Assembly: GCF_000150275.1 (NCBI RefSeq)
Contig: NW_002060945.1
Span: 8,510,011 to 8,574,010, forward strand
Source: Trichoplax adhaerens
Lineage: Eukaryota > Animalia > Placozoa
DNA length: 64,000 bases
Reading direction: 5' to 3'
Below, piece by piece: positions 1 through 64,000 of the stretch. The number at the start of each line of letters is the position of its first letter. The stretch's first letter is position 1. The notes beneath the pieces were generated by a model, which had not been told where the DNA came from, ran no database searches, and saw nothing but the letters and a program-made list of their open reading frames with translations. The position numbers and the translations under genes are program-made.

Positions 1-17
1 TAACTAATGTTCGATGG

Positions 18-3000
18 AGAGATCGTTTTATCGTGTGGTCTAATAGCGCAGTAAGGGACTTAGTACTACTTGAGTGATGACGAGTACGATCATGTATTGT
101 TATCGTCACCTTATATTTTATACTTTATCGTGATCTGAAAATCTAATTGAAATGCTCTAATTGTGCAAATCTTTCATCTTTTAGTTCCTGGTCAAAGTAT
201 ACGACACCTTAGCTAGAGGATTAATCTCAATTATTCAAAGACCTACGACAAATGAGTGCGTTTACTCTTCCTGTTATGACATACGTATAAAATGGCAGTT
301 GCTTCGTTGCAATTTAGCTTTACTAAACAAACCCTTAATTAATCCTAATTTCAAATAGCTTTAGACCCGAGCTCTATCCTACGATTATCAACTGGATCAA
401 TGACCGTAGGTTTGTTGTAGGTTCGATAGACTCTGTCAAGGTGAGAAGTTAACGTTTTATACTGTATATATAAAATTATAACCTAGCGTAAAGTGGCTTA
501 CATCGTAACGTTACCCAAGTTAGCGGGCTAGACTGATCATTAAACCACCATTACATACTTTCCGTACATTACGTGTATAGATTTGTGCAATAAAGGAACA
601 AACAGAATCTCATAAACCTCAGATGCTTACAACAAATATGCCTCTTTATTTTGTGGAAATCGGTATAGCTATTTTTCTTATTAATCTATGATCTCAAGCA
701 AACTATTGACTTTCTTGATTTGATTGTTATACACGAATAGTTTCCGTTTTCAAAGTAGCGGATGCACACTTGTGTGGATTAGTTCCATACGAAGATAAAA
801 TGGTATACATATGTTCTAAATTATCGCAATTGATTTCGTATAGTTAAGTTGTCGTATTGTTCTATAGGCCATATTATGTTTACCAACAGAAGAAGCAGTT
901 GAAAGAGATAGACAGGAAGCCGAGGAAGACGATGACTTAGAATGGGTTTGTGCTTTTTATTGAATATTAAAATTATATGGTATAGCTTATGGGCTAAATT
1001 ATAATTTCAGGACGAAGAAGATGCTAGAAGGCCTCAGTTACGAATCATTGGTGATTTATATGCTCCCAAAAAGAAAGAAGAACATTCTAATTCATTACCC
1101 ATTCAAAATTTTCGAAAGTATAGATGTTTCGATTATTCCTTAGGTACTTACTGACTGATAAACGTGTCGGATTACAGTATCATCGATTTAATTGATGATT
1201 TTTGAAGTATGCTTTCTTACCGGGTTTTTAAAATGACTCCGCTGAGCCAGTCTATGTAAATTTAATGTTGTATAGTGAGGGATGAATGCGAATCACAACT
1301 CTTCATAGTCACTCCAAAAGATATCATCATTGCCAAGGTAGAGATTATGCTACGCAATTAACATTTTGTTCTTGTGCGTCAAAGAGTTCATGAAAAAAAT
1401 ATTTTACTATTGATTGTATATTTCAAACTTTGTATTTTAATTTTAGCCCAGAGACCAAGATGATCATATAGACTGGTTAATTATGCATGAAAATTTTGAG
1501 GTATAAATACGTTTAAGAACGAATAGTTACGAACGAAATAGAATTATATGTTATAACCTATTCTTTGATATTAATTATTTCGTTTATCAGTTTCGCTCTA
1601 AGCTGGTTTATATTTATTAGGAGGCTTTGGCTCTTACTGAAAAGTTAAGACTTCAAAGACACTCCGTGAAGGTGTGTGTGTTTGAGAATTAATTTCATGC
1701 AATTTTTCATTTATCGCGAATTTAAAAATTCACTATGCCATTTCTCTATTATTTCACAGAGTGTTGGAGTCAAATTTGTCCATTACTTAATTACTTCTAA
1801 GAATTACAAAGCTGCAGCCATGTAAGTTTGCTACACTGTTCCGTATAAGTCTACCTGCTTATTAAATAGTAATTAATACCTAATTTGTGTTATAGTAAAT
1901 CAGTCAAATACATGGGCAATGACAAAAACGCATGGGAAGAGTTAATTGAAAAGTTTAAGCTTGCTCAAAAACTTAAAGTATGCCACTAAATAAGTTCTTT
2001 CCAATAATTCCTTTTTTTTTAATATAACATTTGCATTGTATAGTAATTACAATGATTCTTTTGGATAGGAAATTAGTTTTTATGTTCCTACTGGTTCATT
2101 CAGACTAGATCAGTATGTTTATGAGCTTATCCTTGATGATTATTTAAAAACTGATATAGAGGTGAGACGAAAGTAATAAGTAAAAATTTAAAACATTTAT
2201 TTGTATATTGTTTGTCAGTAATGGAGTATTCTCTTTCAATTAGGGATTTTATTCGTTGATAAAGACTTGGCCAAAAGATTTGTACGATTTTGAAACTATA
2301 GTTACGGCCGTGAATGTAAATGATAAGTTGTTGTCTACATGACTTTCGATTAATTTATATGATTTTGCTAGAGAGACTTTTATGTTAATTTATTTGTTAT
2401 TAATAGAGAGAAGTATCTGTAGCACTACAGAAGCTTACAACGCTAAACCAGCAATTGTCACAAAGTGAAGATCAAATAATAGATTCCAACCAGGATAATT
2501 CACCCAAGAGCGCAAATTTGCAACAATATAGAACAATGTTGCAAAAGCAAAGACTTGATACAGCGAAACAACTAAGAAGCATGCGAGCTGCCTTGGCAAT
2601 ATTGTTAGAAATTTTAAGATTCATATCTTAGAAATTTTATTTCTTTAAGCTAATACATACCATTTCTTACAGATACTGCCAAGAAGGACAGTATGAAGAC
2701 GCCATAGGAACATACTTAGAGTAAAGATTATCATTATTAACTACTTTTGCATAATTAAAGTATCAGCCTTATGACAATTTGCAATCTTTTACAGTCTTGG
2801 GCATGAAGATGTATTCGACCTTATCGATAAATATAATTTATACGAAACCGTCTTGAAACATATTCCAAGATTAATGCAACTACAGGAAGTTGTAAGTATA
2901 GGAATTAATATGTAGATTGACTTTATTTCTTTAAATTTTTTTCGACATACCTAATAATGTAAATTTTTTAGAGAGCTATGAAGATGCTTGTAGAAAATAC

Positions 3001-5135
3001 AGATAAAATGCAGGTAGGAAATTCAAATCTTAATTACAAAATTTATTATCAATTTTAATATTTGTTAAAGATATATTTATTACACTACCACTGACGTTGC
3101 TTTTTCAGATTGGAGTAGTTGTTAAAATGTTAGATCAACTGAAACATTTACAACTTGCGGTAAGGATTCAAAGAGTTGACGAATTAATTGAAATAAATAT
3201 TTGAGTTATAGGAATTTCATATTTAAAGTTTTTTATTTGTGATAAACATTTTTTATATGTGTAACAGTATCTAGATAAGCTATTTGAAAAAGATCCCAAT
3301 ATTGCCAAGGATCATCATGAATTACAGGTATCTGTGATGTCTAATTATAGATGATAAAAGTTATCAAAAATTTTTAAGACTATAAACTATTTCTATTTCG
3401 TAGGTTGAACTATATGCAGAGTATGAGCCAAAAAAGCTATTACACTTTCTCAAGAAAAGTACCAGCTATTCTCTGAAAAAGGTATGACTTGTCTCGATTC
3501 TACTTTATGATGTATTGTCATATGAAAAATTACTGTCAATTGCACCTTAGATTTACGATGACCATTGCTGTTTTACTTTAATAGGCGTATACGATATGCA
3601 AGGAACGGAAGTTCTTTCAGGAGTTGGTATTCCTATTAGGTACTACTTATCGGTGTAAATTACGTAATGGGACTATGTTTTCTTAAAGATCAAACTATCT
3701 AGAAATCTTGTATACTGAAAGATGTTGTAACGATACTACCCCACTATCATAGATCGAATGGGAAATTCTAAGGAAGCTCTAACTATTATTGTATCAGAAC
3801 TTCATGATATCGATTACGTAAGTTATCTAAATATTAGACGATGTTATTCTTCTTGCAATTTAACTCATACAGCAATTGGAATTGATTTAAAGGCCATCGA
3901 ATTTTCGAAAGAAAAAGATGAAGAGGAGCTCTGGCAGCAACTAGTAGAATATTCAATGGACAAACCACGTTAGATGATGCATTGTACTAGCTTATTTATA
4001 GCAGCTTTATTGCTGGTACTGATTGAAAGTATTTATAATAATTACCACATATAGATTTTATCACAAGCCTTTTGCATAACGTTGGAAGCCATATAAATCC
4101 AGTCATGATAATTGAAGTAAGTCTTAACATAAATTTTAGAATTACAGTATTAAGCATATTGCGTTGAAATATTGTCAATTGTTTATTTTTTACTAAATCG
4201 ATACCTACGATCATGTAGAAGATACCATCCGGACTACAAATACCAGGACTAAGGGATTCGTTAGTGAAAATCTTGCAGGATTACAAACTTCAGGTGAATC
4301 GGTTCTATTTATACTGTATGGGTAATTTAGAATTGAGTTAAACTGGATTTATGTTTTGTAACACAGATTTCCTTACAAGAGGGTTGTAAGAAAATTTTAG
4401 TTAATGATAGGTAAGGATGTTTACTCGTAGATTACTGCTGAAACTATCGTACTCTCTTTATTTGGTTAATAACCTGATGGAAATCGTTAATGGCCTTTCT
4501 TCAGAGTAGGTTTATTAATGCATACTTGAACATTTTTAGTGTATTACTATTTGATAAATTAACGAAGACACAACGGAGAGGATTCTACACTGACGGTATG
4601 TAATAGTATATATTTGAGCGATATTTAGCATTATAAAAAGAGCGCTCAAAAGATGGAACATTGATGTTGTCCAACTTTGTCATTCTGATTTTACTCTAAA
4701 TTTTTATTTTAGAATTTACTAAATGTCCGAATTGTCAAAGGAGCCTGCTTTTAAGTATGTTTACCTCGCATAACGAGTTTATAATCTTTCATCACAAGTC
4801 ATTGCTTAAATTTTGCCTATAAAGGAATTTAAGTTCTCAACATCGGTCTAAATCACTTGTACGTCAATTAAAGTTATCTCGTAATATCTTAGATCAACGT
4901 ATGGACGATGATGTTGTTATGTTTTTTTGCCGACATGCTTATCATAAAGATTGCTTACCCGCTCGTGAAAATGTAAGTGCTACATATATCTAATCTTACG
5001 TTAACTTTACAATCAATATTTAATTTTTTCTTTTCTGCATTAAAACATTTATTTGTACTTCTTACGCAGGAGTATTCTTGCCAATTATGTTCGAATGCGA
5101 AATCTTACAGAAAAAGAAGGATTAAAAAAATTTAG
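18..5135 (+). CDS. VPS41: Vacuolar protein sorting 41 (HOPS subunit), multi-exon, 5' end lies upstream of the window
   Basis: Spliced exons give FRPELYPTIINW, FIVTPKDIIIAK-PRDQDDHIDWL, VELYAEYEPKKLLHFLK, RMGNSKEALTIIVSEL, IPSGLQIPGLRDSLVKILQDY and a C-terminal RING-H2 (CPNC...FCRHAYHKDC...CQLC). Stop TAG at 5133-5135. Confidence 0.95.
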
Positions 5136-6129
5136 GACCCACTGTAAAATAATTGTAATAACTAGTTCAACATTTGTTGTTGAATTATTGTTATAATATG
5201 TATATCACTTTATGTATTTTGTGCTAAGATATACCAACGGGCAGTATCTGTATCGAACAACTGAAACTACTGGAGAATTCGTTTTAACGCTAGAAGTTAT
5301 GTGTCAGATTCGATTACAAGTAGTAAATTTAAAATTGACATCTGATTTATTTCTTGTCAGCCGTCCAATGTGCTATACATTAAAAGTTTATACTCGTATA
5401 AAAAACTGAACAGGATTTCACTCTACGTTTGTTTGTATTTCGACTACAATGTTAAATAGTGCTTTCTATGATACTAATTGTATGGCATTATGTAATTAAA
5501 TTGTCACTGAAATAAAAATCTAGATAAAAATTTTCTAGGTAGTACTTATCAAATGCATAAAAAATATCATGGACAACTGCAAAAAGATCTTACTACAAAG
5601 TCTAGGATGCCTCTCCTATTACTCCACGAAAATACTTATTTGTTATTTTACGTAATATTATGCCAGGTTTTATCATCAGATGACATTAGCGGCAACTGTA
5701 CCGTAGTTAATATGAATAGTTTATACCAAAAGGAGATTTCCAATTCCTTTCTTCTCTTGTTTTGCTGTCCTTAATACTTAATGTGGTGACCCATTGGCCA
5801 AATACACTTTACTGGACTTTACATGACTGATTCGTACTTCATTGAACAACTATGTACTGTACTAAGCCAATATAAATGTAAAGTTAAAGAGTATCCTTAT
5901 AAATACATTCCAAGTGTAATGAATCACAGAGTGGCGAACTTTGGATTTCTCTACAAACTCCGTGGTGTAGACCATAGATGAGACACTCCGAAAATTGAAT
6001 TAAAAAGAGATAGGAAATAAAATCAAGATAAGGTATCATTATAAATCGCCAAGCTCTCTCTTCCTATATTATAATTAATTGTAGTCTCGAAACATGCTGG
6101 CCAGATACATCTTGTTTATACAGTGAACT

Positions 6130-7260
6130 ACTTAGAGGAATCACTTACCAACCAAATCTATTTCTCTCTATCGGATAATCTGAATGTAAAAGTACATGTG
6201 AACCGTTTCATCTTGCTAGCCATAATCAACACTTACTTTCTTAAGATATACAGTACAGTTCTCCACTGCATACTATCACTGTATTCCCTAACACATGACT
6301 ACTGTAATTAGCTGAAATCATTACAGCAATCATTCGTCATACTCCCAGATTACTTTCTGTGTAAGACACATCATGGGCTAGGTTTAGAACTAAGTTTATT
6401 TCAGAGCTGGCTACAGCTTTCACATTAATAACAACGATCCATATAGTAACGTGAACGATAAGAAGCGACATCCATTACGCAACATGAATACGATACGTAT
6501 TAAAAATAAAAAATAATGAATTAATTTAACGCCATTTATTAACCAGGAACAGGAATACGGACGACATAATCATTTGTCTTGTCTCGAGTCCCTATCCATA
6601 AAAAAGTTCATTATGTGAATGTACCTTTAGAGATAACATAAATACCTTAAATACTATCTACACAGGGCATATTTGTAGAAGTTCATGATCCATAGTACAG
6701 CGCGTCCGGAAAGTCTGGACACATTTTATATGGCTTTGTATGAAAAATGTGTCCAGATTTTTTTACAGTCTTTTTTCTCCAGACTTTCCGGACGCCCTGT
6801 ACATGTGAGCTATTTTATCCTACTAGCCATAATCCATCAATAGTTTACTTTATTAAGGTTAAGACCTACAATTCTATGTTGCATATTATCACTATATTGT
6901 CTTAAACAACACATAACTACTGTGACTAATTGGATGGAATCACTACAGTAATAATAATTAATAATGCTCCACGATTACTTTCTAAATAGAAATGAATCAT
7001 CACGTTATCGAGGTGAGAAATGAGTCAGTAAATAGTTACGGCTACGGCTATAACAGCAATCCGCATGCAATTCAAAATTTGAGTCGTTAAAATAACACAT
7101 AGTACATTCATCCACTTCTAGAAATGATCGAATAATAATTAATAATGCTCCAAGATCACTTTCTAAATAGAAATTGATCATCATAAATACTAGGCGAGAA
7201 AATGAGTTGATGAGGAGTGGCGAAGCTTAACATACTATAGTTACAACAATAACAGCAATC
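6130..7260 (+). repeat. Degenerate local duplication (two longer copies plus a partial third) in the VPS41-EPRS1 intergenic region
   Basis: CTAGCCATAATC...TATCACT...ACACATRACTACTGT...GATTACTTTCT occurs at ~6216-6358 and ~6823-6982. AATAATAATTAATAATGCTCCA...ACTTTCTAAATAGAAAT occurs at ~6950 and ~7131. Confidence 0.7.
6698..6799. mobile_element. Tc1/mariner-type MITE (102 bp) with ~22-bp terminal inverted repeats and TA target-site duplication
   Basis: TA|CAGCGCGTCCGGAAAGTCTGGA ... TCCAGACTTTCCGGACGCCCTG|TA. An inner inverted repeat CTGGACACATTTT/AAAATGTGTCCAG is also present. No coding capacity. Confidence 0.85.
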
Positions 7261-7611
7261 AGTATGCGCAAGGATCCCTCAAATAAGCCCTAGCTTAAAA
7301 GTCAATCCAGAACAGTATGAACACATGTTGCAATGTTACGTAATGAATTGTGGCTACCCTGCCAGGCGTAGTAGACAGCATCAAATTTTAATGGATGATT
7401 TTAGAATAAATAAATCAACTATGGCTGCGGTAGCCATGGCGGTGTCTAATCACTGCAAGCTGGTGGCCAGTCTAACCTCGACGTAGTAGACTGTATCAAA
7501 CTCTTCTTCGTAACCTATAATAATCGCTATGGATAAAAATTATAATCTGTCAGCGTACTTGATCCGTCGCTAGGCTTGAAAATGCAAAATAAAAGCATTG
7601 AAAGGGAGCAT

Positions 7612-7622
7612 CGCGCATGCGT
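7612..7622. promoter_or_regulatory. NRF1-like GCGCATGCG site ~20 bp upstream of the EPRS1 ATG
   Basis: CGCGCATGCGT at 7612-7622 is a GC-rich, palindrome-cored motif in an AT-rich background and matches the NRF1 core of housekeeping promoters. Confidence 0.4.
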
Positions 7623-7641
7623 TCAGGCTACCACTTTCATC

Positions 7642-15848
<8,207 letters not shown>

Positions 15849-16702
15849 TTGATAAAAATCTACAGCTTACAGTCAGGGCTAAGATTATTATGGTAATTAA
15901 TAATTATGTAATCGCACCACCTATCTTCAATTCACCTGAGGGCGATAACTGCATAACAATGTACTGTAACTCTTGACAACAAATTATTCATTTATAAATT
16001 GCTAAATAATTCATATTTTACTCATGTCAAGTGGTACATTTTTAATTATGTTTTGGATATCGGCTTATCCGGTACCTAATCGAATGGCTAATAAAGTAAT
16101 TTAAAAAATTTAATTTCACTAAGATAATTTATATGTATTATATATAATCTAAACTTATAATCAACGGTATATCAGTACAAACGCCAACCTTAACATTAAT
16201 ACCGATAAGTTATATGTGGTTGCATTGCATACATACGCGTATATTACTGTACACTCTAGCCTGAGAACCGATTGTGCGAAAGCGGAAATAATTATTACTG
16301 CACCAGTTGAACCGCTTGCTCCCGCAATCCTTTAGTGAAACTAACGTCTGCACTAATTATATATACTCTCTCTATATAAACTGTATATTGTACTGTATAT
16401 GTACAGTACCTGACAGTCTCCGCTGTAAACACAAGTATTTACTCGCAGGTTCGGTTTCATATACGTTTTCTGGATCATTTCATGAGCATTAACTCTAAAC
16501 CCGAGCTACATACAGTAACAAACATAATCTTTTATTCCTTTATACAGTATAAATGCAGAAGGTACATTTCGAGATAACTAAAGCGAGTTGTTCTAAGTGA
16601 TTTAACTTTCAAATCAGTGTAAACATATCTTACAGAATATGATAAATTTCGAATACTGTAGTCTATTTGTCCTTATTGTATAAGACATAAAGTTTTGCAT
16701 CA

Positions 16703-19700
16703 CTAATTGTCCTGAAGTTTAAGAAGCTTAAAACATGATATACAATTCATTATCCATTGAAATGTCACATAGTTGAAACTATGGCGTCGTACGATATGTT
16801 TCGTGCATTTCGGATCATAGACTATAAAACTACTAGATGGAAATATTTCTTCACTATGATATAATCGGCAATTGCTAGTAGATTCTTTTTCAGGACGTCG
16901 CGATAGCACTGTACCCTCCCCGCGTTGTACTAATTCAATTAATTCTTCTTTACTTGGAGCAGGAGGCTTAAATTCGTTCATAAAATAAAACTTGCATTCA
17001 TGAAATAGCCCTGGTAACTAAATTAATAAACGTAACGATACAATATGGGATCAATAAATACAATATTTGTTAAATATCTTCATAAATTAAATTCAACAAA
17101 TATAGAAATATGCTAAAATTTATTTATAAATGAGTTATAAAACCTTTAAACCACGATTTTCTCTAGCCCTTTTAGGAGTCACCATATCAGGTACGTCTTT
17201 GGACCCTTTCAATTCGTAATCCATTTCATTCGCTGGGTACCCAAGCTTTAAGCTCTGTCTTGCCCCTAATAGTTCACCAAGCAGTATAATTTTAAATTGC
17301 TTTCCAGCATGTAACTTACAATAAAATGATAGCATGCAAATAGACATACAGCCAATATCCACAATCCATTTTCCAGCTAGAACGGCATTGAGATACTTTA
17401 AAGTTCTAGGGCAACAGCTATTTTCATCAGCAACGACGATGACATGTGTTACTAGAATGTTCAAATTTTAAAGCTTTTTAAGAAGTGAAAGACGATTTAG
17501 CGCTATCTATAGTCTAAAATCATAAGATGTAAAAACATTACTGTCGTTGGAGAACGTCATTAACGTCTTGAAATTCAGATCACGAATGCACTTATCAAGT
17601 AAATCCTGAATCAAGAGAGAACACAGTATAGTGAATAGTATTGTAAGTAAAGTACGCCGGCAAATACTATCAAGAAGTTACTTTGTCATCTTTTTTCTTT
17701 AACCCACTTGGCAAGAGAACAATTTGAGGACTACGATGACTCTATAATTAAGATGTCAATTCAATTATAAAGTATTAGTAACCACAGAAGTGTTCAATTA
17801 ATGAGAATATCATTCAATTGTTGTTATACCGGCATCGAAGCTACATCTACTGCTGAAGTATTGAGCTTCAATTGAATTGATCGATCATTAACTGGGCTAT
17901 GTTGATCGTCGCTCTCCTCGCCATTGCATGTCAATACGTCCAACAATCTAGCATTACTTGTACAGTCAGCAGGCGTTAACCCTTGACTATTCCTAAAATT
18001 TGTGAATATGTCACGTACGCACGTATATTGATGAGAATGATTGCTTTATCAACTGTTAAGAAATTATTGGCGTCAACATTTCTCGTTAACTGAACAGTGT
18101 TAATTATCTATTGTACAATTACGGAATGATTATCTAGAAATTAGACCATTTATCTGATTTAGCTTACTTAATTGTTTTATCTGCTCCATGGCGTAATAAG
18201 GATTGCACAATCTCCATATGATTGTTGTAAACAGCATCATGTAATGGCGTCACGTTATCCATACCAAGTATATTCACATCACAGCCACTAGCTAATAATA
18301 TATTAACTGCCTGTAATTGGCCATAATTGCAAGCCTCATGCTGTAATATAATTATACACAATAAAGTTATAAAGTAAGGACAGATCTAATTTATAAATCT
18401 CTACCATCCACTTAAGGATTTTTAAAATTAATTATTGCTTACCAATGGGCTCCATCCAGCAAAATCTTTAACATTTGGATCTACACCTTGTATTAATAGG
18501 CTCTTGATCTTTTCTTCGTCTCCCTACAACATAGTTCGCACGCTTCAATAAAGTCTTATATTTTTAAAATATTATTAATAACTTATTTTTCTTACTTTGA
18601 TAGCAGCTAAATGTAGTTGTGTTTCGCCCTTGTTATTTCTTTTCACTTTTACTTTTTTATCGACGGCTGATACTTTACTACTCTTACTACTCTTTTCAGT
18701 CTTTTTATTCTTGACAACCAGATCGATTTGATCGTCATGCGAGGATTCTACCTTCCTTTTCCGTTGTGATACATTTTTTTCAGTTTTTTTCTCATCTGAT
18801 TTATCATATAGTCAACAGTGTTATATGAAAAATTTTATGTATTTACAATTTAATGATTTACCATTATAATTATTCTTATAGACTATGCAGTCAGTACGAG
18901 ATTAGGCACTACTTTATTTGATTGCAAAAGAATAGATGATCCGATTTTCGTTAATGACATTTATACGCGTATAATTTATAATTTATATTACTAGTCTATT
19001 AATCAGCTAATTTGTGTCTATAGGCAATTTATAACTATTTTTAATATTTCATATTTAGTATCTTAGGATTAGGATTAACTATTATTGAAATTGTAATATA
19101 TTCAAGTATTTTTTTTACTTACCATTAGTACTAGTGGGTATTACTTTGGTCGTTAACGATTTTAACTTTTCTAATGTACCGATAGCGCCTTCTAATTGAC
19201 GATCGACTTTAATGTCTTTAGAGTAAAAGAATGCATTGCATCGTGCACAACGAGAGCCAGTAAAGCAACGACTATTTGAAGAAAGCCCAGAAGAGTATAA
19301 GAATCATTGTTGAATATTATGATATATCCAATAACGTGATTAGAATTAAAATGCAAAATTGTAGGTAGTCCGATAGAAGATAAGAATACCATGATTTCAC
19401 AAATGTAAGGATTTAATTTAATTTAAAGTAAAAGTACCCAATTTCAAGACTCACATATCTAATAATTTAATAATTGTAAGATTGTCAACATTGAGGTAGA
19501 TGATACTGACCATCATTTTAATTTTATGCTATAAAATGGTTTAAAAGAAAAGCTTTGAGGCTTCAAGTTGTATTTTAGCCTCAAATAAATAGGCGTATTT
19601 AGTAATGTATTATCTCATGTTCCATGTAAGTGATAATTAATTATTAGTTAGATGGAACATTAGATAATATCCTGTCAATCAGTAATGATTTCAAACATGA

Positions 19701-20469
19701 CTATTAGCGCACATTTAACAGCTTAAGTTAGGCTATGGATTACTAGAAGAAGACCTAGTTACTGTAGGAATGTAGGGTCTTCTTCCGCGTAGTTCGTGGT
19801 TAGGGTAACTCTTACTTAGTGTGCAATGATTTCAAGCATCACTATATTGTCATAGAAGCTATAATATTACAAGTATCATCAAGTTTTCCCTTTCCTTTAC
19901 GCTAATACCAGCTTAATTTAAAGTTAAGTCCTACTATGTAAGCAAGTTTTCTTTGGTAATATTGTTCTGTCCAGCTTGCGTTCTACAGAGGCTCCATTGA
20001 AAGTCGATGCGTACAGCATATAGTATGCACATATTGCAATAATGTACAGTACTCATGTACTGTCTATCTTACTATACAATATTGGAAGAAGTATCCTATT
20101 TTACTTTTTATTTTACTTGCTATTTTCAATGCCTGTGAATTGTTTACAGTGTACTAATACGCACAACACCGCCTTAATCATATACGCTTGTTTTATGCTG
20201 TTTTATACAAGAAAAGGCAATTTCTATCGACCTTACCTACAGAAAAAGTGGCCACATTCTGCAGCTACCGAAGGCTTTGTCATTAATTTTTTACTATGAG
20301 ATACAAAATGAATAAAACAACAACATTCAATAGCCAATCTTACCAACTCAAATTACCTCTTACCAGAAAAGACCTCTTCTAACGCAACCTACCAGACACA
20401 ACAGGATAGAGCATCACTTAATCTACTTAAAGCCTGAATTGTTTTCGGCCACGGGGACTCGACGGCCAT
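16703..20469 (-). CDS. BARD1: BRCA1-associated RING domain protein 1 (RING, ankyrin repeats, tandem BRCT), multi-exon
   Basis: MAVESPWPKTIQALSRLSDALSCCVC / ECGHFFCSRC / RCARC...DIKVDRQL (RING). NNKGETQLHLAAIKG, GWSPLHEACNYG and VTPLHDAV (ANK). THVIV...RTLKYLNAVLAGKWIV and WIMNCISCFKLL (BRCTs). Confidence 0.93.
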
Positions 20470-20627
20470 TTTGTTGAAATTTTTTATTTCTTGGTAGTTC
20501 AGTGAATTTCAATGAAAGCTGTCAAAATGAAGGACGAGGCGACAACTTGCAAGTGGCGTCAAGCTACACTACAAAACAATTGTTAAAAATCGCGCCACGC
20601 TTTCTGATACGCCGTCACGTTTACTGA

Positions 20628-20696
20628 TACTGTACAGTGTACAGTATCAGTAAACTCTTACAGTACGGTACTGTAATGATACTGTACTGTACTGTA
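20628..20696. repeat. TACAG/CTGTA pentamer cluster upstream of BARD1
   Basis: TACTGTACAGTGTACAGTA...TACAGTACGGTACTGTA...TACTGTACTGTACTGTA lies ~160-230 bp upstream of the ATG. Confidence 0.7.
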
Positions 20697-22433
20697 AAGG
20701 GTAGTCCGATCCGGGACCGGACTAGTCCTGTCTTAGTTAACAAGTCCATAGCAAGATGGAAATTCTAGGTGGAGGCAAAATGCCTCTAAGCTTCGTAGTT
20801 CGCAGAACAATTTTAAGGACTAATATCGGAAATACCTGAAAAGACAATTCGAAAATACAGTAGTATGAAAAGTAGTCTGCACTGAATAACGATAATATAA
20901 CACAGTGAAGCAAAACACGATTCTGTATCGCTTACGGAAGTAGCACTACACTAGTGAATTCAAGTGGATAGTAGTTAACAGTAATCAACATTGCCCATAT
21001 ACGAGTAGTCTACACTGACGAATTTTGAGCGAGCAAAGTTTTTCACCAAATGCGGAACACGAGTACATACTGTATCAGATCTCTCATACAGTTAGAGTGT
21101 TAATTTAATTCACTATATTTTGCTCTGTATAGAGTCAAGGCTTAACACTTTTGTTAATTCTGATACTGTTGAAGTACTGTACAGTAATCTACTACTTTTG
21201 ACTAACTTGAAAAGAAGCCGGCTTGAAACACTTGGAAGGAGTTGTCATCTTGTGTGATTGGATAACTTATCCAAACCTATTTTATCTTAGCCTTAGCCCT
21301 TACTAATAAAATGAATCGTGAAAAAGGACTACTGTTGTAGTATTTTTTAGTCGTCGTGCTGCAATTGTACTCAGGGTAACACAAGTATGCATATCAACAC
21401 ATGAGATTGAAAATGAATTTTTATTGAGACGGCTCACGCATTATTATGTGAAGTACAATCTACGCTAAACCCTCTCGCTGCATGATCGCGAGATAGTATA
21501 CCCTATTGCAATACGACAGATTCCCAAGTAGACGAAATCTACAACACGATACTTTAATAAAGTATTAGTATACAAAGTAATTGCAGATTCAATCCACGTA
21601 CAGATGTTGAAATCATAAAATTTCAAAATCCGTTTATCTAAATCATCCTAATACAGGAGGACTAAAATAGCAACAATTAAACAATGTTTTATGTATCGAA
21701 CTGGATAGCTGAATAGCATTATTAATTTCGGAAAAGAATATTCACCAGCAACCTCAATAACCAATGGGTTAATCAATGTTTAAACGGAAGGTACAATCAG
21801 TGTCAATTCAAAGTACACATTGCTAAATACGTTTAAAGCTCATAACAGAATGATAATCAAATATTGACTAATAGAATCCAATAACTTAGTATATCACTGA
21901 AATCAGTGCAAGGTGAAAATATTACAGATAACTACATAAGATTTGGATAATTTCAAAAAGTTATTCCACAAAAAAACATTTAATTTTGATACATTATAAA
22001 CAATTTGATATATAGCAACAGTAGTATTTATAATAATAGTGTAGATATAGTCTACATCGTTTTTAAAAGTGTAGATCGAATGCTATATTCAACATACAAT
22101 CGAATAAGGTAATCTTGCCAATTTAGAAAGAAATAGCAGGCCGAATAAATATACAGTACTAAGGTATAAAATTACCATTGCTGAAAGTAATGTCACATAG
22201 TGATAGACTATAGAAGTTAGTTTATTAATTATATTATCGAAGCCACACAATCACTACAATTTCTGTCACTCAGAAAAAAGTATTGCTAGTTAGCCAGTAC
22301 CATATTCGCATTCAAAATTGGCATTTGGGGTAATTTTCGATATAGACTGTAAATTTTGAATTATCATAAAAAATTACAGCCTATTTATTTTCGAGTTATA
22401 TTCATTATATGTTTATTTTACAACTAAACCGAA

Positions 22434-25400
22434 TTAGTTATTTTCTTCCTCTTCTAATTCCTTATCTGGCTCACCAATTATCGAACCTATCTGAGCAAAG
22501 CTATCATCCATTTCCGGAGAATTATAACTCGCAAGCCCTAAAAGATTTTGCTCAGCTCCAGCAATCATTTCTTCATCAAGTTCAGTTTCATCCTCTCGAG
22601 ATAAACCTAACAATTTACTAATCGTAGGGTCATTGATACTGGGCAAACTAGATGGATCGTCACTTTTCTCCAAATTGACGGAACCACTCCCAGCAAGATC
22701 AGATATGGCACTTAATAGATCTGCCCCTTCCATTCCAGGATCACTAGTTGCAACCATACTATCTTCAACAGAGGGTATAGATCCAGTAATAACTTCATCA
22801 ATAGATGTTATCATTATATTGCCATCGCTATCCATCTCACCAATACTTGCAGGATTGGGCAAGCGATCTATTTCATCACGATCGCTTTCCGGAATTGACA
22901 CGTCATTAATGGGCTCAGAATTACTTTCAGCTGTAGTATTACTCAAATCGACTGTTTGAAGATAAGTCGCTGGGTCTTTCGACAACGTCGAAGGAGAATC
23001 ATGTACAGTGTTATGAACAAAAGCTTCTAACTCAGATACCACTCTAGCATCAGCAGGCTCTTCAATAGCCGATGTCACAATATTTTCAACTACTGGTTCA
23101 GGTTCATGATTATTTTCATCTTCAGGTTTATCATTCATTTCTGACATTTTACTATATTCAGTCTCTCCAACAATTGGAGATTCCATGACATCAGTATCTT
23201 CAATAAACACCTTGGCAGGTGGTGTTTCAATTTCATTATTATCATTACTAGCAGACTTTGTTTCTGTTACTGAGCCTGTACCAGCCTCAACTACGCGTAC
23301 AGCCGATTCTTGTCCGAAATCGTTTACATTCGCTTCTGTTTAAAAAATAATAACGTTAAATATCAGTAGCATTATAACCGTTGCAAGCAGTAATAATGAC
23401 TGGTATTGAAAAATTTTTACCTTCAATTTCACTATCATTACGTTTACGTTTAGTAGGATTTTGTTCAACAGCATCGGTTAACTTCATTGATAAACTAGTA
23501 GTTGGTGAAAGAATATTAGAAAATTGCATAACTTGGTTTTCTGCATCGGTGCTTCCAGCTGAACTTGGAATCGCAATATCGTGACTGTCTCCCTGCTGAT
23601 TCGCCGAATAACTGACGGATTTACGTAATATCGCCCTTAGCGTAACTGGTATGCTTAAGCAACTAAAGCATAGCAAAGCAAATTGTGGTAGCCTCCCATT
23701 AGTCCATATTTCGTATAAACATAATAGACAGATTACAACATACACTTATAGTATAAATTGTATAACAAACTAATATTCTTATCTTACGCCTGCAGTATTC
23801 TTGTAATATACTCGTCTGTACAGAATGATACATCTCCCGGACATACGCACGCACGCCCCGACACCGTTCCATTTTCGTTGACACTAATTTCAACTATAAA
23901 GAACAATTTTATGTACTTTTTCATGGAGATGAGGACATATGCACAATTCATACTGCACAAAATCTTACCAGACATGAGAAAATCACTTAACGGATGCTGA
24001 AAAGTTAAACATAACAAATTGGGCGGGAAAGTAATGACTTCAAATGTTGTAATTCCTACTTCATCATCTATGTTTTAAAGAGATTACAATAATCCAGAGA
24101 CTCACAATCAATTAAAAAGTATAATAATCAGATCGCGTAAATCATTTAACTATTTTTACCTCTGAGATCGTTCGGCTGTCCACATACGCAACTGCTAATT
24201 AATTCGTTGAAAACTATCTGTTGTCTTAATAGCTACACACGAGTAAGAATCAAACAAGAAATTTTAAAGAACGTACTATAAATGCACTTTCATTCATTAA
24301 TGTATATAATATTCTAAATCTGCACTACCGTAATAATACGCGGAACTTGTTGAGGATTTAAAAAAGGGATTCTTTTGACGTTTAATGTTCCCAATGGTAC
24401 TGAATCCAACGATTTACAGAAAACATACTTCTGCTTCTGATCCGGTAATTTCTGAGTGACACAAAATATCAAGTTGAGATAAAGTAGTATGAAATATTTC
24501 CAAGAAGTTAACTACTTACAACAACAAAAGAGGAGTTTCGATTCCGATGAAAGCCATTTTTTGCTTTTTCCTCACGAAACTATGGTAAAGATGCAAAAGA
24601 ATACAATTTATAATGCTGTAAAAATCGGATCTTATCATAAATACTAAATTATCAAACAGTCAGCATACGTTTGATGCAAGTAAATCTTCAATGGTAGCCG
24701 AGGACGAATTTATATAGACTTTGTCTATAAAAAAGTAAGCAAGTATTCATGAAGTATGGACAGGGTACGATAATTCATAGCGGCTATCATCGAATACCTT
24801 GTCCTTTCACAATCTTATAGATTTTTGCCATTATACTCGCATCCACAGGAATAAAGTCATCAAAGACTAAAACAAAACTCGCAGGTAATTCTGCACTGTT
24901 TTCGTTACATAATTTTTTGTAACTAAATTTAATAAGATAATATTCGAAAAATTTTATTAAAAAAATCATCCATTGTATGGATACGGTTTCAAAATTAGAT
25001 AAATAAGATGGAGCACCAACCTTGGTACGTCAGTAACCTGAGTTGGTAGAACAACTACAGGCAGCTTTGGTAATAAACACTTTTTCCCTTGTTCGATTAA
25101 AACGGAAGCTGAAAATCCGATTGCTCTACCTTTGATAATTGCATCTATGATAATAGTAATCATTTTAGTTCAAATATCTGAATGATGTTAACACATGTAC
25201 ATTATATAGTGTGCCTATAAGAATCTGTATCTACCAATTACCTTCTAAATTAATTTTTTCGCTAGTGTTATTATCGAACATATCTTTTGGAGAAATATAG
25301 AAGGTAAGCTTCATAGGTAGACCTACAAAACCGCAAAATGATTATAAACCTGACAAAACTGTTCTAATATACAATAAAATAATATTAAATTAGTTATAAA

Positions 25401-27737
25401 GTATATATACTATAGACTGTACAGACCTCCTTCTCTTTCAGTTACATGGCCGACATAGCCTTTGTTAATAATTTCCATTGGATTATTTTGGCCTGATAAA
25501 CTAGACAAGAATAAAAGAATATCTCAACACTTACTGATGTTGTTTTTCTACAAAAATACGGTAATAAATATCGTCTTGAAACTCATATCATATATCTATC
25601 TTACTTTTGATATGCAGCTAATGTTGACAGATCAGTTTCCACTGCTTGTAAAGCCATAAATGCCAAACTTTTTTCAGTACTTAAAGATATAAAACGGACA
25701 CAAATTTAAGAAAATAGCCCTTTCTAGCCCTGCTAAAGCATTACTCAAATAGAAATCGATAGATGCAAAAATATGCTAATGAAACCAGTGAATGTCCAGT
25801 TGAAAGTTTAATGTATCATTCAATTTAAAAATACAACAATACCCACTTGCGTGCTAAGATTTAGTCAGGGACACTACAATTGGCTATGTACTCCGTATAA
25901 TTTTAACAATGCTGCCAGCGTATGATAACCTACCTTGTACCAAATAGTTGGTAGAGGCTTGATAAGCCTAGTAAATGCTTCTTGAATTCCTGAAATTGGC
26001 GTTTCCTATAGTTTACGATTTCAAAGATATTCAGAAATTTACCTCAGTGTTACGGAATTTTAACAAAAATGTCTCGAAGGCACTTTAAAAGATAAACATC
26101 TTATGCATAAATAATCACCTAAGTAGATCGGTCATAACGGGAGTAACCTATCAATAAGAAATAATTATAGTTCCTATTATATATTTTAATTTAATACAGA
26201 CGTAGTATACCAGCCGTATGTCTAAGATATCCATGTTTTGCACCAATTCTTCATTATTTTAAAATAGCAAGTAGACATGTTTTGCACTTACTTTAGGATC
26301 TTCTCCATGAACAACTTTAACTTCTGTTACCTCTTTATGATTTTTCAAAGTTATCTATATAAATGTACGTACGTTGATGAATGTCATCGTTACGTCAATA
26401 ATTTGTTCCTGAAACTTTATCTAGTAGACTATGATACATCCACTAACCTCGACGTAAAACATATCCGAAGAAATGAAGCAATTGTCCCCATGGTGAACAA
26501 ATTTTAAACTGAAAAATTTTAAAATTGAAATAAATTTGCTTCTTTTACGTTGCCTTTAAGCATCAAGTTGATTTAAGTATCTAGCTAATACGAGAGGTCT
26601 AATATCATAGCGTTGCAATGAATATTAAATATACTGACTTGGCACTTCTTGCAATTATCTCAAGGTAAGGTATATAATCGGTATCGCTTGCTGCAATAAA
26701 TATTAAAGTTATGTAAGTAAGCTATCAGGCTCAATATGACTTATTTATAGCTATATATGCTTCTCCTATTTTTTATCAACAGGAGCCATGTTAAAGTAGC
26801 ATTCATATTTTCTACGTTGAAATAAGTTGATAGGAAGAAATATATGATTTACCTGACGAATGTACACCTAAAGATTCAATGATATTTCTCAAATATGATT
26901 TGATGTATTTACAATTTTCTTGCTGCTGGAATTTATCCTATCCAAGAAAAAAGGGGCAATTTAATAAATCAATCAAGTGATATTATCCAAAATCATTGCA
27001 GTCTACACCCTGTTGCATGGGCATTAGCATACAAGGAGATTAAATTAATCAATGATGGTAATAACAATAGTTTATGGCAAGCTGAAGATCCATCGTAGAA
27101 TTGAGTCAACTTTATATAACCATGACAGCGATCTTTCATTACTTAATTTAACTAAACTATTTTTCATGACATTTCTAAATATAACTGGCAATAATGATAC
27201 ATTGAGAAATGAATTCGAGTAGATAGTAGACTTGATGTCGCTGACCTGGCATAACAGAAGAATCCGAGAACTATTATCCATTTGTAGAATATTATCCAGG
27301 TGTTGCTTCATATTGGCGATTGAATTTTTAAAATTAGCGTGGATTTGATTGAAGTTATTTTCAGCAAAAGGATGAACTACAAAAATAACAATCCATCCAT
27401 TCATTTTCAAGTCAAATCATCATCCAACTTGCAAAGAAGATGGAATCCATTGTGATGTCAGGGCAACCGACAGTTATTACTACGCTCCATATAGTACGGC
27501 TGCAAGCGCGGTTTGCAATACGTACAGTACTATGAACATTTTACCGTGGTGTTTATCGCTTACATAGAACAATAATAAAAAGACATTGAAAAACGACCCT
27601 ATATCACATTATCCACATCGATATATTTCCTATTGATAGAGCTTACTTTTACTTCCATCGCTATCTGAATGAATGAATTCGTCTTGTAATCCCTTTAAAA
27701 TCTCCTTCCATTTCTCGATCTCGTTACCTATCGACAT
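22434..27737 (-). CDS. MED1: Mediator complex subunit 1, multi-exon, with an acidic disordered C-terminus
   Basis: Exons give CFISSDMFYVE, VKVVHGEDP, FQEFKKHLLGLSSLY, MALQAVETDL, GYVGHVTEREGGLPMKLTFYISPKD, NSAELPASFVL, LTFQHPLSD and CTDEYITRILQACLSIPVTLRAILRK. These are collinear with the Med1 domain of animal MED1. The exon-2 boundary is uncertain. Confidence 0.92.
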
Positions 27738-27978
27738 GATGAACGCTGTTTGCTTGGCCCAAGCCTCTCAGTGATTACCTTGAGTCAGGCTGTCAGTGAA
27801 CATTGCGGTCATGCTACAGTAGAAGGTACAACAGACCACTGCCCAGTCTGATACTGTAACTGTTAACTGTGTCTTAAGATTGTTCACCTTAACAAAGAAT
27901 TTGCGCTGAAGGCCTGCAGCACACAGGTCGTGACTGGCCGACTCGTTCGTTACCATACTGGCGCGGTAAAGTATCCGA

Positions 27979-28555
27979 CTGCAGTAGTCCGTCCATACTG
28001 TAATCATCAGACAACCATCAACAGAAAATTTGTATACAGTACTGTAGACCTGTAGTAGTACAGTACAGTGTACAGTACTATTCGGTACTGTACTATGTAC
28101 TGTAATCTACAGTATGTTATACTGTACACTGTACAGTACAGTATTGTACAATGTACTGTACAGTGTACAGTACTGTCTACTGTTAATACTGTACTGAACT
28201 GAACTGAACTGAACCGTAAACGAGAGATGCGTAGATTCACTACTGCAGCAGTCCGTCCATAACTGTAATCATCAGACAACCACCAACAGAAAATTTGTAT
28301 ACTGTACTGTACTGTACAGTAGTCTGTAGTAATGCTACAGTGTATTCGGTACTGTACTATGTACTGTACTTTACAATATACTGTACTGTACATGTACTGT
28401 ACTGTATTATACAGTACAGTACAGTACTGTACTGTACAGTACTGTACTGTCTACTGTTAATACATGTACTGTACAGTGTACAGTACTGTACCGTACAGCT
28501 GTACTGAACTGCACTGAACTGAACTGAACTGTAAACGAGAGATCCGTAGATTCAC
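27979..28555. repeat. Tandem duplication of a ~265-310 bp unit containing TACAG/CTGTA microsatellite, in the MED1/MPLKIP divergent promoter
   Basis: CTGCAGYAGTCCGTCCATA(A)CTGTAATCATCAGACAACCAYCAACAGAAAATTTGTATAC ... CTGAACTGAACYGTAAACGAGAGATSCGTAGATTCACT is present twice (~27979-28241 and ~28243-28555). Confidence 0.9.
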
Positions 28556-28640
28556 TCATTGGACTCAGCTGGTGCTGCTGCTGTTGGTGCCTCCAACATT
28601 GAAAATTTCAACCTCCATCACAGCCCATGAATCAACAATT

Positions 28641-29907
28641 ATGTATCGCAATCCAAGACCTAATCGATTCTTTAATCCACGAGCTATACAAATGAATAGG
28701 CCGATTAGACCTCCGTTCGGTCCTGGTGGCGCTAGCAACTATCCATTTGATCCAACGTCACAACTGCGTTTCCAAAGCGGTAGTAGTCGTGGCCATCGTG
28801 GAAGCTACAGGGGACGATTCCCTAGAAACCGGGTAATGACTAGTTCCTTTCGTAAATTTCATTCAATAGTCTTGATCACTTTTATATGTTGAATATACGT
28901 ACTAGTGCATATGTATATATATTGTTATAACAGGACAACTAGAAGTGTTCATTTAAATTGATAATTGCATGCAATACGAGTATTATATGACAATAGACAA
29001 GCAAGACTGCTTCGCATTATGCTGATCGCTTCAATGTCATCGCTAGATAACTCAATTACTGTAATGCTTGTGATGCGAATTCTTGATGGTAGCTCCATAC
29101 TTAAATATGAGCCGGCTAAAGTGGCATGACACCTGAGATTAGCCTAGTTATAACGTTGTTACCTAGTACAGTTTTCTACAACAGTGATCTAATACTACTG
29201 CATTAATCGCTTTAGACTTAGTAAGATCAAGTAACGATAAGATTGTAAATCTTGCTGAAAAGTAAACAGACTCTTCTTGTTGCACTACTGCTGTATTGCT
29301 ACTCTCTAATTCTTCAGTTTACGACTACTCCAGACCAGGCACTCCGAAAATTCAATTAAAATAGACCGGTGATAAATATTTTCGCTTTAAGTTATACTTG
29401 ACATACTTTGATAGTAGAATGTGCATGCAATATACCGTTTAAGAGGAAGGTACGCGTAAACCGTCCTCTGATTGAAACTTAATCACAGTCACGACGTTAA
29501 ATCATCTGACTATAGTATCAGTTCGACTCATTGTTGCGTGTGCTCCTTACATGAAATATACAATTTTATTCATTTGAATTTGCAAATTATGACTGTATCA
29601 ATTCGTCCTTCTAAATGATCAGGAGGACATCAAGCATTTACAACCATCCTTGTTTACTACAAAACTAAATTTTGTGCATATTCAATTATAGGGTCCTCAA
29701 AAACAACGGGACTACGACTTTAATCCACGTTCATACTTTAAGGAATCTATGCTACAAGATCCTTGGAGAAAATTAAAACATATAATACAAGAATCTACAG
29801 ACGATCAAGGAATACAACCAACCGCAGAGGAATACATAGAAAAAGAATCTGTAGATACTACGGAAGAAATTGTAAATGAACCAGCTCCACGTTCACCTAT
29901 AAAGTAA
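28641..29907 (+). CDS. MPLKIP: M-phase-specific PLK1-interacting protein (TTDN1), two exons (28641-28832, 29692-29907)
   Basis: Pro/Gly/Arg-rich N-terminus, then the family signature SYFKESMLQDPWRKL in exon 2. The intron is GT-AG, phase 0. Confidence 0.85.
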
Positions 29908-30251
29908 TATATGTTATCTCAGAGCTTTATACAGTGGATGATAAGTGCTGTCAAATACTTACACTTACATTAGAAATTCTGTCTTTAGATGTAAATATTT
30001 GTATATAAGACAACGGTATTAAGTCAATACAATTGATATCACCTTCAGACTTTAAAGACAAGTATGCTCTACCTGTCGACCATACTTTACGCTTGTATTA
30101 CATTATGTTAATCTACATTGAATAGCACTGTCTACGACATACGCATAGACAAATATATTGTTGTTTAATTTATTTTAATACTTTGTAACAAATGATTTTA
30201 TCAATACAATAATTATAACGCATTTAAATCTTTTGGCAGTAAAGAATCTGA

Positions 30252-33200
30252 TCAGTCATATTCACATCGGTGTTTACAGCCAGTTGGACAAACATGATTT
30301 TTTTTTATCCATTCTTTCATATGCTGCAAATGTCCTCCGTGCCCACATCCATGACACCATACGTAAAGTCCTTTTACAGGCAAATGGCTATAAACGTATT
30401 ATGACAGTCAACATCGAGGATAATATATTATTACTATATTCTCTCTTAATCTTTATTAATGTTATAACTTGAGGTATTTACAGCTATTGTAGTATTATAT
30501 AAGTATGGATACTATTACAAATCCTGTTATGATACAGTATGACTAGTCATAAAAGTTAGCTAGCTAGGTCAGTGCTTACCAAACTGAGCACAAAGCGGCT
30601 TGCTTCTTACAAATATTACAACAACCAGCTTTATTCACAACCTTTTTACAATTGTTGCACCCAGTGTTGTAAGGCCAAGACTAAAAAATGAAAGTGGTAG
30701 CATTTAGAATTTAACATAAATAAATTTTCCATATTTGCAACTATCCTTTTTCCAATACTGTATTCGAAACAGCCGGTCTGGAACAAAAAATAATTTGACA
30801 GTTTAATTTACAAATCGCTAGGCAATACTTACGAAACTTAACTCCCTGATAGCGCTATAGTGAGCAGTTTTGATAAGTTCGTTATGAGCATTCCAAAGCT
30901 CAAATTTGTCTAGAATCTCTATAAATATAGGGTTACGTTTGGTAATTGATTTTTCAATCGTTCAATAATCTGACTACTGTCATTACTAAATTTTAGTAAA
31001 TTAACTTACCTAAATAATAATTATACCAATTAACGACAGTCTCTTCATTAATTGATGTAACATCAAATCGTTCTCCAAGAGCAGCTATTATTGAAACGCA
31101 CGTTTGAACATCTCCCTAAAATAGAAATCGTAAATATTTACCATTACTAAGCCAAAGAATAAGAAATCAAGACATATTCTCACGTTTACTTACTTCATCA
31201 GCATAAGATTTTAACAAATCTGGAATAATGTCCGAAAATTTCCAAGAGCGAACCTAACAAAGTAATAACAAATGTGCATAGTTGGCACTATCACTCTGAG
31301 CTAAGTAACAAGATACTGATATCACAGCTTACTATCATTTCTGGTGTAGGCTTAGTCACGAATAAATCTGCTACAAGTTCCGTTGGTTTTGAGTAGCTTT
31401 CAGAGTTATCGCTTTGAGAAAAATAATCAGTAATTTTAATTATTGCATTAGTGGTGACTACATTTCCTAAAATGTCATGTTAATCGTTATTGTAGTCACA
31501 ACACTAAAATTGGGGTGTTTTAAATTAAGGTACAATAAATGTATAATACCAAGAAGCACGTTCTATTCTATCTTGGGATTCGCTCCCAATTGTTGGAGTT
31601 CTATAATTTGGACATAATCATAAACATTTTAATAGCAATGAATAACCTACGCTATGAGAAAAATTGGGGGTTTCTATAATCCATTAAAAAACACATAAGG
31701 TCTCATCACATCCTGAAATACAGAATTACAGGCCGATTACATACCCATCATTCTCTAAGCTCGCATACTCAAAGGCCTCCTAAAGAAAAAATGCCATCAT
31801 ATGAAGCGGTGTAAAGATAAATTACAGCATATAACGATCATTTAGTGGAGCTAACCGTCGGCATATGACCCGGAGCTTGAAAAGAAAATATGGAAACCTC
31901 GCCATCAAGAGCACCTATACCAATTTCGCCGTCATCTAAATGTCACCATTTTGGAAAGAAGTTGCACGGTCTTATATTAAAACATAATTTAAAATATTGG
32001 AAAAACTTCAAATCCTTAACTTTAGAAATTTAAATTTTGCAACGTAATATTGACTACTGTTATACCGCTCATAGCAGAAGTGAATGCATAAGAACTGCTT
32101 GGTGCATCATCCGATAAACTTCCGTCCGTATCTAGTTATATAGTTTAGTTTATGACTGTTACGCATCGAAAGAGCTAACAATTTTTTTCTTGGACAAGCT
32201 ACTGACATAAGTTTAATGCTTACCATCTTCATCTAAAACTAGATCTTTTCCAAAGTGATCTAAATCCGGAACCGACACTTTTCTATTATCATTTTGTGTT
32301 GAATAATTCTGGTACATTACTTTGAGAACAGACCAAGTTTGTGCAATGTGATGTAACTGAACTTTGTCGGCAACCTTAACATTTACTACATATTAGAAGC
32401 CACATAAAAACTGATTCACAATCGTTAATTATATCTAGTAATTAATAATGATGTGAATACCTCTCTATTATGATCACAAATTTGACCGAATAATTTTCCA
32501 GTTATTAAATAATGCTTCGCAAGGTAATATATTTTTCTATCATCCTATTTAAGAAATTATCAATTCCAAAATTGCTTTTCCAGAACGATAGCTTAGAGTA
32601 CTGTAACTAGTAAATTGCATTTAATATCTCGTATGCAAAATTCACCGTTAAATTTTGGGCATAACTCGTTACTACACTGTTATTATACTGAAGATGGTGA
32701 TAAGCGTTACAAAATTTGAACAAGTTGTCATTTTCATCCACAGTTTTACTGAAATATGAAACACATAATGGAATTTTGAATTCATTGTCAGTGAAAATAA
32801 TGGTAACATTATGATCTGATTAAAATATGTTATAGATATTACCTCTCCTTATCTGCAACAGGCGTACGTATTGCCGTGCATAGATGCCCATAAGCATTGA
32901 AAGTAAGACTGGAAGGGGTCTATAAATATAAAAAATGTACAGTAAATTAGATCACTGTAAAAAAACTAGTCCACATTGTTCATGCTCTAGCTATAGTAGG
33001 CTTAATATGAAGCACATACAGCATCTTTGGCAGGAATGTGAGGATTCTTTAGTTCATCGAGCAAAATTCTGTTATCTGCTGAACTTGAAATTAAGGAATT
33101 GCTGTCCCTCCAGATCAGACCTAGTCGTAAGGGAAACGAAATTGCAGTTTAATCAGATATTGAAAAAATACTTATGCAAAGCAACTGCATTTCCACAAAC

Positions 33201-35744
33201 ATAATACTATTAGTTATCAAATATCAATATACAAACTATACGCCATACCTGAAATCACCTGTGAATGATTTTTTAACACGGCTACAGGAATATATGTTCT
33301 GCTTAAATCCCATATATTAATATCACAATCCCATGCCATAGATCCATAACTTTACAAATTAGAAAAAATTCGCAGATGCATTAAAAAATGACATGTCATC
33401 TCATTAATTAAATACCAAACAATCATGAAACCTTGCACATTGATCATCATGACCGGGTCTCCATCGTACTTTTCTTACACCCGCATATGTTAAGATAGTG
33501 TAAACTGCTGATTCAACGCTATCAGAGAGATCCCAGACCTGCAGTAGGAAGTGATTCATTATTGGCTGCCATGGTTCTTTCAATTGTACGATTTTAATAA
33601 ATTTAAACAACGTTCTATCAAACCTTTATGTATTGATCTCGTCCGGCTGTAACCATTCGTTGATTATTTGTAGGATGCCAATCACAAGAAAATACTACAT
33701 GAGCATGGCATGAAATTACTCTTAAACATTTATCAGATTTTCTTGTATCCCATATCTAAAAATATTGAAGTTCGCATTACTTAATATACTGTTGAACGTT
33801 TTACCCTAAGCACAATTAGAACAAGAGCCGACACATTTATAAATAATTAATAGTCGAAAGAGAAATATCATTTATACCATCACTTTCCCACTATCGTGAG
33901 CAGTTGCAAATTCTGACCTATCCGAATATGGGAACTACAAAATAATTCAGATTCCAGTTAATATCAAAACTGCTATATTGGACTGGTATGTTCTAAGTAC
34001 CACTTCCGATAAACTATAGCACTATAATCATCATTTTACTTTAAGTAAATAAAATAAGAACTAACTCGTAAATCTCTCACTGCATCTTCGCGATCTAAGT
34101 ATGTAGAAACTAACTTCTTTTCTCTTAAGTCCTATGAATGAATCAAAAAGCAAAGAGCTGCAATTAAAATGGAGGCAATTACGTTCCATAAAAGTGGAAA
34201 CAACTTTTAGCATAGGTTTTTCCCCAGTAAATATAGCACGTTTCTGTAGAGGCTATGCAATTAAAGTACAGTATTAATAACTCACGAAAACAACTATCTG
34301 ACTTTGTGAACCAGCATAGAGTAGGTTTGGACGATAAGGATCGAATGTTAATGAATTAACACTTCGCTGGCAATCTTCGTAGGTATGAGCTATTAGAGAT
34401 ATCAATTGCACAGCACTGGTATTACTAGCCAAATCAATACATATTATAATATTTATATAACAGTCATTCATTAATCAATTAATAAGATAATAATAACATA
34501 TTAAGGATTACTGACTAACCTATGCACAGATCACGTTTCCAATCGTATTTCCATAACTGAATTTGACCTGTATTTAAGGACGTCGCGATAAAATGACCTA
34601 ACGAAGATTTATAATATAGGAATAAGACCATTGTGATTGCGTTCATAAAGTAAAAGCAAATCTCGATTTTTATAGTAAGAACAAAAATATAAGATAGATA
34701 ATAGAGGCATTCCATCACAGCAGTGATGGGCTAGCTTGCGGATATTATCATCCATAACAAGTTATTGTAAAGTCTTCAATTAGACTGGATAAGTAGAACG
34801 ATATAAAATTATAGCTTTGATATTTCCATATGAGCAATGCTAACTAGCGTGTTGCAAAAATTTCCAACGCCATCTATCAATAAATAGCAAATGTCCCCAA
34901 AGCTATTTACTACCATCTATGACATGTATTGGTGTATCTAGACTCCTGTGTGTCCAGTCATAATTCGATAAGATAATTTAATATTGGACTACTCGATCTA
35001 TCTAGTGCATACGTTAACCTATTGACCACTAGCATTTAATCACTATGTGTCTAGTAGTAAAGTTACTAAGAGTTAATCAATATTGTATTGCATTATATAA
35101 AAGTAATAAAGTACTTGTATACCGTTTTTTTCCTGCCATCCAACATCGACAAAATTATTCGCTCGTTCTCGATATTGAAATCGAGCAATTTCCGAAAATT
35201 CCGTACCAGTAAACCATCTATTGATTCTTAAAACTAAATCATGTCATTGAATAACAACATAATGAGTATTTACCACTTTTATTGAACTAATGACGATATC
35301 ATTGCGATACTGTCAATACGGGTATATTGAATTGAACTATCATTTAATTCATGATCATCTCGTATCTGTGTACTGTACAGTCCCTTTAATTATTTTACTC
35401 TTGTTGATTGTACTATTAATGTTATTCGTTTATTATGCCATTATCGAGTAAAATGAAGAAGTAGTCGGAACATGATGGATTGACATCCTATGCACTTCAT
35501 CAAATACGCATGTATCTAGCTGAGCTCAGAAAAGTATTTCGCCAATCCTCGTATATTGCAGAAAAACAACATTCAACCTACAAATTGATGACTGTCTACT
35601 CTACTGCCAAGAAGTACATTACTTTATAACTTCTAGCTGAAATTTACCTTTTCCTCCAACTGATGCAACATAATCTTCATGATCATGCTTTAAATAGCTT
35701 ATGGACGTGATTTTATTTGTTAACTTCTTGCTGCTGTCAGCCAT
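30252..35744 (-). CDS. WDR24: GATOR2 complex WD-repeat protein 24, multi-exon; start codon uncertain
   Basis: WD40 exons ([13 protein letters not shown]...[24 protein letters not shown]), [14 protein letters not shown], and C-terminal zinc/[48 protein letters not shown]. Confidence 0.92.
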
Positions 35745-36084
35745 TATATTGCAGTTGGTTATACCTGTCAAGATTGTATCCAAACTTTCAATCGTGTGTG
35801 TGATGGGTGACCTCAACACGACTGCAGACGATATGACCGATTCTGATTATACTCACTTTACTCTGCTTGCGTTACTCTACAGATTGGTGCTGATTGATGA
35901 CGTAAAGTTGAACTATCAGTTTCACGACCTACTGTACAAGCGATCTTACATTATCGAATTTATTTACTATCCATTACTCTTTTCCAATCTGTAGTGTAAG
36001 GGCTTAGCAAGAAACTCTTGGATTGAAGTGGCAGATTGTTGTTGTTGCTATCTTGCCGACAGAACGTATTCGGATCAGATGAGA

Positions 36085-36325
36085 TTACAGTACAGTACAG
36101 ACTACGCTATACAGTACTGTACACTCTACAGATTATACTGTAGGTACAGTACACAGCACAGTACCATGGACTACAGTACTATTTTTACTGACAGGAAAAA
36201 TTTCAAGAATACTGTATCAAATATCAATACAGTACAGTGTACAGTATGAAGCAGGAACTACTGGCTGGAATGTTGTTTGGGTTAAGTCAAAGAGATGCAT
36301 GTCGATGGAAGTACAGTACAGTAGA
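36085..36325. repeat. TACAG/CTGTA pentamer cluster upstream of WDR24
   Basis: Dense TACAGTACAG and TACTGTA motifs lie ~350-580 bp upstream of the probable ATG. Confidence 0.7.
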
Positions 36326-39300
36326 TACGATTTATCGATACACGATATTGGTGTTGTTGCTAAAATAGAGATCTATCATCAGAGAGAGAGAGAGTTGTTC
36401 AAGAATGCTTTGAATAAGCAGATGCATATGATGATATAAGTAGTTACGTAGATCAAGACAGGCATGCTATTAATGTACTTATTGTACCAATTCTATCATA
36501 CTAAGATAGTATACTGTAAGTAATAGGATTCCATACTATGACACTGGCCATGGAATGAGACATGCCTGAGTTAGCAAAGTCTTTTGAACTGAACTTTATA
36601 CTACATACAGCCTGCAAATGAAAGACTGCAGGCTAGAAATAGCGTACTTTGATGAATCATTGAATGGACGTCGTACATAATGAATAGGTCAGTTGTTCGT
36701 CCTGATCTTATTAGGTAGGGAAATTTTAACGGAAAGTGAGGGAGGTAAAACTTTTCTTTAGTAAGCCTCTGGAATGATATGTCTTCAAAAATGAAGAGAT
36801 TAGGTAACATCACGTACCGTATTTGCGTATTGGCGTACCAATGTTCAAAGCGTACAGCAAGGTCAAGCAACGTAATGCAAATACAGTATGAGCTGGGAAG
36901 TCAAAATCTTAAGGTAAAAGTAAAAGACATTAAAAGCACGAAAGGGCGGGGTTGGAGGTGGTGACACTGCTAAGTAGAGTACTGTATAGAGTTAATTCAT
37001 ACCACAATGCACATATCGTCATTCGTACGTGATTCACGTATAATAGTTTTCTGTAATGTTGACAATGAATCAGTAACAGACTCAATTCCGAATGGATCAG
37101 TTTAAGATCATAATATTTTAGGAGATAATGACGGTACATTTGAGAGTGTACGATCTGCCCATCAGATTTTTTACTCGATATTTCAGATTATATGCTCAAA
37201 GGTGTCAAGCGATGGCATTTATTTAGTCGAGGCTCATCTTGGAGACGTTTCAGTACATAATGTGAAACATCCAGTAAAGACTGGATAGTCTACTATACAC
37301 CTACAGTATAACTTCATTTGAGAGCACAGTTGTTAATTTAATTATCCCTACTATACGCGTATATCCTTTCTGATAGAGATATATGAAATATCTGACATAT
37401 TCCATTACAGTACTATACCAGTATAATATTGCACTTTTTAAGAATCGAATAAAGGTAAAAGAATGACTCGACTGATCATGTACCAGCAATATAGCGCCTA
37501 GAACCGATTCTGTCCTATTTCCTCTAAATAGCTTTCCTACAATATTTTAACCCGATAATTATAATTGACTTAAAATTGACGAACATCAAGCTTTTCATGC
37601 TAAACTCGTAAACTAATAAAAACCTCATATACCGCACCTACGGTATGTCGGAATCTCACATTTTCTTACTCAATATTGGACATGACGTAGAGATCGTCGG
37701 CTCTAATTGATAAATACACGCATAGTAACAGTAAATTCTCGCACCATAATTACCTACCAACTACACCTTTATAGTACAGTACATACTCGTATACTTTGAG
37801 CGATAAAGCTTGATCATGATAAGACAGCAGGCGCGACTTGATAGTCCCCAAATAACTTTCTCGTCCTATTTGTGGCCTGTATTACAATACTAATAGCTTA
37901 ATGTTTAATGTTGAAGGGTATAATCTTATCGTTATGTCCTCACTTTGAATGATTTTCGATATACGTGTACGTATCTGCTTTAAATCACTATCTAAATATA
38001 AATCACTATAATCTACTCATTCAATCATATTTAGCTTATATCAGTCCGTGCTCGGATATTTGCTTGGATGATTTTAGCATTAACAACATCTACAGATTTT
38101 TGCAAAAGCTTATACGAAGCAGTTTCAACTTTAGCTTTTGGCAATAATGATGCCTTAGACCATTTACTATTAATTCTTATATACCGATAATTAGTCAAAG
38201 TTCAGTATAATTTGTATAATAAATTTATACAAGACATAGAGTATATTAAGTTGGATGATGTGCCGTTGATAAAAAACTAAAACACCCATTATTACTGTAT
38301 TGTGCTCGATTTTTGTATATGCACCAAATTCTAAACATGCAAGCTATCAATTTATCTTTAGCAAATCTTATATCCGTAGCTTAAAGATAGCTCACTCTTT
38401 TTTCGTTTTATAAATTATTATTTCAGAGCCAGAGTCCTAAACTATAAATAGCTACTTTTCCAAACTTTTCATCTGAATACCGCGAAATCTATTACCTGAA
38501 ACATCACTACAGATGTTTACATATAGACATTAGAACAGAAATTAATATCACTGTAACTAGCTATTATTACTGACTTCCGATAATAGCACAGATAACTAAT
38601 AGCATGATTGATATCGGACTTCTAAATAGAATGGATACTTTTATGTTTTAACTTAAAAAATTGCGATTGATACGTAGTACTTGCTAACCACCTACAACTG
38701 TCTATAATATTTTATTGCCATTGAAGGATTCATCTCTGTTATGAAAGGTGAAGAGGCCGCAATATCATAATACTGTGATAATATTTTTTTAAGAACATAT
38801 GGTATATCGTTTCGGTATTATTAATTATCATCGAGTTTGTATACTATGCTTTAATAACCTCAATATAGATTGCCAAAAAATGGGGTGGCTATGAAATAGC
38901 AATTACATATTGGAGAGTTGATAGATAAATGGCTTATATTAATGCTTTGAGATATTCTTACCCGCCCAATTATTGCAGTTAAAGAAGATCATATTCACAC
39001 ATATGTCTTAAAGACACAAATACATGCAAATATTGGCGAATCTATTTGCCCCTTCGACAGAATCAAATCTAACCACATCACGAACTAATCTTAGGATTTT
39101 CTTGATTTACAGAAATTGGATAGAAGTAACATACATTCTAAGCTAGCAAATGGTAAAATTTTTTAGTAAAATTTATTTTAACAGCATATAATAATTCCTT
39201 ATGTCGCCATATCTACATAGTGATAATCTCTTCCAATTTATGCGCCCGGTTCTCTTTGAAATCTTTAATAACGGCAAATTCTCAATTCAATAAGATATAG

Positions 39301-40219
39301 CCCGTACAGTATTGCAACATATGGCAAAGCAGATCAGGCGAATATAATATGCAAACTAGTTCTTCTGATTTGAAGTTGATAAATTTGTCTTTCGACAGTA
39401 CAATCAATTGATTTATCCATATGTTATTTTAGATAATTTTTATAATACTAAGTGATTCTGGGATATAACAAGAGTTTAGCGAATTGTTACTTATATGCCG
39501 TAAAATCGATTATCTATTCATTTGCATGAAACCGGTTTTTAAATAGATTCGGAACAAGAACTTGACGCTTCCGATAGTGAGCAATTTTCTAACCAAAATA
39601 CTAAGGTAAAAAATCGATAAAATTAATTGTTTTTATCTCATTAAATTATAAAGTTTTCTTTAATCTGTAGCCATAATTACACATATTTTACTAGTAGTAT
39701 AAAATTTAATGCCTTATTAGTTTTACACTCCCACAACATAGTTAAGCGCTTACTCTCACAATAGTGTATGAATAACAATTGATGTACACGTATATGCGCT
39801 AATTGCAGTATCACATTTCTTTATTAGCGAAAATATTCGCGTTCCATTGCATATCTACTCAAAAATTACACCTTATAAGACTATAACGCCATTCCAACTA
39901 TACAAGCGATACATTCTGTTTTATACCTTTATAATCGAAAGGATAATCACTACAAAGAGTAAAGTTCATTCATTAAGCTCTATTTGAGAAGAAATCTTTT
40001 AATATCAGTACTATAGACTACAGTAAAACAGGAAGTATGCTCGTATACGATTATATTGGTTCGCATTTATAAAGGCCCCCTTTAGGGTTCATTGGTTGAT
40101 GTAGGTAGAGAGAATGTTAAATGATTACATTACTCAGGCTGTAACCTTTATTCGATTATTTTAGCAAAAGAAGAAATTGATTGTGGAAGGGGAACATTAT
40201 AAAATAGAGCGTTGCAAGT

Positions 40220-40867
40220 ATGCAAGTCCAAGTAATTGAGCCGAATGCTTGTGGCATTAAAAATGAAAAATTAATGGATCACGAAAATAACTTTTCGTAT
40301 GATTTTAATGATATATCATCTTCTGGTATATATACACTACGACCGCGGGAACAAGTTACTCAGAAATGCTCCAATAAAAGAGAAATTGCTGAATCAAAGA
40401 CATCCTCGTCTTCTGCAACCAGGCGCAAAAACAAATCAAAATCTTCGTCCAGGTCAAGAATTCGTAGAATGAAAGCTAACGCAAGAGAGAGATGTCGAAT
40501 GCATATGTTAAACGATGCATTGGAAGAATTACGCCGTGTTATACCGGGCTATGCTCCTGATCAGAAGTTATCAAAAATTGAAACTCTGCGATTAGCTCGA
40601 AATTACATTTCAGCCCTAACAGAAGCACTTAAAATAAATTCAAATCAACCGTTATCTACAGAATCACAATCATTTATGAATGATCATCCGGTGGTTAACA
40701 ATAATTGCTCAATCATTGGTAATAATTCCGGTGATCCACCATCCAGAAATACAACAAACTCAGCAGATTTTCTACATGGGAATGAAAATGTCCCTGTTGA
40801 TATGATGATGAATGATGTCAATAACTGTAATGACGACTTACACTTGGATTTTTTTAAAGATTTCTAA
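40220..40867 (+). CDS. Single-exon atonal-superfamily bHLH transcription factor, NeuroD/neurogenin-like
   Basis: [56 protein letters not shown] closely follows the NeuroD bHLH ([17 protein letters not shown]...[23 protein letters not shown]). Confidence 0.92.
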
Positions 40868-42622
40868 GATAGTGTCGTGATTTTTGAACAAAATATTCTC
40901 TTTTGACTTTTTATTTTACTAACCGCTACATCCGATTCCTGATTTTACTTACGCTTGTTACAGTACGAGTGTAGCAAAGTTCAGTTGTTAGACTTAATTT
41001 GGGAAAATTGGGTAAATTTGCCCCCAAAATTCTTAAGTTTAATCTTTATTAATAGCGTCCATTCTTAATTTCTTAACTCAATAAGGTAATTAACAAATGT
41101 TCTCTCGCATTGAACGTTATACTCTCCTTTCGTAGTACTGTATTACTCATAGTATGGTACCATCCGTACCGCATACCGATATTAATTCGTTATACAGTAC
41201 TATTCTTAAAGGTAGAACGAAATAATAAGACACTATCATGTAAACGATACAGTAACTAATCATACTCATATGACATGATAGTATAACTGTTACCGATTGA
41301 TAACAGTTCTGTTTTTATCAATTAATATAAGATATAATTTAATTGTACAGTCGTGATTAAATAAGACTGCAAGAGAATTATCTTGTATGCTTTTGAGTTC
41401 ATCAGACGCAGATGTTGCCTCATGTAGTAACGTGAGGTAATTACGTAAAATAGGGGGAAATAAATGACGTATTTGTAAATTTATAACGATAATATAACCT
41501 TCACATATTAATAATGCCTATAATGCAATAAACGATTGATCATTACTATTGAATTAGTATAATATGTGATTGATAACGGCAAGATGATTTACGAGTACAT
41601 TGTAATATGCGTTGTGTTTCCACTCTTAGTCGTTAACGTTAGCACAAGAGACTTTGATACACTCCTACTAGTAAGCTTACTAAAAAGTCTCTTTTATTTA
41701 GGGATTTACTGCATTTAAATAGTATAGCCGTAATGACATATTATACCCTTATCTTATGCTAACACGTTAGAGGTGCAGTACAACAGGTTACTGTATTCTT
41801 ACATACATAACAATATGTTTTATTGGGACTTAATAATAATAGATATCAAGGATGATGAGAGGATGAAGAACAGGTTCATTTACAGGTTGAGAATAACAGT
41901 CCGGTACTGTACAGTACTTAGGTAGAACGTTAACGACATGTACAATACAGTACAGTACTGTACAGAGAATTCTACCGCCTGACGGAACTGAATATGAATG
42001 TCTCTATATTATCTTATACTAATATACACTTATACAGTACAGTATACAGTATGGTAATATACTGTACTGTATACTGTATATTTTGGGAGGGTCTGTCTGT
42101 CTATCTGTTGTGCTTACTTATTCCACCGTACTGTATTATGCCGACCACTACTGAATTTCTAAAATTTCAAACAAGTCAGAAATTAGCGCTAACTTCCCGT
42201 TCTTTGCACTGTGGGCCACAACTTGGTCATAATGTAATTTTACAAAGTCGCTGAAACTTAAAAATTTAAAATCAATTTATCGTATCTGTACTTGCCGTAC
42301 TCTAAAAACAAGAATCATTTGGTAAATTAGTGGTACTTATCTAAGCATAATATTGCTAATTATAGTGGATAGGTAGCGTTGGCCTTCATAATGTATGAAA
42401 ATGATGCAATCTACGTACTGTACTGTACTTTGCTGCAAAATCAGCAACATTAGCTACAGTACAGTATATCGAGTCGACTACAGATGCAACTGAAATCTAC
42501 AGTACTGTATACTGTACACTGTACACTGTACAGTAAAGGTATCTGATTACAGATTGCCAGCTTTGCCATCAAAATATCAACTAGTCTACTTTCATTTTAA
42601 CTGTACTACGACGTATATCAAA

Positions 42623-44297
42623 ATGGATTATTGGAATTACTGGATTTTGACATTATGTATCGCATGTTTCAACATTGTAGGATGTTATTTACTACTTCGA
42701 TTCTTTTATATTCTTACTAACTTACCAACAAAAATAGCACATGATGGACGTGTCAAAACTATGATTATTGCTGGATCAGGTACAGTAATTCAGTACAAAG
42801 CTAAAGGTCATTGTACCGTACTGTATTTTAGATTAACTGCAAAGTGAGATTAAATAACCATTAGATATATTGGAAAATTCTTTCTTTAAGGCTTAGCACT
42901 ATGGAAACAGATAGTATTCATAAATCGTTTCAGATTAGTCATTGCATATCATAGCTACTTCTATTCCTGTATATATAATCTAAGTATTCATTGCGTTAAA
43001 CTTGCCGACATACGTACGCACTATGGTGATTAATCTAATGTAGATGCAAGATGTGATTGCAGCTGTAGATACAATTTATTGTAGATAAGAAGTCAGGGAT
43101 ATTCAGCTACTCAAATTTAATTTCCGAAATTTCTTGTAATGACTTTCACTATTTAATATTCATAGAATAGAGCGGTATATGAGCATCATATGTAACTGTG
43201 TACTATTTGTACCACTGTCGTAACAGAAATTATTGCGTGGCACTACACCTTACATTGGAATTTACAGTTATATCATGCAGAAGATCTATACAGTATTGCA
43301 TAATTAAGTACCATTTACAAGATGCTGTATACTGTATAATGAGACTTAAAATTAGCACTAATGCAGAGATCATACGCTATTATATAATTGCTATTCAGTC
43401 GAAAAATCCCTAAAAAATCTTTTTATCTGTGCTTGCAATATTAGGTGGTCACACTATGGAAATAATGAAATTAATAGGAGTTCTTACTTCAGCCTACAAC
43501 CCAAGAATCTACGTTGTAGCCGCTACTGATAAAATGAGCAAAGAAAAGTTACTAAAATTAGAAAAAGAAGCAAACTTAGGCGGAGATGTATGTCTATGTC
43601 TATGCTGTTGTACGAGCATAAAATGCATGTGATATAGAAGAAATTATTTTAGAGCATCGTCTTTCTCACTGTACTTTTATTAATCTGTTTGATTTTCGAT
43701 TTCTATAGTTCTGTTGTGAGATAATTCCACGCAGTCGCGAGGTTCGTCAATCTTGGCTAACGACAATTTGGACAACTTTATATGCATGTATATTCTCTAT
43801 ACCTCTTGTGTGGAAACACCGACCAGATGTGGTAATAATTCTGTACATGCGTCATTACATACGTAGCATAATATCTATAGGCAACTATAATTATCTACGC
43901 AATTTCCTAAGCTGCTATATTATCTCTACATCAACACTCATTTTTGAATATTGCATATCAGATCATAAGCAACGGTCCTGGAACCTGTATTCCAGTTTCT
44001 TTAATTGCCTTTGCTTTCAAGGTGATAATTGTTGTAATCATTGTCAAACGTATTTTAAATTCTTATTGAGTAGATGCAAACTAACTATAGTGCTTTTTAA
44101 AACTATCAATTTTACCCAATTTATAGGTTATGGGAATACATAACTGTGTTATTGTTTATGTAGAAAGCGTATGCAGAGTTACAACACTCTCCCTTTCAGG
44201 AAAAATCATATATTACTTTGCTGACTATCTTTTCGTGCAGTGGCCAGAATTGAAGGAGAAATATTCAAAATCTATCTACGTTGGTAGATTCTCTTAA
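42623..44297 (+). CDS. ALG14: UDP-GlcNAc transferase subunit ALG14, multi-exon
   Basis: N-terminal TM helix, MIIAGSGGHTMEI, PRIYVVAATDKMS, IPRSREVRQSW, ISNGPGTCIP, VYVESVCRVTTLSLSGKI, FVQWPELKEKY. Confidence 0.95.
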
Positions 44298-45679
44298 TGT
44301 CTGAAAATAAAAAATGAGATTATTTTTAGTTTTTTAAGAAGATACTCGACTACTGTACTTACTGTATGCCAAAATATATTGTTGCAACCTTTTTATTACC
44401 ATAAATTAATAGTAACCTACTAGCTATGGCCATGAAAGTAGCTAATCGCATATGATGCGTAAAATTCAAGTTTAATACTGTACTACTAATTTTCAGTTAT
44501 GAAGTCAGTGCAACAGATTAGCGTGCTATTTGCAACCTACTTTGTGATTATAAGTAGCTATCCTGATTCTATAAATGCATCTGCTGTCCTAAAACTTGGT
44601 AAGAACTGCAAATGCGTTGTTTTAGCACTGCGTTTCTCGGAAGAGTGATTCAGATGCTCTAAATTGTTACTATACGTGTATCATTTTTAATATAGATGAT
44701 CTAAAATGGAGTGTTAGCCTTGTACTCTGTACAGTACATCATGCAATTATGATAACAGAAATTTGGGGAGTCATACTTCGATCTTTTTCTTTGTATATTA
44801 GCACATACGCGTATGCGTACATATACATATGTACAGATATCTTAGACTATCAAATATTGTTGAATTGTAATTTTGTATATGATTTTATTTATAAATATAA
44901 TTTCGCCCTGTATCATCCATATCTAGAGGTTAGATGCAAGATAGGCAAAAACTTGCCAATAAATTTATTTCATTATATAAGCGTCTTGGCATTTATTGTC
45001 TTGCTTAAAATCTGCAGTATCCTATATTTCTGTATAGTCAATAGGACTCAATGGTGCATCTACTGACACCATAATTCATGATGGTACATAATGTAGTAAA
45101 TATACTGTATGTACTAGTATATAAAAAAATGCAATGATGTATGGAGTGATAATGTGAAGTAAACGAGAACAGTGATAGTGGTATGTAAGAACGAGGGATC
45201 GACTAGCCCATTGAAATATGAAAACAGTACGATATACAGTACAGTAGTACAGAAACCCTAATGAACAGGCAAGGAGTACTAGAAGAAGACTTGAAACTAA
45301 TCGCTCTAGGATGGACAGACATTTTCGGCCTCATCTCGTCAAAACACGCGTACCGTGTATTGTTTCAAACACTTCGTTATGACAGTACTTTAGTATGCAG
45401 ATGGGCGATTTTGAATTGACTAATTTTTCTAAATTAAGTGATATTACACTAAATGTTATTATCTGTTGCTAAGTTCCGCTTGGAGGCAGTCATATAAAAT
45501 CGCCGATGTTATTAAAATTACTACCAGTGATTTAGAAAACAAACATGGGAAGATCCATACTAAGTAGGTATTTTTCGGTATTTATAGCCTCATTTGGTAA
45601 CAAACTTCCGTCTGTCTGAGAGAGAGAGAGTGCGGTCTTCTTCTACTGTACAGTACTGTACTGTACCGTACGTACACAT

Positions 45680-45792
45680 GTACGTACTGTAGGCCTACCA
45701 AGCTAGGCTGGAGTGGACCAGTACCGTACTGTAGCAGGTTAAAGGTCATATCATGGAGGGTTTTTCTTTTACCTCTATGGGGTCATACTGTA
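45680..45792 (+). repeat. Left copy of the 113-bp direct repeat flanking the foreign island
   Basis: GTACGTACTGTAGGCCTACCAAGCTAGG...CTCTATGGGGTCATACTGTA is identical by eye to 49330-49442. Confidence 0.95.
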
Positions 45793-45796
45793 TAGT

Positions 45797-46075
45797 TTGC
45801 AGGTGCCGCCCCTTAAAACCGCTAAACGAGATATTTGTGGCTTTGGAAATAGTTTGGTTTCAGCTGATGGCGTATTCTGTCGGAATCTATGTTTGACACG
45901 CTTAGTTAAAGGCCCTCTCTGTTATGGAGAGACCTTAATTCAAAATAATCTTGAAGAGGCAATTGAACTCAATAAAAATGAGGCGATGGTTGAAGGAAAT
46001 CCCTGTCCAAAGCGCATTATTGATGTGGCTGAGGCTTATTTTGAAGCAATCACTTCATTTTATGAAGACAACTAA
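45797..46075 (+). pseudogene. 3' fragment of an unknown bacterial-style gene, truncated at the island junction
   Basis: The open frame begins exactly at the junction with no ATG near its 5' end. Its TAA stop abuts the stop of the convergent ORF. Confidence 0.55.
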
Positions 46076-46771
46076 TTAAAGAGTTTTAAAGTACGGAAGG
46101 AGTTTTGAGCGAACAACTAGTTGAATCAAGAAAACGGCTATCAGGAGAAAAAAGACGATGGCAACATATTCAACTTTTGCGTAAGCAGATTTCTTAGTCA
46201 CTGAGTAATCACTTCCAAAGGAGGGCATAACTTGAACATCCCAATACTTGGGCCATTTAGAGATTGCTTGAATATTTTTAAAAACTTCTTGAAACTTTGC
46301 GGCTTTACCCATTTCTTCTTCGAAAGCTCTTATATTTTCAGTATCTGTTTCCGTTTTGTCTTCGCGTTCTGGCGAGAGGCCTGTTGTAACATACTCAACT
46401 GAAACGCTGTCAAACATAGTTGGAATTTGTGTGAGTCCTCCTCTTTTCATGCTTTCTAAACGCTCCCCGCACCAGGTCAAAGAGTCATTTAGGCTAGTCA
46501 GACTTTGTGTAATGCTTCCAGAAGCAAGAGGTTGCTGACTTGTTAAACATTCAAGAAGTTGAGTAAACTTGATATTGCTTGCTTGAAGAGCGCTGAGCAT
46601 ATTAGGAAAACAACGAGAGTTTATATAAGTCCCTATAGGTTGGAGAGATGGGGTTTTGTCTAAGTAAGTCTGTTGATCTAGACTTAATGTTGCTAAATAA
46701 CTCATTTCCCTAATTCCATATGCATTTGTCACAAAACAGCTTTGCAACAAGATAACGTAATCTACGATCAA
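46076..46771 (-). CDS. Hypothetical intronless protein with a C-terminal TM helix; probably 5'-truncated
   Basis: 231-codon ORF. The frame is open back to the palindrome at ~46795. YVAIVFFLLIAVFLIQLVV is followed by RSK. No family recognised. Confidence 0.6.
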   Translation of the reverse strand: MIVDYVILLQSCFVTNAYGIREMSYLATLSLDQQTYLDKTPSLQPIGTYINSRCFPNMLSALQASNIKFTQLLECLTSQQPLASGSITQSLTSLNDSLTWCGERLESMKRGGLTQIPTMFDSVSVEYVTTGLSPEREDKTETDTENIRAFEEEMGKAAKFQEVFKNIQAISKWPKYWDVQVMPSFGSDYSVTKKSAYAKVEYVAIVFFLLIAVFLIQLVVRSKLLPYFKTL

Positions 46772-47364
46772 TAAGTCAATTCCTTGAACTACGTATCAAG
46801 GAACGATATCTGCACTATCACGAGCACTTTTGCTCTACTAGCAGACTACACAAAGACTTAAACGCCTCGTATTTTACGTTAAACACTAAGTTGGACAATT
46901 CTTCTTTATTTCACGATATACTGCATTTATATACTATTCCTCAATAGTTCATGAGTCATAGTTAATACAATTAACATTAGAATCATTTACTGAATTAGAT
47001 ATTAATTTTAGCTACTGCTCTCTTAATGCAGACAACAGTATTTACGAACATAGACATGTAATAACTAATACAGAATAGTCAGATTACGATATGTCCTATC
47101 ACGGAACATTTCCATGATAATTTACAGTCTATCATAAGTAAATTACAATCACAATGATTCGAACTGTAAGCAGATGATTTGCATTCCCTATTATAACTAT
47201 TATAATTTCAGTATGTGTATAAGTGTCACTGTCATAAAAAGTCAGTGCTATATTAAAATACAGTATATCCAAATTAGAAGTTAACTAAATAAGGATAGTC
47301 TAACAGAATTATCCTAACATAGTTATTTCTACTGTAATACAGTATTTAACACTGTAACAGCATT

Positions 47365-47396
47365 AAAAAAAAATTTCCTGCATGATAACAGGAAAT
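47365..47396 (-). terminator. Rho-independent terminator-like hairpin
   Basis: The minus strand reads TAA-TAC-ATTTCCTG-TTATCATG-CAGGAAAT-TTTTTTTT immediately after the 317-aa ORF stop. Confidence 0.65.
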
Positions 47397-47399
47397 GTA

Positions 47400-48353
47400 T
47401 TATCCCCCAACGGGAATATGCACTTCATCTTGAGTCTCTAGGGGATCTTTGCCAAATCGTTTAACAACGGTTGACTGAATTTCTCCTCCCACTCCAGGGC
47501 GTTTTACGACAAAGACGGGTTCGATTCCTAAAAGCATTTCTCGTTGGTTTGCTAGAGCAGATCTTTTCGTTTCGAGTTCATGTGTTAGGCGGCCAGAACG
47601 TTGCAGGTGACTTTCAAGAACACCAACGGTCTCCTGAAGCCAGACAATATCCTGATCAGCAAATGGGGCGATACGTAGCATTTGAAAATTTGCTTCATAT
47701 TCGGCAAAACGTTCGAAAAGCCATTCAGCCTGTTTCCGTGTTGGAGCTGTTAAGTCTCCTAAATGATGGCTTAAGTCTCGTTCGAAGCCACACCGCTCTA
47801 TGATGATTATTGAACTTGGGTCTCGGATAATCCGGTTCGCTTTTTGAATGAGAAGAGCTTTTCCTCCTTCAAGCCACCCTGTGGTTTCAGTTGGGTCAAA
47901 TTCAGGAAGAAAGTGCCAATAGCGTTTAAAAAGCTGCAAAGTGTCTAGCAGATTTTTTTGCAGGTAAAAGTTCTTTTCTTGTGGAGATAACTCTTTTTGC
48001 TTGCGGATTTGAACAGTGGACTGTGCACAAGAGGCCGGGCAGTTCATACGTCCAAGTTCGACTTGAAGGCGCTTAACTTCAGCGGGGTTTCCTTGGGCTG
48101 CTTCAATTTCACCTAATTTTGCTTGATAAGCATGGAGATCGCCCAGAGTTTCGACAACTTGTTTTTGTTTCCGTTGTAATGAGGCGAGGTATTCCTCAGC
48201 ATTTTTTACAACCTGGGTAAGAAGCGCTGTTTGGGTTGTGTCACCGCGAAAAGCTTTTATGAGAGCGGTGCTATGGGGCTTGAACTTGAATAGTTGGCCT
48301 AAGAGTTTTTTCTCGCTCATTTTATCATCAAAGAATTGTTTAACAAAGCCCAT
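47400..48353 (-). CDS. Hypothetical intronless 317-aa alpha-helical/coiled-coil protein, bacterial-style
   Basis: Complete ATG-to-TAA ORF, 17 bp downstream of the preceding ORF, with purine-rich AAGAAGAGG just before the ATG. No family recognised. Confidence 0.75.
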   Translation of the reverse strand: MGFVKQFFDDKMSEKKLLGQLFKFKPHSTALIKAFRGDTTQTALLTQVVKNAEEYLASLQRKQKQVVETLGDLHAYQAKLGEIEAAQGNPAEVKRLQVELGRMNCPASCAQSTVQIRKQKELSPQEKNFYLQKNLLDTLQLFKRYWHFLPEFDPTETTGWLEGGKALLIQKANRIIRDPSSIIIIERCGFERDLSHHLGDLTAPTRKQAEWLFERFAEYEANFQMLRIAPFADQDIVWLQETVGVLESHLQRSGRLTHELETKRSALANQREMLLGIEPVFVVKRPGVGGEIQSTVVKRFGKDPLETQDEVHIPVGG

Positions 48354-48370
48354 AGCCTCTTCTTGACTTC

Positions 48371-49066
48371 TTATCGCTTTTTAAGGTTATTAGATTCTAT
48401 ATTTGTAGCTTTTAAGGCAGAACCCAATGCTTGGCTATTAGATTCATGCAACCAAACAGTAAGCTCTTCTTGTCCAGCATGAGCAAAACTCAGACCTTGC
48501 AAATCAGGATTGTGAGCGATGACTTTCCATGTATTTGGAACGAGCTTTAGGTTAAATAATGGGAATCGTTCTTCAGAGCTGTAGCCACACAAAAGGCAAA
48601 CGAGTTCTCTGCCAGAAGGATGGCGGTTACAGCAGTTATTTGGCTGAAGCCAGAGGCCTTGAAATGCAATCGTAGGAGGCATGCCTTCTTTTCGGTGCAT
48701 GTGCTGAGTTAAGAGTGCATAAAGTTGTGAAGAAATCTGCTCATAACGGGCATCCATAATAACAGGATCGACGCGTGCTCCAACAGGATCACAACCAGAT
48801 AAGAAGGATCTCATGATGCTTTGTTCAATCTTTGACTGATAAAAAATTAAGGAAAACCCTTGCTGGGTGGCGACATAAAAATAGTAAATCAAAGGGCCAT
48901 TAGGATCACGAGGCACGAGAGACGTTAAGACATTGACAGAGCTTCCATGTGGATTTTTCCAGTAGGGGTTTTCTGGAGGAAGACGATGTTGGTGTTGCAG
49001 ATGAGCAGATGAACAAACGTCAGAAGATGGGAGTTGTCCATGATGCATACTGGGGGATAGAGGCAT
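48371..49066 (-). CDS. Hypothetical intronless 231-aa protein with a Ser/Pro/His-rich N-terminus, bacterial-style
   Basis: Complete ATG-to-TAA ORF, first gene of an operon-like pair. No family recognised. Confidence 0.7.
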   Translation of the reverse strand: MPLSPSMHHGQLPSSDVCSSAHLQHQHRLPPENPYWKNPHGSSVNVLTSLVPRDPNGPLIYYFYVATQQGFSLIFYQSKIEQSIMRSFLSGCDPVGARVDPVIMDARYEQISSQLYALLTQHMHRKEGMPPTIAFQGLWLQPNNCCNRHPSGRELVCLLCGYSSEERFPLFNLKLVPNTWKVIAHNPDLQGLSFAHAGQEELTVWLHESNSQALGSALKATNIESNNLKKR

Positions 49067-49214
49067 GACTATTTGATGGATGTAAATTTAAAGGTGAAAA
49101 GGGACCAACGGGGGGGGGGGGGTAGCCATCTTTATGCTCCTACTCTAGAAATTAAAAGAAGAAGTATTGGGATATCTGTTGATAAGATGCAAGCATAAAA
49201 AAAGCCCTCAGAGC

Positions 49215-49325
49215 ATGCTCTTTTGCTTTTGGGCAGGCTTCCAGCATCTTATTTAAGATATGGATACGTCCCTGCTTAGCTTGAGCCAGAGCTGCACTCA
49301 TGATCTTTGGGTTAATTCCTTCAAG
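49215..49325 (-). pseudogene. pnp: Internal fragment of bacterial polynucleotide phosphorylase (end of RNase PH domain 2)
   Basis: Translates as LEGINPKIMSAALAQAKQGRIHILNKMLEACPKAKEH, matching the PNPase segment that follows the MDIK motif (E. coli-type [27 protein letters not shown]). Not in the ORF track. Confidence 0.85.
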
Positions 49326-49329
49326 TACA

Positions 49330-49442
49330 GTACGTACTGTAGGCCTACCAAGCTAGGCTGGAGTGGACCAGTACCGTACTGTAGCAGGTTAAAGGTCATA
49401 TCATGGAGGGTTTTTCTTTTACCTCTATGGGGTCATACTGTA
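49330..49442 (+). repeat. Right copy of the 113-bp direct repeat, ~440 bp upstream of the ABCD3 ATG
   Basis: Identical by eye to 45680-45792. Confidence 0.95.
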
Positions 49443-49884
49443 CAGTATAGTATTGTTTACCATCAGCGTCTTTTAACCGGGTAAAAACGTTGAAGTTTTA
49501 GGTCGCACTTTGTACATTGTCCTCCTGTCCACTCTACTGTTGGGACGTCTATAGAAAGGTGTAGAGAAAAAACTTTACCCCGTCAAAAATCTAGTGCAAT
49601 GTGGCCCATAGCTCGTAGAGTAACAAGTACTGTAGCCCACGGTGTATGGGGAGTTCGGATTGTAGGTTTTTCTTTTATCTCTATGGCTATTTGTACAGTA
49701 CAAAGTTGGATTTTGTGGAGGTTCATCGCTTCACGCGGTGTCACTCGGATTGCGAATGGCGTGACATACAGAATAATACAATTGTAATCGTCAGTGGTAT
49801 TGCACAAGTAGTAGTTACCCGGCGACATAGCTACTGCTTGGTTTGCATTATAAATCAGATCAAGACAGAGTGCATGGAAATCTG

Positions 49885-52800
49885 ATGGCGGCGATATCAA
49901 AATTAGTCGAAAATCCACGAGCAAGTGCTGCAGTACTTGGTGGAAGTTTAGCAGCGTTAATATTTATTAGTAGAAGCATATCATCACAGTAAGTAAATCT
50001 CATGCCTTAAAATATCTTGTATGGAGTTGCTTTTTACAGTATTTAACGCATTCGTTGCCGTAAGGATAGAGTTGTAAAGAGGTCATACACTACTGCACCC
50101 TTTCAGACCTTCTTACTGTAAATACTTTAAATAAGCTGATTTGTTGACGAGGTTGGTGTATAGAATCGGTTCATGGGCATGTACAGAATGGCTCTCGTTT
50201 GCTTATTATATGGAGTTTCACAAGCTGTTTCATTGCTGCCAATCCTAGCTCTAGGATGATAGTAAATTCATTCGCCTTCTACTTACTGTAGTGTGTTATA
50301 CACTGTACCGTATATGGCTGTGCAGTAATATACAGATTTACTGTACAGTGTACCGATTTTAAGTAAACTGGTTTCATACCTTGTCTATTTCATTGACAAG
50401 GTACTTGATAACTAATAATAAAAAAATTGATAATCGATTAAAATAGTACTATCGAAAGTTATCAGATATTATTTGCTTAGTTACTTAGATTTCTTCGTCC
50501 AGGAAATAACAGATCTATCTACTAAACCATTTGCTTATTATCATGTAAATCTCCTGCTTGGCTAACATCAAAATACAACACCCTTGTACAATGTACAGTA
50601 CTGTAATATCCTTATCACCATCGAATAAAATCTAGTATCTAGTTTGTTCTACTCATAACGGCAATGGATAGAATATTGATTGAATTTACCGTAGCAGTCA
50701 TCACGCTAAATTGCAATAGTTTTAAATCTACGGTATGATTTACCACAGTAACTTACAGTGTTCAGCACATTTTCTTCTATACATACGTGTGCAATGTGCA
50801 TTACTGTACAGATTGTCTATAGGTCCCCGGCTTGACATTTTTAATATTTTGGATATGTATTACTATCATCCTGTCTGTAATCCTAAAGTACCTTAGCAAC
50901 TTATCGAATTACTTTTATTGTTTAAATCCTTATAATTCCTATGGATAAGAAAAACCAAGAGTGAAATTCAAATTCTTCCAAGGAAGGTAAAAAATACATC
51001 GTAACCATGATCGTAATGGATGATGTGTTTACATGATTGTAATGAAGCAAATTGTAGTAAAACATTAAATGGATAATAATTTCATTGCATGATCGTGTTA
51101 GCCTATTTTGTGGCAGATCATTGATTTTCCTTTTCTAATATTAAACAAACTTTCGAATTCTTTTAGGGTAATGGTAAAAAGGAACTTCGTGTAGCTGTCA
51201 ATCTCAAATTTTTTCGGTATTTTAAGAAACAAACATTAGATATCATAAGCTATGTAACCCGACACAACTTTAACACATAATCTTTTGGACTACAGGAGTA
51301 TAGCGTCAATATTTCGTATACTTGTTCCGAAATTAATATGTCCAGAGGTGAGCTAAATTAGTTCAAATCTAAGTAGTGTGTTATGTGCTTAATTGCTGTA
51401 AAATATACAATAGAATCGGTAACTCGTTCAATGTAATCATGCAACTTGTTAGTAAGTGTTATATTTCATTCCGATGGCTTGTAGTACATGTTTACTGATT
51501 TTGACAGTAGGACAAAGATTTTAGATGCCAACCAGATTATGCATGATAAATTAGTGATGACAACTTATTTTATGATGTCTTTAGAGCGGTTACATGGTCA
51601 TGGTTGCCATTTCACTGGTAGCCAGAACCGCTTGTGACGTTTGGATGATTTCAAATGGAACTTCAGTTGAAAGGTAAATAAATCACTAGCAGTCTCAGCT
51701 TTAATTAATAATCAACGTCTTAATTTCAAGGTTCGTAACATAAGATAACTGAATAATTTACTCATAAGTACTGCAATAAATATTTGTTCAGCTCGATTAT
51801 TGGCCGAAACTACTCACTTTTTCTCAGCCACCTGACTCGCTTGCTTTGTGCCATGCCTATAGTATGTATCATTTTTATTAATGTTATGATATTGTGGTAA
51901 TATTTGTTACTTAAAACGTTTATATTAGCACGTGATCCACTGTACTTACTAATCCTGTGTATTCTAATTTTTTTAATTTATCAGATTTCAATCGTCAACA
52001 ATGCCTTAAAGGTACCTTCTCATTACAATGATGTTATATCGTCATCTTTCATCTACAAGTGGACATATAATAAACACTTATTCTTCTTGTTAACAGTACA
52101 GTTTAAATGAGTTGAAATTAAGATTTCGTGAGAGATTATCCAATTATCTATACCAGCAATATTTAAAGTTAGTAAAAGCTTGCCTATTTATTGGCCTAAA
52201 ATATTGTGACATACAACCTCTTTAAAAGTGCCTTATTTCTCTCGTAATAGTGGATTTACGTACTACAAAATGTCAAATATTGACAACCGAATTGCAAATG
52301 CTGATCAGTTACTTACTCAGGTGAATCTGTGCAATATACTGTATAACATAAAGAAGCAATTGTAATCTAATATAGGCCTTTGTTCTCCTTTGTTTCAGGA
52401 TGTGGAAAGATTTTGCGAAAGTGTTACAGAGCTATATTCAAACATTAGCAAGGTATAAAGTAGATTTTTCTGTCATATAGAATAAACCAGACTGTATGAT
52501 AACAGAACTAACAAACTTGTAATAGCTGATCTATGCTAACCCTAAATATTTTTACATTCAACTATAGCCCTTACTAGATATTATCATATATGCTCGTGAA
52601 TTAGCTGCTGCTATTGGTGCTCAAGGGCCAGGCTATATGCTTGTATACCTTGCTATTTCAGGCCTTGTGCTCACTCGGTAAGGACACTAATAAATTTATG
52701 ATCATACAGTAAAATACGAGACTGGTTAGTTTAATCCTCTATATTTACGCTATAAGAATAAATTTCATCGTACCTATAGATTACGACGCCCAATCAGTCG

Positions 52801-55303
52801 GATGACGGTAACTGAACAAAAATTAGAAGGAGAATATCGTTTTGTTAACTCGAGACTTATTACTAATAGGTAATTCAGATAGTACCTAGATACGTGATTG
52901 CTTCAATCTTCTAAGGTATTAACATAGTGATAGTGAATTCTAAAAATTTCCTCTCTGTTATGGCAGCGAAGAAATTGCTTTCTATGGAGGAAACGAAAGA
53001 GAAAAAATTACTATTTTGGCCACGTTTCATAAACTGGTCAGTTTTATTTTTGCATTCTAACGTTGTGTGTTAACTAATTAACATGTAACGAAATATCTTT
53101 CTTCTTGTAATACACTAGATGAAGCATTTAAGGAATCTCCTTCAATTTCGATACACCCTCGGTCTTTTTGACAATATTATTGCGAAATGTATGCGACATA
53201 GCTTACTCTAGTGGCGATCCGGTTTGACTTAATTTAGAATCGACTAAGGAATTTTTTCTATTTATCAGATATGGCTACAGTTGTTGGTTACCTTGTAGTC
53301 AGTCGACCGTTTTTAAATTTAACTAATGACCGTTTCGTTGGCTTTTCCCATAACCAGCTGCTAGAGGTTATTTATTCTTGTAATAGTATTGTATGATTGT
53401 CGAGGCAACTTTTTTATGTATTTTTGTGATTGCTTTGTATCAGGAATACTACCGTAGCGGAAGAATGCTGGTCCGTATGGCAGAAGCCATTGGAAGGCTT
53501 GTCCTAGCTGGCAGAGAGCTAACGCGACTAGCTGGGTAAGACCTATGATGATGACGTTTACGCAGTATAGTTTAACTAATCAATTTTAACACTTTTAACT
53601 TTCCAGTTTCACTGCCAGAATAACGGAACTAATGACTGTTTTGAAAGACCTTAATAACGGACTATATGAACGTACTATGGTTACCGGAGGCTGTAAGGCC
53701 ATTTAAAAACTAATGCGGAACGAGTAACCGGGTGTGATTAGAATCTTACTTTATTTCAGCTAAACCACGATTGGATTTTGCTCCCGGAAATGGTAAAATC
53801 GTTTACGAAGATCATATCATTAGGTGAATAGGAATATCTAATCTGTATAAGATTCCTCCGCTTCGTAAAATTGCAGCGATGTTAACTAAACAGAGAATTG
53901 TGCTTAATTGATTTTACTGATAATGCCAGGTTTGAAGACGTACCATTGGTTACGCCTAATGCAGATTTACTGGTTGATGGACTCAACTTTGAGGTAATAT
54001 CACTGCATATCCTAAATGTTATGTGTAATATATACTGATACTCTATCTGTACCGTCCGTATGTAGGTAAAGTCCGGTCAAAATGTTTTAGTATGCGGTCC
54101 CAATGGTTGCGGCAAGAGCTCTTTATTTAGGATATTAGGCGAAGTATGAAACTAATTGGTCGGCTTGATAACTAGTCTACGCATACCATTTACTTAGTAA
54201 CGCCAATCGTTGTTTTTTAAAGCTATGGCCATTATTTGGCGGAGTATTGGTTAAGCCAGAAAAGAAGAAGCTGTTCTATGTTCCTCAGGTACTTTACTAA
54301 CTTTCGCAATGATCTGTAGATGTAGGCGAAGTAACTTGATTACATTTCAGTATTAATTTTGATGAATTTCGTTATAGCGACCTTATATGACAATTGGTAG
54401 TCTCAGGGATCAAATAATATACCCAGATACGCTTGAAGACCAAAAGAAAAAAGGATTTACAGATGATATGCTGGCTGAGCTTCTTAATGAAGTAACTCTT
54501 TGTTTTCCCTAGCGTTTATTGTAAAGTATATTCTCAGTAATATGCTAAGAATTTCACTTTTCTTCTACTACTATCGCAGGTTCAACTTACTAATCTTGTC
54601 GAACGAGAAGAAAATGGATGGGAATCCGTTCAAGTAAATTATCTTTTTGTAAAGGAAAAATGATTTACGTAAAGTGCTATGTACTTATCTCCAAATTGTG
54701 TTACGCTAGGATTGGATGGATGTTTTAAGTGGAGGTGAAAAACAGAGAGTCGCTGTAAGTCTTCTTGAGAGATAGCTGTCATATAAACTATGTATGTACT
54801 AAGAACAATAACTCGATTAAGTATCAGTCATAACACAATAATCCATTCTTAGATGGCCAGATTGTTCTATCATCGTCCACAATTTGCAATCTTAGATGAA
54901 TGCACCAGTGCAGTTAGTGTAGACGTCGAAGGATTTATGTATTCCTATTGCAAGAAGGTGAGAATCTTGTGGTCCAAACGTAACTTTCTTATCATATTGT
55001 ATAATATTAATTGTCAATTTGTCATTCTTTTGTTTACAACCATGTGACCGATTGTTGATGTATTGCACCACTATTATTAGGTTGGTATTACTTTATTCAC
55101 AGTTTCACATAGAAAATCGCTATGGAAGTATCATGATGTAAGTTTTATTAATCAACTTATCTATTAAATCATCTATCAATGTTTATTGTACCGTGTTGCC
55201 AATTAAATGCGTTTTTATACGATAGTATGTGCTGCAATTTGATGGCCGTGGTAAATATTCTTACACACCTATTGACGAAAATACTGAGGTATTCGGATCA
55301 TAG
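49885..55303 (+). CDS. ABCD3: Peroxisomal ABC half-transporter PMP70, multi-exon
   Basis: MAAISKL start, [25 protein letters not shown] motif [10 protein letters not shown], Walker [10 protein letters not shown], signature [21 protein letters not shown]-terminal EVFGS*. Confidence 0.96.
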
Positions 55304-56277
55304 TGGTGCCTAACCTTACATGGAACTCTTGGTCAAGTGTTTTTTTAACTGGTAGCGTATTTGAAACTTGCAGTACAGTTTACAAAAAAAATGTAGTTAT
55401 TGGAGATGTAATACGACATTATAACGTAAATATAACTAACTTATACAATGTATTACACATTTTGCGAAGGCGATAATAACGTAAGTAATATTTCATAGCA
55501 TAAAAAAGTTTTAAAAATGATATTGTTAAATTACTGGGCGTCCCATAAATGAATTTGCGCTTAATGCTGGTAAATACGAATAGAGTACTTCAAATAGCAG
55601 TAGGCTGTTTATGAAGTAGATACGAGTACACCCGATTTTTAAATGAACGCGGTTAGCTAGTGTCATTATTGGCCTCTGGAGACGTTACCGATTAGAGAAT
55701 TAAACAATATCGATCTTCTTAGGTAGATAATGTTACATACAATATCATGAAGTTTATGTAGTATGTCAATGCATATAGCAGTCTTACATATATCCAGTTT
55801 GGAAACGAAATTGTTGCTGCGGAACTATATAGCATGGCTTCCATCGTTGCAATATATTTAGCTTAAAAGTTTTTATTCTTTTAAATTTAAGCTTTTAAGA
55901 TACTCAAAATCACAGCAGGAACATGTTACACTGTGAATTTGCTAGCGACTTGAAAACAAATTTAATATATGATGAAAAGGAAACGTGCGCTCTTACCGCA
56001 ATTAGAAGTTCTAAATGTTAATTGCTAATTATGTAAAGACTTATGTTATCAGATCAGGAATAAACGCAATAGAATAAAGAGGTGTAAAAACAAAAATCGT
56101 CGATAACTGCCTAAAATTAAACTAGGTAGGTCATAGTTTGAACTAGCAATGAACTCGAAGGACGCTCAGCAAGATCTAGACTGATAACCTTAGCAAAATG
56201 GTATGACTATTGAAGTCATAAAGCAATGGCATGACTATGATGAAAGTATACACTTATATATATATATTAAGAGCAGT

Positions 56278-59200
56278 TTAATCTACCGTCAGCCCTTTAC
56301 TGGTTAGAAATGCTGTTTCATCCGGATCTCGACCTAAAAATTCTTTTAGCATATCGATTGCATCCTGTGATCAAATTTTATGTTATGTCAGTAAAGAATG
56401 TCAAAATTAAAAAATCACTAATTCCGGATTGTACTGCTATAATACCTTTGTTCCTCCAGGTTTTAATATCTTTTCTCGATAGTCACGACCAGCTGTAGCG
56501 TTCATAACGTTCTTCTTAAATCGCGTATAAAACATATCCATGCAATATACTTCGCTCCACTAGAAAGATAAATAATTACACATGAGTATCGTACTGTACC
56601 TTTGAATGCAACCCTAAATCTATGTTCTATAGTAAGTATCTCTAGCTACTGAGATTTCTGCCGTATGGATAGCAAGCTTAGTTGTACACAAGATTTTCAT
56701 ACCAAATATCCATAGTACATTGCATCATAACCATCCGCAAGATGACCAAATGTTGCCGCCATATTTGTGCCTGCAATTATAAATAAAAAAAAGTACTATA
56801 AACTTTAAATTTATGCCAGCTTGAATATGAAACTGCCATAAATATAGGGCACTTAAAATTCCAAAAAAATGATGCAGATAATGAACCAATAACCTGGAGT
56901 TGCTTGAATGCCTAATATTTCTTCAGATAATCGAGCATAAACGGCAGCTGTATCCGCCTAACATCAAAATTTTGCTTATCAATACTTTACTATCTTAGGC
57001 TACCGAATTTCTAGCGCATATATAGTGTTTTGCTTATCTGTCATAATATTAACTATAGAATTCCTGTAACAATTATTTACTTTACGACTTGTATGGATGG
57101 TCTGATCGAAGGTTCCCAACATGATCTTTTTAAATAAAAAACAAATAGACAATACACAGATAGCTTAAATATTCCATGTCTATCAAATAATATTACTTAA
57201 GATGGGAAGTAAAATAGCGCATAATGTAGCAATTAGAATTTTAAAAGCTCTATATTTAATTCATACCTGACGCAAGTTGAAGACACCAGCGTTCGCCCGT
57301 TGTGATTTAATCAATTTTTCTAACAAATCATCAGGAATCGGACTAGAATCTACAATAGTAACAAAGCCAATAGGAAACGTATCAACATGATGATTGATAC
57401 TTCATCTACGCCATATAATCTATATCTCAATAATATGTTTCGATTGCTTAATATTTTGTTACTTATACAATCAATTAATTAAATGACGAATGATGCATAC
57501 AGAACTTACGATTGAAAATTGACTCGACATTAAATTATCCAATTACCTTTATAATGGGCAGACATTTTGCAAAGGGACTCTTTTTCCCAGCACCAATTTT
57601 CAAGCATTTGAGATGGAGCTTCAACGAAATCTCTTTCAACTCGTGTACCACTAAGAGAACAGAAATATCAATGTTAGCTAAAATTCACTTTAAGACTTTA
57701 AAACGAACCTAACTCTATCAATCTCGTACTGTGTACCTGAACATAGAAAAGTTAGCTTCTGCACAAATTCCATGCATTACATGGCCAAACTCATGAAAAT
57801 AGGTCACCACCTTCACAATCACAAATACTATTTCATTAAGAAATGCAGCAACATGAAACGATTGCTTGAGGCAGATCCTACCTCATCATGAATGAGTAAG
57901 GCAGGCCGAGTCGCTGTAGGCTTTGTAAAATTAGCTACCATTGCAGCAATTGCGTGCTAACGATTATGATCATAAATAGAACGATGATTAGGTCAAGGCT
58001 ATATGATATGTTTCTAAATGATGGCTATAGGCAGCAAATTAAAAATAACCTGTCTAGAGCCATCCGACAATACACATCCGGGCTATTAACAAATTAAAAC
58101 AATTTGATAGATCAAAATATCTGACAATTACTACGATAAATGGCATTCGTAATTAACCTGTAATCCAAAGCAAGCGGCATGACCAAACTTTCCTTCTCTT
58201 GGATGTAAATCAAGGTAAAATTGGCCCATGAAGGTACCAGACGAGCCATCACTGACATTAAACTGCAAAATTGAGTTGAACTCAGTTAATGTACATAAAG
58301 GTACTAGTATGAAATAAATTCATAGTTAGACAAATTTACCAATCGCACTTCCGGATGCCACACTTCTGCATTCTCAACTTCTTCAAATTTTAAATCCAGT
58401 AATTGCTAAAAATGACAGCGATATTAATTCTATGAGAAGATGTCATCAGCTCAATAAAATGTAGATGAATACCCGGGTAGAACGTATACGTAATTTAATC
58501 CTTACCTGATAGATATTTAAAAGGCCTAGTGGTAGTAATGTTGAAATTCAAAAATTTCAAATTAGTTCAAAATTGTCATTTTAAAGTACCGTACATATTA
58601 TCCATGTCCAATAATTACGAAAATGAGAGCTTCAATATTATATAATATTAGGTCATATCTATAGCAATTTTTACGTCTTTACCTTCAGTTACAATCTCAA
58701 GAGGAAAGTATTCCTTCAGTTTTTCGTGATCAACCGAATATTCTTTTTCTTCGACCAAATTCATATAATATCTCATATCCCAAGCATGTATTTTTGCATC
58801 ATCCTTGTACCCATATTTTTGGCTCTATCGCATCAGGATTAATCAATAAATGAGGTAAATCTGGAATTATCAAATACCGATATCCATAAGACTATACTAC
58901 CTCTTCAGACTTATACTTTAAGTATGCTTGTAGATCAGACTCTCCTAACGGTTTGAGCTTGCTCGCTAAGCGCGAGAGAAAATTCTTGACATTGGCTGCT
59001 GTCTTGGACATTCTAATCTGTATATTTTACAGGATAACACTATTACTTCTATCTCAAATGTTAAGAATAAAGATCATAATGAGACTCTTACCTCCGTAAT
59101 ATAGTCCGCATGTACCGCGTACCCAAGTAAGTCAGCTTGCTATGAAATTTATGAATAAGGTAAGTAATATCTACATTTTTGCTTAGGCATAAATGCATAC

Positions 59201-61796
59201 CTTTTGTCTTAATTCAACGAGTTCTTCCATTATAGCAGCATTTTCATCTTTGCATCTATATACGCATTAGAGTATAAGCATCAATGAAATATTACATCAT
59301 AACGAAGAGACGTTAATAAAGTGAACATAACAGCGCCGGGTATGTCTATTTCAATTTTGATATTTTAACTTCAACAAATGTATAGCAATCGAGAAATTTG
59401 GATGCGAAAATTTGACAACTAAAAATCTGATTTTTTCAAAATTTAAAATTTATTATCCAAATGTAAGTATTTTTCTTAGGAATTTCGAAACATAAAGTAT
59501 CATGATGACATTATACTAAGGTTATAAATCCACGCAATGAAAGTAATTCTGAGATAGCAATAATGTAATTTTTAAATATGGAAGAAATACCTTGAGTTGA
59601 ATGCAGTTTCGAGTTTCCTTCTAGTTTCTGGATTAGTAGCTTTCTTCATGCAAGGAAAATAATGAGGATACTTGAGCGAAACCTGGTATAAACCGCTTTC
59701 GGTTTTACTCAACCCATCCAAAAAATCATCAGGTAAACCATGTAAATCTTCGGTAGAAAATTCTAGAATAGTATTTTCCTCATTTAAGTTTCTATTAAAA
59801 TTAATAGCTAGTTCCGTCATTCGCTTCTTGATGACGGTGATTTGATCTCGAATCTCCTTATCCAAATGTAAGCCTAATCAATAAAAGACCGTACACGGAT
59901 ATATATGAATACATTTAATAATATTTCATTATAACCATAGTAGCGTGTAAATATACGAGTAGTTTAAAATCAGATACGAATGCTATCATTGCTGAGAAAT
60001 AATTAAAACAAATTATGCAATATCATAGGCTATGATGTAGGACACCAGCAAGAATTAACATGCAAGTGTTAATGTAAATATTAGAATACTGTAATGCACA
60101 ACACAACTAAATCATAGTAGTGATAATGATATGAGTAAAAAACTATTGTATGACTTCAATAGAGCTCTTTTATTTCATGTTAAAGCAATCTTATTTTGTA
60201 TTTCAGACTAAGTTTATACGTAGTTCTGAAGCAATACTTACCATTTCTCTTTCCATTTCTTATTAATCTGCTGACAAATCTTTTTACTTCACCAGTTAAT
60301 GTTTGACCCAATTTTTCCTGATTAAGATAAAGAGTAGTACCATTTGATTGAGCTGTGATAGAAGATTATGAAGTCTACATTTCATATAAAATGTTCAGTT
60401 TTAATTCATTAAAATTTGGCATAATTACATCGAAAGCTTTGATGTTGTCGTAAACATCCTGCCTCATGCTGTTCACAAAATGAAAGTTACGAGATTAAAG
60501 AACGCTTAACACCTTTAATCTAGTCTGCATTACTATTTCTCATTTAGGAATTGAATCGTGCCACAAGACTGCCAACAAACCTAACATTGACTGATCAATA
60601 CCTTATTTCTACCTCCACTTCCGATAGTTTTCTCTCAGCCTCAGTGCTAGCATTTCTAATTTCCTTATCTGGAGATAATTTAATGAAAAAATATATTATC
60701 ATCACGGTTACTTCAACTACAGTAGTATTATACCTTTAACGCTGGATATAGCATGTTATAATCAAATCAATCAGGGGAAACATACACATACTTGTCAAAG
60801 CATAAAAAATCATAAATTACAGCACGTGTTTTCTAATTCAACTTTAGATGTATTTTCTGCGAAAGAATATAGTATTATATCGTACAATCGAACAAATATA
60901 GCGTAGTATCGAGTGAACACATGATACTGTCTGTAATAACTGCTGTTAGCTGATATCGATACTTCTATTAAATAATACAAGCTTAACATCCTGTCGCATC
61001 ATCAACAATATAAAATGCTACGATAATCGTCTATATCCCTTATAACGATTGCAACTGATCGACAGTAACGCCATGTACGATCCCGTTTTATTGCTGCATA
61101 TCTTATTATCCAAAGCAATTGACTAGCAGACAATATTGGCTGATGACAAAACAACCAGATGCAAATGTTTACAAATTCTAATTATCAATTTTATTACCCG
61201 GTATTAACTTGAAGTATAATTTAATTAGCCCAAGAAAACAACCTAACCTGGCGAGACATGCTGAGGAAAATCAATCGATGACCGAATAGCGCTGGAATCA
61301 GCAGAGAAATCAGCTAAAGTCTATTCAAAAATGAAATCAAGAGTACATTGTAGTGCATATTCTCCTATAATAACACCATTGATGCCTATCGTACGTGGAA
61401 ACAGGCAAAATGATTCTTGCAGTTGATCAAGATAAAATAAGCCGAAATCATCAGCTAAACCTTCCATTATAACTAGACTAATTTGCACTGATACTGTACA
61501 CTAAAAGTAGACATTAGGATACCACTACTAGGTGAATATCCGATGATAGAGAGAGAAAGAATACAGTTTCGACATGATTTAATCCAATTGAAAGACAGTG
61601 GTAGCATCGCCACCCTACTATAGCATGTTGTCTACCATACCTTAATGCAATTTTCGTACGTTACATCTGCATTTTTCATTAATCCAACAGAATCGTAAAC
61701 CGCTTTCATTCGCTCGATCAATTCGTCAGTAGTTGATGCAATTTCTTTTGCATTTAAATTAAGTTTTAATCGATTGATAGCCGTAACAGCAGCCAT
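56278..61796 (-). CDS. M3A metallo-oligopeptidase (thimet oligopeptidase/neurolysin), multi-exon
   Basis: [31 protein letters not shown], zinc motif [48 protein letters not shown]...FLTSKGL. Confidence 0.95.
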
Positions 61797-62192
61797 TTTG
61801 ATGTCTGAGATATAGAAGCCGGCGAAATGGACGCTGACCAAGTTGGAGGACTCCTTGGTGACGATACTGACGCTATACACTATGGGAAGTGGGCGCTGGC
61901 TGTACACAATTTACGATCTCGACTCAAACGCTACCGGCTCAATACTTGGACAGTATAGACTACGTCAGCAGAATGTCAAACTGGCCCATCACTTGCAATA
62001 CAGTACAGTCAAGCGGCAGCTCTGGTAGAAACGTCCAACTGCAGCTGACCTACTCAAACACTAGCAATCAACACTTGCGCAGTAGGGACAACTGCTGCGA
62101 ATACGTTGAGTCATACTGGCATCTCACACGTCTCTACTCAACACTACAACTAGTCAACAGTCGCACAGCAACGAATGCCCCCTATCATGGCG

Positions 62193-63535
62193 GTCTCTCC
62201 TAGTCTCTCTTACTATCCCCTACACTCTTCAGAATCTAATTAAATACTACCAGTTGGTCCCTAAGACCTTAATACGACCAAATTAGTTAGCTAGTTGGGC
62301 AAATTTCTTCTTTGATGGAACAAATCCCAATACAAAGTACAATATTGACTCGATCTTACAGTATAAACTTGGCCAAGTTAGAGTTGCTTCTCACACACCT
62401 AATAATCACAGTCTCTCCTAGTCTCTCCTACTATCCCTACACTCTTCAGAATCTAATTAAATACTACCTGTGAGTCCCTAATACGACCAAATTAGTTAGC
62501 TAGTTGGGCAAATTTCTTCTTTGATGGAACAAATCCCAATACAAAGTACAATATTGACTCGATCTTACAGTATAAACTCGGCCAAGTTAGAGGTGCTTCT
62601 CATACACCTAATAATCACAGTCTCTCCTACTATCCCCACACTCTTCAGAATCTCCACTTAAATACTACCTGTGAGTCCCTAATACGACCAAATTAGTTAG
62701 CTAGTTGGGCAAATTTCTTCTTTCATGGAATAAATTGCAATACAAAGTAAAGTATGGAATAGATCCTATAGTACTGTATAGATTCAGCCAAGTTACAGAG
62801 CTAGCTCGAAAAAGTTCTTCTTTGATTGAATAAATTGCAATACAAAGTAAAGTATGGGAATAGATTCAGCCAAGTTACAGAGCTAGCTCGAGAAAGTTCT
62901 TCTTTGATTGAATAAATCGCAATACAAAGTAAAGTATGAGAATAGATTCTATAGTACTGAATAGATTCAGCCAAGTTACAGAGCTAGCTCGAGAAAGTTC
63001 TTCTTTGATTGAATAAATCGCAATACAAAGTAAAGTATGGGAATAGATTCTATAGTATTGAATAGATTCAGCCAAGTTACAGAGCTAGCTCGAGAAAGTT
63101 CTTCTTTGATTGAATAACTCGCAATACAAAGTAAAGTATGGGAATAGATTCTATAGTACTGAATAGATTCAGCCAAGTTACAGAGCTAGCTCGAGAAAGT
63201 TCTTCTTTGATTGAATAAATCGCAATACAAAGTAAAGTATGGAATAGATCCTATAGTATAGTTTCGTCCAAGTTAGTGCGCTAGTTCGGTAAATTTCTTC
63301 CTTGATTAAATAAATCGCAATATAAAGTAAAGTATGGAATAGATCCTATAGTATAGACTCGGCCAAGTTAGAGAGCTAGTTTGGGAAATTTCTTCCTTGA
63401 TTGAATAAATCGCAATACAATGTACAATATTGACTCGATCCTATAGTATAGACTGGGACAAGTTAGTGAGCTAGTTCAGGAAATTTCTTCTTTGATTGAA
63501 TAAATTGCAATGCAAAACATTGACTCGATCCTATA
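62193..63535. repeat. Composite tandem satellite: ~2.5 copies of a ~200-210 bp unit followed by ~8 copies of a ~101-bp unit
   Basis: ATACGACCAAATTAGTTAGCTAGTTGGGC occurs at ~62272, 62481 and 62682. GCCAAGTTACAGAGCTAGCTCGAGAAAGTTCTTCTTTGATTGAATAA recurs every 101 bp, which generates the near-identical ORFs at 62875 and 62976. Confidence 0.92.
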
Positions 63536-63572
63536 CGCAGTTTAATACCGATAAATACACACACCACATATT

Positions 63573-63610
63573 GTCATTTTGCAAAATGCCCGGGCAGTTT
63601 GCAAAATGAC
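63573..63610. repeat. Near-perfect 38-bp palindrome
   Basis: GTCATTTTGCAAA-A-TGCCCGGGCA-G-TTTGCAAAATGAC, with one mismatched pair. Confidence 0.85.
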
Positions 63611-64000
63611 CGACTTCGCATACGGTCACGTTCATATATATAATAATAATTAATTTCTAGTTATGGGATTCTGTTCACTCAATACACGTATCGACTAAAT
63701 CCTACGGTATAATACTAATCAATATACACTATATTGATATATATATATAATTATAATAATAACTAATTTCTAGTTACGGCATTCTATTCGCTAAATCAGC
63801 GCATTTGACGTTGATTACTAGGAAATTTCTAATGAAGACCTGGAAGCTGTGATGGTAACCTAAATTTGAAGCTACTGTACTGTATTTGAAGTCTTCAACA
63901 ATTTACTAGTAGATAAATACAGGAAGAAATTACGGTAGTAGCAATACAATTAATTTATTTTATAGTATTGGACAAGGACGCCATTATCCTTGTTAGATGG

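Follow-up and report, generated by a model that had tools for sequence, protein, structure and literature searches.

The 64-kb window of the Trichoplax adhaerens genome analysed here, the whole stretch to which all positions refer, holds a 2.9-kb piece of a chlamydial, Simkania-like chromosome between the host genes ALG14 and ABCD3. This island is bacterial DNA lying physically within an animal chromosome at host copy number. It represents a newly recognised and well-resolved insertion of DNA from a bacterium into an animal genome, probably the trace of a past infection, and is not an artefact of assembly or an event of very recent date. Very probably it is a Simkaniaceae fragment that was captured at a break in the Trichoplax nuclear genome and later became a neutral relic. 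ALG14 exons lie to its left and ABCD3 exon 1 to its right (ATG at about 49885, splice at 49988), in agreement with the neighbours described in an earlier account made from the letters alone (the sequence-only reading). The GC content of the island is 41.9%, compared with 33.6% in the remaining window and 40-43% in the matching bacterial loci, and the ORFs between the two flanking repeat copies measure 92, 231, 317 and 231 aa, the second of them 209 aa when counted from its likely ATG (Table 1).

Table 1. Features of the island and its borders, in window positions.
Feature	Position	Strand	Remarks
Copy A, duplicated host target site	45680..45796	.	117 nt, 113 nt exact
amiA-type N-acetylmuramoyl-L-alanine amidase, 3' fragment (last 92 codons + stop)	45797..46075	+	cut at left island end
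209-aa ORF, C-terminal hydrophobic anchor, Simkania-specific family	46076..46705	-	abuts amiA stop as in bacterial loci
Target duplication GCATT, left copy	46722..46726	.	5 bp
Host multi-copy element, probably LTR-like, TGTCACA...TGTAACA	46727..47359	+	633 bp; within bacterial spacer; GC 30.3%
Target duplication GCATT, right copy	47360..47364	.	5 bp
Rho-independent terminator	47373..47396	-	9-bp-stem hairpin + T8, 4 nt past large-gene stop; z = -3.2
ORF317, C-terminal part of large chlamydial gene	47400..48353	-	73% aa identity to L113 576-aa ORF
ORF231, N-terminal part of same large gene	48371..49066	-	1-nt frame difference from ORF317 near 48377 in reference
Large-gene upstream part and spacer	49067..49214	-	ancestral ATG 49129-49127, AGGAG 49141-49137, poly-C/G 49110-49122
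pnp (polynucleotide phosphorylase) fragment, about codons 507-545	49215..49324/49325	-	cut at right island end
GTACA, five bases at right junction	49325..49329	.	unlike Simkania pnp, unlike repeat
Copy B, duplicated host target site	49330..49446	.	117 nt; partner of copy A

Junctions, integration and a host element

The island is bracketed by a 117-nt direct repeat whose first 113 nt are exact, bearing out the 113-bp duplication claimed earlier. This exact stretch is followed by a mismatch (T at 45793, C at 49443) and three matching bases, where the match ends with no extension on either side. Both copies are without further occurrence in the 105.6-Mb genome. A dispersed host repeat (45560-45676) lies directly upstream of the left copy, and an RNA-like contig of ABCD3 exon 1 begins within the right one, at 49391. 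At the left junction, where bacterial homology reaches 45796/45797, the overlap is 0-1 nt and the mismatch is 4 nt away, while the five extra bases at the right junction are either filler or donor sequence of other origin.

ORF, Pfam/NCBIfam profile and repeat searches found no terminal repeats, transposase, integrase or reverse transcriptase belonging to the island as a whole, as the sequence-only reading had stated for the enzymes. Its duplication of 116-117 nt is not a short target site duplication of fixed length, and the island does not qualify as a transposable element. As nothing in the island itself points to a transposon, the best reading is uptake at a chromosome break, already favoured from the sequence and comparable to NUMTs or Wolbachia insertions.

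Contigs of independent public runs cross both host-island boundaries, at 45796/45797 (runs X12, X9 and X1) and at 49329/49330 (X1). The depth of the island matches that of its flanks, with 52 versus 42-46 in X9 and 36 versus 31-36 in X12, as read at the level of contigs from public runs, where phasing of the lesions, transcript strand and depth are indirect. At this level, two of the checks proposed with the earlier account, bridged junctions and equal depth, have come out in favour of integration. The island is present in 20 runs from 8 studies under two organism labels and is single-copy in the Trichoplax assembly. A free bacterium as its source is rejected, being contradicted by both depth and junctions.

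Homology and GC content agree with the earlier assignment of 45797-49325 to bacterial DNA, save for a segment that it missed, the 633-bp host element. At least 40 copies of this element, with 98-100% identity, occur on many host contigs, and 8 of the 8 copies examined each have their own 5-bp duplication. It resembles a solo LTR in its TG...CA termini, its short imperfect terminal inverted repeat, its 5-bp duplication and its many near-identical dispersed copies with no partner nearby; its probable LTR-like class is drawn from these features and not from a full-length gag/pol element. Runs X9 and X12 contain the exact empty site, in which 46721 is joined to 47360 and five letters fit both sides.

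A suspect stretch of 13 G does stand at 49110-49122 in the reference, with 5 in its place in other runs, and bacterial scaffolds are known in the assembly from Driscoll et al. 2013 (PMC3641634). Nevertheless, a false joining of bacterial reads and host sequence when the assembly was made in 2008 is extremely improbable. The junctions are bridged in 2020-2025 runs of other studies and the island lies at host depth; a host element flanked by a perfect 5-bp duplication sits inside a bacterial spacer, with its empty site found in other runs. Moreover, half-depth variants (48325-48382) occur inside the island, and the assembly holds neither a second island copy nor any other bacterial pnp.

Gene content and the Simkaniaceae donor

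The bacterial-type ORFs, terminator hairpin and PNPase fragment recognised in the sequence-only reading were all recovered. The pnp fragment (37 codons) matches positions 502-538 of 683 in the NCBIfam PNPase profile (E = 3.5e-8) and has 79-81% nt identity to Simkania pnp; in the reference allele it is fused to the spacer through an internal deletion. In that spacer, upstream of the large gene, lies the remnant of a hairpin with homology to the spacer of S. negevensis. The amiA fragment shares 88% aa identity with the metagenome contig L113, 81% with G065 and 71% with Simkania negevensis, and a full-length homologue scores E 1.2e-5 against Pfam Amidase_3, slightly below the curated cut-off. The 209-aa ORF, 58% identical in aa to L113 8724-9353 and 30% (E 5e-23) to Simkania sp., has no Pfam family and no exact match in public assemblies. 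Apart from PNPase and the weak Amidase_3, neither the ORFs of the island nor the chlamydial homologues of these ORFs could be placed in a Pfam or NCBIfam family, and the ESM Atlas gave no usable match. ORF317 is 100% identical to the T. adhaerens gene model TRIADDRAFT_54984, its sole match in a word-based protein search, and this gene id was not found in a literature search.

Judged by sequence similarity, the donor is a member of the Simkaniaceae, obligately intracellular bacteria of the Chlamydiota. The best 21 genome matches of the pnp fragment (69-83% aa) are all Chlamydiota, with all others at or below 60%. The amiA fragment has 69-81% aa identity within the genome family that includes Simkania negevensis Z and Simkania sp., and 48-54% to Rhabdochlamydiaceae; the 69-81% identities show the donor to be another member of that family. 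The earlier account had rightly proposed a symbiont of intracellular type, but this was not one of the classical placozoan symbionts (Rickettsiales, Margulisbacteria), and a rickettsial or margulisbacterial donor is rejected because the best matches are all Chlamydiota. Two Simkaniaceae clades have only recently been detected in placozoans (bioRxiv 10.1101/2025.02.27.640636), and according to PMC3641634 the reads of the sequenced Trichoplax strain contained no chlamydial 16S.

The island also has the same gene order and orientation as the pnp-amiA region of S. negevensis Z and Simkania sp., which both carry pnp, lineage-specific genes, the tail-anchored gene and a convergent amiA. The tail-anchored protein of these loci has 194-241 aa and the convergent amiA stop abuts its neighbour gene. 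The minus strand of the island is collinear with L113 (76.6% nt identity, 2737/2895 nt), the best match in a search that found no near-identical donor genome. This collinearity with the Simkania loci and L113 shows the island to be one piece of chromosome, severed within a gene at either end. A patchwork of fragments joined at seams is rejected, since the entire island is collinear with one bacterial contig.

Decay, allelic forms and transcription of the large gene

In L113 the large gene is one 576-aa ORF, and full-length homologues span 525-649 aa. Only remnants of it are left in S. negevensis (113 aa) and Simkania sp. (36 codons), whereas the island and L113 hold the full length. The sequence-only reading correctly saw the ORFs of the island as bacterial in type, but missed that the 231-aa (48371..49066) and 317-aa ORFs are halves of one frameshifted gene; a two-gene operon of orphan proteins is accordingly rejected. 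The ancestral frame is lost after about 30 codons (49034/49035) in every run covering the site, where an extra A breaks that frame, so that the start of ORF231 is an ATG inside the gene. The reference allele has two further lesions, at 48377 and in the poly-C run. The ORFs had been called intact, yet both pnp and amiA lack part of their length, and up to three lesions break the frame of the large gene.

Two allelic forms are found in the runs, set apart by the LTR-like element, the frameshift, the deletion, the poly-G length and about 27 SNPs, with derived changes in each. The extra T after 48377 is present in all of runs X1 and X14 and in half of the depth in X9 and X12, and one allelic form retains a 555-codon open frame. 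With contigs based on 31-letter words, an island-free allele would not show across a repeat of 117 nt. The claim that the insertion is very recent does not hold in the face of its presence in 8 studies under two organism labels, its two diverged allelic forms and a best donor match of 76.6% nt.

The region of the large gene is transcribed. RNA-like contigs of run X1 cover 47332-49244 at a depth of 296, compared with 48-65 to the left, and those of X14, from the second organism label, lie over 47508-49096, where neighbouring non-genic DNA is without cover. One such contig departs from the reference at 49215 and carries on as pnp; we read it as a longer nuclear allele, and it may also come from a living donor relative in the culture. 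Divergent transcription from the ABCD3 promoter would be the likeliest source of the large-gene transcripts.

Between the allelic forms, changed codons number 22 nonsynonymous versus 2 synonymous (78:22 expected), an excess that is not significant (P = 0.076) and fits neutrality. Three codons in one patch have all changed to Asp. Among the variants listed, density in the large gene is roughly 16 per kb, about seven times the figure for the flanks and the other parts of the island, and this seven-fold density is not explained by plain neutral decay. Modelled with AlphaFold2 (pLDDT 71), the large protein has a beta-rich N domain and a helical C domain, and Foldseek returned no match to the model in the PDB at E <= 0.001.

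The RNA-like cover in X1 and X14, the 555-codon frame and the nonsynonymous excess would all suit a large gene (TRIADDRAFT_54984 region) that had been domesticated, being expressed from an ABCD3-side promoter and subject to diversifying selection, for instance in a decoy or modulator role in interactions with chlamydiae. We consider this highly improbable: the early break in the ancestral frame is common to all covering runs and joined by the two other reference lesions, the 22:2 ratio is compatible with neutrality, and neither profile searches nor Foldseek gave a recognisable domain or fold. Furthermore, nothing that would suggest adaptation to a eukaryote, such as an intron or a signal sequence, was seen; the ORF is not intact and no purifying selection since transfer was found. 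A narrower form, in which the 555-codon version is transcribed from the ABCD3-side promoter and the 22:2 ratio and Asp patch reflect diversifying selection for use against, or in dialogue with, Simkaniaceae, is a shade less probable again. Nothing points to use of the large-gene protein by the animal.

Origin of the insert and its relation to known transfers

Under capture at a break, a random Simkaniaceae chromosome piece of about 3-5 kb, running from inside pnp through the large gene and the tail-anchored gene to the 3' end of amiA, would have been taken up by end-joining between ALG14 and ABCD3. The target duplication (~116 nt) may have arisen by fill-in of two staggered single-strand cuts or by replicative repair, a mechanism that we infer for a duplication unusually long for simple end-joining. 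The untidy junctions, with a left overlap of 0-1 nt, five bases on the right and one mismatch, would be such as end-joining leaves. The insert has afterwards behaved as neutral DNA: the host LTR-like element entered one allele, the large gene gained frame-breaking changes, a deletion in the reference allele took away the 3' part of pnp as far as the following spacer, and the allelic forms diverged, chiefly through amino-acid-changing substitutions.

When a circle integrates by one homologous crossover, the shared segment ends up as a direct repeat on either side of the insert, and the long, near-perfect flanking repeat is exactly the product expected of a circle that already carried 117 nt of host sequence. 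This, or entry as the cargo of a mobile element, would also account for 116 nt far exceeding the usual end-joining duplications. A dedicated route of either kind is nonetheless hardly likely, as the searches turned up neither a transposase or integrase nor terminal repeats belonging to the island, and the sole mobile element arrived later, with its own duplication. The five right-junction bases and the left-junction mismatch suit untidy end-joining better than a crossover, which further requires that a host-bacterium circle be made beforehand in an additional step.

Nuclear insertions of Wolbachia are known in insects and filarial nematodes, and NUMTs and NUPTs are insertions of organelle DNA; junction microhomology in such insertions is typically 0 to a few nt. 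The island resembles these systems as a random fragment captured without transposition machinery, with genes truncated at its ends, low or incidental transcription, neutral decay and later insertion of a host transposon. It differs from them in its chlamydial donor, its placozoan host and its target duplication of 116-117 nt. The main text of Driscoll et al. 2013 (PMC3641634) describes bacterial genes on large eukaryotic Trichoplax scaffolds, with one of 12 candidates, rsmE, being chlamydial, and does not mention the island. The island shares the host genome and the bacterial origin of those transfers, but they are single, mostly intact, annotated genes, whereas the island is without annotated function. 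Identity of rsmE to Simkania and Rhabdochlamydia is 36-44%, compared with 58-88% between parts of the island and their closest donor relative, and rsmE therefore represents an older or different event.

Good documentation of multi-gene bacterial insertions in animal chromosomes comes mainly from Wolbachia. The island adds a cleanly resolved case from a different donor phylum, the Chlamydiota, in a very early-branching animal, and explains the odd gene model TRIADDRAFT_54984, whose "intron" spans the frameshift. Its junctions and 116-nt duplication inform on break repair in placozoans, and the allelic differences (LTR-like element, deletion and frameshift) are haplotype markers for a clonally propagated animal. 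The island would also be a datable record that a Simkania-like bacterium once lived close to the cell lineage by which Trichoplax is propagated.

Integration of the bacterial island in the host chromosome

Two elements proposed by the sequence-only reading of this locus, a piece of bacterial DNA upstream of ABCD3 and a direct repeat bracketing it, are borne out. The island carries long ORFs between the repeat copies, together with a terminator-like hairpin with its T run and a PNPase fragment, and its GC content is 41.9% against 33.6% in the remaining window. The repeat measures 117 nt, composed of 113 exactly matching nt, one mismatch (T at 45793, C at 49443) and three further matching bases, outside which the match stops on both sides; each copy is unique in the Trichoplax genome (105.6 Mb, 1414 contigs). 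Adjoining copy A upstream is a member of a dispersed host repeat family with more than 30 copies at 72-95% identity, which ends with a TACAG-type array.

Features of the island and its surroundings (window positions)
Feature	Position	Strand	Remarks
ALG14 exons	left of island
Dispersed host repeat	45560-45676
Repeat copy A	45680-45796
Host element	46727-47359		633 bp
Terminator-like hairpin	47396-47373	minus	9-bp stem and T8 run, 4 nt past stop codon
ORF317	47400-48353	minus	part of large gene
ORF231	48371-49066	minus	part of large gene
PNPase fragment, 37 codons	49215-49325	minus	NCBIfam PNPase positions 502-538 of 683, E 3.5e-8
Repeat copy B	49330-49446
ABCD3 exon 1	right of island		ATG near 49885, splice at 49988

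Physical integration is confirmed at the level of contigs built from 31-letter words, with four public sequencing runs compared with positions 44800-50300: X9 and X12, which are DNA-like, and X1 and X14, which are RNA-like. The left junction is bridged by contigs of X12 (from 45763), X9 (from 45779) and X1 (from 45782), the right junction by one X1 contig (49215-49359), and the depth of the island equals that of its flanks in both DNA-like runs (52 versus 42-46 in X9; 36 versus 31-36 in X12). The bacterial part is present in 20 public runs from eight studies, under two organism labels. Apart from the host element, the assembly contains no further copy of the island, nor a second bacterial-type pnp. 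An assembly chimera is therefore excluded by the bridged junctions, the flank-like depth, the lone pnp, and a host element within the island whose empty site is also seen. The sequence-only reading thus survives the refutation test it had set.

Chlamydial origin and structure of the insertion

The best 21 matches of the PNPase fragment are all Chlamydiota, at 69-83% amino acid identity, and all others reach at most 60% (search of 185,579 species, each represented by a single genome). Several island genes occur together at two loci, which exact protein matches identify as Simkania negevensis Z (G064) and Simkania sp. (G057), and the amiA fragment shows 69-81% identity in the genome family of these two, 48-54% in Rhabdochlamydiaceae and 88% in L113 (metagenome contig Ga0180433_10002739), the closest match to the island. 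Assignment of the donor to Simkaniaceae is ecologically plausible, since two Simkaniaceae clades have been described among placozoan-associated bacteria (2025-26 preprint, 10.1101/2025.02.27.640636).

With the host element taken out, the island is 2895 nt long and, compared as the minus strand, is collinear with both Simkania loci across a piece of pnp, the C-terminal end of the large gene, a gene for a tail-anchored protein and the 3′ end of amiA. It aligns with L113 in a single block at 76.6% identity across 2737 nt. In L113 a 576-aa ORF is followed by one of 209 aa and then by amiA (376 aa), which is convergent with its neighbour; the two stop codons adjoin directly, as they do in the island at 46075/46076. 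Both island ends are intragenic, in pnp at about codon 507 and in amiA 92 codons short of the stop. The island is thus one bacterial piece, not a patchwork. Directly after the pnp fragment, 49221-49173 matches (82%) a spacer that in S. negevensis is found 1.87 kb farther on. The two matches share a few bases, and by synteny this overlap points to an internal deletion in the reference allele, from pnp to that spacer.

Bacterial homology is limited by 45796/45797 on the left and 49324 on the right, where the next five bases, GTACA (49325-49329), correspond to neither Simkania pnp nor the repeat. To account for the 116-117-nt duplication of host DNA that is unique in the genome, the mechanism inferred as simplest starts with two single-strand cuts spaced about 116 nt; a bacterial fragment would then have been end-joined on both sides, the overhangs filled in and an error made close to one junction. 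The repeat could also arise if a circle with the host segment on it recombined by a single crossover, but this route requires one additional step.

One X1 contig agrees with the window from 49215 to the right but reads as pnp on its left, where the 30 bases reported encode LSQHAPRIET as in Simkania, with one base over the Simkania frame. Such a contig could possibly derive from a relative of the donor living in the culture. The shared X1 contig 49215-49359, however, passes the host junction unbranched, and we therefore take the pnp-continuing contig for a nuclear allele of greater length, without the deletion.

Twelve bacterial genes, including a chlamydial-type rsmE, were previously reported on large Trichoplax scaffolds, and no chlamydial 16S was found in Trichoplax reads (Driscoll et al. 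2013, PMC3641634). The island and the gene identifier TRIADDRAFT_54984 are absent from the main text of that paper, and no mention of them was found in the literature searched. Both rsmE and the island are chlamydial-type DNA; unlike the island, rsmE (locus L112, G000:C1413:1052248-1052952) is an intact bacterial-type gene with a 247-aa frame (122.9 bits against a 41-bit cut-off) and is more diverged, with just 36-44% identity to Simkania and Rhabdochlamydia. This level of identity argues that its transfer and that of the island are separate events.

The large gene and its reading frame

TRIADDRAFT_54984 is a 539-aa model (window 47400-49066) in which a predicted intron links the 231-aa and 317-aa ORFs, the latter matching part of the model at 100%. 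In L113 the large gene is a single ORF, and in the 401 Chlamydiota genomes searched, relatives of the N-terminal (231-aa) ORF form part of uninterrupted frames 525-930 aa long. A T after 48377, missing in the reference, is present in other runs. In the non-reference form, an allele assembled by script from the listed contig variants, 555 codons can be read without interruption, starting at 49066 and ending at 47400. What JGI modelled as an "intron" is therefore a bridge over a frameshift in a bacterial gene near 48377, and TRIADDRAFT_54984 is an artefact that arose when a eukaryotic gene caller was applied to it.

Further upstream, the ancestral start is an ATG at 49129-49127 with AGGAG 8 nt before it and a poly-C run downstream. 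This run (a G run at 49110-49122 on the forward strand) is 13 long in the reference and five in X9, X12 and X1; with five, the protein begins MATPVGPFSP, like L113. The 13-long run may be a real allele or may stem from an error in the 2008 assembly. The frame is broken by an extra A at 49034/49035 (ACAACTC versus ACACTC in L113) in every run covering the site.

Searches with the large gene in Pfam, the Atlas and the folds of the PDB found no match, and HMMER found only 18 relatives among 1.84 billion representative proteins. Five of these are full-length (525-649 aa, 30-41% identity, best E 2e-100), and the best lies on a bacterial contig, flanked by smpB and dnaN. The corresponding locus of S. 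negevensis (L085 1417-1758) retains just a 113-aa fusion of the gene's N- and C-terminal ends, and that of Simkania sp. (L084 1507-1614) a 36-codon remnant. Its reduction in cultured or complete Simkania genomes indicates that the gene is dispensable and decaying in these bacteria too.

Transcription, allelic forms and age

X1 and X14 are classed as RNA-like because each contains a contig leaving the DNA at the 49988 splice site. Contig cover in these runs shows that the large-gene region is transcribed: one X1 contig spans 47332-49244 at a depth of 296, versus 48-65 further left, and one X14 contig spans 47508-49096, with adjacent non-genic DNA free of cover. The gene and ABCD3 are on opposite strands, with about 0.8 kb between the gene's start and the ABCD3 ATG, so the transcripts could plausibly come from divergent transcription at the ABCD3 promoter. 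Among the RNA-like contigs, the one that covers ABCD3 exon 1 begins at 49391, inside copy B, so that part of the ABCD3 5′ UTR or promoter may have been copied by the duplication to the far side of the island.

At 48325-48382 the reference and non-reference forms each stand at about half depth in X9 and X12, and thus coexist in one sample. Among the variants listed, the large gene has about 27 differing positions, roughly 16 per kb, against roughly 2 per kb in the left part of the island and both flanks (a rough sevenfold density). Changed codons are nonsynonymous in 22 of 24 cases, versus 78% expected by chance (P = 0.076 for the shortage of synonymous changes), and show no sign of purifying selection between the two forms. 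At 48567-48598, seven changes in 32 nt separate the reference from X9 and X12, with Cys, Cys and Tyr codons all becoming Asp. Polarised with L113, the bacterial residue is found in the non-reference form at eight sites, in the reference at five and in neither at seven, and both forms have therefore changed after insertion.

These two changed forms, the deletion and a polymorphic host element contradict the "very recent" capture proposed by the sequence-only reading. The insertion cannot be very old either, because its base composition is still bacterial and the repeat copies differ at one of 117 positions.

The host element, probably a solo LTR, ends in TGTCACA...TGTAACA and lies in a bacterial spacer between the terminator and the start of the next gene. 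At least 40 copies, among them the genomic copies L002-L008, were scored at 98-100% identity, from 643 first-look candidates, and each of the eight examined has its own 5-bp target duplication, GCATT at the island. In X9 and X12 the island lacks the element, and the joint 46721->47360, with five letters fitting both sides, is its exact pre-insertion site. The element is abundant and very young, and its presence or absence at this site among Trichoplax samples implies that its mobility is recent or ongoing.

Follow-up and report, generated by a model that had tools for sequence, protein, structure and literature searches.

Fragments of Wolbachia chromosomes in arthropod and nematode genomes are nuclear inserts of endosymbiont DNA. 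In placozoans, which are among the simplest animals, the symbioses described so far are rickettsial and margulisbacterial. A chlamydial contribution to Trichoplax adhaerens is not new as an idea: genes of chlamydial type, namely rsmE (a transfer candidate), cox3 and fkpA-trmH, were reported from this animal more than a decade ago (Driscoll et al., 2013; PMC3641634), in a study that found chlamydial 16S absent from the original genome-project traces and that mentions neither pnp nor the gene model TRIADDRAFT_54984. A preprint of 2026 has since recorded, by 16S, two Simkaniaceae clades in single wild placozoans, clades that were “not described as placozoan symbionts yet” (10.1101/2025.02.27.640636); gene transfer is not mentioned there. 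In the literature on Trichoplax together with Simkania, and on horizontal gene transfer between placozoans and chlamydiae, we found no account of the island described below.

The window, a stretch of 64,000 nucleotides of T. adhaerens DNA, belongs to scaffold C1412, which is more than 8.5 Mb long in an assembly of 105.6 Mb and 1414 contigs. Within it lies an island of 3533 nt (45797–49329; about 2.9 kb without a later host transposon), whose GC content, with the host repeat taken out, is 41.9%, as against 40.9–43.4% in Simkania and 33–35% in the host flanks. A 37-codon piece of the gene for a bacterial PNPase (pnp) stands at its right-hand end, and we consider it very probable that this piece is a dead remnant of pnp at the end of one stretch of Simkaniaceae chromosome integrated in the nuclear genome of T. 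adhaerens. The island shares these features with the Wolbachia inserts: a random fragment of the chromosome of an intracellular bacterium, with its end genes cut, integrated in the host, decaying and invaded by a repeat. The differences are that here the apparent donor is a chlamydia and the host a placozoan, that no living donor has been detected in the sequenced culture, and that the island is bracketed by what looks like a target duplication of 117 nt. The island is a known kind of event, a bacterial DNA insert, with a new pair of donor and host; its features are collected in Table 1.

Table 1. Features of the island and of its borders, in positions of the window, with the blocks collinear with the Simkania pnp region (aa, amino-acid identity; nt, nucleotide identity).
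Feature	Position	Strand	Observation	Collinear block and Simkania counterpart
Host direct repeat, left copy, 117 nt	45680..45796	+	found by repeat search	
N-acetylmuramoyl-L-alanine amidase, last 92 codons and stop	45797..46075	+	cut by the left host junction	45797-46072, convergent amidase, last 92 codons; 70-71% aa, 72-73% nt
209-aa ORF with C-terminal membrane helix	46076..46705	-	homologue of the 226-aa S. negevensis protein adjoining the amidase gene	46094-46627, 226/241-aa gene; about 30% aa
Host transposable element, about 633 nt	46722..47359		inserted in bacterial DNA; GC 30%	
Large gene, second half with conserved C-terminal tail	47400..48353	-	tail matches syntenic Simkania remnants	47388-47528, large-gene remnant (C-terminal tail) in both Simkania genomes; about 58-61% aa, 72-74% nt
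Large gene, first half	48371..49066	-	residues 90-225 match ORFs of 525-930 aa in Chlamydiota	48938-49054, large-gene remnant; 38% aa over 39 residues
Hairpin remnant (3' arm and T-run), intergenic	49173..49216	-	blastn and alignment to Simkania	49173-49221, intergenic hairpin; 82% nt
pnp gene fragment	49215..49325	-	37 codons, end of second RNase PH domain; without start codon, KH and S1	49216-49325, pnp; 81% aa, 79-81% nt
Junction letters between bacterial DNA and right host repeat copy	49326..49329		pnp homology stops at 49325, repeat begins at 49330	
Host direct repeat, right copy, 117 nt	49330..49446	+	99% identical to the left copy	

An earlier note, written from the letters of this stretch, had read the 37-codon minus-strand frame as the end of the second RNase PH domain of a bacterial PNPase, distinct from the animal enzyme PNPT1. 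The translation is exactly as quoted there and free of stops, and both parts of the reading hold. A six-frame search of the whole assembly with TIGR03591, the NCBIfam model of PNPase, returned a match at 8559225–8559335 on C1412, which are the coordinates of the fragment, spanning profile positions 508–544 of 689 (E = 3.5e-5). Searched against all PDB chains with phmmer, the fragment matches PNPase chains in 21 of 23 cases, the best being Caulobacter PNPase 4am3 (residues 519–548 of 717; E = 1.2e-4, 25 bits), and against the genome of Simkania negevensis the per-genome E-value is 3.8e-16. A Pfam scan gave no match, as 37 residues are too few for the RNase PH model. The match to PNPase is genuine rather than a product of chance, and the piece is confirmed as a true fragment of a bacterial PNPase. 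Animal PNPT1 belongs to the same enzyme superfamily, but its human chain is absent from the PDB matches at E-values up to 10, and the PNPT1 of the host is an intron-bearing gene on another scaffold, C1409, as found with TIGR03591. That search recovered no full-length bacterial pnp in the assembly in any of the six frames, and no further Simkania-type pnp elsewhere. Its top match in the assembly is an S1-domain match on the small contig C1377 (40594–40827; profile positions 614–688, E = 8.3e-12), which sits within an open frame of 1179 codons and is not a PNPase.

As a working PNPase the fragment fails membership: the complete architecture of two RNase PH domains, KH and S1 is absent, and the score is 27.7 bits over 37 residues where the curated cut-off of TIGR03591 stands at 525 bits. 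The earlier note had the frame cut at the right host junction, and alignment bears this out; homology to Simkania pnp begins at 49325, with the four junction letters beyond it, and the host repeat lies directly upstream of the fragment, which has neither a start codon of its own nor the rpsO–pnp context (rpsO stands upstream of pnp in all four Simkaniaceae loci examined, and is absent in the island). A second cut, on the C-terminal side, had been overlooked. PNPase homology also ends at 49216/49217, and this is an internal deletion breakpoint, beyond which the island continues with the 3' arm and T-run of a hairpin; in Simkania sp. the hairpin lies 1.3 kb, and in S. negevensis 1.9 kb, downstream of this point in pnp. 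By blastn the remnant of this hairpin (49173–49221) is 82% identical over 49 nt to the S. negevensis locus (L118:6431-6479) and 89% identical over 28 nt to that of Simkania sp. (L117:6452-6478). The intact hairpin of Simkania sp. has a folding energy of -15.6 kcal/mol (z = -2.4); in the island only its 3' arm survives and the remnant no longer folds well, and a scan of the island for terminators found no site. The KH and S1 domains are missing because of the deletion at 49216/49217, and since these domains are deleted and the start codon is absent, the piece cannot encode the enzyme. What is left is a relic without function, bounded by the host junction on one side and by the deletion on the other, and the value of such a scrap of PNPase is that of a donor marker.

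The question of the donor was addressed by scoring the fragment genome by genome, with the same 38-residue query and the same scoring throughout. Simkaniaceae (39 genomes) stand highest, with a best score of 58.8 bits at 81% identity in Simkania negevensis Z and a median of about 51 bits, followed by a set of 61 chlamydial relatives centred on a Parachlamydiaceae genome (best 53.2 bits, median about 42 bits); in 80 named chlamydial loci the identity of the fragment reaches 78%. Scores in 251 Rickettsiales genomes, a set reached via a Rickettsia felis plasmid locus, are mostly 20–30 bits and at best 36.3 bits at 61% (R. felis alone, 23 bits at 45%), and in 251 Pseudomonadota genomes the best is 35.9 bits at 60%. 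Single named PNPases of Bacteroidota, Bacillota, Fusobacteriota, Actinomycetota and Proteobacteria (from Parabacteroides, Listeria, E. coli, Legionella, Methylobacterium, Fusobacterium, Nonomuraea and Tsukamurella) are identical at 13–20 of the 37 residues; for Bacteroidota, Actinomycetota and Fusobacteriota the comparison is through these single sequences only. With the 58-residue open frame as query, phmmer found 14 hits at E-values up to 1e-3 among 1.84 billion cluster representatives, and of these the PNPase-like ones were led by short metagenomic pieces and a single full-length PNPase was present (P0012), with relatives in species genomes that are titled Chlamydiae or Parachlamydiaceae almost throughout. 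The representatives are clustered at 50%, which hides close relatives, hence the genome-by-genome searches.

The earlier note had taken the peptide to be most like chlamydial PNPases, had preferred a chlamydial to a rickettsial or margulisbacterial donor on that account, and had named best hits in Rickettsiales or another phylum as the outcome that would speak against it. The best hits lie in Chlamydiota instead, and graded similarity, the relatives of the other island genes and the gene order all favour the chlamydial donor and narrow it to Simkaniaceae. In a phylogeny of PNPase, which the note had also called for, a tree from the 37 columns places the fragment beside the five Simkaniaceae rows, with an SH-aLRT of 62 for the Simkaniaceae side. 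The fragment differs from the codons of Simkania pnp by 13–14 synonymous and 8 non-synonymous changes; mostly synonymous differences fit divergence of bacterial lineages under selection, not decay after transfer, and they point, as does the nucleotide identity of 72–81% to the sampled Simkania genomes, to an unsampled Simkaniaceae lineage as the true donor. Since 37 residues of a conserved motif carry a weak phylogenetic signal, the assignment to a family depends mainly on the neighbouring genes.

The largest of these neighbours is annotated in the public gene model TRIADDRAFT_54984 (P0001; 539 aa), which bridges the two large-gene ORFs via a predicted intron; every match of the model falls inside one ORF or the other, and nothing depends on the predicted splice. 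Relatives were found in 11 of 301 Chlamydiota genomes (best E = 7.7e-10), and the family is enriched in Simkaniaceae, with 9 holders among 39 genomes as against 4 among about 260 other Chlamydiota. The chlamydial relatives are single ORFs of 525–930 aa that share an N-terminal block and a short C-terminal tail, and the two “orphan” ORFs of the island are therefore halves of one gene. It has no Pfam domain, and the 317-aa island ORF, when searched by word index, matched nothing except the Trichoplax gene model. The genomes with the best large-gene relatives, G345 and G356, are also top-scoring for PNPase (81% and 78%, respectively); both are Simkaniaceae MAGs that form one 90% cluster with Candidatus Neptunochlamydia. 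For the 209-aa ORF, a search within Chlamydiota only found relatives in two Simkania genomes (E = 6.9e-19 and 3e-15), and the pairwise match to the 226-aa protein of S. negevensis (E = 1e-21) is nearly full length and includes the C-terminal membrane helix.

We compared 12 kb around the Simkania matches with the island by tblastx and blastn. The island is collinear, over six blocks of the same order and orientation (Table 1), with what follows from pnp onwards in S. negevensis Z and Simkania sp.; the order in Simkania is pnp, terminator hairpin, large-gene remnants, the 226-aa membrane protein and the convergent amidase. On the S. negevensis Z chromosome of 2,496,337 nt the corresponding proteins are PNPase CCB88626.1, S15 CCB88627.1 and amidase CCB88622.1; the Simkania amidase genes are of 386 and 394 aa, and PF01520 is found on the full-length Simkania protein. 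From inside pnp to the amidase, the conserved blocks are 59–81% identical in amino acids and 72–82% in nucleotides, and the GC content is similar. The island differs from the Simkania region in lacking the first ~518 and the last ~150 codons of pnp and the one to two genes behind, and in having animal DNA around it and an animal transposon inside it. It also holds a nearly full-length large gene, where both Simkania genomes have only short remnants; the N-terminal part of the island gene matches a remnant at the syntenic S. negevensis site. At that site, short N- and/or C-terminal large-gene remnants are all that is kept (L118:6051-6392 in S. negevensis Z, L117:6575-6701 in Simkania sp.), and the Trichoplax insert therefore holds a more complete large gene than the sampled bacteria. 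A patchwork of unrelated fragments was considered and rejected, the island being collinear with Simkania save for one deletion and one transposon.

The neighbours of pnp differ in G345 and G356, so that the arrangement of genes favours the Simkania side within Simkaniaceae. A tblastn search of the island ORFs against the 6-kb flanks of 80 chlamydial pnp loci, mostly of Parachlamydiaceae, found nothing. The sequence comparisons support a Simkaniaceae bacterium as the donor, with synteny as the decisive evidence. A sister chlamydial lineage outside the family, unsampled and sharing this gene order, is an improbable source, although the DNA identity to the sampled Simkania is only 72–81%, one non-Simkaniaceae chlamydial genome (G047) likewise reaches 81% over the 37 residues, and four holders of the large-gene family lie beyond Simkaniaceae; against these stand the collinear arrangement and the same-site large-gene remnants, both seen in the two Simkania genomes only, the highest median PNPase score in Simkaniaceae, and the enrichment of the large-gene family there. 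Less credible by far, and in our view close to excluded, is a donor from the symbionts already described, Rickettsiales such as Grellia or the Margulisbacteria Ruthmannia. These are known intracellular partners of placozoans, and it has been proposed that T. adhaerens received rickettsial genes (PMC3641634), but the synteny is with Simkania; the rickettsial PNPase scores are low throughout the 251 genomes; and the large gene, for which Rickettsiales were the one contrast group outside Chlamydiota, matches in those 251 genomes only at noise level (best E = 2.9e-4, several matches with stops). Margulisbacteria were covered through the 1.84 billion representatives only, where no PNPase of theirs outranked the chlamydial ones.

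The Simkaniaceae DNA resides in the nuclear genome of the host. The island is single-copy in the assembly, the 117-nt repeat has two copies in the whole assembly, both of them bracketing the island, and the island stretch is present in twenty public runs from six studies. In two independent runs, X1 (2025) and X2 (2021), the depth of the island is 35–52x and equals that of the flanks, and several island variants, including 48325–48382, have half the depth, which is what two host haplotypes would give. At the left junction one contig joins 34 nt of the left repeat to island sequence. At the right junction, none of the contigs listed spans 49216–49330; contigs end at 49216 and begin at 49330, and the depth is not reduced. 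These breaks, and a flanking 117-nt duplicate that could mislead an assembler, are what can be said for reads of a living chlamydia having been misjoined to a host scaffold by assembly or contamination. We regard such an artefact as very improbable, given the equal depth in runs of 2021 and 2025, the half-depth variants, the contig across the left junction, the host transposon inside the island, and the end genes truncated on both sides, one of them deleted internally; nor does the pnp profile find any other piece of such a bacterium in the assembly.

The assembly contains at least 657 candidate copies of the transposable element, many of them 98–100% identical, and its read depth is in the thousands; copies so nearly identical show recent activity. 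In two other T. adhaerens runs there are contigs in which 46721 is followed directly by 47360, with 5 letters shared at the joint and the element missing, and this copy is therefore polymorphic or specific to the reference. Among runs of “organism B”, X9 yielded a contig of 1591 nt (47508–49096) that is 99.4% identical to the island, at half the depth of the flanks, whereas X14 covers the flanks and has zero depth on the unique parts of the island; the disagreement could reflect hemizygosity, a difference between strains, or filtering.

We propose that a single stretch of Simkaniaceae chromosome, reaching from inside pnp to inside the convergent amidase gene, entered the nuclear genome; because it would have begun and ended inside genes, pnp and the amidase gene are truncated by the host junctions. 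Capture probably made use of a double-strand break with staggered ends, from which the 117-nt duplication would result. An internal deletion took away the rest of pnp together with the next 1.3–1.9 kb, so that pnp codon ~556 now abuts the 3' arm of the hairpin; it is likely to have arisen at the time of transfer or afterwards, and not in the donor. The host transposable element inserted into the island later. The source of the DNA may have been a bacterium living inside placozoan cells.

On this last point another route has to be weighed, in which the Simkaniaceae DNA came from bacteria in prey or in co-cultured protists (amoebae, algae) eaten by the animal, and not from a symbiont of placozoan cells; the insert would then not document a symbiosis of placozoans and chlamydiae. 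Known Simkaniaceae inhabit amoebae and many other eukaryotes, and the assembly holds no other Simkania-type pnp. The genome-project traces, in addition, lack chlamydial 16S and do contain contamination from algal food (PMC3641634). The two Simkaniaceae clades found in single placozoan individuals (2026 preprint; 10.1101/2025.02.27.640636) speak against food as the source, as does the greater ease with which an intracellular resident would be integrated into a heritable lineage, and neither point is decisive. We judge the food route unlikely; from the insert alone, a bacterium taken up with food and one that once lived as a symbiont of the animal cannot be told apart.

The additional bacterial association of placozoans that the earlier note had drawn from the locus is plausible. 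More tentatively, and at somewhat less than even odds, the island may be a datable fossil of a Simkania-like infection, with chlamydiae as long-standing intracellular partners of placozoans that had access to heritable cells. If so, the infecting bacterium plausibly belonged to one of the two clades of Simkaniaceae that the 16S data show in wild placozoans, and the island preserves a nearly full-length chlamydial gene that has decayed to remnants in cultured Simkania genomes. The insert itself is physical evidence, independent of amplicon surveys and stemming from a laboratory strain with no detected chlamydia, that chlamydiae reached the heritable cells of the Trichoplax lineage. Its two junctions, the internal deletion and the transposon provide a marker with which the contact could be dated across placozoan haplotypes and the living donor sought.

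The rsmE gene of the host offers the nearest comparison within the same genome project, being likewise of chlamydial signal and situated, intronless, on a large scaffold (C1413:1052248-1052952; locus L125:1486-2226; 246 aa). It was considered as a pointer to the same donor family and does not resolve the matter: it is 33–44% identical to many chlamydial copies, and Simkaniaceae are not the best of these. Without a preference for Simkaniaceae, rsmE probably reflects an older or separate event; it is an intact gene, whereas the island is younger, with a DNA identity of about 72–82%, syntenic, resolvable to family and decaying.

The decay is most apparent in the large gene. Comparison of the reference with other runs gave 26 within-species variants in its frames, of which 23 change the amino acid; there is no sign among them of purifying selection on the gene in the animal, domestication is rejected on this ground, and the gene is decaying in the host. 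The reference breaks the large-gene frame near 48353–48377, where other runs show a length difference of one base. These observations call for a correction of the annotation, in that TRIADDRAFT_54984 is a decaying chlamydial gene and not an orphan gene of the animal. In the spacer that separates the large gene from the pnp remnant there is a run of 13 G (49113–49125), which is 8 letters shorter in two other runs. Differences between the reference and the runs number about 28 in 1.7 kb of the island (47400–49100), as against 3 in 0.65 kb of the left flank (44700–45350), and many of them are C-to-G changes or clustered pairs; such a density may represent real relaxed evolution or errors in the reference.
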